Assembly: GCA_963785235.1 (NCBI GenBank)
Contig: CAWAUM010000001.1
Coordinates: forward strand, 544,001 to 608,000
Direction: 5' to 3'
From: an uncultured delta proteobacterium
GTDB taxonomy: Bacteria; Desulfobacterota; Desulfomonilia; UBA1062
Length of the DNA stretch: 64,000 bases
Shown here: one piece after another, positions 1-64,000 of the stretch
How positions within the stretch are numbered: position 1 is the stretch's first letter
How the letters are laid out: each line of letters starts with the position of its first letter
Made by a program: the position numbers and the translations under genes
The notes under the pieces: generated by a model
What the model saw: the letters and a program-made list of their open reading frames with translations, nothing else
The model's database searches: none
What the model was told of the DNA's origin: nothing

Positions 1-911
1 AAAAGGTTATGCATATCCCTGACAACTACAAGGTCCTTTTCCTGCAGGGCGGCGCGACCATGCAGTTTGCCATGATACCCATCAATCTGCTGCCTCCTGA
101 TAAGGTTGCCGATTACATCGACACCGGCTACTTCGCCTCCCGGGCCATCAAGGAAGCCAAGTGCATCGGCAAGGTGAATGTCGCTGGATCCACCAAGGAC
201 CTGAGCTATACGAGGCTGCCCAACGTGGACGAGATCAAGCTCACCAAGGACGCAGCATACTGCCACATTACGTCGAACAACACCATCTACGGCACCCAGT
301 GGCAGACTTTCCCGGATACGGGCAATGTGCCGCTGGTTGCGGATATGTCTTCCGACATCATGTCCCGGAAGATCGATGTGTCGAAATTCGGACTTATCTA
401 TGCGGGCGCACAGAAGAACATGGGGCCTGCCGGCGTCACCTGTGTCATCATCCGGGAAGACCTCGTGGGCAAGGCGCCAGCCAACACATCTGCCATGCTT
501 GACTATAAACTCCATGTTGATAACAACTCCTGCTTCAACACGTGCCCCGTCACCGCCATCTTTGTGGTGCACGAGGTATTGAAGTGGCTTGATGACATGG
601 GTGGAGTTGAGGAGATGGAGAAACTCAACAACAAGAAGGCGGCCTTGATCTATGATATTCTCGATAAAAGCACCTTCTATAAGGGCAGTGTGGAGAAGGG
701 ATCACGCTCCAAGATGAACATCCCCTTCAAGCTTCCCACTGAAGAGCTCGATAATGAATTCATCTCTCTGGGCTCCAAGAAAGGCTTCATCGGCCTTAAG
801 GGCCACCGGGCCGTGGGAGGTATCAGGGTGTCCACATACAATGCCATGCCGCTCGAAGGTGTAGAAAAACTGACTGACTTCATGAAGGAGTTCGAGAAGA
901 GCAAGGTATAA
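1..911 (+). CDS. serC: Phosphoserine aminotransferase (5' part lies outside the window)
   Basis: Motifs VLFLQGGA, SNNTIYGTQ, ADMSS, YAGAQKNMGPAG (PLP lysine) and GHRAVGGIRVSTYNA. Confidence 0.95.
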   Translation, partial: KVMHIPDNYKVLFLQGGATMQFAMIPINLLPPDKVADYIDTGYFASRAIKEAKCIGKVNVAGSTKDLSYTRLPNVDEIKLTKDAAYCHITSNNTIYGTQWQTFPDTGNVPLVADMSSDIMSRKIDVSKFGLIYAGAQKNMGPAGVTCVIIREDLVGKAPANTSAMLDYKLHVDNNSCFNTCPVTAIFVVHEVLKWLDDMGGVEEMEKLNNKKAALIYDILDKSTFYKGSVEKGSRSKMNIPFKLPTEELDNEFISLGSKKGFIGLKGHRAVGGIRVSTYNAMPLEGVEKLTDFMKEFEKSKV

Positions 912-931
912 TTATTTTAAGAAGTGATTCC

Positions 932-963
932 GGTGCAGGCACTGAAAGGGCCTGCACCTTTTC
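932..963 (+). terminator. Rho-independent terminator after serC
   Basis: GGTGCAGGC / GCCTGCACC 9-bp stem followed by TTTT. Confidence 0.7.
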
Positions 964-1050
964 CATTTAATTTGAAATTAATTCAATGAGCATATCATGC
1001 TCCATGGTCCTATAGAGGCACTTGTGCTGATTTTTTTCAAAGGAGAGTTT

Positions 1051-1923
1051 ATGGCATTGAGGATGTCACACCCATCGGCAATACTCGTGGTTTGTCTCCT
1101 GCTCACAGCCGGATGTAACCAGAAGGCCTTTATGGTCAAGTCCATGGACCCCATCATGGATGATATGAAAATAGCCGTGAACAGGAACACGGATGTCGAT
1201 CTGATGAAAGAGGCAATACCGGCAAGCCTCATCCAGCTTGATGGATTCATTGTAGCAGCACCGAATGAAAAGCTGATTCTGCGTGGGGCAGAGGCCTACT
1301 TCGGTTATGCAAATGCCTTTGTGGAGGATACGGATAAGAAGCGTGCAAGTCTCCTCTACCTCAAGGCCAGAGAATATGGGCTGAGGGTCCTGAAGGAAAA
1401 TGGTGATTTCGCCAAGGCCCTCGACGGACCTGAACCGGCCTTCAAGGAGGTGCTGAAAGATTTCGGGGCAGGCGACGTGCCTGCACTTTTCTGGACCGCC
1501 AACAGCTGGCTCGCCTGGATCGGGATCAATCCGGCCGACCCGCAGGCCCTGATGGATCTTCCTAAAGCTGTCGACATGCTGGACAGGGTCATCGAACTGG
1601 ACGAAAGGTTCTACTTCGGGAGCGCCCACGCAGCGCTTGGTGCTTACTATGCCTCTTTGCCCAAGATGATGGGAGATAAGACGCCAATAGCAAAGCAGCA
1701 TTTTGATAAGGCCTTTGAAATATCAGGCGGCAAGTTTCTGTTCATGTATTACCTGTATGCCAAGTTTTATGCATACCAGACCCAGGACCGTGACCTGTTC
1801 GTCAAGACCCTGGAGATGATCATGGCTACGCCGAGCGATAAATATCCGGAAATGGCCTTTGCCAATGAGGTGGCCAAGAGGAAGGCGAAGTTCCTCCTGG
1901 ACAATATAGATACCTATTTCTAA
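1051..1923 (+). CDS. TRAP transporter TatT component (TPR-like lipoprotein)
   Basis: AGGAG before ATG 1051; lipobox LTAGC; helical repeats (ALFWTANSW, AHAALGAYY, AKQHFDKA, NEVAKRKA); first gene of a dctPQM operon. Confidence 0.8.
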   Translation: MALRMSHPSAILVVCLLLTAGCNQKAFMVKSMDPIMDDMKIAVNRNTDVDLMKEAIPASLIQLDGFIVAAPNEKLILRGAEAYFGYANAFVEDTDKKRASLLYLKAREYGLRVLKENGDFAKALDGPEPAFKEVLKDFGAGDVPALFWTANSWLAWIGINPADPQALMDLPKAVDMLDRVIELDERFYFGSAHAALGAYYASLPKMMGDKTPIAKQHFDKAFEISGGKFLFMYYLYAKFYAYQTQDRDLFVKTLEMIMATPSDKYPEMAFANEVAKRKAKFLLDNIDTYF

Positions 1924-1951
1924 GCAGGTGTATCAAAGGGGAGGGGCATCA

Positions 1952-3008
1952 ATGATGAAGCATTGTGGAGTAGTTCTTGCAACTGTCGCGATTTTCTTTG
2001 TATCTGCGGGGCTTAGGTCTTGCTGCAGCGCCAGAGCCGAAGGTGATCATCAAGATGGCATCCATTGCACCCAAGGGCAGCAATCTTGCAAATTTCTTTG
2101 ACGACATCGGTAAACAAATCAGAGAAAAAACGAACAATGAAGTCGGCTTCAAGATGTACTGGGGCGGCGTTCAGGGTGATGAGAAGGACATGCTCCGGAA
2201 GATTAAGCTCGGCCAGCTTCACGGCGGTGGATTTATGGGTCCTGGTCTGGGCCTTGTTGTCTCCGAGGTGAGGATAACGGAGATCCCCTATATGTTCAGG
2301 AATTTTGAAGAGGTAGGTTATGTAAGGTCCAAACTGCAGCCCTACATGGAGAAACAATTCGAAGAAAAAGGGTTCAAGGTCCTCGGGTGGATGGATCTCG
2401 GGTTCATACACACCTTTTCAAAAGAGCCGCTGGTTTCACTGGAGGTTGCCCGGAGACAGAAATGGTGGACCATGGAGGGTGAGCCCATCGGACAGGCCAT
2501 GTTCCAGGCCCTGAACATATCACCCGTATCCCTTTCCATATCCGATGTGGCGACCTCGTTATCCACGAACATGATCGACTGCGCAAGCTCCACACCGTTC
2601 GGTGCCGTGGCCTTCCAGTGGTCTTCACGTTTCAAGTACATGTCGGGCTATCCGACCGGAAGCATCCTTGGTGCTACGATCATCAGCAAGACTGTGTGGG
2701 ACAAGATATCGCCTGCCAGCCAGAAGATCATGATGGATATCGCCCTGAAGGAGCACGACAGGCTTTTCAGGCTCACCAGGCAGGATAATGTCAGGTCTTT
2801 AGCCCTCCTGAAGAAGGCAGGGATCATCATCGTCCCTTATGATCCAAAGAACAAGGACATGCAGTTCGTCTTTGAGACCTCAAAAAAAGTCAGGGAGACA
2901 CTGGTGGGCAAGCTCTATTCAAGGGAGTTACTGAACAAGACCCTGGGGCTTATTGATGAATACCGCCGCACCCATCCCAATGACACATATGTTATGCAGG
3001 TGGAATAA
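1952..3008 (+). CDS. dctP: TRAP substrate-binding protein DctP (frameshift in the signal peptide near 2010)
   Basis: ATG 1952 gives signal peptide MMKHCGVVLATVAIFFVSAG, which joins the ORF frame at a G-run; IKMASIAPKGS, GGVQGDEKDMLRKIKLGQLHG. Confidence 0.85.
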
Positions 3009-3016
3009 GAACTCCC

Positions 3017-3580
3017 ATGCGTTGCCCATTGTGCGGATTTGAACTGGCAGGTGATGCTGTTGAAAAATGCCCGGAATGCGGGTGGTGTAGCAAGGCGCCA
3101 TCCCGGCTGTTCAATGCCATTGCCCGGGTGGAAGACGCGGTTATCTCGGTTGTGCTCCTGAGCATGATTCTGCTTGTGCTTGTGCAGATCGGGCTGCGAA
3201 ACTTTTGTTCTACAGGGATGTCGGGCGGTGCCGAGATCGTGAGGCATATGCTGCTCTGGGTTGCATTCTTAGGCGCCGCCATAGCAGCCCGTGAGGGAAA
3301 ACATATCAGGATAGACCTGGCCCAGCGCATCCTTACGCAGGGACCAAAAAATGTTGTAGAGGTCATCACAAGCCTTTTCACCGCCATTGTCTGCGTGTTG
3401 CTCTTCTATGCTTCCATCCAGTTCATCCGCAACGAGTATGAGATGGGAACGATTATCCCCTTTTTCAACTTGAAGGTCTGGGTGCTCGAACTGGTTATCC
3501 CGCTGGGTTACTGCGCGGTCACACTGCGCTATCTGGCGCGGTGCGCACAATCTTTTATGCAGCTTGTGAAGGGGATATAA
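3017..3580 (+). CDS. dctQ: TRAP small permease DctQ with N-terminal zinc ribbon
   Basis: Four TM segments, LWVAFLGAAIAAREGKHIRID motif; N-terminus CPLC...CPEC. Confidence 0.85.
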   Translation: MRCPLCGFELAGDAVEKCPECGWCSKAPSRLFNAIARVEDAVISVVLLSMILLVLVQIGLRNFCSTGMSGGAEIVRHMLLWVAFLGAAIAAREGKHIRIDLAQRILTQGPKNVVEVITSLFTAIVCVLLFYASIQFIRNEYEMGTIIPFFNLKVWVLELVIPLGYCAVTLRYLARCAQSFMQLVKGI

Positions 3581-3584
3581 GGCA

Positions 3585-4862
3585 ATGACCACAATGCTCA
3601 TTATCCTCATTACAGTCATGGTATTCTTAGGCGCCCCCATGTTTGCCGTCCTGGCGGCCTTCGGGATGCTCGGATTCTATCTTTCCGATATCCAGATCGC
3701 TGCCCTGATCGTCGATATATACAGCCACTTCTCAAACAATCCGGTGCTCTACACCATACCCATTTTCACCTTTGCCGGGTTTGTCCTGGCAGAGAGCAAG
3801 GCATCAGTGCGTATTGTCAATTTTTCACAGGCAATCCTGGGCTGGCTCCCGGGCGGCCTGGCAATCGTATCGCTCGTCGCATGCGCCTTCTTCACCACCT
3901 TTACCGGCGCCTCGGGTGTCACCATTATCGCGCTAGGCGGATTGCTCTATCCGGCCCTCATGAAAGGGAACTATTCCGATAATTTCAGTCTCGGACTGCT
4001 CACCACCTCCGGCAGCCTCGGGCTCCTGTTTTTCCCGAGCCTTCCCATCATCATTTACGGGGTCGTGGCCGGCACCAGCATTACCCAGCTCTTTGCAGCG
4101 GGCATCATCCCCGGGATCTTTCTGATGATCGTCCTGTCGCTCTACAGCATTTTATTCGCCGTGCGGTCAAAGGCAGGCAGGCACAAGACATCCCTCAAAG
4201 AGATCATCGAGACGACCCGGGCAGCCAAGTGGGAGCTCTTCATCCCCATAATCCTCATGGTGGGTATTTTCGGCGGATATGTGACACTGGGAGAGATCGC
4301 CTCCATTATGGTGGCATATGTGTTTATCGTGGAGGTGCTCATCCATAAGGACATCCGTATCACGTTGTTTCCCGCCATCATCAGGGAGAGTATGGTCCTG
4401 GTCGGCGCAATTTTCATCATATTGGGCTCAGCGCTGGCGCTGACCACCTACATGGTTGATGCCGAGATCCCCATGAAGATCCTGGAAGTGATCCAGGCGC
4501 ATATAACCTCCAAGGTGGTATTCCTGATTGCGCTCAATATTTTTCTGCTCTTTGCGGGCAGCCTCATGGAGATCTATGGCGCACTTATCGTGGTGGTGCC
4601 GCTCATTGTTCCCATTGCCAAGGAGTATGGTATCAGCCCTGTACACCTGGGCATCATCTTCCTGGCAAACCTTGAAATCGGCTACTCCATGCCGCCCGTG
4701 GGCCTGAATCTCATCATCTCCTGCATCAGGTTCGAAAAGCCTGTGATACAGCTCTACCGGGCGTGTTTTCCCTTTATCATCATTATGATCCTTGCCCTGA
4801 TGGTGATAACATATTGTCCGTGGATGAGCCTGGCGCTCATAGAGCGCTTCGGGATAAAATGA
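3585..4862 (+). CDS. dctM: TRAP large permease DctM
   Basis: IPIFTFAG, FTGASGVTI, GSLGLLFFPSLP, PVHLGIIFLANLEIGYSMPPVGLNL. Confidence 0.92.
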   Translation: MTTMLIILITVMVFLGAPMFAVLAAFGMLGFYLSDIQIAALIVDIYSHFSNNPVLYTIPIFTFAGFVLAESKASVRIVNFSQAILGWLPGGLAIVSLVACAFFTTFTGASGVTIIALGGLLYPALMKGNYSDNFSLGLLTTSGSLGLLFFPSLPIIIYGVVAGTSITQLFAAGIIPGIFLMIVLSLYSILFAVRSKAGRHKTSLKEIIETTRAAKWELFIPIILMVGIFGGYVTLGEIASIMVAYVFIVEVLIHKDIRITLFPAIIRESMVLVGAIFIILGSALALTTYMVDAEIPMKILEVIQAHITSKVVFLIALNIFLLFAGSLMEIYGALIVVVPLIVPIAKEYGISPVHLGIIFLANLEIGYSMPPVGLNLIISCIRFEKPVIQLYRACFPFIIIMILALMVITYCPWMSLALIERFGIK

Positions 4863-4890
4863 GGGAGAGACCGATAGCCGTCTCGGTGGT

Positions 4891-5059
4891 GTTTTTTATA
4901 ACCCCGGACTGTGCGTTTAAGATGAGTAAAAGCCTGATCCGTTAAAAGCCTCCATCTTGCAGCCTTTGTGGAACGTTGATTATATCGGTCCTTCCAGGCT
5001 GCAAGATGGAGGCTTTTAACGGACCTATTTTTTTAAAAGCAATTCCATAGTCACTATGA
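4891..5059. repeat. Palindromic intergenic element, copy 1
   Basis: Perfect 28-bp inverted repeat 4938-4965 / 4996-5023; flanks match the copy at 50639-50807. Confidence 0.85.
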
Positions 5060-5072
5060 ATGCCCTGCCCTG

Positions 5073-5510
5073 TCAGCTGATATCCAGGACCTCGATATCA
5101 AAGGTAAGCTCCTTGCCTGCAAGGGGGTGGTTGGCGTCCAGGGTGACGGTTTCTTCATTCACCGAGGCAACCACGACAGGGATCTCGTCTCCATTTTCAT
5201 CAACCAGCTTGAGCGTCATTCCCGCCTCCGGGATAATGTCTTCGGGAAAAGAATCAACGGGCATGTCCACAACGAGATCGTCCTTGTACGGTCCGTAGCC
5301 CTGCTCGGGCGCTATGGTGAAGGTCTTGAGCTCGCCCACGGCCATTCCTGTGGCAGCCTCTTCGAACCCCTGGATTACCTCGCCTGAACCGATCATAAAG
5401 ACAAGAGGCTCCCCTCCGACAGAGGTATCAAACTCAAAGCCGTCTTCCAGTCTACCCCGGTAATGTACCTTTACCGTGTCGCCCTGCTGGGCGGTTTTGT
5501 TGATTATCAT
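5073..5510 (-). CDS. FKBP-type peptidyl-prolyl isomerase (SlyD-like)
   Basis: GDTVKVHYRGRLEDG, IGSGEVIQGFEE, TLDANHPLAGKELTFDIEV. Confidence 0.92.
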   Translation of the reverse strand: MIINKTAQQGDTVKVHYRGRLEDGFEFDTSVGGEPLVFMIGSGEVIQGFEEAATGMAVGELKTFTIAPEQGYGPYKDDLVVDMPVDSFPEDIIPEAGMTLKLVDENGDEIPVVVASVNEETVTLDANHPLAGKELTFDIEVLDIS

Positions 5511-5677
5511 TGTCCGACCCCTTTCGTTATGAATACAGATCACGTCAAGCTACCAGATTCCATCTTGCGGGGCAAAATAAAAAACAGCATATTGACGGCC
5601 CCATGTTCTCCTTGGCCTTCAGGGTGCAGGCATGTATAATGAACCCTGCTTCATTAGAACAGTGGAGGTATGGTGTA

Positions 5678-6391
5678 ATGCCATTAATGGAATATGTCCT
5701 TGAAGATCGTGTTGCCGTCCTTACCATGAACAACGGTGAGAACCGGTTCAACATGACGTTCATCCATGAGTTTCTCAGGGTGCTCGATGAGATTGAGTTA
5801 AATACCCATGCGGACGCATTGGTGGTGAGGTCTGCCCATGACAAGATTTTCTGCAACGGAATAGACCTCGACTGGCTTATGCCTGTTGCCCAGGCAGGAG
5901 ATAAACAGGGTATAAAGGATTTCTGCTACACCCTGAACAGGCTGCTTCGGAGGATACTCCTGTATCCCATGCCCACCATTGCGGCCATCACCGGGCACGC
6001 ATTTGCAGGAGGGGCCATCATGACCTGCTGTTTCGATTTCCGTTTTATGCGCTCTGACAGGGGCTTTTTCTGCTTTCCTGAAGTGGACCTCGGTATCCCT
6101 TTCTGGCCCGGCATGGTGGCCATGGTCAAAAAGGCCATACCCGCCTACAAGCTCGACGAGATGTTTTACCTGGGGACGAGGCTCACCGGCAGCCAGTGCG
6201 AGGAGCATCGGATTGTGGTCAAGTCATATCCCATGGAGGAACTCATGCCAGCCGTGATAAGCTTTGCAAAGTCGCTCAAGAAAGACCGCCGGTATTACCT
6301 GGCCCAGAAGGAGCGGATGAATGCCTCAATCATCAGGATCATCGATGAAGAGGACCCGGTAGTACTCGATGAGGGGCGGATACAGGTATGA
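5678..6391 (+). CDS. Enoyl-CoA hydratase/isomerase family protein (delta3,delta2-isomerase-like)
   Basis: GGAGG RBS; FCNGIDL, PTIAAITGHAFAGG, FCFPEVDLG. Confidence 0.85.
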   Translation: MPLMEYVLEDRVAVLTMNNGENRFNMTFIHEFLRVLDEIELNTHADALVVRSAHDKIFCNGIDLDWLMPVAQAGDKQGIKDFCYTLNRLLRRILLYPMPTIAAITGHAFAGGAIMTCCFDFRFMRSDRGFFCFPEVDLGIPFWPGMVAMVKKAIPAYKLDEMFYLGTRLTGSQCEEHRIVVKSYPMEELMPAVISFAKSLKKDRRYYLAQKERMNASIIRIIDEEDPVVLDEGRIQV

Positions 6392-7452
6392 AATATCTTT
6401 CCATGTATGCAGGACCCAGGGCAATAAAGCTCATAAGGGAGCAGGGACTCAAGCCCGATATGGTGGATGTAGTGGCCGGGGCTGCCGGCGGCCCCAAATG
6501 GCTCGTGCTGTGCGGGCTCGACAAGGCCATCTTCTCCTCGTGGCTGATGGATCGCACACGACCGGTCCACCTCATGGGATCATCGGTGGGCTCATGGCGG
6601 TTTGCCGCCCTGGCACAGGGCATGGAAGCCTACGGCCGCTTTATTGAGGCTTACTTCTCACAGCAATACAAAACCGTACCGACTGCCCGGATGGTCAGCG
6701 CTGAGATAGGTAAGATCCTGGATGCATACCTCGATGAAGAAGGCATCAAAAGGCTCCTTGCGAACCCTTTTGCAAGACTCAATTGCCTGGCAACCAGGTG
6801 CTCATGGCCGGGCTCTGTGGACGTGAAATTCATGGTGATGCTCTCAATGGTACTGGCAGGGCTCCTGAACCTTGTGAGCCGGAGGCTCTTAAGGCTCTTC
6901 TTCTCCCGCACCCTGTACTACGATGGAAGAGACCTTCCTCCATTTTTTCATATGGAGGGGTTTCCCTTGCAGCAGGTCAAGCTCACAAAGGCCAATGTTC
7001 ACGATGCCGTCCTGGCCTCGGGTTCCATGCCCGTGATCATGGAGGGCATCAAGGACATCCCCGGTTCGGCGCCGGGCATGTACCGGGATGCAGGGATCAT
7101 CGACTATCACCTGGATATACCCTTCAAAAGCGATTCAATTGTTCTTTTTCCCCATTATATGGAACGCATTATCACCGGATGGTTTGACAAGCTGCTCTCC
7201 TGGAGAAGGCCCGCAGCAAAGAACATGGAAAATGTCGTCCTGCTCTGTCCGGGCAAGGCCTTTGTTGATATGCTCCCCGGAAGGAAGATCCCTTCGAGGG
7301 AAGACTTCAGGGAGTACTGGAACCGGGACACCGAGCGTATCGCGTTCTGGGACAAGGTGGTCAAGGCGAGCACAGTGTTGGGGGAGGAGTTTTTAGAGGC
7401 GGTTCACAAAGGCACCTTGGTAAATTACCTCAGGCCGATTGAAGAGCTTTAA
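6388..7452 (+). CDS. Patatin-like phospholipase family protein
   Basis: Gly-rich AGAAGGPKW, GSSVG nucleophile motif, ASGSMP, DAG; ATGA overlap with the upstream gene. Confidence 0.75.
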   Translation: MKYLSMYAGPRAIKLIREQGLKPDMVDVVAGAAGGPKWLVLCGLDKAIFSSWLMDRTRPVHLMGSSVGSWRFAALAQGMEAYGRFIEAYFSQQYKTVPTARMVSAEIGKILDAYLDEEGIKRLLANPFARLNCLATRCSWPGSVDVKFMVMLSMVLAGLLNLVSRRLLRLFFSRTLYYDGRDLPPFFHMEGFPLQQVKLTKANVHDAVLASGSMPVIMEGIKDIPGSAPGMYRDAGIIDYHLDIPFKSDSIVLFPHYMERIITGWFDKLLSWRRPAAKNMENVVLLCPGKAFVDMLPGRKIPSREDFREYWNRDTERIAFWDKVVKASTVLGEEFLEAVHKGTLVNYLRPIEEL

Positions 7453-7496
7453 TGGGTGAAGCCTAACCGACTTCAGGGGAAAGGCTTGCCTCTCCC

Positions 7497-9393
7497 TTAA
7501 CCGCGAGTGCCTTTATAAAAGGACTGGATATACTCAAGGTATGCTTTTTCTTTCTGCAGCTTCTGCGCGTCTCTGCCTTCATAGAGGTGTATCAGTTTCA
7601 TGATTACTTTGATCTGCCCCGAATTGATCCGCAGGGATTTTTCATAAGCCAAGATGGCCTGATCGAACTTTCCCTGCTTGCTCAATGCCTCTCCCAAGAG
7701 TTCATATTTTCTGGCAGAGGCTAATGAATCATCGGGGATCTGTTCAAGGTATAAGTTACCATTGATATAATCGTTTCGCTGGTAATATTTCGCTGCCAAG
7801 GACAAGTTTGCATAGGCCGAATAGGGCCTTTTCATGGCGGAAGATTCTTTCCAGTATTTGATGGCTTCTCTCTTGAACCCTTTGGAGTCAAGGTTTATGG
7901 CGTGGGTATTGTAATGGGACGTCATGTCACCCGTCCCGGTTATGGGCAAAAATTCGATTACGGTCAATATGGCGAACACGATCAAATAGCGATATCCCTG
8001 TGCCATGGGAGTCTGATTTTTCAAGATTTTGAAAAACATGTCAAATCCCATGGCTGCATAGGGGATCAGGATGACAAGAAGGGGAGCCCGGATCCGCATG
8101 TTGGTGAAAAAGGCAATGAGTGTGAGGGCATAGATCAGGAAAACAATACTCAAGCCCAAGGTCTTCTCTGATTTTCGGATAGACAGGATCATCCAGGCCA
8201 TGCCGAGGGGAAAGATAAACCAGAAGGCGAAAAAGGGCAGGCGGAAGAAGGGGACGAATTGGCTTATAAAGCTGAGATCATAGTTGTCCTCTGCTTCAAA
8301 CTGGTTGAAGAAAACCAGGGTTTTCTGCCAAAGCTTCCAGGCCAGGGCACCGGGGTGATCCCAGGCGATTTGGATTACTTCCCTGGTCCAGAAAGATGAG
8401 GCCTCTTTGGTGGACAGTTTCTTTCCTGCCCTGCGGCTTGCCTCGATAATGAATTGAGTTGCCTGCTGTGCAGGAACGGATGTGGCAAAGGAGACCGGCC
8501 GGTAATAGGGGTAGGGATTTTCAAGGTTGTTCGCGAGATAGAGATTGAAACCCCCGGCCGGCGAGGCCCTGAATTCACCGGTTGCGTAATAGTTCCGAAT
8601 CAGAAAGGGGGCCAGGGACAGGAAGAGTCCTACCAGAAAAACAGTTACTGTCAGGGCCGCCCTTTGAAGGGAAAAGACCTTTTTATACATCATCCAGAGA
8701 AGCAAGATGGGAAAAACCGGCAGGAGGACGACACAGTTCTGGCGGACGTTAATCAATAATCCGGCGGTTATGCCCAGGAAAAGAATTTTTCCAGCATACC
8801 GCGCCCTTAGTATTTTTTCTTGCCTTTCTTCTTGATTCCCCAGTGCAACCGGCGGAGGTTCACTATCTTTCATGAGGGATATGAAAAGGTAAATCGTGGC
8901 GGAAAAGAGGAAAAGCCCCAGCGATTCCTTGAGAATAGTGATGCTGAAAAAAATAAAGGGCTTGTACAGGGCGGAAATCAGGCATGCGATAAGGCCGATG
9001 GTCCTGTTGGCAAGGTCCCTGCCGATAAAATAGATGAAAAGGCAGGTGAAGATCCCGAGACATGATATTCACCATGCGGACATAATCCGGATCAATGCCG
9101 AGCAACCGGTAAACCCCTGCCATGACATAGGCGGGCAGGGGGCTGAAATCATGTACCACAAAAGGTTTCCCATCCAGAATATGCTGTGCCCAGTTCTGGT
9201 ATACCCGCTCATCCCATATGAGAAAGTCGCCATACATGCTCTGCGAAAAGTTTGAGAAGGCAAGGATGCGAACCAGAAGCGCTCCAAGGAGAATGGCCGG
9301 CAGAAGAAAATGAACATTCCCATCCACAAAGGACAGAATAGGGGCTGCTGCCTGGTGCTTTACCGACACCTCCTTTTTCTTACTTTTCTTCAT
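7497..9393 (-). CDS. GT-C (ArnT/PMT-like) membrane glycosyltransferase with C-terminal TPR; frameshifted
   Basis: WDERVYQNWA luminal DE motif, many TM helices, APFLIRNY, GFNLYLANN, TPR-like C-terminus; split over ORFs 8863-9393 and 7497-8873. Confidence 0.7.
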
Positions 9394-10141
9394 GAGAGGA
9401 CCATCTGTGGGGTTTTTTCATCCTGAGGGAGATAAGCACCTTGAAGGTGGCCATGACCTCTTGCAGGGAAAATTTCGTTGCCCCTGATGCACGGTTCTGA
9501 AATTGAATGGGCATCTCGGTGACGCGCCGGGACAGGCAAACCGTCTGGTAGAGGAGATCGATCTTGAAGGCAAAACGGTTAAGCTCCATCAGTTTGTCCA
9601 GCGCGATCTGATCGAGAATCCCTTTCACCCTGGTGAGGCGGAACCCCGTGGTCAGATCGTGGATGGTTCGTGTTTTAAGGAAGAACCGGGCCACCTTGTT
9701 TCCCAGGGAGCTGAAGAGTTTCCGGTGCCATGGCCATGTGGAAGGAACACCGCCCCCATCCGTGTAGCGTGACCCTATGACATAGTCAAAGCCGGCCTGG
9801 AACAGTCGGACCATTTCAGGGACATACATCGGATCATGCTGGAAATCAGCGTCCATTTCAATCACGGCATCTGCATGCAATTCCTTCATGGCATGGCTGA
9901 GCCCCCGGGCATAGGCCCATCCGAGGCCTTCTTTCTTCCCTGTCAGGAGGTGGAGATGGGGATAGATGATCATTTTATCTCTGACTATCTGCCCGGTCCC
10001 GTCGGGTGAAGAGTCGTCCACGATCAGGAGGTGCATATCCTCCTGCAAACCGGGGAATGTTGACTTCATGAGGGTCTCGATCATATCCGAGATACATGAG
10101 GCCTCGTTGTAAGTGGGCATGACAATGACGATTGTAGCCAT
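9380..10141 (-). CDS. Polyprenol-phosphate mannose synthase-like GT2 glycosyltransferase
   Basis: VMPTYNEA, IVDDSSPDGTG, EMDADFQHDP, VIGSRY, DLTTGFR. Confidence 0.88.
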   Translation of the reverse strand: MATIVIVMPTYNEASCISDMIETLMKSTFPGLQEDMHLLIVDDSSPDGTGQIVRDKMIIYPHLHLLTGKKEGLGWAYARGLSHAMKELHADAVIEMDADFQHDPMYVPEMVRLFQAGFDYVIGSRYTDGGGVPSTWPWHRKLFSSLGNKVARFFLKTRTIHDLTTGFRLTRVKGILDQIALDKLMELNRFAFKIDLLYQTVCLSRRVTEMPIQFQNRASGATKFSLQEVMATFKVLISLRMKKPHRWSSHEEK

Positions 10142-10398
10142 TTAGGGAATCCTTATAGAGTGAGATAACAAGTATGTATAGACCACTCCAAACTCATAAA
10201 CTATTTCATACATCATGTTTATTCCTGAAATAATACAATAAAAGCGGCTCTTCATAATAGGGCATACTTTATTTATCATATGTGTGTCCGTTTCCCTATA
10301 ACCATTCCTGCTTTTGATGTGAGTGTTTGTATGATAAACAGATAATGAGCTGACAGGGTGCACGTGTACCCTGATGTCATGAGGTAAGAGGAGGGACT

Positions 10399-11958
10399 AT
10401 GTCCGACAAGCGCTATGTCATTGCCATTGATTCCGGCACCCAGAGCATCAGGGCCGTACTTTTTGATAAAGAGGGTAACGAGCTTGCCATCGAGCAGAGG
10501 GTATTTGATCCCTACTTCTCCCTGCAGCCGGGCTGGGCGGAGCAGAGTACGGACGATTACTGGGACAAGCTCTGCATTGTGACGAACGGCCTCATGGCCA
10601 AGATCACCATCGACAAGTCCCTCATCGCAGGCGTAGGGATCACCACCCAGCGCGGCACCGTCATTCCCATGGACAGCCAAGGAAATGCCCTGCGGCCGGC
10701 CATCATATGGCTCGACCAGAGGGCGGTAACCGATCCTCCTCCGCTCGGAATGATGGGCACCATGCTCTTCAGCGCCGCAGGGTTGAAGGGCGCCATTAAA
10801 TATGCCCAGAAGCATTCCATTTTCCTGTGGATCATGCGCAATGAACCTGAGCTTTATAAGAAGACCCATAAGTTCGTACAGGCCTCCGGCTTCTTTGTGC
10901 GCAAACTCACCGGGGAGTTCCACGATTCATCAGGCATGGTCACGGGCATCTGGCCCTTTGAGTATAATAAGCTCAGATGGCACTCCCTTGGCCTGGCCTA
11001 TACGCCGCTCGGTATAGAAAAGGGACACTGCGTGAAGCTTTTCAGGCCCGATGAAGTCCTTGGAAAAATTACCAAGAAGGCCTCGGAAGCCACGGGCATT
11101 CCCGAGGGTCTGCCCGTGGTGGTGGGCGCGGGAGACAAGCAGAGCGAACTCCTGGGTGCGGGCGCCATTGAGCCCACCATAGCAGAGATCAGCTTCGGCA
11201 CGGCCACTGCCATGCATGTGCTTACAAAAAAATACATCAACGACAAGGCAATGAGGTTCTTCACCTGGCCTGCTGCGATTCCGAACGCCTGGGATATCGA
11301 GATGTTCATCCATCGGGGATTCTGGATGGTGACCTGGTTCAAGCAGGAGTTCGGGGCCAGGGAGGCCTTGGAGGCCCAGAAAAGGGGCGTTGCGCCCGAG
11401 GTTATCTTCGACGAGGTCATCCGCACCATTCCGCCCGGCTCCATGGGCCTGGTCCTCCAGCCCTACTGGTCGCCCATGGTGTACAACAAGTTTGCCAAGG
11501 GCTCCATGATAGGCTTCGGCGCCGTACACACAAGGGCGCATATCTACCGGGCCATCCTCGAAGGGATCGGCTTTGAGCTCCGCAGGCTCTCAGAGGTCGT
11601 CCAGGCCAGGACCGGGGTGAAGTTCCGGGAGATCAGGGTAGGAGGAGGCGGCTCCAAGAGCGACACGGCCGTGCAGATCGCTGCCGACATGTTCGGCCTT
11701 CCGGTGAGCCGCATGGCCACCTCCGAGATATCGGCCCTTGGCGCTGCCATTGACACAGCCGTTGCCACGGGCATGCACACCAACTTTGAGGATGCCGTGA
11801 AGGCCATGGTGAGGAAGGGCAAAACCTTTGAACCCAATCCGGAAAGCCAGAAGATCTACAATGATCTTTATAACGACGTGTATAAAAAACTCTACACGGT
11901 CATGGAGCCCGTGAATATGAGGATCGCCCAGATAACCGGTTATCCGGCAGAGGACTAG
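10399..11958 (+). CDS. FGGY-family carbohydrate kinase
   Basis: AIDSGTQSIRA, GITTQRGT, AIIWLDQR, GAGDKQ, RAILEGIGF, GGGGSKS. Confidence 0.9.
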   Translation: MSDKRYVIAIDSGTQSIRAVLFDKEGNELAIEQRVFDPYFSLQPGWAEQSTDDYWDKLCIVTNGLMAKITIDKSLIAGVGITTQRGTVIPMDSQGNALRPAIIWLDQRAVTDPPPLGMMGTMLFSAAGLKGAIKYAQKHSIFLWIMRNEPELYKKTHKFVQASGFFVRKLTGEFHDSSGMVTGIWPFEYNKLRWHSLGLAYTPLGIEKGHCVKLFRPDEVLGKITKKASEATGIPEGLPVVVGAGDKQSELLGAGAIEPTIAEISFGTATAMHVLTKKYINDKAMRFFTWPAAIPNAWDIEMFIHRGFWMVTWFKQEFGAREALEAQKRGVAPEVIFDEVIRTIPPGSMGLVLQPYWSPMVYNKFAKGSMIGFGAVHTRAHIYRAILEGIGFELRRLSEVVQARTGVKFREIRVGGGGSKSDTAVQIAADMFGLPVSRMATSEISALGAAIDTAVATGMHTNFEDAVKAMVRKGKTFEPNPESQKIYNDLYNDVYKKLYTVMEPVNMRIAQITGYPAED

Positions 11959-12214
11959 TGATACACAGGTTCCCCTTCTTGAGTGAGGGTGTTGCATAAC
12001 GAATCTGTAGATTCATTTTGTTAGTGAATTTGAGTGGCTCTACGCCACAGCTGCCAGGGAGCGAAGAGAAGGCAAGGCGGAATGCCTAAGGACACGGATA
12101 AAGGGGCATTTTATGGTTGTTTTCAACCAAATGAACCTTGACATGAAAGGTGATTACTCTTATGTTCATACTATCAAAGTTTATGGTTTATATTAGGGAG
12201 AGGAGGAGTTATCT

Positions 12215-13244
12215 ATGAACAGGATCTTAACAGCAATTCTGCTGGTTTTATGCATGCTCTGTCTTACACCCGGCATATCAATGGCTGCCACTGGCGGGCC
12301 GGATGACATTCGGCTATCAGTTCATTGACAGCACTGAGGACGGTGGGCCTTCGTTTTACTGGGTAGACATCCATGCGACAGGTTCGAGTGCTGGTCTTCA
12401 TGGTCAGGATGATACATCATCCGGAGCACTCAGCAGCGATTTAAATTTCCCCTTTTATGGCAGCACATACTCCACTTTTTATGTGAATTCAAATGGGCTC
12501 ATCACATTCGGCAGTGGAATCAGTGACTTGGACTAACGTATGCCTCCCGAGCGAGCAGATTATCCCCCTTGCCATGATAGCCGCTTACTGGGATGATCTC
12601 GTAACCTACGCAGCAGGCAGCGATGTTTACTACCAATATTTTGACAGACAGCCCTCACCCCGATTTTTCAGGGCCATGCCTGGTGGTCATGTGGTATGGC
12701 GTCCAGCATTATTCAGGGGGCGGCCCTCAGTTCAGTATTGAAGCACTTCTCTTCGAGAACGGTAACATCCTGATGCAGTATGGACCGAACAACCCCGAGC
12801 AGGGTACCGGTTCCACGGTAGGCATCCAGAACGTGGATGGAACTGATTGGTCTTGCGTATTTCTGTGAGGGTGGAGGATATGGAGGAACTCCTGACTTTG
12901 AAGGGATGACTACGAAATCTAAGTCAGATGATACTGCTTTAGTTCCATTGAATGGAGGCCCAATACCCGACAACCTGGCCATACTTTTCGGCCCACCTGT
13001 AAATGTTGTAGACAGTGAACCGATTGAACAGGCTGAACCAGAGGATGTATATACAAAATATGGCAAGTACACCAAAAATCAGAAAGACAAGAAATTTCTC
13101 GAAAACTGTTTCATCACCACTGCGGCCGGAGAAGTGAGCGGGCTCTTCCCCATGCTCATGGCTTTAGCCTGTGCAGTGGCGAGGATTCCTCAGCAGGAAG
13201 AGGATAAGCTAGCAAGTATTCTTCAAGAATACCTTACAGAGTAA
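12215..13244 (+). CDS. Secreted protein with nidogen-like region and CFI-type C-terminal sorting tail; several frameshifts
   Basis: GGAGG RBS; signal peptide MNRILTAILLVLCMLCLTPGISMA; GGPD-FGY, FPFYG...YVNSNG, IAAYWDDL; tail NCFITTAAG plus hydrophobic stretch (one more shift gives basic end FLSRKRIS, stop 13212). Confidence 0.65.
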
Positions 13245-13246
13245 AG

Positions 13247-13279
13247 AAAGGGGCAGGCCGGTATGGCCTGCCCCCTTTT
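13247..13279. terminator. Bidirectional terminator
   Basis: AAA-GGGGCAGGCC / GGCCTGCCCC-CTTTT between convergent genes. Confidence 0.8.
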
Positions 13280-13358
13280 CTGTATATGCCTCCGGAAAAG
13301 GTTTAAAAACCCAGGTGTGTTTCCAGGCAGGGTCTCGGGAACAGGATGAAACCCCCTT

Positions 13359-15382
13359 TTACCACTTTACCTGTACCGGGGTGGTCCTCATATCCAAGGT
13401 CTTGTCTCCAAGCTGGCCGGACGCATTGTATCCCCACGTCCACAAGCGTGCCGCCCGTCTTGATGGCGCCTGTGTGATAAAATCCGGTTGCCACCAAGGC
13501 CCAGGTGCTGCCGGATCCCACCTGAACAGGGGCTATCTTATCTGTCGTGGTCCCGTCTCCGAGCTGACCGTAATTGTTCCGCCCCCACGCCCAGAGGCTC
13601 CCATCGTTCTTGATGGCAAGGCTGTGTTTATTCGTTGCAGCAACCGCTGTGAAGGGATTGTCAAAATAGCCTATCCTTCCAGGGGTATTGCGATCATCGG
13701 TCGTCCCGTCACCAAGCTGGCCATAAGAATTATCTCCCCATGCCCAAAGAGTGCCGTTATTCCTGAGGGCAAGGGTATGGGCATATCCTGCTGCCATGGC
13801 GACCCAGTTGTTCTCAGAACCCATGGGTGCCGGGACATTGCTGGTAACAAAGGTTCCATCACCCAGCTGGCCATGATTATTGAGCCCCCAGGTCCATAGC
13901 GTGCTGTCTTTCTTGATGGCAACGCTGTGGCCATAGCCTGCGGCAATGAGAGACCAGTCGCTCGCAGCGCCGACCTTGACAGGGCTGTTCTTGTCTATAA
14001 ACGTCCCATCACCGAGCTGGCCGGATGTGTTGAGCCCCCATGCCCACAAGGTGTTGTCATCCTTGACTGCAAGGCTGTGGACGTAGCCGGCGGCAACCTT
14101 TTGCCAGGTGTTTTCCGTGCCCACCTGGACTGGGGTAGTCCTGTCGATATTCGTACCGTCACCCAGCTGTCCGGAGTTGTTCCTGCCCCAGGCCCAGAGT
14201 GTTCCATCGAGCTTGATGCCGAGGTTGTAATCAGCTCCGGCACACACTGAGGCCCAGCCGACTCCTGAGCCGATCTGCACGGGGAAGGATCTGTTGATAC
14301 GTGAACCGTTTCCCAATTGGCCATAAGTATTGTCACCCCAGGCCCAGAGCGTGTTGTCGGATTTAAGGCCCAATGTATGCCCGATGCCCGCAGAAACCTG
14401 GGTCCAATCCCCTTCGTTCGTAGAATAGACGTTCACGGTCCGCATGGCATAACTTACATGTCCACTCGCATCAAAAACCCTTAAGACCACATTATAGGTG
14501 CCGTGGGTAGTGAAGATTATACTGCCCGGGATTTTTTTCTTCTGATGAGGGTATATCTCCTGAGAAGTTCCATTTGTAGGTATAAGGCGCCTTGCCACCG
14601 GTGACAGAGCCCTGGAAATTAATCGATTCACCCTCTTGAATCGTGACATTTGTCGAGGGTGTAACAATAGCGGCGCTCAACGTGTACCCTATGGTGCTGA
14701 AGGTCCAGGTATAATCAGAAGGGAAGAGAGCATTGCCGATAACGTCCTTTATCCCGGTAGTGAGCGTGGCAGTGTACAGGGTGCTTTCCTGTAATCCGGA
14801 GATCGGGGTAAAGGTGGCCACTGGGTCTGAACAGGTTATCGTACCGGGTATTGCAGTACTTCCGATAGATATCTTGAAGGTGGAATCGGTGACTGTTGAA
14901 AAATCAACGCCTGTGGTGAAGATCACCTGGACAGAGGCATTGATGGGGACATTGGTTGCGCCGTATGCAGGAATGGTATATCGTAAGCCCGGTGGGGTGT
15001 CGGAAGCCTCCTCCTGGACCGTTACCACTACTGTTGCGCTGGCAGAGGCACCCGTGCTGTCCTTCACCGTGAGCTTTATTGTATAGTCGCCGGGTGTGTT
15101 AAATGTAACCTGACCAGGGTCCTCTACATACTTGTTGTCTGCACCGCCATCAAAATCCCACTCATAGGTATACGGGCTTACGCCCCCGGTTACCTCTTTC
15201 TCAAATTCTATTGACTGACCCTGCTCGATGGTCACATTCCAGGAAGGAGAGGTAATAATTACCAGGAGGGCTTCAGGGGCATGGTTATGAGAGCTGCCGT
15301 GGCTGCTGCATCCGGCTAAGGACATGGCAATACAGAAAATCACGAACGAGAACACGCGTATCATGAGCCGGCAGGTACCCAT
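13359..15382 (-). CDS. Surface lipoprotein: PKD, Ig-like (Big_5-like), PKD and RCC1-repeat beta-propeller; frameshifted
   Basis: Lipobox LAGC; YTYEWDFDGG (PKD); PAYGATNVPINASVQVIF; about 7 repeats of H-x-LA-x-K-x-DGTLWAWG-x-N-xx-GQLGDG. Confidence 0.75.
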
Positions 15383-15532
15383 GTGAAAACCCCCTCACCA
15401 TAATAATGATGGATGCTATCATAAAGGCTCTTTATCCTTGATGCAAAGGGTTTTAAGCATTTGTGCACGTGGGTTTCAGAATAGCATGGCACAACAGCAG
15501 GAGGGTTAGGGGATTTTATGTGATAAAAAAAG

Positions 15533-15568
15533 AAAAAGGGGGATGCCTTAAAAGGCATCCCCCTTTTT
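15533..15568. terminator. Strong terminator downstream of the 15594-17049 lipoprotein
   Basis: AAAAAGGGGGATGCCTT / AAGGCATCCCCCTTTTT. Confidence 0.85.
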
Positions 15569-15593
15569 GTGGTATCTGGATCAAAGATAATAC

Positions 15594-17049
15594 TTATTCA
15601 CCGACCGTAAACTCCATTACGGCATGATCATCGCCACCAAAGATGAAGTAATCCTGGTAGGCTTCGCCAAAGGCGTGCAGGTAACCGGCGTCATCAATTT
15701 CACCAGGCATAATGAGGTCGCCAGGTGTACCGAGGCTCCACGGGACAAGGTTCGCATCTGTCAGGTGCGGGGTTCCAAATGCATGGAAGTCGACAGTGTA
15801 AATAGCTGGGGATTCATACGTAAAGGTTGCTGTAGAACCGTAACCTGCCATCGCAGCCCAGTCAGCGGCTGTTCCAAAGGTTGGGGTGATGATCATGATG
15901 CCTGCGCTGGTCATGGTGACCGTGTAGTCAGTGATGAGAGACGTGCCAACAGGATAGACTGTTTCAAGCGTTGCACCAACTCCGCCAGATGTCACGGTTA
16001 CGGCGCCTGTTACGGTGAGGTCTAGTGCATTGCCTTTAAGAGAACGGCTGGCCTGCATGCCCTCGGAGAAGGTGAAAACTAATCTGGTGATGCCATCCTG
16101 TGCGATGTCCGGGAACACATCGCCGGTGATGACATCTGTCTCACCGCCTGCTGCGACTGACACGATGTAGGGAACGGTCTTGTCCTTAGCCGGGTTTGCA
16201 ATCATGTTGACATTGACGCCGGCCTTTACCTGACCGCAGCCAATGGAGCATGCAACATCAACGATACCGCAGCTTGCCGGGACTGATACGGTATTTGTTG
16301 CCTGAAGCGCTGCATACTGGTAACCGGCCTTGGTGACCATGAGTTTATAGCTGCTATACGGCAGGATGTTTGCAAAGCTGTATGTGCCGTCTGTGGATGT
16401 AACTGATGAAAGGATACTTGCTCCCATAGTACAGGGAAACGGTAGCGCCTGATACTGCCCTGCCTGTGCTCACATCATAGATCGTGCCTGAGATGCCGGA
16501 GGTCAGAGGACCAGGTGTGAAATTAAGGTTAGCAGCAAGGTTGTTCACCGGGGTGCTGGCGCCGCTGCCGGCTTCGGCAACAGCATTCATATCATCTGCA
16601 CCATAGCCGTAATCATAATCATTACCACCATCGAGCAGATCATAATTGTAGCCGTCTTCCAGGTCTGAGTAGTAAACATAGACATCATTAACCATGGCAA
16701 AGCCATAACCTGTTACCTTGGTGAGGTCGCAAGATACTGTGTAACCACCATACCCATCATCACCAGACATGTAACTCCACCTCTGTGCAGGCACGTTGTT
16801 GAACGAATATGCGCCGTTTGACGAGGTTGTTACCTGGTGAACTCTCCCTGCGTATGCCACTGACACGACGGCGCCTTTGACAGGCACGCTTGTGCAGGCG
16901 TCATACACCACGCCTGAAATTGAGCCAACCGGAGAGAACTGATCGGGATTCGGGTTCACTGTCGATGCGCTCTTGTCACCATCCGCACAGCCAGCTACGA
17001 AGAACCCAAGCATAAGCAATGCGATTAACACTAGAAACCTCTTTGACAT
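15594..17049 (-). CDS. Surface lipoprotein with carboxypeptidase-regulatory-like beta-sandwich domains; one frameshift near 16420
   Basis: GAGGAGG RBS; MSKRFLVLIALLMLGFFVAGC lipobox; two GxISGxxYD...V-GA-VS...T-S-G-YSF-N repeats. Confidence 0.7.
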
Positions 17050-17136
17050 ATCTTCCTCCTCTAAATTATTCTTTTTTTTATTCTTTGTTATCCTAAACAC
17101 CCAGCACTTACAACACATCGTAATATGACTGTTTCT

Positions 17137-17164
17137 ATTATAGAGCGACACATCCTTTTGTCAA
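17137..17164 (-). promoter_or_regulatory. Consensus sigma70 promoter
   Basis: TTGACA-N16-TATAAT on the minus strand, ~90 nt before the ATG at 17049. Confidence 0.75.
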
Positions 17165-17302
17165 CAGGGAAAACAAGGATTTTGTATGGTTTTTTGAAGA
17201 TGCAACGCTCGGTCTTGTCCGCACTGACAATTTTGTCCCCACAAACACCTGTGTATGATGTCCTCTCAAAACAACCCTATTCATAGAATGAGCGATGTAA
17301 GA

Positions 17303-17318
17303 GCAACATGTGTGCCAA
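17303..17318 (-). promoter_or_regulatory. Sigma54 (-24/-12) promoter
   Basis: TTGGCAC-ACATG-TTGC on the minus strand. Confidence 0.7.
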
Positions 17319-17570
17319 TAAAAAAACATATAAAAACAGCAATATAAAAAAATAGGATCCGTTCTTGTTGGATCTTAGCCACAATAATATGGAATTGTGC
17401 ACACACTTGAGACTATTGCATAAGTCCAAGATTGTCGCTCCTGCAAAATTAATTGTTTCATGCCTCGGGGCGAAAGACTTTGGTTGCGGTCTCTGGTCAT
17501 GTGTCGGCGCGGTTGAGGCCACCGGAGTGCTTGCAAAGATACAGGAGCTCTGATATTACACCTTCCACGT

Positions 17571-17658
17571 GCCGGAGTGGTGGAACTGGTAGACGCGTCG
17601 GACTCAAAATCCGAAGAGCCTTGCGCTTGTGGGGGTTCGAGTCCCCCCTCCGGCACCA
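17571..17658 (+). tRNA. tRNA-Leu(CAA)
   Basis: Acceptor stem GCCGGAG/CTCCGGC, anticodon arm TCGGA-CTCAAAA-TCCGA, long variable arm, GGTTCGAGTCC, encoded CCA; TTGCAA-N17-TATTAC upstream. Confidence 0.96.
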
Positions 17659-17774
17659 TGAAATCAAGAACTTGCGAATCTGCAGATGACGAGTGTTCCA
17701 TAGGATTTTTCTGATTGTGATAAATATGATAAACAGCTTCTTAATACCGTTTCATAGATTCTTTGCCAGGGGAG

Positions 17775-18473
17775 ATGATGAAGCTGATGACTCACGTCAT
17801 TCCATATAGGATATATTCAGGATTCCGAATAGGGATTCTCTGTATCGTGGTGTCCCTCTTGCCGGCCAGGGTATTCTCATGGGAGCCAACCCCTTTTGAA
17901 ATTCAGGATACTGCGAAGCATGGCTTGCCCGGGTTTATCAGGTCCCTGCCTGAAGACCAAGTCAAATCATACGGATTTTCGACCAAGAGTGAAGCCGCAC
18001 GCACAACATTAAATGGAGGCATAAGGGTTTACACGATCAAACCCCATGTCCTGTTCAGTTATAAGAAGGGCATGGATGTCACCAGGATGATAACCCCGAC
18101 AAGCATGTGGATCTTCCCTGTTCTGGAAGGGGGAAGATCGAAGTCTTTGCTCACGGTTGATCGAATGCACGGAAAATGGGAGGCAGTTGCCTTTGGGGGT
18201 TCCGGGTTGGCAAGCCAACTGGAGGAAGTAGAGTTGAGATGGCCTTCTTCGAAGGGGTATGACCTTACCTTCGTGAGGGTTTTTCAGGCTAAATCCGACT
18301 TAGTATTCATCGCAAAAGGCAAAACAGTCATGATTGCACCCCTGGAATCGGCAGTCGTTGGTTTACAGTTGCACGCCAATGCAGGCCGTTATGGGGATAA
18401 GGTGTATGCTCCTTATGAAATATTGCCCAAGATGATACCTGTTGTCCGCCAGAACCTCCAGGCTCAAGAGTGA
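17775..18473 (+). CDS. Secreted hypothetical protein, upstream partner of the papain-like protease
   Basis: Open frame with a signal-peptide-like N-terminus; no family recognised. Confidence 0.6.
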   Translation: MMKLMTHVIPYRIYSGFRIGILCIVVSLLPARVFSWEPTPFEIQDTAKHGLPGFIRSLPEDQVKSYGFSTKSEAARTTLNGGIRVYTIKPHVLFSYKKGMDVTRMITPTSMWIFPVLEGGRSKSLLTVDRMHGKWEAVAFGGSGLASQLEEVELRWPSSKGYDLTFVRVFQAKSDLVFIAKGKTVMIAPLESAVVGLQLHANAGRYGDKVYAPYEILPKMIPVVRQNLQAQE

Positions 18474-18510
18474 TTCTTTTGTGAGCGTAAGTCATAGTTC
18501 AACAGTAGCA

Positions 18511-21500
18511 ATGGGATTTCTTATGATTAGGATACACGGGATGCTGCGAGGATTTCTTCACATAATCATAGCGTTTTTCTTGCTCTCCCAGAGCGCCATA
18601 TGCAATGCAGCCATCCTGCCTGTCCCGCTCGTTTCACAGGAGAAGACACACTGGTGCTGGGATGCGGGTAGTCAGGCCATACTTGCCTATTACGGGGTCA
18701 GCGTTTCCCAGTGCGAGATCGCCGATTTTGCGCGGATCCAGAATAACTGGGGATATAGCGACTGCTGTCTTTACCCGGATAGTTATGGCTGCAACAATGA
18801 GAATAGTATTTCCGGCAGCCGGGGCAGTACCTGCGGAGTATTGTCACATTGGGGTCTGAGAAACGCCTGGAGGGACTATCCATTATCTCAATCCACGGTA
18901 TCATCCGAGATAAGTTCGAGAAGACCTTTCGGGATTGCCTGGCGATGGAATAGCGGTGGGGGCCATTTTCTCGTGGGTCGCGGCATTGAAGGCAACAAGG
19001 TGCATTATCTGGATCCCTGGCCGGGAAATGGTTTTCAATCAGCCTCCTATGAGTGGGTGGCAGGGAGTGAAGATCATACGTGGATTGAGAGCATCCAGCT
19101 GATAACCCCTGGCCCTGAATGGGTCCCGCTGAACCCGTTGCCTCAGGGAACAGCGATCAGTCTCAGGGCCGTGTGGGGCGCTTCCGGCAGCAATATCTTC
19201 GTGGTTGGAGACAACGGCACGATCCTGCGCTACAACGGCAGCGTGTGGGTCCGCATGACCAGCGGCACTGCCAATGACCTCAATGGCGTATGGGGAAGTG
19301 CGGGCAATGATGTCTATGCTGTCGGTACGAATGGCACGATCCTGCACTACAACGGCAGCACGTGGAACACCATGACCAGCAATACCCCTCACTATCTGAA
19401 GGGGGTATGGGGCACAACGGGTGCAGACGTTTTTGTTGTGGGAGATAACGGCACGATCCTGCACTATAACGGAAGCTCATGGAGCCCCATGAACAGCACC
19501 ACCAGCCTCGAATTATCAGGAATATGGGGCAGTGCGGCCGATGATGTCTATGTTGCCGGAGATCAAGGTCTGATAATGCGCTACAACGGCAGCACGTGGA
19601 ACATCGTGACAGGGGGCAGTTCAGCAGGATTCCTTGAGAGCATATGGGGAAGCTCGGCCGGAGATATCTTTGCTGTGGGAGAGGCCGGAACGATCCTTCA
19701 CTTTAACGGCAGTGCGTGGAGCAGTGTGCCGAACCCGCTCACCGGGAGTCTGACAGGGCTCCGGGGGATATGGGGCAGCTCCGGCAGCTTTGTATTTGCC
19801 GTGGGAGATGAAGGTACAATCCTTCACTACAACGGCAGTTCCTGGGTTAGCATGACGAGTGGAACCGATAAAATGCTGTGGGGTGTGTGGGGCAGTCCGG
19901 CACTTGATGTCTTTGCCGCAGGGGATGAAGGAACGGTCCGGCGTTATTCAGGTCCCCTCGTTTCTGATTTCACCGCTGAACCGAGAAGTGGTTCGCTGCC
20001 TCTGGTTGTGAGTTTCTCCGACAGGTCCACAGGGGCCATCACATCCTGGTTATGGAACTTCGGAGACGGCACGACGAGCACATCCATGAATCCGACTCAT
20101 ACCTACACCAGGGCAGGGACATACACGCCCAGCCTCACCATTGCCGGACCGGACGGAACGAATACCAACACAAAGACGGCCTACATTTCCGTGTTGAATA
20201 CGGCAATATCATGTTCCCCTGTGACCCTTGCTTTAACCTGTCTTCCAGGATACAACGCACCGGGCCAAACCGTACAGGTCTGGAACTCAGGGGATGGAAC
20301 GATCAATTACACACTATCAGCTGATCAGTCCTGGATCTCCTTCTCAAGTCCAGGTGGGTCTTCAGCCGGGGCATCAGATAAAAAGTCTGTTACAGTTCAT
20401 TTTACCACATCGGCCCTTGCCCAGGGAAGCTATTCGGCCACCATCACCATCAGTGCGCCGGAGGCTGCAAATGCCCCCGTACAGATCCCGGTGCGCCTCA
20501 CGGTTCTTTCTCCGACTATAGCTTTCATTCCGGGGTCGCTTACCAATTCCTGCTGGCAAGGGTACAATGCACCCACCCAGACTTTTCAGGTCTGGAACTC
20601 AGGAGGAGGGACAATCAATTATTCCCTATCCGCCGATCAGACATGGCTCACCTGTCAACCTTCGAACGCAAGCTCCACTTCGACAGGAGGCGGCAGCGGG
20701 CATAGCACCATCAGGGTTAATTATGCAGCCTCAGGTCTTGTTCCCGGTAGTTACCCGGCCAACATCACTATCAGTGCGCCCGGCGCCATGAATACCCCAC
20801 GCATCATACCCGTAAGCTTAAAGGTGAATGCCCCTGTGTCCCCTTCATCCCCGGTTATTTCACAGAGCATACCAGCAAGTATTTCGGTAACCTGCGCAAA
20901 GGGTGCAAATGCATCAAGCCAGTCTTTTGATATCTGGAACTCAGGCGGCGGGTCGCTGGACTTTACTCTCTATGGGGATGTGCCATGGCTCTCACTCACT
21001 CCATCACATGGGACCTCTACGGGGGGGCATAATACAATAATTGTCGGTTTTACAAACTCAAGTCTTCCAGCAGGGACTTATTCCGCAACCATTACCGTCA
21101 GTGCCCCAATGGCTTCTAACAGCCCTCAGGTCATTCCTGTAAACCTGAAGGTGAGCGATCAAGAGGTACTTGGAAAGCCGACCCTTTTCATCGAACCCGG
21201 ATCAATCGCGATCACCTGTAAACGAGGTACGGATGCCAACGATCAAACCTTCCAGGTATGGAATTCGGGGAATGGAATAGTAAACTATTCCGTTTCCGAT
21301 ACTGCTGATTGGCTCTCCTGTACACCACAAGGGAGTACTATTTCAGGTTATCGCAGCACTATTACGGTCATCTTCAAGACATCCAATCTCTCCCCAGGGG
21401 AATATGACGAGATCATTACCATTGCTTCAACAGATTCAGCTGTGATGAATAGTCCCCAAAAAATCCCTGTTCATCTATCCGTGAAAGGGGGCGGAGGAGG

Positions 21501-21648
21501 CGGCAGCGGCTGCTTTATCTCTTCTACGACAGCTGCTGTTCCTGGGGCTCGAGTACTATCATTCATTGTTATGTTTGTGATGGTTATCGGAACCAGTATT
21601 TATCGTTCTTGCAGGGTTTCCCATGAGCACCCTATGACCCGGCGCTAA
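18511..21648 (+). CDS. Large surface protein: C39/papain-like cysteine peptidase, ~40-aa WG propeller repeats, PKD, four BACON-like domains, CFI-type CTERM tail
   Basis: QEKTHWCW (Cys), GHFLV (His), YLDPW (Asp); LxGVWGS...AVG..GTILHYNG repeats; SWLWNFGDG; four [VI]WNSG modules; GGGGGGSGCFISS plus TM helix and Arg-containing tail; start codon uncertain. Confidence 0.8.
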   Translation: MGFLMIRIHGMLRGFLHIIIAFFLLSQSAICNAAILPVPLVSQEKTHWCWDAGSQAILAYYGVSVSQCEIADFARIQNNWGYSDCCLYPDSYGCNNENSISGSRGSTCGVLSHWGLRNAWRDYPLSQSTVSSEISSRRPFGIAWRWNSGGGHFLVGRGIEGNKVHYLDPWPGNGFQSASYEWVAGSEDHTWIESIQLITPGPEWVPLNPLPQGTAISLRAVWGASGSNIFVVGDNGTILRYNGSVWVRMTSGTANDLNGVWGSAGNDVYAVGTNGTILHYNGSTWNTMTSNTPHYLKGVWGTTGADVFVVGDNGTILHYNGSSWSPMNSTTSLELSGIWGSAADDVYVAGDQGLIMRYNGSTWNIVTGGSSAGFLESIWGSSAGDIFAVGEAGTILHFNGSAWSSVPNPLTGSLTGLRGIWGSSGSFVFAVGDEGTILHYNGSSWVSMTSGTDKMLWGVWGSPALDVFAAGDEGTVRRYSGPLVSDFTAEPRSGSLPLVVSFSDRSTGAITSWLWNFGDGTTSTSMNPTHTYTRAGTYTPSLTIAGPDGTNTNTKTAYISVLNTAISCSPVTLALTCLPGYNAPGQTVQVWNSGDGTINYTLSADQSWISFSSPGGSSAGASDKKSVTVHFTTSALAQGSYSATITISAPEAANAPVQIPVRLTVLSPTIAFIPGSLTNSCWQGYNAPTQTFQVWNSGGGTINYSLSADQTWLTCQPSNASSTSTGGGSGHSTIRVNYAASGLVPGSYPANITISAPGAMNTPRIIPVSLKVNAPVSPSSPVISQSIPASISVTCAKGANASSQSFDIWNSGGGSLDFTLYGDVPWLSLTPSHGTSTGGHNTIIVGFTNSSLPAGTYSATITVSAPMASNSPQVIPVNLKVSDQEVLGKPTLFIEPGSIAITCKRGTDANDQTFQVWNSGNGIVNYSVSDTADWLSCTPQGSTISGYRSTITVIFKTSNLSPGEYDEIITIASTDSAVMNSPQKIPVHLSVKGGGGGGSGCFISSTTAAVPGARVLSFIVMFVMVIGTSIYRSCRVSHEHPMTRR
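19160..19950 (+). repeat. Intragenic tandem repeats (about 7 units of ~120 bp)
   Basis: Recurrent GGCACGATCCTGCACTACAACGGCAGC-like units. Confidence 0.8.
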
Positions 21649-21717
21649 GCAGCGATCATAGAATTGTTACCGGAATGTCCCATGGACATCACCAGGTACT
21701 ATAAGAGCCCAATGAAT

Positions 21718-22284
21718 CTACAGGGGATAGTTGTCTTCGAGTATCTCGATCTTTTTTACAAGGAACTGCCTTCCAATCTCCCCGGTGAGAAACACCTTTG
21801 AATTTTTAAAAGAGAGCTCTGATATGGTGAGTTCGGTCATGGAGAGCTTTGTAACAGGGAAAAATTTACGTGAGTTTAAATCAATAAGCTTCTTGATCTG
21901 TTTCTGAACCGTTCCATCAGCAGCAATCAGCTTGTAACGCTTGGATAAACCCCTGGCTATTGTATAACCTTTGTTCTCCGGATCTACGTAGTTACCGAAT
22001 TTAGTCTTAAGTTCGTCGGCATCTTTTTTTGTCATGACAATGATGCGGGCATCGAGGTATTTTATGGATTCAGGGAAAACAACCGGGTTTATCGTGAACA
22101 GGACAAAGGTATCTTCCACCGGCGCCATCTTGACGGCCTTTACGGAATGATCTTTTGTCGTAAGCGCTATCTCCTTACCCGTATCCTTAATATCCCCCCC
22201 CGACCTTGTTGACGAAGATGAGCATGCAGGAAGCACCAAGAGTAATACAAGGATAAAGAACAGAAAGCCCCGGATAGTCTTCAT
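21718..22284 (-). CDS. Hypothetical lipoprotein
   Basis: GAGGAGG RBS; MKTIRGFLFFILVLLLVLPAC lipobox. Confidence 0.7.
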   Translation of the reverse strand: MKTIRGFLFFILVLLLVLPACSSSSTRSGGDIKDTGKEIALTTKDHSVKAVKMAPVEDTFVLFTINPVVFPESIKYLDARIIVMTKKDADELKTKFGNYVDPENKGYTIARGLSKRYKLIAADGTVQKQIKKLIDLNSRKFFPVTKLSMTELTISELSFKNSKVFLTGEIGRQFLVKKIEILEDNYPL

Positions 22285-22614
22285 TACCAGTCCTCCTCAA
22301 TAACGGTGTGGTGATTCTTTCCAAGAAGATTATACCTTGATAGTACAAGCTCATAATAAGCCCCATATCTTTAAGATACGACCAAGTTAATCCCCTTGAG
22401 TTTTCCGGCACAAGATATAGTGGGGGGTTTAAAAATTGTCAAGATAGTACTCAGGTGATCCAGGTGTATCCAGTTCCATCGACCGGTAAACAACCATGAA
22501 CGCCTAATCTGATGTATGGTGAAATATTCTTGTATGTTGTATAGATTTAGTGGCTATTACCACGGGACGACAGTTGAGAAAAACCACTGCCAGGGGGCTG
22601 ACGCATGAAGAAAC

Positions 22615-23304
22615 ATGATGTCCGTAATACTCCAGGAAAGGGTGTCCTGCCTCGGTGCTTGCATTATTCTGATTCTCTGTGTCTTCATCGGTTGTTCTTC
22701 GAGCGATTCAAACCAGAGGTATGGTACCTTTGTGGATAGCGCAGTTGAAGGCATTACGTTCAAGACCGAAACCATGAGTGGTGAGACTGGTGTATATGGA
22801 AGATTCCCTTTTGTTCCTGGAGAAACCGTGACCTTTTCCATCGGGGGCATCATTATCGGGGCCACGAAGGTAAAGCTTGTCATCACGCCGGTGGACCTTG
22901 TTACAGGGGCACTTGATGAGAAAGATCCCGCGGTGACCAACATCACCCGGTTCCTCATCACCCTCGATGAAGACAATAATCCTGATAACGGCATAACCAT
23001 AAGCCCTGCAGTCAGGACTGCTTTGGCCGGCTACTCAGTCAATTTTGCCCAGGACACTGCTCAGTTCGCTCAAGATGCCGAGGCGCTGGATGTGATGGAA
23101 ACCCTGAACGTTCTCTATAAAGGCGATACAGGGGAACGCATACTCTGTTCCGTGATGGACGCCCAGGAACACCTCGGAAATACTATAGAAGAGCTTGCAA
23201 AGAGTGGATACAATAAATCCGGCGGATCAAGCGGCAATATCGATTTCGGTGGAGGAGGCGGGTCAGGCGGAGGCGGAGGCGGATGCGGTGGGTGAGGCGA
23301 ATAG
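22615..23304 (+). CDS. Lipoprotein with GxFVDSAVEG domain and Gly-rich tail; ends at TGA 23295, or reads through as Sec to TAG 23304
   Basis: Lipobox FIGC; GTFVDSAVEGITF, NITRFLITLDEDNNPDNGITI; tail GGGGGSGGGGGGCGG-TGA-GE-TAG. Confidence 0.7.
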
Positions 23305-23308
23305 CCTA

Positions 23309-23326
23309 CATCATCGGTCGATGATG
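23309..23326 (+). promoter_or_regulatory. Candidate bacterial SECIS hairpin
   Basis: CATCATC-GGTC-GATGATG; loop starts after a 20-nt spacer from the in-frame TGA; no U-tract follows it on either strand. Confidence 0.5.
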
Positions 23327-23347
23327 AAAAAACCTCCAATAAAAGCT

Positions 23348-23953
23348 TCACATGAACGGGTGAATGTGCGGAATAATCCAGATGCCTAGGTTTGCGAGCG
23401 CATGCACGATAAATGGTGCCCAGATATTCCTTCTCCATTCGTAAATAGAAGCAAACAGGATGCCGCCTGTGAGTTGGATTACTGAGATGTTGCCGTGCAG
23501 ACAGGAAAAGAGCAGAGATGTGAGGATAATGCACACGGATGCTCCCAGGCTTTCCCTCATCCATGCATAGAGCAGCCCCCTGAAAAAGAGCTCTTCCACA
23601 AAAGGCCCGATGAGACAGCCGATAAAGAAAAAGGCTACCCAGTGGTCAAGAGGCTGCTCTGAGAGAAGCTGACTCAGCAGCCCTTTTTCCATGAAGATCC
23701 GCGAAACAAGGTCTATGGCAAGAACACAAGCGCCAAAGACAGCAGCAATCCCGAGTCCAATGGCAAGCTCCTTGGAAATTGAGGCTGTCATCACGCCGCA
23801 GAGCCTGTATGAAAAAACAAGGATGACAGTCATCTCCACGAGCCTGGCCATAAGTGTGTAGATCAGCCCGTCAACAAGGATGTATCCCGACAACAGCCTG
23901 AACCCGGCTTCTACGAGACAAACCGCAAGAATGACTGCCAGACGCCTATCCAT
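23348..23953 (-). CDS. CPBP (Abi/Rce1-like) intramembrane glutamic endopeptidase
   Basis: PFVEELFFRG, LFSCLH, VHALAN motifs; multiple TM helices. Confidence 0.88.
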   Translation of the reverse strand: MDRRLAVILAVCLVEAGFRLLSGYILVDGLIYTLMARLVEMTVILVFSYRLCGVMTASISKELAIGLGIAAVFGACVLAIDLVSRIFMEKGLLSQLLSEQPLDHWVAFFFIGCLIGPFVEELFFRGLLYAWMRESLGASVCIILTSLLFSCLHGNISVIQLTGGILFASIYEWRRNIWAPFIVHALANLGIWIIPHIHPFM

Positions 23954-24046
23954 GGATATGTATATATAAGGGAAAATGGGAAGGCACAATGAAAGAAACT
24001 TGGCAACAGTCTAATAAAGGCATATCCGATATACAAACTTGTAAAA

Positions 24047-24076
24047 TTGACGAGCATGGACAAGTGCGTCTATACT
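24047..24076 (+). promoter_or_regulatory. Sigma70 promoter of selB (probably leaderless transcript)
   Basis: TTGACG-N18-TATACT, then 6 nt, then ATG; no SD sequence. Confidence 0.55.
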
Positions 24077-24082
24077 GGCACC

Positions 24083-25954
24083 ATGAAAAGGGTAGTCATC
24101 GGCACGGCAGGACATGTGGACCATGGCAAGACATCGCTTATCAAGGCGCTCACCGGTGTTGACTGTGACCGCCTCAAGGAAGAGAAAGAGCGTGGGCTTA
24201 CTATCGAGCTCGGCTTTGCCTCGCTCGTTCTCCCTTCAGGGGAGCGCGTAGGGGTGGTGGATGTGCCGGGGCATGTGCGTTTTATTAAGCACATGCTCTC
24301 AGGGGCCTCAGGCATTGATCTGGTGCTGCTGGTGATCGCCGCGGATGAGGGAGTGATGCCCCAGACAAAAGAGCATGTGCAGATCTGCGAGCTTCTGGGC
24401 ATCAAGCGCGGGGTCGTTGCCCTGACCAAAAAAGACATGGTGGATGAAGACCTGCTGGAGCTTGCCGTCTCTGATGTGCGGGATTATATCCAGGGCACCT
24501 TCCTTAAAGATGCACCAATTATCCCGGTAAGCTCCACGACGAAAGAAGGTCTGGATGAGCTCACCGCTGAGCTCGATGCCCAGGTAGCGCTGGTGCATGA
24601 GCGGCAATCAACAGGGATACCGGTGCTTCCTGTTGACCGCGTTTTCACCATCAAGGGGTTCGGCACCGTGGTGACCGGCACACTGAGCCGCGGTACATTC
24701 TCTCATGAACAGGAAGTCGAGGTTTTGCCCAGCCGCAAGGCTGCCAGGATCCGCAATCTTCAGGTCCATGATGAAGATGTTGATATTGCATTTGCCGGCA
24801 TGCGCACCGCAGTCAACCTCCAGGGCATGGGCAACGAGGAGATAGCCCGGGGTGAATGGGTCGTTCCGGCAGGGGTCTTTGATGCCACCCGTTTGCTTGA
24901 TGCGAAGCTCAACCTTCTGAGGAAGCCGGGCAGGGGCGGAGTCAGGCTCTATATCGGTACGGCAGAGGTTATGGGGGACATGAGCCTGCACAAGGTAGAC
25001 GGCCAGGACATTGGAAGGATAAGGCTCCAGCAACCGATTGTTGCCTCGCACGGCGACAGGTTCATCCTGCGTGCCATATCCCCTGCGGCCACCATTGGTG
25101 GAGGTATGGTGCTCAATCCTCATCCGGCCAGGCGGTTTTCAGAAGAGGTGATCCGCGATCTCTTAAGCGATGACCCTTCAAGGCTCATCATCGGTCTTGC
25201 AAAGGATGCCGGAATGCAGGGCATCTCACGAAGGGTTATCCTCTCTGTGTTCCCCGAAGGGGCGTCCAAGTGGGATAAGCTCATACAAAGCCTGCTCTCA
25301 GCCGGCGAGATCATCAAGTTCGATACAACAGGAGAGCTCTTTGTTCATGCCTTTTACCAGGCCAGGCTCAGGCAGGTTCTTGTATCGCGCGTCCAGGAAT
25401 ATCATGCGGCAAACCCATCATCGCCAGGTGTATCAAAGGAACATCTAAGGATGTCTGTTCAGGGCGGCGTAGAGCAGAAACTGTTCCACAAGGTCTTGCA
25501 GGATCTTGTGAAAAGAGGTGATCTGGAAGAGTCGGGGCCTACGATATCAGCCGCCGGGTTTTCTGCAACCATGGCTGCCGACCGGACCGAGCTTGGTGAA
25601 AAAATAACCAAGATTCTTGAGCAGGCCGGATTCGAGCCGCCAAAGATATCCGAGCTTTCTGAAAGGCTCCATGTCACCAGTAAAAATATCACGGAAATTC
25701 TCGGTTTTCTCAGTCGTGACCACAAGGTCGTCAAGATAAAAGACGATATGTATCTGTCCAGCCAACATGAAGAGACTCTCAAGAAACACGTAGGCGAGTT
25801 CATCCTCAAGAATCAGTCCATGGGGCCTGCTGACATGAAGACCGTCATGGGCTTGTCTCGGAAATATGCAATTCCCTATTTTGAGTACCTGGATCGTATT
25901 CGGTTCACCATGCGTGTGGGGGATGTGCGTAAGCTGGTAATTACATCGAAGTAA
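24083..25954 (+). CDS. selB: Selenocysteine-specific elongation factor
   Basis: [33 protein letters not shown]; C-terminal winged-helix [16 protein letters not shown]. Confidence 0.96.
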
Positions 25955-26033
25955 ATATCTGTTTATCTTAGTCTTTTTATCCTGGATCTTGCGTTTAATC
26001 CGGATTCATACAAAGTGAAATCCTTCAGGAGAA

Positions 26034-26174
26034 CTACTTTCTCGGTATCATTTTACGGACCAGAATAGCCCGGTCTTTAAGCTTGAGCCTCCAGTAGAGA
26101 GGGCTCAGAATGAGGGTTTTTATAAGCTCCTTCTTCTTATTATTAACATGCTCGTCTTTATTTACATCTTGCAT
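26034..26174 (-). CDS. Small 46-aa basic protein, absent from the ORF track
   Basis: MQDVNKDEHVNNKKKELIKTLILSPLYWRLKLKDRAILVRKMIPRK; sigma54-like promoter directly upstream. Confidence 0.5.
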   Translation of the reverse strand: MQDVNKDEHVNNKKKELIKTLILSPLYWRLKLKDRAILVRKMIPRK

Positions 26175-26185
26175 ATCATTGAATA

Positions 26186-26234
26186 TGCTTAAACCATGCC
26201 AGTAAATAGAAAACTGTGGTTTATCAATAAGTTA
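26186..26234 (-). promoter_or_regulatory. Sigma54-like promoter with IHF-like site
   Basis: CTGGCATGGTTTAAGCA (GG-N10-GC) on the minus strand; TATCAATAAGTTA at 26222-26234 matches WATCAAN4TTR. Confidence 0.45.
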
Positions 26235-26345
26235 TGCTGTATGGGGATGAAATAGTATCCGGGAGAGAGGAAAAGTGATGGAATTATGACACTCTTTCAC
26301 TGGGTGAGCATATAATTAAGGTGAGCATATAACAAGATGAGAGGG

Positions 26346-27002
26346 TTACTTTGGCGCGGGTACCGAGGAGGTACATGATGTTGAGATCAGACTGTCAATA
26401 TCTTCACCAAGATCTGTATCGGGATAGAGCTTCTTGATGGACTGAAAGCGGGTGCATGCTGCCTTTGAGTTGCCCTTTTTCAGGTAGAATTTGCCGATAT
26501 ACACATAATGTTTGGCGAGGAGTGTCTTTGCCTCTTTAAGGCTGTCCGTGGCATCTTTAATATAGGGAGATCCCGGATAAGTCTTCATGAATCCCTCAAA
26601 GCTCGCAATAGCCTTCATGGTCTCATTCTGGTCCCGGTCAAGGGTGCCCATCTGTTTATAATGGCACATCCCGATCCGGAAGAGACAATAGCCGGCATCG
26701 ATATCAGTGGGATAGAGAAGGCGGAATTCCTCATAGTTCTTTAGTGCCAGTTCATAATCTTCCTGGTCATAATAGAGATCAGCAGTACTGAGAATGGCTT
26801 TCCGTGCAAGCTCATGGCCCGGGTAATAGGTCCGTACCTGCATGAATGCCTCGGCAGCCTTTTCAGCATCGCCTTTCTTTGCAAGCTCGGCGGCTTCATC
26901 ATAGAGCTCTTGAGCGGGTTTAATCTTGTCGGTGTCGTGGGCGCAGCTGAAAATGAGAGATAAAATAAATACGTAGATGATAAGAGAGAGTGCTTTTCTC
27001 AT
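26346..27002 (-). CDS. bamD: Outer membrane protein assembly factor BamD
   Basis: Lipobox IFSC; TPRs; YEEFRLLYP, DRDQNET, YPGSPY, LAKHYVYIGKFY. Confidence 0.88.
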   Translation of the reverse strand: MRKALSLIIYVFILSLIFSCAHDTDKIKPAQELYDEAAELAKKGDAEKAAEAFMQVRTYYPGHELARKAILSTADLYYDQEDYELALKNYEEFRLLYPTDIDAGYCLFRIGMCHYKQMGTLDRDQNETMKAIASFEGFMKTYPGSPYIKDATDSLKEAKTLLAKHYVYIGKFYLKKGNSKAACTRFQSIKKLYPDTDLGEDIDSLISTSCTSSVPAPK

Positions 27003-27036
27003 GCGTTAGGCACCTTAAGCCAAATCGTTATGGGAA

Positions 27037-28259
27037 TCAAGGACGGATTTCATAGATTGAACCGTCTTTAATAGTAAGGATATAGGTGGACTTATCTAAT
27101 GCGCCATCTGAAGAGAATGACGTAGTGCCGCTGACCCCGGGGTAATTTTTCAGGGAGGCCAGATAGTCCTTCAGAGCCTCACGAGATGGCCTCTTGAGAT
27201 TGGGTGTAAGCCTGGAGGATCTGTGCAGCATCAAAGGCGCAGGCCTCCCAAACCGAGGGTGTATAGTGGAATGTGTTCGTGAATGAGCGGTTAAAATCCT
27301 GGGCAGCACTAAGGATGGTTCCATGATAGTATCCACTTAAGAACACTGCATTCTCGATATTTCTTCCCCCTGCCTTGAGCAGATCAGGGGTGTCCCACAG
27401 CGTTGGTCCGAAGAGGCGAATATTTTTAATGTTAAGGTAGCTTATGTATGATGATATCATGGCTGCATTCGCTGCATTATCCGGTATGAGGACTGCCTCA
27501 ATATCTGCTCCCTTACCCAAGGACATATCCCCTGGTCGGCCTTTTGCAGGCGTTTTTTTCCCTCCTGAGAAAAGGGTTTTCAGCTGCTGTTTGAAGTCAA
27601 CACTCTGCGGGGAATAGGTGATGGACTTCAAAATAGTTATGCCGAATGAGGGAGACAATCTTTGAAATCTTTCGGCAAAGGTCTTTCCGAAGCGATCATC
27701 GGGAATCATGACGGCAAACCTTGTAATGCCCATGGACCTTGCTGCGTTAAGGAGGGCCTTGGCCTGTAAATCAATAGTGAGGAAGTTCCTGTAGCAGTAT
27801 GTCCCGATCTTTGGAGGTATCTCAGCCTGGGTGAATATTATTGCCGGCAAATGCCTTGCCTGAGCCTCCTTGCAGGCGATATCACCTGCATGTTCCCCCA
27901 CCGGGCCTATGATTGCAACAACCTTTTGGGTGCGGTCAAGTTCATCAATGATAGAAGGGATGGAGTCCTCGTTATTGCCATAGTCCCTGATGATGTATTC
28001 TATATTTTGGGTAGCGGCCGTTGGAAAAGACCCCGCCTGCGATCTCTATCCCCTTGAGTATCTTGTGGCCTACTGATTCCCATTTTCCGCTTAAGGGGAG
28101 GATAACACCAATGGCATTTCGGGGGTTTGATATAAAGATATTTTTCAATGTGTCCGGTTGAGTTACATCAGAGTCAGATGCCGCCATCGCAGAGGGGCCT
28201 GAAAGCAGCAGGAATACTTCAAACAACACGGGCAGTACTCTTAAGAATCGTGTTTTCAT
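27037..28259 (-). CDS. LpoA-like / type I periplasmic-binding-fold protein; frameshifted into three pieces
   Basis: IGVILPLSG, AIIGP, FAVMIPDDRFG, YPGVSGTTSF. Confidence 0.7.
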
Positions 28260-28419
28260 AATAATTTTGAATACTATATGAAGATATTGCGCCAAGTCAA
28301 TGAGATGCAATTCCTTTACCGCGGCAATGCTTTCCCCAAGTTATATTTTACTTGACAACTTCTCAGACACTCCATGAGAATAGCGTGTCAAAATACTAAA
28401 AAATTCAAAGGAGACCCCT

Positions 28420-28704
28420 GTGGCCGATCTAGGGACACGGTATAAATGCTATAAGTGCGGCACGAAGTTTTATGACTTAGGTAAACCACAGCCCATTTGT
28501 CCTGCCTGTGGTGAGGACCAGAATAACGAAGAGACGAAGCGGATGCTCAAACGAAAGAGGAAGCGTTCGCTTGCAAAGGTGAAATCCGACGTCAGGGCCA
28601 TACCGGAAGAGACTGATATCCCTGTAGAAACCGATGAAAACGTAGAAGACTATGTCCTCGATATGGAAGACATCGTCCTTGAGGAAAACGCGGATTCAGA
28701 GTAA
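28420..28704 (+). CDS. FYDLN acid-domain zinc-ribbon protein
   Basis: LGTRYKCYKCGTKFYDLGKPQPICPACG plus acidic tail; GGAG RBS and GTG start. Confidence 0.85.
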   Translation: MADLGTRYKCYKCGTKFYDLGKPQPICPACGEDQNNEETKRMLKRKRKRSLAKVKSDVRAIPEETDIPVETDENVEDYVLDMEDIVLEENADSE

Positions 28705-28747
28705 TTAGACAGTAGAGGCCTAGTCTTGTACCCGCCCTTGAGATTAC

Positions 28748-29269
28748 TCACTTCTTTTGCAGTTCTTTTGTCACTGTTTTGGTGGTGTTCTGGATATATG
28801 GCTGCATCTGTTCAGGAATGAATCCCCTGATGCTGCTCATGGCCTTCTTGGAATAAGGCAGTACCTTCGAATTCACGAAGATAGCCGAGTTTTGTGGCAG
28901 TATCACCTGCAGCATGGTTATGGTCAGGAGTACGATGAGAAGACCCTTTGCAAGCCCGAGTGCACCACCCAGGGCCGTGTCGACAGCAGCCAGTACAGAG
29001 GCATTGAGTATCTTCTGAACAAAATGCATGAGGATCTTTATTATTATAAAGAAGAAAAAAAAGACCACAATAAAGCCCAGGACACCCCGGACATCTTCCA
29101 CATGGAGAATGGAAAGGAAATGAGTGATGCCAGGCGAGAATCTCTTTGCAAGATAGAGACCCCCGAAAATGGATACAAGGGATGATATACCCTTGATCAG
29201 GCCGTGGTATACCCCCAGTCCTGTGAAAACAACAATTACGATGATGGTGAAGATGTCCAGTGCATTCAC
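28748..29269 (-). CDS. cvpA: CvpA family membrane protein
   Basis: NALDI...GVYHGLIK, VDTALGGALGLAKG, NSKVLPY. Confidence 0.85.
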   Translation of the reverse strand: MNALDIFTIIVIVVFTGLGVYHGLIKGISSLVSIFGGLYLAKRFSPGITHFLSILHVEDVRGVLGFIVVFFFFFIIIKILMHFVQKILNASVLAAVDTALGGALGLAKGLLIVLLTITMLQVILPQNSAIFVNSKVLPYSKKAMSSIRGFIPEQMQPYIQNTTKTVTKELQKK

Positions 29270-29682
29270 TGTTTGGCCTTTGTCAATTCGATCCACAGCA
29301 CATCTTTTAGGGCTATCTGGTATGCACCGTAAGGCAATTTACCATAGATTTTTGAGATGCCGTTTGTCTTGAGATTGCACATGGTGCCGGTATCCTTTAT
29401 GGTTGCACATGCAGAACCTTCCTTCATCTCGATGCGGGAGATGGTATCAAAAGGTATCTCAATCCGGCCCTTACCCATGTATACGTTGAATGAGGTTTTA
29501 CCGTCAAAAGTAACTGAAGTGATGGTTACCTCATTGTTTAAGGTGTCCTTGATCTTCGCATTAAAAGGTGATGAGACGGTGCTTTGGCCGGGAGATCCGG
29601 CGTTGCCCATTCCCATAAGAAAAACACTAAGGACCATAAGTAATGCTGCCCGATAAAGATAACCTTTATGTTCATAGCTCAT
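29266..29682 (-). CDS. Hypothetical exported protein
   Basis: AAGGAGG RBS, hydrophobic N-terminus, overlaps both neighbours. Confidence 0.65.
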   Translation of the reverse strand: MSYEHKGYLYRAALLMVLSVFLMGMGNAGSPGQSTVSSPFNAKIKDTLNNEVTITSVTFDGKTSFNVYMGKGRIEIPFDTISRIEMKEGSACATIKDTGTMCNLKTNGISKIYGKLPYGAYQIALKDVLWIELTKAKQ

Positions 29683-29893
29683 GTACCTCCTTAACAACCC
29701 CTTCTATTTGAAGCGCCTTAATGAGATCAAGTATCGTTGCCTTGCAGTCTTCGTGATAATTCATAATGAGAAGGCCCTGAACAGGGTCTTTTGTGCTGAC
29801 AGTAGCCAAGCCGTCATAGCCTTGGACGACATAGTTCACATAAAAGATATCCTTCCGATCAACCGTCAGCGAGACCGTTTGGAAATCAACCAT
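29672..29893 (-). CDS. DUF4911-like small protein
   Basis: VDRKDIFYVNYVVQGYDGLATVSTKD. Confidence 0.7.
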   Translation of the reverse strand: MVDFQTVSLTVDRKDIFYVNYVVQGYDGLATVSTKDPVQGLLIMNYHEDCKATILDLIKALQIEGVVKEVHEL

Positions 29894-30263
29894 GATTTTC
29901 GAGATACCATAAGAGATACGCTGCTGCAAGCTCAGTACGAATAAACTGTTTACACACACGATAATATTCCGGAGGGAGGATGATCAATAAAGGCAGTTCA
30001 GTGCCGGTTTGAAACAATTATCATAGGCTAATGGTTCAATAGAGTGCCTTTGCCTTTCAATAAAATCCTTGACATCATCGAGTTTGAAATGATAGGAAAA
30101 ATTGATCTGAATGAGTGAACAGCCATTCAGTCAAGGGCTGTATAGTAACAACCATTGCAGAGGCCATTTGGGAATTTGATGGATATAATATTCCCAAAAG
30201 ATTGACGTTCGAGCAAGATAACAGGAGTGCTTTCTCAATGACCAACGTCTATGGAGGCAGGCT

Positions 30264-30692
30264 TTGATAGAGATTAATTTTACTATTATCATACAGGCAT
30301 TCAATTTTTTTCTTCTTCTCGTAATTCTGAATAAGGTCCTTTACAAGCCGATCCTGAAGATCCTTGAAGAGAGGGAGCAAAGGATCGACGGTCAGCAGCA
30401 GCAGGCCAAGAAGATCCTCGAGGATGGCCAGGTGCTTCAGGGCGATTATGATAAAAAGCTTTACAATGCAAAGATAGAGGCAATGAATACGAAGAATGCA
30501 GCGCGAAGCGCAGCTTCTGAGCAGGCCAACAGTATCATAGATGATTCCCGGAAGAAGGCGGAAGAGATCATCAACCAGATGCAGCAGCAGATGGTCTTGG
30601 AACTGGCACAGGCAAAAAAGGAACTTGAGCCGGAACTGAGTGTCATGTCGGCAACCATTGCTCAGCAGATCTTGGGGAGGAAGGTGGCATGA
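30264..30692 (+). CDS. atpF: ATP synthase F0 subunit b'
   Basis: GGAGG then TTG; TIIIQAFNF, ILNKVLYKPILKILEERE; coiled coil. Confidence 0.9.
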   Translation: MIEINFTIIIQAFNFFLLLVILNKVLYKPILKILEEREQRIDGQQQQAKKILEDGQVLQGDYDKKLYNAKIEAMNTKNAARSAASEQANSIIDDSRKKAEEIINQMQQQMVLELAQAKKELEPELSVMSATIAQQILGRKVA

Positions 30693-31270
30693 TGCAGCGA
30701 ATAAGAAAGGTTCTCCCCCTTGTAATAACTCTAGCCTTTGTTGCCTTCACGGTTGCTTTCGCATCCGAGGGAGGTGGTGGTGAAGAGGGCCATAAGGCAA
30801 TCTGGCTTATGGTATGGCGTATCGTCAACTTCCTGATTCTGATGGCGCTGCTGTGGAAGCTCCTTGCCGATACAATCAGGAAGTATTTTGTGAGACCGCA
30901 AGGAAGAGATCGCCCAGATGATTGAAGAGGCTGACAAGGCAAAGTCTGATGCTGATATTCAGTATGCCGACATCCAGCAGAAGCTTAAGAACGTAGAGAA
31001 AGATATCCATGATATCAAGAATGCCATCATGGGCGAGCTTGAAGGTGAAAAGGCCCGCATCATCGAAGAAGGCAAGGTATCGGCGGAGCGTATTATCCAG
31101 CAGGCCAAGTGGACTGCTGATCAGGAAGTGGCCAAGGTTAAGAACGAACTTAAGGAGCACGTGGTGGAAATGGCCGGAGACATGGCTTCAGGCATGATTA
31201 CCAACAGCATGACCCCGAAGATGACCAGAAACGTATCCTTGAGGAATATTTAAATAAGGTAGTGAGGTAA
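30689..31270 (+). CDS. atpF: ATP synthase F0 subunit b; frameshifted
   Basis: AFASEGGG...WRIVNF; coiled coil; ends EEYLNKVVR. Confidence 0.85.
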
Positions 31271-31272
31271 CC

Positions 31273-33334
<2,062 letters not shown>

Positions 33335-33347
33335 TTAAGGAGAGGGA

Positions 33348-34208
33348 ATGCCTAGTCTAAAAGACTTACGAAAGAGGATCAACTCCGTCAAAAAGACGAA
33401 GCAGATCACCTCGGCCATGCGCATGGTTGCAGCCGCCAAGCTGAGAAGGGCGCAGACCGACATCATTGCCGCGCGCCCTTATGCCATCAAGACCAACGAG
33501 GTGCTCGTCTCCCTGGTGACCAGGACAAACCCTGACATGCACCCGCTTCTGCGCGTCCGTGAGCCCAAGAGATGTGTCATTGTGGTGATCGCATCCGACA
33601 GAGGATTATGCGGGTCCTTCAACCAGAACCTATTCCGTCGGGCCGATTCCTTCATCAAGGAAAATAAAGACAAATACGAAGAGATCTCCATGGTGCTTAT
33701 TGGGAAGAGATCGGCGGACTACTACAGGCGCAAGGACGTCAAGAAGAGGCAGAGCTATCCTATCGGCAAACCGAATTATGCCCTGGCTTCCGAGATCTGT
33801 GATGACCTCATCAAGGGGTACGTCAATGCGGAATATGACGAGCTCATCATCATCTTCAATGAGTTCAAATCAGCCATGACCCAGATCATGCACGAAGACA
33901 AGCTGCTGCCCGTGGAACCCATGGAGGTTGATGACGACATGAGCAATGTCGAATATCTCTATGAACCCTCAGAGGAAGTCCTGCTTGATACTCTGTTGCC
34001 CTTGAGCCTGAAGATATTCATGTACCGTGCGCTTCTGGAGTCTGCAGCTTCAGAGCACGGTGCGCGCATGACGGCCATGGAGAGTGCATCCAACAACGCG
34101 GGCGAGGTTATCGGGAAGCTGGATATCAAGTATAACAGGGCAAGGCAGGCTGCCATCACCACCGAACTCATGGAAGTGGTGGGTGGTGCTGAGGCCCTTA
34201 AGGGATAA
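33348..34208 (+). CDS. atpG: ATP synthase gamma subunit
   Basis: [38 protein letters not shown]. Confidence 0.97.
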
Positions 34209-34240
34209 CAACTTTAGGACTAATCGGGAGGAATGAGCTT

Positions 34241-35651
<1,411 letters not shown>

Positions 35652-35663
35652 GGGAGAATATTC

Positions 35664-36087
35664 ATGGCTGAAGAATACATGCAGCTTGACGTGGTAACCC
35701 CCGAGAAGGCGGTGCTCAGCCGCAAGGCCCTCGAGGTGGTTGCACCCGGGCAGCCAGGGTGAATTCGGTGTGCTCATCGGGCATACGCCGTTCCTCACCA
35801 CTCTTAAGCCCGGCCAGATCATCGTCAAGACTGAGGACAGGGATATTTACCTTGCCGTTGGCGGCGGGTTCGCCGAGATCATATCAAACAGGGTGATCAT
35901 CCTGGCTGAGACGGCGGATATGGCCGAAGACATCGTTGTCGAAGAGGTAAAGGCCGAGATAGACCAGGCCCATGAGAAACTGCGTGAGTATGGCAGGGAC
36001 GATCCCGAGTATACCAAGTGGGAAAACCGATTGGTAAGGGCCGAGGTAAAGCTCAGGGTTTTTGAGAACTGGGAAAAGTCAAAGTAA
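35664..36087 (+). CDS. atpC: ATP synthase epsilon subunit; one frameshift
   Basis: LDVVTPE, APGSQGEFGVLIGHTP, AVGGGFAEI. Confidence 0.92.
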
Positions 36088-36112
36088 CCGACTGAGCTCA
36101 TAGAATAGATTG

Positions 36113-36140
36113 CAAAGAGGGGCCTTAAGGCCCCTCTTTT
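36113..36140 (+). terminator. atp operon terminator
   Basis: AAAGAGGGGCC-TTAA-GGCCCCTCTTTT. Confidence 0.85.
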
Positions 36141-36202
36141 ATATTGCAAGGATTATTGACTCTTTAAGCAAATCCTTTTATAAGCAGATTTCATATCCGT
36201 GT

Positions 36203-36276
36203 GCGCCCATAGCCCAGTTGGATAGAGCGTTGGACTACGAATCCAAAGGTCGCAGGTTCGAATCCTGCTGGGCGCA
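36203..36276 (+). tRNA. tRNA-Arg(ACG), CCA not encoded
   Basis: GCGCCCA/TGGGCGC acceptor; TTGGA-CTACGAA-TCCAA anticodon arm; GGTTCGAATCC; one D-stem mismatch. Confidence 0.93.
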
Positions 36277-36430
36277 CTTCACTTTACAAGCCAAAAAAAA
36301 CTTAACCCTTTCAGTTTGTCCCCTCCTCTGTACCTCGGCAGAGGGTATAAACATGTACTTGATTCATTCCGATATAGGTCATATAGTTATCATCAGAGGA
36401 TAACTTTGACTAAGGGGAATCTATTCTAGC

Positions 36431-36787
36431 ATGGAGAAACACATCTCTGGTTTAGAAAATCTCTTGATGCTTCATGGAGAGGTCTTCCCTATGGATAATG
36501 GATATTGGACCAAGATAGAAGCATGGATGACATCAACGACAAAGCAGGTACCACATGGCATCCGATATTCACTGACACTACATGATCGCCATAATGTTCG
36601 GGTACTGGGATATGATAATGCTCATAACATAAAACCGAAACGAAAGCGATTTGCTGTGGAAAAGACTACCTGGGATCATAAGCACTTGAAGAGTAGGGTG
36701 GAACATTATGAATTTGAATCGGCAGATCAACTGTTAGAGGACTTCTGGAACGAAGTTGATGACTATCTGAAAGAAAGAACGAGGTAA
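36431..36787 (+). CDS. DUF6516/TumE-like toxin
   Basis: PHGIRYSLTLHD...RVLGYDNAH...DHKH...QLLEDFW. Confidence 0.8.
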   Translation: MEKHISGLENLLMLHGEVFPMDNGYWTKIEAWMTSTTKQVPHGIRYSLTLHDRHNVRVLGYDNAHNIKPKRKRFAVEKTTWDHKHLKSRVEHYEFESADQLLEDFWNEVDDYLKERTR

Positions 36788-36795
36788 AAAAGACT

Positions 36796-37164
36796 ATGGC
36801 AACAAACATCCTGAAAGTAGGCATACTGTCGAGAAGTGAATACCGTAAAAGAACCATTGCCATTGCAAAGGGAGAGTATGTACCAAAAAAAGACGAACCA
36901 AAGATATGGTTTGAATCGCTTCAGTCAATGGCTCAAGTGCTCAGCAATGACAACCAGGATCTATTGCGGGTAATTCTTGAGAAGAAGCCAGCCTCATTAA
37001 AAGAACTTGGAACTGTGACAGGGCGGAAAAGCAGTAACCTGTCCCGGACACTGAAATTGATGGCCCGTTATGGGATTGTCGAACTTGAAAAGGAACAGAA
37101 GACCATCAGGCCAATTGTTAAGGCTACCTCCTTCAAAGTAGAGTTCGGATTGAGAAACAGTTAA
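36796..37164 (+). CDS. Winged-HTH putative antitoxin paired with the DUF6516 toxin
   Basis: IWFESLQSMAQVLS, PASLKELGTVTGRKSSNLSRTLKLM. Confidence 0.75.
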   Translation: MATNILKVGILSRSEYRKRTIAIAKGEYVPKKDEPKIWFESLQSMAQVLSNDNQDLLRVILEKKPASLKELGTVTGRKSSNLSRTLKLMARYGIVELEKEQKTIRPIVKATSFKVEFGLRNS

Positions 37165-37171
37165 ACAGGGA

Positions 37172-37328
37172 CCTCCATCCACAACTGCGATCACAATGTC
37201 ATTGGGTAATGGCTCAGTGGATTTATGCGCGATCAGGTTATATCGGGACGAATCTCATCATCGATTATTGATGTACCCTCCACCCTGGCAAAGAATGTGG
37301 CGGTAGGGTTCTTGATGAGAATAGGATC
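37172..37328 (-). pseudogene. umuD: Degraded umuD-like S24 peptidase fragment
   Basis: LIKNPTATFFARVEGTSIID, then after a shift LIAHKSTEPLPNDIVIAVVDG; no start codon and no C-terminal half. Confidence 0.7.
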
Positions 37329-37349
37329 ATGAGGGTAACCTTCATCCTT

Positions 37350-37521
37350 TGCCATTCTGGCACTTTTAGGGGTGTCGCTTAGAGCTTTTTGTCATTTTGT
37401 ACCTATCCATGCCCTGGCTGAAGGCTTTTCTGCCAAGATGGCAATTTCAGGAAAGGCTATAAAATAAATAATGTTAGATATCAATGAGTTATAAGTTGCC
37501 AGAACCTGGCACGCCCCTTGC
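37350..37521 (+). promoter_or_regulatory. Sigma54 promoter with IHF-like site and two palindromic upstream sites
   Basis: TGGCAC-GCCCC-TTGC 37507-37521; TATCAATGAGTTA 37479-37491; TGCCA-N3-TGGCA at 37350 and 37431. Confidence 0.75.
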
Positions 37522-37568
37522 CTTATATGAAGTAGAAAGAAAAAACAAACCCCAGGGAGGGCAAGACA

Positions 37569-37745
37569 ATGATGACATTATGGATCGTAATCGGCGCACT
37601 GTTCATGACCGGCATAGGGATCAGGTTCACCTACAAGGTATTGGGACTCACCCCGGTAGAAGCAAGCGCGGTATTCGTCCTGGTGGTCGCCCTGGTAACC
37701 ATCAACACCGGCCCGGCACGTGAGATCCTCATGAGCCTGTTCTAA
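37569..37745 (+). CDS. 58-aa two-TM membrane protein, absent from the ORF track
   Basis: GGGAGG RBS; MMTLWIVIGALFMTGIGIRFTYKVLGLTPVEASAVFVLVVALVTINTGPAREILMSLF. Confidence 0.7.
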   Translation: MMTLWIVIGALFMTGIGIRFTYKVLGLTPVEASAVFVLVVALVTINTGPAREILMSLF

Positions 37746-37785
37746 GGCAGGACTCAGAGAGATAAAAAGGATAAGGAGGAAGGCC

Positions 37786-38025
37786 ATGAAGACAAAGAAA
37801 GAAAAGATCGAAAAGGCACTGGCCAACAGGCTCAGCAGGATAAGCGCATACAGCCTGGTGCTCGTTACGATGACCTTCCTCGGACTCTACGGCGGCATGT
37901 ATCTGGACAGGGTTCTCGGCATGGCACCCAACTTCACGATGGTAGGACTGGTGGCCGGCATAGCACTGGGCTTCAAGGGGTTCATCCAGGAGGTCGTGAT
38001 AGAGAGAAAGGTAAAGAGGGCATAG
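37786..38025 (+). CDS. AtpZ/AtpI-like (ATP synthase protein I, two-TM) protein
   Basis: AGGAGG RBS; GLYGGMYLDRVLGMAPNFTMVGLVAGIALGF. Confidence 0.7.
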   Translation: MKTKKEKIEKALANRLSRISAYSLVLVTMTFLGLYGGMYLDRVLGMAPNFTMVGLVAGIALGFKGFIQEVVIERKVKRA

Positions 38026-38027
38026 CC

Positions 38028-38132
38028 ATGACAGTCATCTTTGTAACCATCGGTTTCACAGCATTCCTGGCCCTGACTGCAAGGTTCGTGAAACACGCAG
38101 GGCATGCTGCCAGGACAGAGCACAGCCGGTAA
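38028..38132 (+). CDS. 34-aa single-TM peptide
   Basis: MTVIFVTIGFTAFLALTARFVKHAGHAARTEHSR; GAGG upstream; starts 2 nt after the previous stop. Confidence 0.5.
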   Translation: MTVIFVTIGFTAFLALTARFVKHAGHAARTEHSR

Positions 38133-38191
38133 TCAGGACACGCCACATCTACCTAGTGCTTCCTCCCCGGGAACAATCCATATCACACACC

Positions 38192-38215
38192 ACGGCCCTA
38201 AAAGGGTCGTTTTTT
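38192..38215 (+). terminator. Terminator of the small-protein operon
   Basis: ACGGCCCT-AAA-AGGGTCGT-TTTTT. Confidence 0.7.
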
Positions 38216-38235
38216 CTACGGATGGTTCACCCCTC

Positions 38236-40503
38236 CTATTCTTCCGTCTCTGCTTCAGATATAGGGTTAGCACACGACTGCCCATTCAGGACCTCCCGCA
38301 TTATCCGGGAAAGGCTGCTTACATGAAACGGCTTCTGGATAAAGCCGCTGCAACCCCTGTCCAGAATCTTCTGTGCCTCGCCTTCGATGCTGTATCCGCT
38401 CGCCAGGAGGACCTTCACCCCGGGATCTATCTCAACCAACCTGTCAAAGGTCTGTCCTCCTGAAATACCCGGCATTATCATGTCCAGAATTACCAGATCG
38501 ATCTTATCCTTCTTTTCCAAATATATTGCTATTGCCGCCTTACCGCTGTCAGCCGTGTATACCTGATAGCCCAACGCTTCCAGAAGGGCACGGCTCACCT
38601 CCAGGATCGTTTCTTCGTCATCCACAAGAAGGACAGTTTCAGTCCCTTTGAGTATTGCAGTCTCTTCCTTTTTCTCGTCTGTTACGCTCAGTTTCAAGGC
38701 AGGCAGATAAATGGCAAAGGTAGATCCATGCCCCGGTTGACTGATCACATCGATCATACCGTCATGACCCCGTATAATTCCGTAGACCATTGCCAGGCCG
38801 AGCCCCGTACCTCTACCCATCTCCTTTGTCGTAAAGAAGGGATCGAAGATCCGCGCCTTTGTTTTTTCATCCATCCCTGTTCCTGTGTCGGTGATGGAAA
38901 TCTTCACATATTTTCCTGGTCTGGTGACATTTGCCAGGACGTCCTTGTCCTCCAGGATGACATTGCTCGTTTCCAGATGGAGCTCGCCCCCTCCCGGCAT
39001 GGCTTGCGCGGCATTGACAAACAGATTCATGAGTACCTGTTCCATCTGGCCCTGATCGGCCATAACCGTCCAGAGATCGATGTCCATCTGCCGGTAGATG
39101 ATGATCTCCTTGTGGGTGGCACTGAAAAGGGAAAGTGCTTTGTCCATGACACCATTGAGATTGGTGGGTCTGACATGATAGCGTCCGCCGCGGGCAAAAC
39201 CGAGGAGCTGCCTGGTGAGATCCGATGCGCTTTTCACCTGCTCTTCAATGCGCGTGAGCCTTTTGAAATGGGGATGAGAACGATCCAGTCCCATCAGCAT
39301 CAGTGAGGAATAACCCTGAATGCCCATGAGAAGGTTGTTGAAATCATGGGCAATCCCACCGGCGAGGGTGCCGACAGCCTCCATTTTTGAGGAGTGAGAG
39401 AGTTTGAGTTCCATCTCCCTGAGTTCGGTGATGTCCCGGAATACGAAAACCCCACCTATGATGCCGCCGTTGTCATCGCGGATAGGGGCATGCGTTTCTG
39501 AAACATTGATTATCGTGTCTTCTTTCCCCCGAATAGAGAAAATGTCACGAGCAGTGCCGGCGAGGCCCCTTTCCAGGACGTCTGAAACAATCCCCTCCAG
39601 AATCCTGCGGCCTTCAGGGTCCACGGCTACAAACAACTCTGCAGCGGGATGCCCTACCGACGCAGACTGTTCCAGGCCGAAGATCCTTGCTGCTGCGTCG
39701 TTGATAAGGTTTATCCGCCCCCGGTTGTCCAGGGCGAAAAATCCATCGGCCATGGAATGGATGGTCACATCCAGACGGTCTTTTTCCCTTCTGGCCTGGA
39801 GTTCGTGAACCTTGACCTCTTCATAAACCCGCACATAGGTTCGAGCCGTCAGGGACAGGATCGACAAGGCAAACCCAAGATATCCGTACTGCATCAGGAA
39901 CTGGACAGTCTGCATGCCCAGCGTAGCAAGGGCATCATGGACACCAAGAATAGCCCAGAAGGATATACCGATAAAGAAGGGAACGGCATCCCGGCTTCTT
40001 GCGTATTTTATCCAGTAGTAGAGCACGGCGAATGATCCTACAGCGATGTAGATCACCAGCAGACTTCCCAGCGGCCCCTTGTTAGGCTCGATGAAGGGTC
40101 GGCTTAGCCACAGGAAAGGACGGAAAACAAAATCATATCGTACAAAAATGTCTGTAACCCACAGCAGGGACAATAAAATGGCATGCAGGGGAACGGCAAT
40201 GATGTGAAAGCGTCTGGAAGGTATCTTCAGGAATGAAAATGTAAAGCCGTAAACAGAATGCATCAGGCCTATCATACAGGTGAATTGAATCAACTCGCAG
40301 GAACGGTTGATGAGGCCGGGCTCTGAATTGTACTGTATGAATCCGGAAAACGAATAGGCCGCGATGAAAAAGGATAGTCCAGCCCCCCAGGCGTTCCAAG
40401 TCAGCTCGGTCTTCCTGATGAAAAGCCATGCCTGGCAGAGAAAAAAGAAGAATGCCAGAACAGCCACACACAAAGATCCTGCCGATGAAAGCGGGATATA
40501 CAT
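38236..40503 (-). CDS. Hybrid sensor histidine kinase (7TM, PAS, HisKA, HATPase, REC)
   Basis: AGGIAHDFNNLL, NLFVNA, DTGTGM, FDPFFTTK, GTGLGL, LVDDE, ILDMIMP. Confidence 0.93.
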   Translation of the reverse strand: MYIPLSSAGSLCVAVLAFFFFLCQAWLFIRKTELTWNAWGAGLSFFIAAYSFSGFIQYNSEPGLINRSCELIQFTCMIGLMHSVYGFTFSFLKIPSRRFHIIAVPLHAILLSLLWVTDIFVRYDFVFRPFLWLSRPFIEPNKGPLGSLLVIYIAVGSFAVLYYWIKYARSRDAVPFFIGISFWAILGVHDALATLGMQTVQFLMQYGYLGFALSILSLTARTYVRVYEEVKVHELQARREKDRLDVTIHSMADGFFALDNRGRINLINDAAARIFGLEQSASVGHPAAELFVAVDPEGRRILEGIVSDVLERGLAGTARDIFSIRGKEDTIINVSETHAPIRDDNGGIIGGVFVFRDITELREMELKLSHSSKMEAVGTLAGGIAHDFNNLLMGIQGYSSLMLMGLDRSHPHFKRLTRIEEQVKSASDLTRQLLGFARGGRYHVRPTNLNGVMDKALSLFSATHKEIIIYRQMDIDLWTVMADQGQMEQVLMNLFVNAAQAMPGGGELHLETSNVILEDKDVLANVTRPGKYVKISITDTGTGMDEKTKARIFDPFFTTKEMGRGTGLGLAMVYGIIRGHDGMIDVISQPGHGSTFAIYLPALKLSVTDEKKEETAILKGTETVLLVDDEETILEVSRALLEALGYQVYTADSGKAAIAIYLEKKDKIDLVILDMIMPGISGGQTFDRLVEIDPGVKVLLASGYSIEGEAQKILDRGCSGFIQKPFHVSSLSRIMREVLNGQSCANPISEAETEE

Positions 40504-40644
40504 ATCTTTATCCAGCGATTCAAGAATTCTTTTTTATTAAGTCTATCCTATCAGAAATGCAAGTAACTAGAAATGGTATTTCACATGATTTTCGGATATT
40601 ATAATGTATAAATGTCAAAACTGCTTGGCATTACCAGACCTCTG

Positions 40645-40785
40645 ACAGATCACCGAAGAATACACCTCGCCTTGATCCTTGTGAGGGTAGCGCACCGCAA
40701 CAACTTCTAAGACCTTTTCATGTCGCTTCATCAAGACCGGTGTCTTATTTCATCAGGCCGGTTGAATTATATCCCTTGGATGATG
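40645..40785 (-). pseudogene. Degenerate copy of an acyl-CoA ligase C-terminal segment
   Basis: MKRHEKVLEVVAVRYPHKDQGEV versus IKRHDKVLDVAVVRYPHKELGEV in the adjacent ligase; stops upstream. Confidence 0.6.
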
Positions 40786-40791
40786 TTTAAA

Positions 40792-42636
40792 TCATCCTCT
40801 GCGCTCAATACCCTCCCAGAACCGGTCTTCAATATCTTTTTTACACATCTTTCCGTCTATATGGCGGGGAAGCGTCTCGACAAATTCCACATACTTGGGG
40901 ATCTTGTAGCCTATGAGATTGATTGTTTTCAGGTGCTCGATGATATCGTCCGCCTTGAGGACATGGCCGTCTTTGAGCTGTATCACCGCAGCAGGCACCT
41001 CGCCGAGCTCTTTGTGGGGGTAGCGCACAACAGCAACATCCAAGACCTTGTCATGTCTCTTTATGGCTGTTTCGATCTCGTTGGGGAAGATGTTCACCCC
41101 GCCGGTGATGATCATCTCCTTTTCCCTGCCCGTGAGGTACAGAAAACCGTCTTCATCAAAGTGGCCCCTGAGACCGTCGTCGAACCAGGGTTCGCCGTCC
41201 ACGAGCTTGAATGCACCCTCGAGTTTTTCGGGCGACCCCACGTAGTTGAGGCTCACCGTGGTGAGACTGCGGCTGAGGATACGGCCGTCTTTCCCAGGCG
41301 GGCACCAGGTTCGGGTTTCTTCATCAAAGACCTTGGTTTGCGCGCAGCGGATCTTGCCGACGCTCTCATAGCGCTTGGGCTTTTCCTCATAATCGACCGG
41401 CAGGAGGACGGAAGACACCCCTGTCTCGGAGGACCCGTAGAACTCGGTGAACACGTTTTTGTTGCATCCCTGCTGTTTGAATAATACATTGGTCGCCTTT
41501 TTGAGCTCCGGGGTTGCAGGGGCGGCTGCGCATATAATGGTGTGCATGGAGCTGAGGTTGTAGCGACTTTTTACGGCATCCGGCAGGGCAAGGATCCGTT
41601 CAAGCATGGCTGGCACGACAAAGATCCAGTTAATCCGCTCTCGTTCAATGATCCTGAGGATATCCTCTGGATCAAACTTCTGCAAGGGCACTCCGGTCCC
41701 GCCGAGCAGGATAAAGGGAACCCATCCCGCAATGGAGCCTGCATGGTAGAGAGGACCCGGGATGAGGCAGCGCATGTTCCTTGTGATGGGGTCTGATATT
41801 TCGGTTCCGCCGAACCAGTACATGAAGCTGAACTGGAGTACGAGGAGCCTGAGGTATTCCCCGAGCGGGACCTTGGGAGCTTCAGCCAGATCGCTGAAGG
41901 CATAGCCGATGCTGTCAAAGTAATTGACGTTTTTGGGTGTTCCTGTAGTCCCGCCGGTGTAAGGATTCAATGCTACGGCGAAGTGGGTCCTGGGCATGGT
42001 GCTCGGTGCGTGCGAGAGGAGCTCTTCGTAATTCAGGGCGTCTGCCAATGGGCTCTTGCCCACAACGATGTAATGCTCGATGCTCGGCAGGGAGTCTTTC
42101 ATGGGCAGGATCCTGTCCGCGAATTCGTCATGAAGGATAAGTACCCGGGGTTTTACACGATTGATGGCATCCACCAGTTCACCGCCATCCAGATGCCAGT
42201 TGAGGAAGGGCATGGGGCAGCCGATGAGCGAGCAGGCAAAAAAGGCCTCGAAGAATTCATTTCCATTATAAAGCAGCTCGGCACAGCGATCCTTGGGTTC
42301 GAGCCCCAAGGCCTGCAGTGCGTTGGCAAGCCTCATAACCCTGTCCTTGAGCTGGTTATAGGTGTAGCGGGTGCCTTCCGAGATGAGTGCCTCACGCTCC
42401 CCGAAGACCTCCCACATGGATACCAGGAAGTTCGGGGTGATCTTTTCCAGCCTGAAGTTTGCCAGCGCCTTGATGGTTTTGAAATGCCCGGTCTTGCTGC
42501 CGGTCTTCAGCAGAATACGCAGGGTATTCATACCTCCCCACTGGGTGTAGAATGTCTTCAGGAGACCTTTGGTCTGTTCCATTGATGCCAGGGCAGGTAT
42601 TGCGTTCATCAGATTCTTGAAACTTTTGTCCCCCAT
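40792..42636 (-). CDS. Acyl-CoA synthetase (AMP-binding enzyme)
   Basis: YTGGTTGTPK, FYGSSE, YLTGREKEMIITGGVNIFPNEIE, GYKIPK. Confidence 0.9.
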   Translation of the reverse strand: MGDKSFKNLMNAIPALASMEQTKGLLKTFYTQWGGMNTLRILLKTGSKTGHFKTIKALANFRLEKITPNFLVSMWEVFGEREALISEGTRYTYNQLKDRVMRLANALQALGLEPKDRCAELLYNGNEFFEAFFACSLIGCPMPFLNWHLDGGELVDAINRVKPRVLILHDEFADRILPMKDSLPSIEHYIVVGKSPLADALNYEELLSHAPSTMPRTHFAVALNPYTGGTTGTPKNVNYFDSIGYAFSDLAEAPKVPLGEYLRLLVLQFSFMYWFGGTEISDPITRNMRCLIPGPLYHAGSIAGWVPFILLGGTGVPLQKFDPEDILRIIERERINWIFVVPAMLERILALPDAVKSRYNLSSMHTIICAAAPATPELKKATNVLFKQQGCNKNVFTEFYGSSETGVSSVLLPVDYEEKPKRYESVGKIRCAQTKVFDEETRTWCPPGKDGRILSRSLTTVSLNYVGSPEKLEGAFKLVDGEPWFDDGLRGHFDEDGFLYLTGREKEMIITGGVNIFPNEIETAIKRHDKVLDVAVVRYPHKELGEVPAAVIQLKDGHVLKADDIIEHLKTINLIGYKIPKYVEFVETLPRHIDGKMCKKDIEDRFWEGIERRG

Positions 42637-42729
42637 GCTGTACCTCCATGTGCAGATTGCACTCACATACTATTCAACTCGCGAGTTTGTGTGGGCCGGT
42701 GCTTATTCCATCACTCCGGTTGAATTAAA

Positions 42730-44515
42730 TTACGAAAGGGCAGGAGAAAGCGGCTTGCCATAGTCCTCTCTCACCTTGTTCCGCAAGACCTTTCCCACAG
42801 GGCTCATGGGAAAGGCATCGGCAAACACTACCGACTTGGGCCGCTTGAACCCGGTCATCTTGTCTTTGCACCATGAGATGATCTCCTGATCCGTTGCTGC
42901 CATCCCGGGTTTCAAAACCACGACCGCACGGACGATGTTGCCCCAGGTGTCGTCGGGTACGCCGATAACGCACACCGAGTCGATCATTTCATGCTGGGAC
43001 ATGATCTCTTCCACCTCGTGGGGGAAGACCTTTTCTGCGCCTGTTGAAATGCATTCTCCCTTGCGGTCCACCACGATGAGTTCGCCATCGGCGTCCATAT
43101 AACCAAGATCACCCGAAAGGAACCATCCGTCTTTGATCACCTCGGATGTCTTTTTTGCCTCGCCATAATAACCCTTCATGATGGTGGCGCTCTGATAGAG
43201 GATTTCGCCGGTGCTTCCCCGGGGCACATCCTCACCCTTCTCGTTCACAATGCGCATTTTGATGCCTGACAGGGGCTGACCTACAGAGTTGTTCTTAATG
43301 CTCTCCGGAGAGGTATCAATCCGAAGTGCCGTATCAGGCGTCATCTCGGTCTGGCCGAACACATCAACAACGATGGAATTCGGGAATTTTTCCAGGATCT
43401 GTTTTTTCCGGCTGCCCGGGTTCGCCCCGGCGCCCGTCATGGCCACGAGCACCGACCTGCGGTCATAACGATCTATATCCGGGTAGTCGAGGACCATTTT
43501 CCACTGGGTCGGCACGAGGAGCACCACCATGGGCCGCTCGCGGGCAATGGTTGCGAGCACCTCGGCAGGGTCGAAATGGATGCCTTCCCTGAGGATGAAA
43601 TGGATGAGTCCGGACATGGGTCCGATGATGAGGAGCTGGTAGTTGGCCATATGGAAGAGCGGCATGTTCATGAATATGGAAAGCCCGCCGGTGATCCTGC
43701 CAAGAAGACGGGCTGATGGGCTTTACCTGTTGTCTTGGCCAGGAGTGCGGGTGCATTCTGAGAGACGAACGAGCGGACCTTCGGGAAGCGCCATAAGTGT
43801 GTTAAGCGGCTGCTTCGAGCCACGGTTTGTGGACGAGGCTTGCGAGTATCCTGCCGAAATTCACCTTTTCATCACAGGCAAGCCTGCCGATCAGGTCGCC
43901 GAAGAGCGATTCGGCGAGGCTCCAGAAGTTGGAGTAGGTGAGCACAACACCCTTGGGCATTCCGGTGGTGCCGCCTGTGTAGCAGATAGTGCATACGTCC
44001 TCTTCTGTTGTGCATGCAGGGGGTTCTATGGCCGGGTGTGAGGCTATGGCAGCTTCATAATTGAGCATGCCTTGTGGTACCGAACGTCCATCGCGTGCCA
44101 GACAGACGGTTTGCCTGACGGCGGGGCAGTCTTTCAGGGCTTTACAGGTCTCATCCAAGAACAGATCCTCCAAGATGAGCACGGTCGAATCCGAGTGAGT
44201 GAGCTGGTATTCGATCTCACGGGCCACAAACCTGAAATTGATGGGTATGGGTACGGCCCCGAGCTTCTGGAGGGCATAGTTGGCCTCAATGAATTCCGGG
44301 CAGTCGTGGAACAGGATAGCAGCGTGGTCCCCCTTCTTTATACCCAGGTCTTTCAGGGCTCCGGCCAGGGAGTTGACCCGCTCATTGAGCCCTTGCCAGG
44401 TTATGTTTGTGTTTCCGCAGGTGATGGCGATTCCCTTTGGGTTGAATCGGGCCATGCCGGCAAGGAGCTCGCCGAAGCTTTTCCTGGCGATGGGTTTCAG
44501 TTTAGGCCATGTCAT
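42730..44515 (-). CDS. Acyl-CoA synthetase (AMP-binding enzyme); frameshifted
   Basis: YTGGTTGMPKG, FGQTE, SGDLG, GFKRPK. Confidence 0.85.
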
Positions 44516-44637
44516 GATGCCTCCCCTAACCATAGTACAAAGAATCACCGGGCAAGGCGCCCGAGGTATATCGTATGATAGTTATATTATAATACAGAAA
44601 AAGAGGCAGGAATACAATGATGATGAGAAGTTAGGTG

Positions 44638-44668
44638 AAAAAAGGGTGGGCCGGATACCGGCCCACCC
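44638..44668 (-). terminator. Rho-independent terminator
   Basis: GGGTGGGCCGG / CCGGCCCACCC with a U-tract on the minus strand. Confidence 0.8.
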
Positions 44669-44738
44669 AATGTTCTTGGAGGTTTTTCATGATGTTTTTA
44701 AATTAACTATCCACCTTTTGTCATGAAGAGAGTCGGTC

Positions 44739-46384
44739 TCAGGAGTACATAGTCCTGATGAGCTTCTTGTCGATCTTGCCCACGCTTGTCTTGGGTATTT
44801 CTTCGGTTATGATATACCTGTCCGGGATGGCGTATTTCGGTATCTTGCCGTCAGAGGCGCAGATCTTCATGAACTGCTTTGAGAACTTCTTCGGTAACGC
44901 CGTCACCCCTGAACTGGGGTTTCAGGATAACCAGCAGCATGGGCCTCTCTCCCCACTTGGGGTCGGGAATGCCGATGGCCGCCGCCTCCTGGACCGCATC
45001 ATGGGTGCTGATGGCGTTTTCCAGGTCAAGTGAGGATACCCACTCGCCCCCTGTCTTGATGACATCCTTGAGCCGGTCCGTGATCTGGATGTACCCTTCG
45101 TCATCCATATAACCCACATCACCGGTATGGAGCCATCCGCCGCTCCAGAGTTCCTCGGTCTTTTCCGGGTCCCTGTAGTAGCCCTGGGTGAACCAGGGGG
45201 AGCGTACAACGATCTCACCGGTGGCCTGCCGTCGTTCGGCAGGAAGTTGCCCTGCGGGTCGGCGATCCTCACATCCACGAGCGAGACGGGAATGCCTGTC
45301 TTGATGACGACGTCGCTTTTCTTCTCGTTGTCATAGTCTTTCATGGATGGCTTTAGGTTCGAAACGCTGATCACCGGGCAGGTCTCGGACATGCCGTAGC
45401 CGGCCATCACCTGGATACCCAGGTCGAGTGCTGCCTTGGCAAGGCCCTTGGGGAGCCTTGCGCCGCCGATGATGACCTTCCAGTATGAGAGATCGAACTT
45501 TTTGCATATGGGGCTGGCCACCAGCATCTGCAGGATAGTGGGCACACAGTGGGAATAGGTGACCCTTTCTTCCAAGATGAGCTTGATGAGCACTTCGGGC
45601 TCATATTTGCCCAGGATAGACCTGTTTGATGCCCATCATGGTGGCGATGTAGGGGAATCCCCAGGCATGGACATGGAACATGGGTGTGATGGGCATGTAG
45701 ACATCCGAGGTGGAGAACGCAGCGGTGTGTCATGGCAGCTGACTGCTATACACACGCTCATGGTGTGGAGAACGAGTTGCCGGTGGGTGAAGAACACCCC
45801 CTTGGGAAGCCCTGTTGTCCCGGTAGTGTAAAAGGTGGTGGCCTTGGTGTTTTCATCAAGCTCCGGAAAGTCGTAATCCGGGGATGCCTTGGCCAGCATC
45901 TGCTCGTATTCCCCATCGAGGTGGAGGTCCGTCTGCGGCATCTCTCGGTATTGTCATTGAGGAGAACAACCTTTTTTACCGTCTTCAGTTTGTCCCTTAT
46001 GGACGCCAGCAAAGGCAGAAAGTCGGCATTGATAAAGACGACATCGGCCTGGGCATGGTTTATGGTGTACTCGATCTGGTCCGGGGAAAGACGCCAGTTC
46101 ACCGTAAACAGCACTGCGCCCAGCATGGGGATGGCGAAAAAGCTTTCCAGATAGCGATGTGAGTCATAGTCGAAGACGGCAACCGTATCTCCCTGTTTCA
46201 CGCCGAGGCTGTTCAGTGCGCTTCCAAGCCGGTTGATCCTCTCAAAGAGATCGCTGTAGGTATAGCGCACCTTGTCCCGGTACACGATCTCCTGATTCCG
46301 AGCGCTGATTTTCGGGCTTGTCAGCAGATCTTTTATGGTGAGCTGAAACCGATAATGTTGTCCGTTAAGGGATTTTGCAGCCAT
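44739..46384 (-). CDS. Fatty acid-CoA ligase (AlkK-like); several frameshifts
   Basis: DYDSHRYLESFFAIP, YTTGTTGLPKG, GYGMSET, ITDRLKDVIKTGGEW, KWGERP. Confidence 0.85.
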
Positions 46385-46644
46385 ACTGACCTCCTTAGAG
46401 TCATTGTAGTATCTATTCTGAATCATCGGTCAAAACAGGTTTCATAACAATCAGTTGCAGACTGTTTCTTGTGTGCATGAAGGGAGGAAAGATTGGTAGG
46501 GAGATGACCTACAGCAAAAACATACTTCTTGATAATATAATACCCTTGCGTAATATACATATAAAACTACAGAACCTCCAAGAGGACTGTCGAACAGACC
46601 GGGGATAGCATTGGAAACCTTAAAACCGATCTTGCCTGTGATCA

Positions 46645-47514
46645 ATGATGCTGAAGGGGCTTACGTCCCAGGACACATTGCCGTTTATTATCGATTCTCA
46701 TGTACACATATTCCCTGATCCTGTTTTTCAATTGATCTGGCAGTGGTTTGATCAATTCGCATGGACAATACGGTATAGACTGACATCTGCCGAGGTCCTG
46801 AGATACCTGTTGTCCCGCGGTGTCGGGCACATTGTTGCCCTGCAGTATGCACACAGGCCGGGCATTGCCCGTGAGCTGAACAGGTATATGGTTCAAATCT
46901 GCCAGGATTTTTCCGGGAAGGTAACCGGTATGGCCACGGTTTTTCCAGGCGAAAAAGATAGTGATGCCATCCTGAAAGAGGCGTTTGGGAATGGATTGCA
47001 GGGCGTAAAGCTCCATGCCCATGTACAGTGCTTTGATATGAACAGCGAAGCAATGGATGTTGTGTATGAAACCTGTTCGTCTGAAGACAAGCCTTTGATA
47101 ATGCATGTGGGAAGAGAGCCCAAGAGCCCTGCATACAAATGCGATCCATACCTGTTATGCAATGCGGATAAGCTGGAACAGGTGATCAGGAATTATCCAA
47201 AACTCAAGGTATGTGTCCCGCATCTGGGTGTCGATGAGTTCACAAGGTATAAGCAGCTGATCGAAAAATATGATAATCTCTGGCTTGATACTGCTATGCT
47301 CCTTGCCGATTATTTTCCCATCGAGAATCCGTTTAGATTGGATGAGATGAGACCTGACCGTATCATGTACGGATCAGATTTTCCTAACATACCCTATGCC
47401 TGGGATCGTGAGATCAAATGGTTTCTCAAGAGCGGATTATCAGATGATTTCGCAGAGTCTGTACTGAGTAAAAACGCCGCGAATTTTTTTCAACTGAGTT
47501 CTCATTGTTCCTAG
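46645..47514 (+). CDS. Amidohydrolase_2 family metallohydrolase
   Basis: IDSHVH, GVKLH, MHVG, PHLG, YGSDFP. Confidence 0.88.
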   Translation: MMLKGLTSQDTLPFIIDSHVHIFPDPVFQLIWQWFDQFAWTIRYRLTSAEVLRYLLSRGVGHIVALQYAHRPGIARELNRYMVQICQDFSGKVTGMATVFPGEKDSDAILKEAFGNGLQGVKLHAHVQCFDMNSEAMDVVYETCSSEDKPLIMHVGREPKSPAYKCDPYLLCNADKLEQVIRNYPKLKVCVPHLGVDEFTRYKQLIEKYDNLWLDTAMLLADYFPIENPFRLDEMRPDRIMYGSDFPNIPYAWDREIKWFLKSGLSDDFAESVLSKNAANFFQLSSHCS

Positions 47515-47516
47515 TT

Positions 47517-48202
47517 TCATTCCTGTGACGGGCGTTCCTTCTCAACCCAGTTCAGGGCATGCCTCAGGAGTTCGGTGGCGTTCTTCAGGTTCAGTTTTTC
47601 CTTGATCCTCTCCCGGTAGGTCCCGATGGTCTTGACGCTCAGGTGCAGTCTGTGGCCGATCTCGCTGATGCTCAGACCTTCACCGATAAGCGGGAAGACC
47701 TCGATCTCCCGGTCGGTCAGGGCCTGGAGCGGAGATTCTGAAGGTTCTTTCGGCCCTTCGATGAACCTGGTGAGGATATTCTCGGTGACCTTGCTGCTGG
47801 CATAACAACCCCCCCTGAGCACCTGGCGGATTGCCTGGACAACCGATTCGGAGGCCTCCTGCTTCATGATGTATCCCCTGGCCCCGGCCCTGAAGGCGCG
47901 TTCCGCATAGAGTGATTCATCATGCATGGAGATGACCAGCATGGGGATGCCCTTGTATGATCTTGTGGACTTCCTTGATGAGGTCGATGCCGCTCATGTC
48001 CTTCAAGGTGATATCCACAATGATCATATCGGGATTCAGCGTAGTATGGCCTTCAGGGCGCCTTGGTAATCCTCGGCCTCACCGCAAACCTCAAGGTCAT
48101 CTTCCTGGCTGAGGAGCTGCATCAGGCCATGCCTGAATATGGGGTGGTCGTCCACGATGAGGATCCGGTGCTTTGGCCGCTGCGGGCTCTATCCTGCGGC
48201 AT
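47517..48202 (-). CDS. NarL/LuxR-family response regulator; frameshifted
   Basis: ILIVDDHP, ISMHDE, LTDREIEVF, LSVKTIGTYR. Confidence 0.85.
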
Positions 48203-48218
48203 GGTATCCTATCCTTTC

Positions 48219-49682
48219 TTAGGGGGTGAAGGTGCAGGTCACCAGCGTTCCGCCGCTCGGGTCGGACTCGATCTTCAAGGAGGCGCCGATCATCCTCGCC
48301 CGGTAATTCATGATCCTCAAGCCTATACCCGACGGCCTTGGAAACATCCTTGATACCCACGCCGTTGTCCAGGATGGACAGCGAGACCACCCCGCTGTTG
48401 TTCAGCAGATCGATGGAGATCTTTGTGGCCTTGCCGTGCTCAATGGCGTTGTGGATGGACTCCTTGGCGATATAGTAGAGGTGGGTGGACAAGGTGTTGT
48501 CCTTGAGCGGAATATGCCTGGGACAATTAAAGAGGCAGGAGATGCTGAAGATGCTCGACGTGGATGCCGCGAGCTCCTCCAGGGATGATTCCAGCCCGTG
48601 GCTGGTGAGGTGGACCGGGCACAGCCCCCGGGCGAGCCTCCTGGTCTTCACGATGGCCTCCTTTCACGAGGTCTCCGATCTCGCCCGCATAGCGTGCATC
48701 TTCAGGGGAGTGCATGGAGAGCTTGTTCTTGAGCACCTTGGTCATGACATCGATGCCGATGAGGTGCTGTCCGAGGTCGTCATGGAGCTCGTAACCGATC
48801 TTCTGTCGCTCGCGCTCCGAGGTGTCCAGGACCTCCTTTTCCAGCTGTTTCATGGCCGTGATGTCGGTAATCACCGCAAAACCTCCGATGAAACGGCCCT
48901 GCGAGTCGTACATGGCCCGCGGTGAGACGATGGTGTACACAGGGATGCCGTCGCGGCCCCTCCAGGTGACCTCGTAGGATTCCGGGGCGTCTGTTCTGCC
49001 GCATGTTGTGCATCCACAGCTCCAGGTCCCGTTCGCTGATGAATTTCCTGGTAGGCCTGCCCATGATCTCTTCACGCGCCAGCTGGAGGATCTTGCATAT
49101 CTTGTTGTTCACATAGGTGATGATGCCCCGCCTGTTCTGAATGCCAAGGCCTTCATTCATGGTCTCCACGAGCTGCCGGAAGAGCTCCTCGCTGTCCCGC
49201 AGGGCTTTTTCCGCCTTGATGCTCTCGGTGATGTCCACCATGGAGGCGATGCTCTGCGTGGTGCCCGGGATCATGGCGATGGTCATGAAGATGTTCAGTA
49301 TCCCGCCGTCCTTGTTCCTGATCTTGAATTCATAGTTCCTTGGGGCTGCAGCGGAATCCTGCCGCCTCTTCATATGGTATTCCAGCAGGCGGTTTATATC
49401 GTCTTCGGCCACATACTTGGTCCAGGTCTGGCCGATGATCTCATCGCGGGTGTATCCGGTGAAATTCGCGAAGTCCGAGTTCATCATGGAGACAGTGGTG
49501 TCTTTTTCAATGACGATTGTTGCAGTTCCGGAATTTTCGAACAGGGTCCGGTAGAAGTTCTCCGAGTGGGTGAGCTCTGCCTCAATCTGCAGGTACCTGT
49601 GCGCCTGGTCTTTGAGTTGCTCGTTCTCCTTTCGCAAGGAAGCGAGTTCATTGATGAGCTGTTGTTTTGTCTTGTCCTTCAT
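48219..49682 (-). CDS. PAS-domain sensor kinase (HisKA_3 type); frameshifted
   Basis: Two PAS domains; ERQKIGYELHDDLGQ; ESIHNAIEHG; DNGVG. Confidence 0.85.
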
Positions 49683-49712
49683 TGCCAAATTCCTTGGAAG
49701 CAAGAATCCCTG

Positions 49713-49791
49713 TAATTTCCAGAGCTGCGCTCTGGAAATTATCCTCTTCAACCCTGCATATCATCTGTGATGATATGCAGGGTTGAAGAGG
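49713..49791. repeat. Two adjacent perfect inverted repeats (13 bp and 23 bp)
   Basis: TAATTTCCAGAGC-TGC-GCTCTGGAAATTA; CCTCTTCAACCCTGCATATCATC-TGT-GATGATATGCAGGGTTGAAGAGG. Confidence 0.85.
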
Positions 49792-49821
49792 CCGAATCAT
49801 TCCTCTGAAGAGAATGTGCTC

Positions 49822-50601
49822 TCAGGTTGTCAGCCGTACCGGGATGTTGCTTTCCCTCAGAAACTCCTTGATCCCACGGACCGTGTACTCCCTGTAATGA
49901 ACCATGGAGGCGATGAGGGCCGCATCCGCTTTCGCTTCGGTAAACACGTCCCGTATATGCTCGGGTTTGCCTGCACCGCCCGACGCAATGACCGGGATGG
50001 TCACATTTCTGGATATGAGTGAGGTAAGGGTGAGCTCATAGCCGGCAGTGGTGCCGTCGGCATCGATGGAGTTCAGGCAGATCTCCCCTGCACCAAGGTC
50101 CTGGGCCTTCCTGGCCCAATCAAGGGCGTCCATGCCCATGGGGGTCCTGCCGCCGTTGATCACCACCTCATACCCGCAGGGGATCTTGCCGGTTATATCA
50201 ACCTTTTTCGCATCCATGCCCAGAACGATACACTGGTTGCCGAAATGCCGGGCGCCTTCAGAGATGATCTGGGGGTTCAGCACTGCGGCGCTGTTTACGC
50301 TGATCTTCTCGGCCCCGGCATCCAGGACAGAGTACATGTCACCCAGCGTGCGGATGCCCCCGCCTACCGAGAAAGGGATGAAGATGTTCTCGGCAACGCC
50401 GCGGACCACATCGATCATGATGTCCCTGCGGTCCGACGATGCGGTGATATCGTAGAAAACAAGCTCATCCACACCCTGCTCGTAGTAGTCGCGCGCCATC
50501 TCCACCGGGTCGCCGATGTCGATGTTGCCTTTGAACTTGATGCCCTTGGTGGTCTTGCCGTCCCTCACGTCGAGGCAGATAATGATGCGTTTGCTGAGCA
50601 T
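49822..50601 (-). CDS. hisF: Imidazole glycerol phosphate synthase cyclase subunit
   Basis: [43 protein letters not shown]. Confidence 0.96.
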
Positions 50602-50638
50602 AGTAGTGACTCATAAGGCAAACATGAAGAAAATTCCA

Positions 50639-50807
50639 GTTTTTTATAAACCTGGATTTTGCGTTTAAGATGGGTAAAAACCTGATCCGTTCAAATCAGT
50701 CATCTTGCAGCCTTTAAGAATCCGTGAATATTCACGTTCTCCTAAAGGCTGCAAGATGACTGATTTTAACGGACCTATTTTAAAAACAATTTCATGATCA
50801 CTTATGA
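50639..50807. repeat. Palindromic intergenic element, copy 2
   Basis: 31-bp inverted repeat (one mismatch) 50686-50716 / 50743-50773; inner palindrome CGTGAATATTCACG; flanks match 4891-5059. Confidence 0.85.
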
Positions 50808-50880
50808 GTATTTATGCTTAAGGTCACCATGAAACGCATAGGTGTTATGGGTACATTCAATTGCAAAATCCGGGATAAAT

Positions 50881-50920
50881 GTGCAGCCGAGGGGAAAAAG
50901 CAGACTCCCCCCGGCTGCAC
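50881..50920 (-). terminator. GC-rich hairpin after the acyl-CoA dehydrogenase
   Basis: GTGCAGCCG...CGGCTGCAC, followed on the minus strand by ATTT. Confidence 0.5.
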
Positions 50921-50935
50921 CGGGCATGGTTTGTT

Positions 50936-52806
50936 TTATGAGGCGAAGCTCTCTTCTGCGATCTCCATCATGGAGAGGTCTTCGCTCTTGATTGACTTCA
51001 CTGTTCCGTCTATCTCCGGCAGGACATTCTTGATGAAGTACCTGGCGGACTTAAGCTTGCCGTCGTAGAAGGCAGCGTCCTTGTTCTCCTTCACAAATGG
51101 GGCAAGGGCGAATGGGTCGGCGGCGTTCACACCCTTGGCGCTGCACAGGCCCGTGAGTTTTTCTTGTGCTATCTGGGCCTCCCAGAGCAGGAGCCAGGCG
51201 CATACGATCTTGCCCATCATCATGAGGAACGGGTAGGCATTGCCTACAGGGATGAGGAACTTGCCCGCCTTGCCGCAGGAGGCAAAGAACATGGCGGTCT
51301 CAGCCAGGGCGTTGATGCCTGCCTGAACATCTTCAGCAAGGGATTTCAGGGGTTCTATGGTGCGGCACTTGGCCACGGTCGCACCCATTTCGCCCAGAAG
51401 GGTCATGAAGTAGGCACCCTTTTTCATGCCCATCTTCCTGCCCACGAGGTCAAGGGCCTGGATGCCGTTGGTGCCTTCATAAATGGATGCGATCTTTTCA
51501 TCGCGCATGAACTGCTCGATGGGGTATTCGCTGCAGATAGCCGTAGCCGCCGTAGCACTGCATGGCAGTCTCGGTCACCTTAAAGCCGATGTCCGTGCAG
51601 TAGGCCTTGATGATGGGGGTGAGCACCTCCACGATTCCCAGCCACTTCTCCGCCTCTACCGGGTCTTTGATGCTGGCAGCCTTGTCACCGCAGGTTGTGG
51701 CATAGTACATGAGGGCCCTCATGCTCTCCACGTTGGACTTCATCCACAACAGCATGCGCCTCACATCAGGGTGCTGAGATGATGGGTACGCGAGGGGCAT
51801 CGGGGTTCTTGAATTCCAGCAGCGATGATCCCTGGAGCCGCTCCTTGGTATAGTTCAGTGCATGGAGGTAGGCAACGGAAGCGCTCGAGAGGCCCTGCAG
51901 CCCTGTGGCGATCCTGGCCTCGTTCATCATCTGGAACATGACCTTCATGCCCTCGCGCTCTACCGCCCATGAGTTCGCCGTAGCAGTTGTTGTTGTCGCC
52001 GAAATTGATGACGCAGGTGGAGCTGCCGTGGATGCCCATCTTCTCCTCGATCTTGGCGATCTCGAAGTCGTTGCGTCTTCCCAGCGAGCCGTCTTCATTC
52101 ACCAGGAACTTGGGTACGATGAAGATGGAGATGCCCTTGGTTCCCGCAGGGTCGCCCTCGATCCTGGCGAGCACGGGATGGATGATGTTCTCGGTGAGGT
52201 CCTGATCTCCGCCGGTGATGAACATCTTGGTTCCCTGGAGCTTGAAGGTGCCGTCAGGCTGCCTGATGGCCTTTGTGCTGAGGTTTCCCACGTCGGTGCC
52301 TGCGCCCGGTTCGGTCAGGCACATACTGCCGCCCCACTGGCCGGTGACCATCTTGGGGAGGTATTTCTTCTTTCTGCTCCTCGGCTGCCATAGGTCTCGA
52401 TGAGGTGTGCCGCCCCTTCTCCGAGGCCCGGGTAGGAGGAGAATGCAAAATTCTGCATGTACCAGTCATGGGCAGCGATCCGCATGATGAAAGGAAGCCC
52501 CTGGCCGCCGTGCTCGGCGGGGAATGACATGCAGTTCCACCCGGCCTCGCAGAAGAGCTTGAAGGGGCGGTGGAAGCACTTGGGCACGTGGACCTGGCCG
52601 TTCTCCAGCTTGCACCCCTGTTTGTCGGATTCAGCAAGGGTGGGGAAGACCTCTTCCACGGCGAACTTTTGTGCCTCGGTCAGGATCATCTCGAACATGT
52701 CCTTGGAGAAGTCCGCGTATCTTTCGAGTTCGCAGAGTTTGTCAATCTCCAGCATTTCAAACAAAACAAAGTTCTGGTCACGCTCATCCAAAATCAGGTT
52801 GGCCAT
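50936..52806 (-). CDS. Acyl-CoA dehydrogenase (~600-aa class); several frameshifts
   Basis: MCLTEPGAGTDVG, GTKMFITGG, EEKMGIHGS, MFQMMNEAR, QCYGGYGY, IYEGTNGIQALDL. Confidence 0.9.
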
Positions 52807-52844
52807 CAAGTCCTCCTCGTATGATTAAGTATATAGTTTATTTC

Positions 52845-53879
52845 TTACGTAGCATCAGGGTTGATTGGTTTGTTTCCGGCCTTCCTCGGCGGCGACAACC
52901 GCTTGATATGAGCCAGTGCCTTGCGGTTGAGGAGGACCTCCTTTCTTAGGAAATGGATCTGGGAAGCAAGGAAGCCGAAGGAAAGGATCTGGATGCCGCC
53001 TAATATGAACAGGATCATGAGGGTGATGAGCGGGCGGTTGGGGTTGAGGATAAGATTGTAGTAGAGGTACAGTATGTGTCCGCCAAGCCCCAGGCCTATG
53101 AGGAAGAGCACGACCCCCACAAAGCCGAAGAGCAGTGCAGGCCGTTCGAAGATGGTGAATAAAAGGTGCGAGATGGCAGTTGACCTGAATTTGAATTTTG
53201 ACTTCCCCTTCTTCCTGGAAGTGAGAACGGCAGGTATTTCCCTGACATGGTACCCCATGGCAAGTATCTTGGAGAGGATCTCCAGGTGTATTTCCTTGCC
53301 GTCGGATTCCAGGTCGAGGCTGCTGATGACCTCGTTGCGATAGCACCTCACGATGCAGGTCAGCGTATGGATCTTTTCAGGAAGGGCGAGCTGGAGCACC
53401 TTGTTGCCCATCCTTGAGACGAAGAGCCTGTCCCTGGGGACCCCCTCGGTCCCGCCGCCTTCCATATAAGGGCTCACAAGAACTATGTCGATGTCGCTTT
53501 CTTCGTCGAGCACCCGTGCCATCTTCAGTATGTAGGCAGGGTCATAGGAGAGGTCGGCATCAATAGTAGAGATATACCTGCCGCTTGCAGCCTTGAACCC
53601 ATACCTCAGCGCCTTTCCCCTGCCGCCGTTCTTCCAGTATGAAACGACACGAATGTGCGGATCGGCCGAAGCGACCTTGTCCAGGACATCGAGTGTGTGA
53701 TCCGTGCTGCCGTCGTTGACCGGGATGATCTCATAGGGATCGCCGGCCTCTTCGAGGAGTCTTTTTACCCGTGCGATTGTCTCGGTGACGTTCTCTTCTT
53801 CATTGAACATGGGGATGATTACACTGATCTTGACCGGGTAATCCTCGTGCTCAATGCCCTTTTCAGCAACCTTGTGCAT
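52845..53879 (-). CDS. GT2 glycosyltransferase with two C-terminal TM helices (ArnC/GtrB-like)
   Basis: ISVIIPMFNEE, VNDGSTD, IDADL; start codon uncertain. Confidence 0.85.
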   Translation of the reverse strand: MHKVAEKGIEHEDYPVKISVIIPMFNEEENVTETIARVKRLLEEAGDPYEIIPVNDGSTDHTLDVLDKVASADPHIRVVSYWKNGGRGKALRYGFKAASGRYISTIDADLSYDPAYILKMARVLDEESDIDIVLVSPYMEGGGTEGVPRDRLFVSRMGNKVLQLALPEKIHTLTCIVRCYRNEVISSLDLESDGKEIHLEILSKILAMGYHVREIPAVLTSRKKGKSKFKFRSTAISHLLFTIFERPALLFGFVGVVLFLIGLGLGGHILYLYYNLILNPNRPLITLMILFILGGIQILSFGFLASQIHFLRKEVLLNRKALAHIKRLSPPRKAGNKPINPDAT

Positions 53880-54009
53880 GGCTTGATCATAGCGAATATT
53901 CAATAGGTTGTATAGAAGTTCTTTGTGCCTTAAATGGGGTTTCATGAGGAAAATCAAAAAATACTTTAACCATTCCGGCTGATCCATGATCATGGACACG
54001 CTTATCCGT

Positions 54010-54106
54010 ACACACAAGGATCTCCCCCGATGGGAGATCCAAACCAAGGAGGAGGAGGAATGAGGCAGGTGGAACTAAAATGTTCCTTTAAATTTTTTTG
54101 CAGATG
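54010..54106 (-). ncRNA. Candidate sigma54-dependent small RNA
   Basis: Predicted +1 near 54106; hairpin GGAAC/GTTCC; CCTCCTCCTCCTT tract; 9-bp hairpin GGATCTCCC/GGGAGATCC then TTGT; no SD-led ORF. Confidence 0.55.
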
Positions 54107-54117
54107 TTTCTTATATT

Positions 54118-54160
54118 GCAATGGAGATGCCAAAGACAGCATTTGGTCAACCCATTGATA
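54118..54160 (-). promoter_or_regulatory. Sigma54 promoter with IHF-like site
   Basis: TTGGCAT-CTCCA-TTGC (54133-54118); TATCAATGGGTTG (54160-54148). Confidence 0.7.
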
Positions 54161-54316
54161 ATAAAAATGAAAAAAACGTTACTCCCTCGGCCTGCCTTCC
54201 ATGGATGGAAAAGTTATTCCTATTTATTTGTAAGGTAGTTCTCAATAAGAAGAGCAATTGCAAATCTTACTGGATGTTATTCTGGCGCAAGCTTCGAATC
54301 AAGTTTTTAAGGATTG

Positions 54317-54433
54317 AAGAGGCTTCGCAAAAGGGAGTTTTTTTTCGTCCGGAAGCGGGGACCCGGGATCCTGAAAAATACTGGATTCGAAGCTTTCGAG
54401 GGATGACAGATAATACATATACGACAGCCTCTT
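54317..54433. repeat. Degenerate MITE-like element
   Basis: Imperfect terminal inverted repeats AAGAGGCT-TCG / CGACAGCCTCTT enclosing a decayed palindrome ending CTGGATTC...GGATGAC. Confidence 0.35.
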
Positions 54434-54476
54434 TGTGGGGGTGACAGTTTTTTTGATTCTTCCAAAGAGCTCAGTG

Positions 54477-55312
54477 TTATGGATTGAGCAGGTTAAGAAA
54501 GATCGTAAGGAGTTCCTTGTCAAGTCCACAATCTCCTAACGAGGATGCATTCCTGTAGGGGCCATGAAAATCCGATCCTCCGGTTATCAGCAGCCCCAGC
54601 CTTGATGCAAGACGTGCATACCATGTTGTCTGCTCAGGGGTATGATCCGGATAATAAACCTCCACCCCGGCAAGGCCTGCCTTTTTAAGGCTTAGGATAA
54701 ATGTTTCGGCCTCTTTCGGGCTCAGGGACAGTGTATAGGGGTGGGCAAGCACAGGCATTCCGCCATAATGTATGATGAGAGCCATAGCCTTTTCCCAGGT
54801 CATCTTTTCCTTGGGCACATAGGCCTTCTTGCCTTTGCCCAGGTACTCATGGAATGCTTCATCAAAGGAGCGGACATATCCTTTCTTGAGCAGGGCCTTG
54901 GCAATGTGGGGCCTGCCGACCTGCGCCGCACCGGCCTCGGTCATGACGTCATCTTCGGTAAGCATGCAACCCAGCGCATTCAATTTTTCAATGACCTTTG
55001 GTATACGCATGTTTACGGGCCTTCTGCACTTCGCTCAGGGCGATCTCAAGTCCATCAGGATAGGTGGGGAAATATCCCAGGAGGTGAAGCATGCCGGGTT
55101 CGTATTCGGCACTGATCTCAACACCTGAGATCACCCGCACGGCGTGTTTGTGTCATGGAGTCCAAGGCATGGGGCACCCCTGCCATGGTATCATGATCGG
55201 TCAGGGCTATGGCTGCAAGTCCTATGGATGCTGCTTGAGTTACGAGTGCCTCAGGGCTCAGATCACCATCGGAGGCATTTGAGTGGGTGTGGAGATCGGC
55301 ACATACCTGCAA
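54477..55312 (-). CDS. PHP-domain protein (TrpH-like); frameshifted
   Basis: DLHTHSNASDG, ALTDHDT, GVEIS, GRPHIA, LAHP, TGGSDFHG. Confidence 0.88.
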
Positions 55313-55323
55313 GACTTAATCTT

Positions 55324-55689
55324 TCATATGGGGACAGTAGTCTCCAGGACTTGTGCAATCTTTTTTTTGAGCTCGGTGAGGTCCGAGGATTTTACCACGT
55401 AAGCATCTGCGGCTATGGATTTGATGTCCACCTTGTAGCTTCCATAGGCGCTGCAGAGGATGACAGGGAGGTTATAGAACTTGTTCCGGATCTCCTGGAG
55501 GACATCCAGGCCGTTACTGGAAACCATCTTGATATCGAGGATGATAACATCGGGTTTTTCTTTCTCAATGCGTTCAAGAATTCCTGAACCGTCGGAGGCC
55601 ACTGCCACCTCATAGCCTTCTTCTTCCAGCTCCTCTGCATAGAGCAGCCTGATGTGCTTCTCGTCATCGACAATCAATACCTTTTGCAT
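55324..55689 (-). CDS. Single-domain response regulator
   Basis: VLIVDDE, ILDIKM, ILCSAY, YVVKSSD. Confidence 0.9.
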   Translation of the reverse strand: MQKVLIVDDEKHIRLLYAEELEEEGYEVAVASDGSGILERIEKEKPDVIILDIKMVSSNGLDVLQEIRNKFYNLPVILCSAYGSYKVDIKSIAADAYVVKSSDLTELKKKIAQVLETTVPI

Positions 55690-55703
55690 CGAGAGCTCCT
55701 TTC

Positions 55704-56921
55704 CTATTGGCCCCACCGGTAGGTGAGATATGGCTTGCTCTGTTCGAACACGATGCACATGTCTTCCAGATATTCCTCTGCCTGCTGATGGGACATCCCC
55801 TCGGTCTTGTTCACAAACGACAGCGTCATGCCGTAGTACAGAGGCACGAGGACATCAATGAGCTTGCCACGGTCAAGGGTCTTCTTGTGGTAGCTGATGG
55901 CGCAGTCGAAGAGGATCCGGGCCCATACAGCCACAGGCATCTCGAAGTGATCCATGTCAAGCGATGCGATCTCCCTGATCTTCTGTATATTCTCGGTGGA
56001 GAAAATGGACCGGTACACATCCCAGTGATTGTTGAACCCCTCCCGGAATTTTATGTAGAGCTTGTCTCTGCTCACCTTGATGGCAGGGGGCGGCTCCACT
56101 TCTCCTGTCCCGAATCCGAAGATGGCTGTGGGCTTGCTCCATTTGGTTGAAGCCCACTTGTCATGAAATGCACTCATGAGATTGAAAATGGTAATGACCA
56201 TCTGGCGGAACATGGTGCCCACATCAAGGGCAGGGTCTCGTGGTTTGCTGATCTTGGGCTTGCCCAGAAAGGCCTGGCAGATGGGGATTCCCTCGTTCAT
56301 GGCAATGGTGGTCATCCAGATATCTATGCCGAACTGGCTCACGTCCTCATCCCACAGATGACTTTTCAACAGCAGTCCGGCCATTTTGTTTGAAAGGCCG
56401 AAGTCTCCTCCGATGGGTTGCCTCACCCTCCTGCCGTACAGGCTCCGGGTGAGCGGATAGGCGATGTTGTTGGTCAACGTGCCATCGTATTTATGGCGCA
56501 CATAGAGCGGGGCCACGAAGGCGAAGTCTTTGAAAACCGGCTCTGCAAGGTTTTTAATCCACATGGGGGTGACGCTCTTAAGACTTGCATCAATGATGAC
56601 CGCAGCCTTGGCATCCATCTCCATGACCTTTCTGAACAGGTTCTTCAGGTTGGTCCCCCGGCCCCTGATCCCCCGGGGTGTGGAGACATACATCTTGGGG
56701 ATGCCGTGCGAGGGCCCATTCATAAATGCCTGGCCGGTCCCGTCAGTGCTGCAGTTATCACAGTTGATGATGACCGAGGCCATGTCTGGGAAGTATTCCT
56801 TCAACCCCAAAGAGGCCTGTTCGAGAGGGTATGCGATATTGGCGGCCTCGTTGTAGGACGGGATGCCAACAATAATATCGGCCTTTGTGATCCCGCCCGG
56901 GTTGTCCTCCTGAAACATCAT
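55704..56921 (-). CDS. GT-A glycosyltransferase, glucosylglycerate/mannosylglycerate synthase-like
   Basis: IVGIPSYNEA, PLYVRHKYDGTLTN, RQPIGGDFG, FGIDIWMTT. Confidence 0.75.
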   Translation of the reverse strand: MMFQEDNPGGITKADIIVGIPSYNEAANIAYPLEQASLGLKEYFPDMASVIINCDNCSTDGTGQAFMNGPSHGIPKMYVSTPRGIRGRGTNLKNLFRKVMEMDAKAAVIIDASLKSVTPMWIKNLAEPVFKDFAFVAPLYVRHKYDGTLTNNIAYPLTRSLYGRRVRQPIGGDFGLSNKMAGLLLKSHLWDEDVSQFGIDIWMTTIAMNEGIPICQAFLGKPKISKPRDPALDVGTMFRQMVITIFNLMSAFHDKWASTKWSKPTAIFGFGTGEVEPPPAIKVSRDKLYIKFREGFNNHWDVYRSIFSTENIQKIREIASLDMDHFEMPVAVWARILFDCAISYHKKTLDRGKLIDVLVPLYYGMTLSFVNKTEGMSHQQAEEYLEDMCIVFEQSKPYLTYRWGQ

Positions 56922-57206
56922 CCCATTTCTCCAGATAATAAGTATGTTGTGAACAGACCTTTATTCTCTGATATTTCGTATGGAGTGGCAATAGAAAAAT
57001 ACCGGATTTGTGAGCTTTGAGAATGTCATTTCACATAATTTCTGCAAAGGCTTCGAAACAGGGGCTCGTAGTTTTCGTTTGTTTCAACCTAAAAATCATC
57101 GGTTTACAGACTTCATAAAACATTGGATAAATCACAGTTATATTCTGGCTTAATGCCCCTGATGTTCAGTTGGCCTGCTCGGTTCCAGTGATGCAGCACC
57201 TAGAGG

Positions 57207-57518
57207 TTAACAGCAGGTTGAATTTTTGGCAGTGTCCGTTTCGCACCCGCACCCGCAAACCGGGGCAGTACCCTTGAGCATGCCATTGAGGATGGCATAG
57301 GCGCATCCAACCCCTTGCTCCACCGTGATGGCGCGCGCCGGGCAGTTCATGCTGCAGGCCCCGCATTCCATGCAGGCATCGAGATCCGTGATGATTGCCT
57401 TCCTCTTCTCCAGGGCGAACACCCCGTGCGGGCACACTTCTTTGCAGGTCCCGCACCCGGTGCAGCTCTCTGCATCAAGGCGTAATGTGGATATGTTCTT
57501 CAGATAGCGCATGTTCAT
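57207..57518 (-). CDS. hgcB: Mercury methylation ferredoxin HgcB
   Basis: MRYL start; two CX2CX2CX3C motifs including CMECGACSMNCP; GVGCA; C-terminal CC; ATGA overlap with hgcA. Confidence 0.93.
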   Translation of the reverse strand: MNMRYLKNISTLRLDAESCTGCGTCKEVCPHGVFALEKRKAIITDLDACMECGACSMNCPARAITVEQGVGCAYAILNGMLKGTAPVCGCGCETDTAKNSTCC

Positions 57519-58603
57519 GACAGTGCTCCTATAAGTATGTTCGCTCCAAGCAGAAGGATGCCGCACGCACCTAAAGCCGCCAATGGCCTGGCGAAGAGGC
57601 CGATCTCCCTGTTCACCCCGGTCTGGGAGGTGAATGTGCTGCATCCGGTAAAGTTCAAGGCCAGAAAGGCACAAACCGCAGGCAGCAGGAGGAGGTTGCC
57701 CAGGAATGGGATCATGCCCCAACCCAGATACATGCCCATGGCAAGGGTCCACAACAAACCCAAGCCCCAGCCCTTCAGTGCGAAAGATCGGGGCGGTAAC
57801 CACGGCAACAGCACGGGTACGCCGATGGTGCCAATCAGCAGCGCACCCAGGACCGGGAGCGTGGATGACACCATGTGCGCCAGGGTCAGATTGCCGGTAA
57901 ACCAGTTCCAGGCTGCTACTGCGCCAAACAGGATCAGGAAGTATTTCATCACCATCACGAGTTCTATGGGCACAACGGCGGCCCTGTCCCACAGGGCGAA
58001 CCTCACGGTCCTCATGGCCGGGGTCGCCTGCATGTTGTTTTCCAGGAAGGGCTTGATGTCGTGCGCCCTTACCGGTCCGAAGACCACCTTGAAACCGGTC
58101 ATTGCCTTGATGGAATGCCCGGCTATGCCCGGCGCACCGAGCTGGGGCACGATGATGGTCTTGTGCGAGACAACATCCTTCAGTCGTGCTGCCCCGATGC
58201 GCCTTGCCAGCTCATCCGTGCCGAAGGTGCCCTTGCCGGCGGCGCACCAGACATTGACGCCTTTGGTGTCAAGGACCAGAATCCAGGCATCCAGGTCGCT
58301 GAGCTCGCTGCGCAGAGCATCGAAGGAGGGTTTGTAATTGGCGGTTGCCAGCACGATTGCCTCTTTGCCAGGGTTGCCCACCGCATAGAGGCCGGGCTGA
58401 ACCTGAAGCGCATCCCTTTTGATCCCCCACCTGGCCTTCCAGCGATCCATTGTGTCCTCAAGGCCGAGGTGTGTCCCTATGCGCGGGATCGGACCCGTGG
58501 ATGCCTGATGGATGCCTGTCACCCAGGGGCCGGTAGGCATGACAGGTATAATCTTTTCCTGAATGCTCCCAAATGATGGTTGCCCGGAGCAGCATGTTTT
58601 CAT
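57515..58603 (-). CDS. hgcA: Mercury methylation corrinoid protein HgcA
   Basis: Cap-helix motif NVWCAAGK; PGLYAVGNP, TANYK, PQLGAPG, FGPVRA; C-terminal TM domain with NFTGCSTFTS; followed by hgcB. Confidence 0.96.
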   Translation of the reverse strand: MKTCCSGQPSFGSIQEKIIPVMPTGPWVTGIHQASTGPIPRIGTHLGLEDTMDRWKARWGIKRDALQVQPGLYAVGNPGKEAIVLATANYKPSFDALRSELSDLDAWILVLDTKGVNVWCAAGKGTFGTDELARRIGAARLKDVVSHKTIIVPQLGAPGIAGHSIKAMTGFKVVFGPVRAHDIKPFLENNMQATPAMRTVRFALWDRAAVVPIELVMVMKYFLILFGAVAAWNWFTGNLTLAHMVSSTLPVLGALLIGTIGVPVLLPWLPPRSFALKGWGLGLLWTLAMGMYLGWGMIPFLGNLLLLPAVCAFLALNFTGCSTFTSQTGVNREIGLFARPLAALGACGILLLGANILIGALS

Positions 58604-59070
58604 GTCCGTCCTCCACAATTATTTGAGCAGCAGATGCCGTCACGTTTCTGCGCAAGTACCTCGGACAGCCACCTGACTGCTTCCATGATGGATGCCTGAC
58701 CCCCCGGGACCCGTTGGAAGAGTTCGTGATAGAAGCTGTCGCAGGCGCTGTTGATGTCGTCGGCCTTTAGTTGCCCTTTGTCCGTGAGTTTCACCTGAAC
58801 AAAACGCCGGTTGACAGGATTGATGGTGCGTCCCACATACATCTCGCGCACCAGTGAGTCCACGGTCCTGCTCAGGGTGCTCGTGTCGAGCCTGAGCCTC
58901 TTTGCCAGGTCCACAATGCTTGTAGTGCCCATGTCGTCCAGTTCCATGAGCACATGGCATTGGGCCATGGTCACCCCGCAGCAGTCGGTCTGATCCTTGA
59001 GCTGGTACTCCACTTCCCGCTCGATCTGGCGTATGTATCTTCTGAATTCCCTGATCGGTGCGCTATCCAT
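58600..59070 (-). CDS. MarR-family regulator with Cys clusters
   Basis: DCCGVTMAQCHVL, LDTSTLSRTVDSLV, NRRFVQVKLTDKG; C-terminal ICCSNNC; ATGA overlap with hgcA. Confidence 0.88.
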   Translation of the reverse strand: MDSAPIREFRRYIRQIEREVEYQLKDQTDCCGVTMAQCHVLMELDDMGTTSIVDLAKRLRLDTSTLSRTVDSLVREMYVGRTINPVNRRFVQVKLTDKGQLKADDINSACDSFYHELFQRVPGGQASIMEAVRWLSEVLAQKRDGICCSNNCGGRT

Positions 59071-59087
59071 CCATGCCTCCAGTGATT

Positions 59088-59125
59088 AATGCAATAGATG
59101 TATAATGCATCAATTGCATTGTCAA
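59088..59125 (-). promoter_or_regulatory. marR-hgcAB promoter with overlapping palindromic operator
   Basis: TTGACA at 59125-59120; inverted repeat AATGCAATAGATGTAT-A-ATGCATCAATTGCATT (14/16 matched). Confidence 0.7.
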
Positions 59126-59514
59126 GCTTTGCTTTTGCTGTGTGTTCACCATTAACCCGGAGTATGTGTTTTACCCTCATGGCCGCATAGCGGTCACATC
59201 GAAGAATGAAAACCAGGTGCACGCAATAAAGAGATTTGCTATAAAGGATAAGGGTCGTGATGCCAACTGAAGCTATTAAGCGCGGGTTTAACATGACCAT
59301 AGCCAGTGTGCACAACAAACTGTCGGCTCCTTATGGAGACCACGAATACAAACCTTTTTATTCTTGCAACTGGCGATATAAAAAAAGGTTTTTTTATGTG
59401 ACAATGATTGTCACTTGAGTAAGTGTTTTCTGACAACAACCTATGATTTGTAATTTCAACTAGTTACTCCAACTGTAGTTTACATACAAAATAGAAAAGG
59501 GGAAGGGTCATACC

Positions 59515-60792
59515 ATGAGTAAGATCGATGTACATTTAAAGACAGAATCGCTGGTGCTCCACGGCGGTCAGGAAGCCGACCCCACCACCGGGTCCCGGGC
59601 GGTCCCCATATATCAGACAACCTCGTACCAGTTCAGGGACACTGACCATGCGGCAAATCTCTTCGGCCTGAAGGAATCCGGCAATATCTATACCCGTCTC
59701 ATGAATCCCACCACCGATGTACTGGAAAGGCGCATGGCGCTCATCGACTGTGGCATCGGCGCACTGGCCGTTGCCAGTGGCCAGTCGGCAATCACGCTCG
59801 CCCTGCTGAACATTGCCCGCTCCGGTGACGAGGTCGTGTCCATGGACAATCTCTACGGGGGCACCTACAACCTTTTCCATTACACCTTCAAGCGCATGGG
59901 CATAGAGGTGAAGTTCGTCAAGTCAAACGATCTGGATGCCCTGAAGAAGGCCATAACGCCCAAGACCAAGGCCGTGTACGCCGAATCCATAGGAAACCCG
60001 AAGCTCGACGTGGCTGATCTCGAAGGCATTGCACGCATCGCCCATGACAATGGCATCCCCTTTGTCCTCGATAACACCGTTTCTCCATACCTGCTGAGGC
60101 CCTTTGATCACGGGGTTGATATCGCTGTATACTCTGCAACCAAGTTCATCGGAGGCCATGGTACCTCCATCGGCGGCGTCATCGTCGATTCCGGGAAGTT
60201 CGACTGGGCTGGTGGCAAGTTCCCTTTGATCACGGATCCCGATCCCAGCTACCATGGGCTGAATTTCCATGATGCCCTGGGCCCGCAGGCCTACATCATC
60301 AAGGCCCGTGTCATATTGCTGCGCGACCTTGGTCCGGCCCTGTCTCCCTTCAATTCGTTCCTCTTCCTCCAGGGTCTGGAGACGTTGCACCTGCGCATGC
60401 CCAGGCACTCGGAAAACGCGCTGGCGGTGGCAGGGTACCTGGAAAAACATCCGAAGGTCGCCTGGGTCAACTACCCGGGGCTCACATCCAGCCCGGAGTA
60501 CGAGAAGGTGAAGAGGTATCTCGCCAAGGGGGCAGGCGCTATTATCGGCTTCGGCATTAAAGGTGGAGCCGAGGCAGGGAAGAAATTCATCAATTCACTC
60601 AACCTTGTGTCGCACCTGGCGAACATCGGGGATGCAAAAACCCTAGCCATACATCCGGCAACCACAACGCATCAGCAGCTCTCTGCGGCGGAACAGCTCG
60701 CCACCGGGGTAACGCCTGATTTCATAAGGCTTTCCATCGGCATCGAGCACGTTGATGATATCATTGCAGATATCGATCAGGCCCTGGGGTAA
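59515..60792 (+). CDS. metY: O-acetylhomoserine aminocarboxypropyltransferase / sulfhydrylase
   Basis: [52 protein letters not shown]. Confidence 0.93.
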
Positions 60793-60797
60793 ATAGT

Positions 60798-60819
60798 GTA
60801 GGAGCGGCTTTAGCCGCAA
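60798..60819 (+). repeat. GTAG-family REP-like sequence
   Basis: GTAG-GA-GCGGCT-TT-AGCCGC; a second decayed GTAGGGGC unit at 60828. Confidence 0.6.
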
Positions 60820-60876
60820 TGGAAAGAGTAGGGGCCCACCCTTTTAAGATGTGCCAAGCATGAAAGGACAACGGAC

Positions 60877-61812
60877 ATGATTTATAACGACATTACCGAA
60901 ACTGTTGGCAGGACGCCCCTGGTAAGGATCAATCACCTCACTCAAGGTCTGGATGCAACCATCCTGGCCAAGATGGAGTCATTCAATCCTCTCTCCAGCG
61001 TGAAGGACCGCATCGGTGTGGCCATGATCGAGGCAGCCGAGAAGCAGGGGCTCATCAACAAGGATACGGTCATCATCGAGCCCACCAGCGGCAATACCGG
61101 CATAGGCCTTGCTTTTGTCGCAGCAGCCAGAGGGTACCGGCTCATCCTCACCATGCCCGAGACCATGAGCATGGAAAGGCGGCAGCTCCTTTCCATCCTC
61201 GGGGCAGAACTTGTCCTCACCGAGGGTGCCAAGGGCATGAAGGGTGCAATTGAAAAGGCGCAGGAGCTTGCAGGCGAGAGGAGGAACAGCTTCATGCCCC
61301 AGCAGTTCAAGAACAAGGCAAACCCGGAGATACACCGGAAGACCACTGCCCAGGAGATCTGGAAGGACTCAGGAGGCAACGTGGATTACTTCATTGCCGG
61401 GATCGGAACCGGGGGGACCATCACCGGGGTGGGAGAGGTTTTGAAGGCCAGAAGACCGTCGGTAAAGATCATCGGCATCGAGCCTGTTGATTCCCCGGTG
61501 CTTACAGCAGGCAGGTCAGGGCCCCACAAGATACAGGGCATTGGCGCCGGGTTTGTGCCTGATATCCTCAACAGGGAAGTCCTTGACGAGATTATCCTGG
61601 TGGCCCACGAGGATGCCGGGAAGACGGCGCGCGCCCTTGCCAGGCAGGAGGGAATCCTGGTGGGCATATCGAGCGGGGCTGCCATGTGGGCCGCCCTTGA
61701 GGTGGCGAAGCGTATTGAGGCCAAAGGCACCACCATTGTCGTCCTGCTGCCGGACAGCGGGGAACGGTACCTTTCAACGTGGCTGTTCCAGACCGGCATA
61801 GATAATAAGTGA
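60877..61812 (+). CDS. cysK: Cysteine synthase A
   Basis: [48 protein letters not shown]. Confidence 0.95.
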
Positions 61813-61910
61813 AGTATTAACAAATTGTTAACATCTATGACCTGGATGAGGTCTTGACTGGCACCTCATGTATCCACACTATTAGTAAGAACAAACAAAA
61901 GGAGCGGATT

Positions 61911-62300
61911 ATGAAGAAGATTATTCTTGTGACCATGCTGATACTTATGGTGGCCGGGATTTCGTATGCTAAAGACTTCGAACTGACCAAAAAGGCCGGG
62001 CCGTACACGGTTGTGGTCAAGATGGACAAGAACCCCCCGGTCATGGGTGATAACGGGATAACCATCACCATCAAGGATGCTGCCGGCAAGGTCGTAAAAG
62101 ACGCCAAGGTGGCCTTTGATTACGAGATGCCCGCCATGCCCGGCATGCCTGCCATGGCATACAAAGGCCAGTCGCAGCTCAAGGGAGACTCATATGTGGG
62201 GACGATAAACTTCTCCATGGGAGGTTCCTGGACCGTGAAGATAAAGATCACCCGGTCCGGCAAGACGGACAGCCTGAAATTCAACGTTGACGTGTCATAG
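61911..62300 (+). CDS. YtkA/FixH-like periplasmic protein with Met-rich motif
   Basis: AAGGAG RBS; signal peptide; YEMPAMPGMPAM; FSMGGSWTV. Confidence 0.75.
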   Translation: MKKIILVTMLILMVAGISYAKDFELTKKAGPYTVVVKMDKNPPVMGDNGITITIKDAAGKVVKDAKVAFDYEMPAMPGMPAMAYKGQSQLKGDSYVGTINFSMGGSWTVKIKITRSGKTDSLKFNVDVS

Positions 62301-62308
62301 CAGGTAGT

Positions 62309-63577
62309 TTGCCCATGCCTGCAGCAGCAAGGTTACTGGGAGGTCTTGTCTGTATCGTCCTTATGTATTCGGGCTGCGCCTTTGGACAGGATCCCCCTGT
62401 AATACTCACAGACCTCATCACCAAAGCCCTGCAGAACAGTCCGGAGATAAAGGCCGCCGAGGCTAAGGCAGAGGCCATGGCCCAGAAGGCGCCCATGGAA
62501 GGGAGCCTCATGGATCCCATGTTCTCTGTCGGGTATCAGAACGAAGGCCTCAAGGAATACAACTACGGTGAAACCCCTGATGCCCAGTGGATGTTTTCCC
62601 TGGCACAGACCTTTCCCTGGCCGGGCAAACGCACGCTGCAGGAAGAGTCGGCCACCCTCGATGCCGATGCCGAGAAGGCCTCTGCCGAGATGGTGCGGCG
62701 CGAGGTAATTGTGAAGGTTACCCAGGCTTATTATGACCTTGTGCTGATCACCAAGGAGCTGGACCTGATCCGGGCCCGGAGACCTCTTATCGAACAGATG
62801 GAGGACATCGCGCTGAAACGTTATGCTGCAGGCACGCTCTCCCAGGATGAAGTCCTCATGGCCCAGGCTGAAAAGTACATGCTCGTCGAGGCCCAGGAGA
62901 TGGCCATGAGCAGAAAGGAGACGGCCGAAGCCATAATCAGGCAGGCGATCGGCAGTACGGACACCTCCCCGTTTGGAAGGCCAGTAGAAGCCTTACCTAC
63001 GGTCTTTCCGTACACGTCTGATGAGTTGATCGATCGGGCAAACCGGGAATCGCCCGAGATCCGCATGCGCGAAAAACTCATGCTGGCATCCGGCAAAAGG
63101 GTTGGAAGGTCACAAAAGGATGCCTGGCCCGATGTTACGGTCATGGGGAAATATTCGAGCCGGGGCGGGGGACTCGAAGACATGGCAGAGCTCACCTTCA
63201 GTGTGCCTCTGCCCCTGTACTATAAGAACAGGCAGGAGCCCGGCATATCGGAGGCTTCCTGGATGAACGCCAGTGCCCAGAAAGAGCTTGAGGCATCCAG
63301 GTACAAGGCCGCTTCCGAAATCAGGGACAACCTCGCCATGATTCATGCGGCCGAACGCATCATGCAGCTCTACCGGAATGCCCTTCTCCCCAAGTCAAGA
63401 CAGGTCATCGATGCCGCCCTGGCATCGTTCTCATCGGGACGGCTGGAGGCATCCATGGCACTGAGCAAACTGAAGGTTCCATTCGACTACGAGCTCACTG
63501 CCTGGCAGCAGCAGGTGATCCGGGAAAAGGCCATTGCACGGATCAAGGCTATGACCGGTGACATGGAGGCCAAGTAA
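62309..63577 (+). CDS. TolC-family outer membrane efflux protein (CusC-like)
   Basis: ALQNSPEI, AQTFPWPGKR, VTQAYYDL, FSVPLPLY. Confidence 0.88.
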   Translation: MPMPAAARLLGGLVCIVLMYSGCAFGQDPPVILTDLITKALQNSPEIKAAEAKAEAMAQKAPMEGSLMDPMFSVGYQNEGLKEYNYGETPDAQWMFSLAQTFPWPGKRTLQEESATLDADAEKASAEMVRREVIVKVTQAYYDLVLITKELDLIRARRPLIEQMEDIALKRYAAGTLSQDEVLMAQAEKYMLVEAQEMAMSRKETAEAIIRQAIGSTDTSPFGRPVEALPTVFPYTSDELIDRANRESPEIRMREKLMLASGKRVGRSQKDAWPDVTVMGKYSSRGGGLEDMAELTFSVPLPLYYKNRQEPGISEASWMNASAQKELEASRYKAASEIRDNLAMIHAAERIMQLYRNALLPKSRQVIDAALASFSSGRLEASMALSKLKVPFDYELTAWQQQVIREKAIARIKAMTGDMEAK

Positions 63578-64000
63578 TGAAGATAAATAGCTGGTCTGTT
63601 GCGGGCATCATCATCGTTGCAGCGATTGCAGCGGCTGTTGGTTATGCGGTTATGAAAGGTGAAAAACAGGCCCCTTCAGACAAGCAGGGGCATGTGCACG
63701 GGGCACCTCCTGTTGTGGAACAGCCTGCTGCAGCCGCTGACGAGGGGCCTCCCACGGTGGAGATCCCTGAGGATGCCCAGAAACTCATCGGCGTGAAGAC
63801 GGTCCCTGCCGCAGTGGTGGACATGGCCAAAACCATCCGGTTAACCGGTCGCATCGACTATGACGAGAAACTGCTCTTCACGGTGAACACCAAGGTGGAA
63901 GGATGGATCGAGCGTCTCTATGTGGATTATACCGGGAGGTTGGTGAAGAAGGGCGAGCCTCTTATGGAGATCTACAGCCCTGATCTGTTCTCGGCCCAGC
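63577..64000 (+). CDS. RND efflux membrane fusion protein (CusB-like); runs off the window
   Basis: Translated by hand: TM anchor, QKLIGVKT, TGRIDYDE, VEGWIERLYVDYTGRLVKKGEPLMEIYSPDL. Confidence 0.88.
   Translation, partial: MKINSWSVAGIIIVAAIAAAVGYAVMKGEKQAPSDKQGHVHGAPPVVEQPAAAADEGPPTVEIPEDAQKLIGVKTVPAAVVDMAKTIRLTGRIDYDEKLLFTVNTKVEGWIERLYVDYTGRLVKKGEPLMEIYSPDLFSAQ

Follow-up and report, generated by a model that had tools for sequence, protein, structure and literature searches.

In E. coli, a C-terminus of the form ...Gly-Cys-Sec-Gly is found in the engineered Sel-tag and recombinant TrxR modules, which have a synthetic fdhF-type SECIS behind the stop codon. As described in PMC3834832, an untranslated synthetic SECIS behind the stop codon supports selenocysteine (Sec) insertion near the C-terminus in E. 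coli, and the E. coli SECIS, ggttgcaggtctgcacc (ggttgca-ggtc-tgcacc), carries GGUC at its apex. Among natural proteins, C-terminal-Sec families have been listed in Table 1 of PMC13188914, namely UXX-star 1 and 2 (NF041114/NF041211), KCU-star (NF033934) and SaoC. Here we describe a gene from a window of 64,000 nucleotides of delta-proteobacterial DNA (the whole stretch that was analysed) that has features of both groups. Like the engineered TrxR and Sel-tag constructs, it has a short predicted Gly/Cys/Sec C-terminus and an untranslated GGUC stem-loop behind the stop, but it is natural, its Cys and Sec codons are one or two Gly apart rather than adjacent, and its stem sequence is different. Like UXX-star, KCU-star and SaoC, it would place Sec 1-3 residues from the stop, its public records end at the UGA, and most members have the form U-x-x-stop; with Sec so close to the stop, only the 3' UTR has room for the SECIS. 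In contrast to UXX-star and KCU-star, whose NCBIfam models miss the read-through protein, the product here should be a lipoprotein that combines a globular domain of 160 residues with a long Gly tether and a Cys partner that may lie on either side of the Sec. Comparative sequence evidence makes it very likely that the gene represents a real, uncatalogued selenoprotein family.

In its read-through form, the selenoprotein gene occupies 22615..23304 on the + strand and comprises 229 codons, with the TGA at 23293..23295 as the putative Sec codon (U227) and TAG as the stop at 23302-23304. The annotated-length ORF is 22615..23295 including the TGA; it has 226 codons (22615-23292 coding), and the C-terminus of the resulting 226-aa lipoprotein is GGGGGSGGGGGGCGG. 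At the DNA level, the gene ends in GGGGGGCGG-TGA-GGC-GAA-TAG (bases ggc gga tgc ggt ggg TGA ggc gaa TAG), and the Cys/Sec tail, written as a peptide, is GGGGCGUGG. The end that the first-pass annotation had reported from the letters of the DNA, C-G-G-TGA-G-E-TAG followed by a hairpin, is present base for base. It had also stated that the alternative frames hide no transmembrane sorting tail, and indeed the other two forward frames past the Gly run (including the +1-frame ORF at 23195..23389) encode short polar peptides; a hydrophobic or transmembrane tail with an Arg cluster was found in none of the forward frames at the 3' end of the gene. One homolog, P0011, appears in GenBank as a hypothetical protein terminating at the TGA, and it seems highly probable from the sequence comparison that gene callers shorten a genuine selenoprotein gene at the UGA here.

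The SECIS-type hairpin lies in the 3' UTR at 23309..23326 (+) and reads CATCATC-GGTC-GATGATG, with a 7-bp stem (23309-23315/23320-23326) and the loop GGTC at 23316-23319; the stem begins 13 nt and the loop 20 nt after the TGA. It folds by itself, the energy in context being about -13 to -14 kcal/mol. Its GGUC apex had been likened to that of E. coli, and this likeness agrees with the SECIS printed in PMC3834832. Closer comparisons are available in the window genome itself, which has six FdhA-type genes with an in-frame TGA at a U-H motif. In five of these six, the SECIS has a GGUCU loop beginning 18 nt after the TGA, and in selD (GAG-U-ACK) the loop is GGUCC, 12 nt after the TGA; the proposed comparison with the SECIS elements of the genome's own selD and fdh genes therefore returned loops starting with GGUC in five of six FdhA genes and in selD. 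Like the FdhA/fdhF-type elements, the hairpin has a GGUC-start apical loop 18-22 nt after a UGA in a SelB-bearing genome. Unlike the FdhA elements, which lie within the coding region and have GC-rich, variable stems, it is untranslated, AU-rich and nearly invariant. Since an untranslated SECIS works in E. coli, according to PMC3834832, an element behind the stop is mechanistically acceptable.

Hairpins of this general kind are not rare in the genome: 193 have a loop starting with GGTC and a stem of at least 6 bp, 44 of them with a TGA 14-24 nt upstream. Nine of these 44 follow an open frame of at least 100 codons; besides the candidate there are five FdhA genes among them, and three others. 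By our own arithmetic, about 0.3 TGA-terminated genes per genome are expected to have such a hairpin by chance. The arrangement of TGA and hairpin is therefore significant because it is kept in all 18 homologous loci, the window genome alone not being decisive. The exact 18-mer occurs once in the window genome and at 31 places in a collection holding one genome for each of 185,579 species, six of which belong to this family and 25 of which are scattered in unrelated contexts, with about 17 matches expected by chance (again our own arithmetic). The 18-mer is not a common repeat or a repeat family. A search of Rfam with 23150-23450 returned only two snoRNA matches, both at chance level (E 4.9 and 8).

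A homolog search of a collection of 5.8 billion proteins gave 153 relatives. In 33 of the best 34 of these 153, a Gly run leads to a predicted C-terminal C, C-G or C-G-G; the single exception is a two-domain protein. Seven genome loci (L001-L004, L006, L007 and L015) and ten metagenome loci (L073-L076, L078-L082 and L093) include the 3' end, and L005 and L077 were left out because their contigs end before the stop; together with the window these make 18 loci with 13 distinct 63-nt sequences. The first stop is TGA in all 18 loci, down to 35% protein identity, and homologs ending in TAA or TAG at this position, which had been named beforehand as counter-evidence, were never seen. A second in-frame stop follows 1-3 codons on, and it is TAG in six, TAA in four and TGA in three of the 13 distinct sequences. 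Synonymous sites in the Gly and Cys codons ahead of the TGA vary between loci, which indicates that the sequences diverged while the TGA stayed. The hairpin is also kept in 18 of 18 loci, with its loop 20-22 nt after the TGA; the spacer and the downstream bases differ freely among the loci, whereas no change is seen in the loop or in six of the seven stem pairs. The one variable pair is A-U in most loci, G-U in L007 and L081 and G-C in L082, which an RNA stem would allow; in a covariation test, however, 123 of 500 shuffles scored at least as well, so that the signal is statistically not significant. Homologs lacking the Cys and the hairpin, likewise anticipated as counter-evidence, did not appear, both features being kept in the family loci. 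New selenoprotein families are classically recognised by a homolog with Cys in place of Sec, and no Cys codon (TGC or TGT) was found replacing the TGA among the family proteins and loci examined. The homolog check suggested in the first-pass annotation thus returned the conserved TGA and hairpin, in 18 of 18 loci, and no Cys form among the proteins and loci examined; covariation in the hairpin is minimal. A second set of relatives, candidates for the U-x-C form, ends in Gly (P0036, which its source names Desulfonema ishimotonii DENIS_0519, P0053, P0141, P0145, P0190, P0197, P0207, P0246 and others), and a locus search with P0036 found none; P0136 is the protein of L082. In a sample of 401 genomes of the phylum, the Sec-tail form occurs only in G000 and G209.

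The most telling feature of the family is the Cys partner of the TGA. In every family locus one Cys lies 1-2 residues from the TGA, either before or after it. The commonest tail is C-G-U-G-(G/S)-stop, that of L004 is C-G-U-G-stop, and that of the window is C-G-G-U-G-E-stop, with the codon of the Sec partner, Cys224 (TGC), at 23284..23286 (+); P0001 and P0006 probably share the C-G-G-U variant with the window. In contrast, three lineages have no Cys before the TGA: the tail is G-U-G-C* in L007 and L081, G-U-S-C* in L015 (35% protein identity to the window protein) and G-U-G-G-C* in L082, so that in each an in-frame TGC is the last codon ahead of the second stop. The DNA evidence for the U-x-C form comes from these three lineages only. 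As the Cys shifts past the TGA and remains in frame, the TGA should be translated, and we regard this as the strongest single argument for decoding. The C-terminus generally has Sec, two residues and the stop (U-G-E*, U-G-G*, U-G-S*, U-G-C* and U-S-C*), with U-G* in L004 and U-G-G-C* in L082 as exceptions. The CxxU motif originally read from the gene is correct for the window, as C-G-G-U, but the usual motif of the family is C-x-U or U-x-C.

The genome, which is 3.91 Mb and 93% complete, encodes the machinery that such decoding would use. The gene for the Sec-specific elongation factor, selB, is at 24047..25954 (+) and is assigned by TIGR00475 (335.5 bits against a cut-off of 242, E 6e-100) and by SelB winged-helix domains; its start lies 0.75 kb downstream, matching the distance of about 0.8 kb given at first. 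In addition, selA (520 bits), selD (383 bits, carrying its own in-frame TGA of the Sec type) and tRNA-Sec (77 bits; gathering score 47) were found, so that selA, selC and selD, whose lack would have spoken against a selenoprotein, are all accounted for alongside selB. SelB scores above the cut-off in four of the five other carrier genomes, and in G405, which holds L015, it is partial (178.8 bits, below the cut-off, in a 586-aa frame). The conserved sequence features point strongly to decoding of the UGA as Sec via SelB and the 3'-UTR hairpin. A ribosome arriving at the UGA (23293-23295) would then receive selenocysteine from SelB that carries Sec-tRNA(Sec) and is bound to the hairpin CAUCAUC-GGUC-GAUGAUG, after which translation would add Gly-Glu and end at the UAG. 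Partial termination at the UGA is also likely, and would give a product three residues shorter.

If the TGA were instead an ordinary stop, the protein would end in ...GGGGCG(G) and the hairpin would have another role in the 3' UTR, for instance in mRNA stability, as a protein-binding site or as an unusual terminator separating convergent genes. The public annotations that terminate at the TGA, and the C, CG or CGG ends of 33 of the best 34 relatives, would fit this reading, as would the failure to find a Cys-for-Sec homolog among the family proteins and loci examined and the near-invariance of a hairpin that does not covary; SelB binding alone is not known to require an untranslated element to be so constant. 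The hairpin also lies between convergent genes in the Desulfomonilia-type loci. However, the hairpin is kept in L007, L015 and L082, where no convergent or CPBP gene follows. It is followed on the + strand by AAAAAA, which on the - strand is a T-run ahead of the hairpin, so that no T-run comes after it on either strand; its stem is AU-rich, whereas an intrinsic terminator has a GC-rich hairpin followed by a U-tract. A terminator scan of 22300-24100 did not report the hairpin on either strand, and the original statement that it has no downstream U-tract and is not a normal terminator was upheld by both the A-run and the scan. Moreover, it speaks against an ordinary stop that the first stop is always TGA and the second any of the three codons, that an in-frame Cys precedes the second stop in just those three lineages that lack one before the TGA, and that loop and spacing agree with the FdhA SECIS elements of the same genome. 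We therefore consider an ordinary stop quite improbable. That the TGA arose by a nonsense mutation not long ago, or through a mistake in sequencing or assembly, could be imagined because a 1-nt indel at 22632, near the 5' end of the gene, separates the window from close relatives (compare P0001), but the TGA is found in 17 other independently assembled loci. In addition, contigs from two other sequencing runs (X2 record 11 and X3 record 18) span the TGA and the hairpin. They differ from the window at 7 and 8 positions, and the 6 and 7 differences that are listed all lie outside the TGA and the hairpin, one per contig being unlisted; the proposed check of the bases at the site is to that extent favourable, with the one unlisted difference in each contig as its reservation. 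Among the 20 runs listed for the sequence, none is of RNA. An error or a recent mutation at this site has only a negligible probability.

The Gly-rich Cys tail could also be a sorting or processing signal of the MYXO-CTERM or CFI-box kind, matured by an adjacent protease with or without Sec. A gene for a CPBP/Rce1-like intramembrane protease (PF02517, E 8e-18) does lie convergently at 23348..23989 (-), 53 nt away, and it is kept in all eight Desulfomonilia-type loci with enough flank, the window included. In bioRxiv 10.1101/2023.06.07.544157, CPBP proteases are proposed as the sorting enzymes of Cys-type signals. Like MYXO-CTERM, JDVT-CTERM and CFI-box signals, the family has a Gly run, a conserved Cys near the C-terminus and a CPBP neighbour, and the tail GGGGGGCGG resembles a CFI-box-like signal up to and including the Cys. 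Tails with GGGG…C-[F/L]-I ahead of a hydrophobic helix and a final RR are carried by the upstream neighbour at 18442-21648 and by three more proteins of the genome; the tail of the neighbour scores 12.1 bits against the NCBIfam model of the CFI-box putative sorting motif (cut-off 15.9). Since CFI-box-like tails and a CPBP protease, a proposed sorter of Cys signals, occur together in the genome, the CPBP gene may serve those proteins. The Sec protein, in contrast, has only the Gly-Cys part of a CFI-box-type signal; it has no transmembrane helix or Arg cluster in any frame, and the 3 to 5 residues after its Cys give no CAAX-like register. The CPBP protein has weak MrtJ and MrtS matches but is below the cut-off for every Mrt model. 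Its adjacency is, moreover, limited to one lineage. The Desulfomonilia-type order, which is conserved, consists of a gene for a 188-aa lipoprotein (-), the Sec gene, the CPBP/Rce1-like gene (-) and selB, and any CPBP gene found next to the Sec gene is accompanied by selB and another lipoprotein, which is plain synteny. No CPBP gene stands beside the U-x-C members; in L007 and L015 the Sec gene comes after groES-groEL, and the neighbours of L082 differ again, so that adjacency to selB and CPBP is not a property of the family. The nearness of selB to which the first-pass annotation had drawn attention is accordingly true in the window but is the synteny of one lineage only. ORFs of 519-578 aa beside L007 and L015, 67% alike, were dismissed as they look like antisense readings beside groES. 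These points make a sorting signal improbable as an explanation of the tail, although such a role would be compatible with decoding of the TGA as Sec.

The product would be a lipoprotein anchored by Cys27, with a globular domain followed by a Gly-rich, disordered tether (about 25 residues) bearing the Cys/Sec pair at its end. A lipoprotein signal peptide occupies 22615..22695 (+); the region reads …LCVFIGC, with the lipobox F-I-G-C and Cys27 at 22693-22695, and its assignment comes from the sequence, from homologs, in which Cys27 is nearly invariant with G26 preceding it, and from a predicted N-terminal helix at residues 8-25. An AlphaFold2 model built from an alignment of 103 relatives has a mean pLDDT of 86 and a pTM of 0.78. 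In it, the globular domain (residues ~35-200; 22717..23214, +) is modelled at pLDDT >90 throughout, as a beta-sandwich (residues ~33-90) and then helices (~92-196), and the Gly/Ser-rich flexible tether (residues ~201-223; 23215..23283, +) has pLDDT <50 for residues 204-222. The flexible C-terminal arm postulated at first is in keeping with this model, the tail being predicted to be disordered and the domain confidently folded; export and flexibility of the tail are, on these predictions, what we infer for the product.

The globular domain itself is widespread, with 5595 representative proteins at E<=1e-3, many of them large and multidomain or with the domain repeated. The length and composition of the tether differ among homologs, and only a small subfamily has a Gly tether with Cys/Sec. 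Pfam has no family for the domain at E<=0.01, the Protein Atlas gives hypothetical clusters only (PF13322, DUF4092, on 15% of the members of one cluster, no more than a lead), a Foldseek search of the model against the PDB gave no match at E<=1e-3, and in VIA-align wide the best hit (Z 4.0) was to a transthyretin-like beta-sandwich only; the modelled domain thus appears, from Foldseek and VIA-align, to have no recognisable redox or metal-binding fold. There is a weak local match (residues 42-88, E 8e-4) to the N-terminal region of SslE/AcfD (NF037974), and both are lipoproteins, but the score against NF037974 is 17.3 bits with a cut-off of 800, and the window protein has no metalloprotease domain. 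Cys178 is invariant in 28 aligned sequences of the C-G-U type and not in the second, Gly-ending set, and His186 is invariant across 103 sequences. As pure speculation, these two residues could form a site visited by the tail.

The first-pass annotation knew of no described family with this architecture, and we found none in the sources covered. A comparison of the read-through protein (P0263) with NCBIfam (June 2026) gave only weak SslE-type matches, even at E<=10. Table 1 of PMC13188914 (2026, 119 families) lists no lipoprotein whose C-x-U or U-x-C tail is tethered by Gly, and such a family is not mentioned in the available portions of the BSepDB paper and of Haft and Gwadz 2022. A full-text literature search found nothing closer, and supplements to papers might still list such a family.

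What the Cys/Sec pair does may be approached through the company that the gene keeps. The pair would act as a thiol/selenol hook in the envelope of the cell, both mobile and strongly nucleophilic. Such a hook could be a chelator of soft metals, Hg(II) among them, or it could cycle between selenenylsulfide and reduced forms, exchanging with envelope thiols, disulfides or polysulfides; both suggestions are tentative, and the metal hook is slightly favoured over the redox arm because HgcA is enriched in carriers of the Sec gene. The window was said to come from an hgcAB carrier, and it does contain hgcA (57548-58489, -) and hgcB (57210-57509, -), each above its curated cut-off. HgcA is above the cut-off in seven of nine carrier genomes (G000, G209, G401, G403, G404, G406 and G407), as compared with 119 of 401 genomes in the phylum sample, or 117 of 399 (29%) when the two carriers are set aside; of the other two carrier genomes, G402 has a partial match (260 bits) where a contig ends, and in G405 HgcA was not found. 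A one-sided Fisher test of HgcA in carriers against the sample gives p = 0.004, a value that ignores kinship and rests on 9 carrier genomes. Within the taxonomic family of the window, HgcA occurs only in G000 and G209, as does the Sec-tail gene, and neither was found in G115, which like these two is of the window's genus. The Sec gene and hgcAB are unlinked: 34 kb lie between them in the window, and in G209 they are on separate contigs. It is conceivable, if rather doubtful, that the hook traps Hg(II), methylmercury or another soft metal and passes it on, in functional connection with methylation by HgcAB.

In summary, this gene would provide a natural bacterial SECIS that lies wholly in the 3' UTR and serves a Sec placed two residues before the C-terminus; in this respect it would correspond in nature to the expression cassettes engineered for TrxR and the Sel-tag. 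It would also add a selenoprotein family that is shortened by annotation pipelines and is absent from the 2026 inventory of 119 prokaryotic families, and the design of its product, a lipoprotein whose Cys/Sec pair sits at the end of a long, disordered tether, would be unusual. If the link to mercury were true, methylators would have in this protein an extracytoplasmic part of their mercury uptake or export that has so far been missing. The enrichment in hgcA-bearing anaerobes offers a testable lead on the handling of mercury or other soft metals outside the cytoplasm of methylators.

At the N-terminus of the probable selenocysteine-tailed lipoprotein (22615..23304, + strand), the window carries one additional base, at 22632, relative both to a contig of sequencing run X1 and to P0001, a 92%-identical protein. 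Because of this base, the N-terminus reads MMSVILQERVSCLG... in place of MKKHDVRNTPERVSCLG..., and the hydrophobic core and lipobox are unchanged by the difference. The protein collection's own entry for the gene, P0003 (155 aa), begins only at residue 72. Divergently upstream (21718-22284, − strand) lies the gene of a predicted lipoprotein of 188 aa without an assigned family; loci of the Desulfomonilia type keep this gene at the same position, as at L001:3034-3597. Elsewhere in the genome, a paralog of the globular domain is found at C3:425791-426381 (+ strand), in a 352-aa open frame with a lipoprotein-like start; its C-terminal part differs from that of the selenocysteine-tailed protein, and the selenocysteine tail is absent from this frame.

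Four proteins of this genome, encoded at window 18442-21648 (+ strand) and near C2 8774, C8 33002 and C12 269632, share a C-terminal layout in which a stretch of Gly residues leads to Cys and [F/L]-I, followed by a hydrophobic helix and then RR. These tails are predicted Cys-type C-terminal sorting signals near the NCBIfam 'CFI-box' motif, which scored 12.1 bits against the tail of the 18442-21648 protein, below the cut-off of 15.9. The CPBP protease (23348-23989, − strand) is a candidate for their sorting enzyme.

The N-terminal extension of most HgcA proteins has been reported in a Cys-Sec form. The window HgcA (57548-58489, − strand) starts MKTCCSG... and thus carries Cys-Cys, not Cys-Sec; a TAA stands between it and an in-frame TGA upstream.

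Outside the window, three more TGA codons follow open frames of at least 100 codons and precede a GGTC-loop hairpin 15-21 nt downstream (C11:201399, − strand; C13:26285, + strand; C2:50553, − strand); these sites may represent other unannotated selenoprotein genes or chance occurrences. In-frame TGA codons are also present in at least six FdhA-type genes outside the window (on C5, C3 and C7), and the genome's selD is itself a selenoprotein gene. The organism is a heavy user of selenocysteine.
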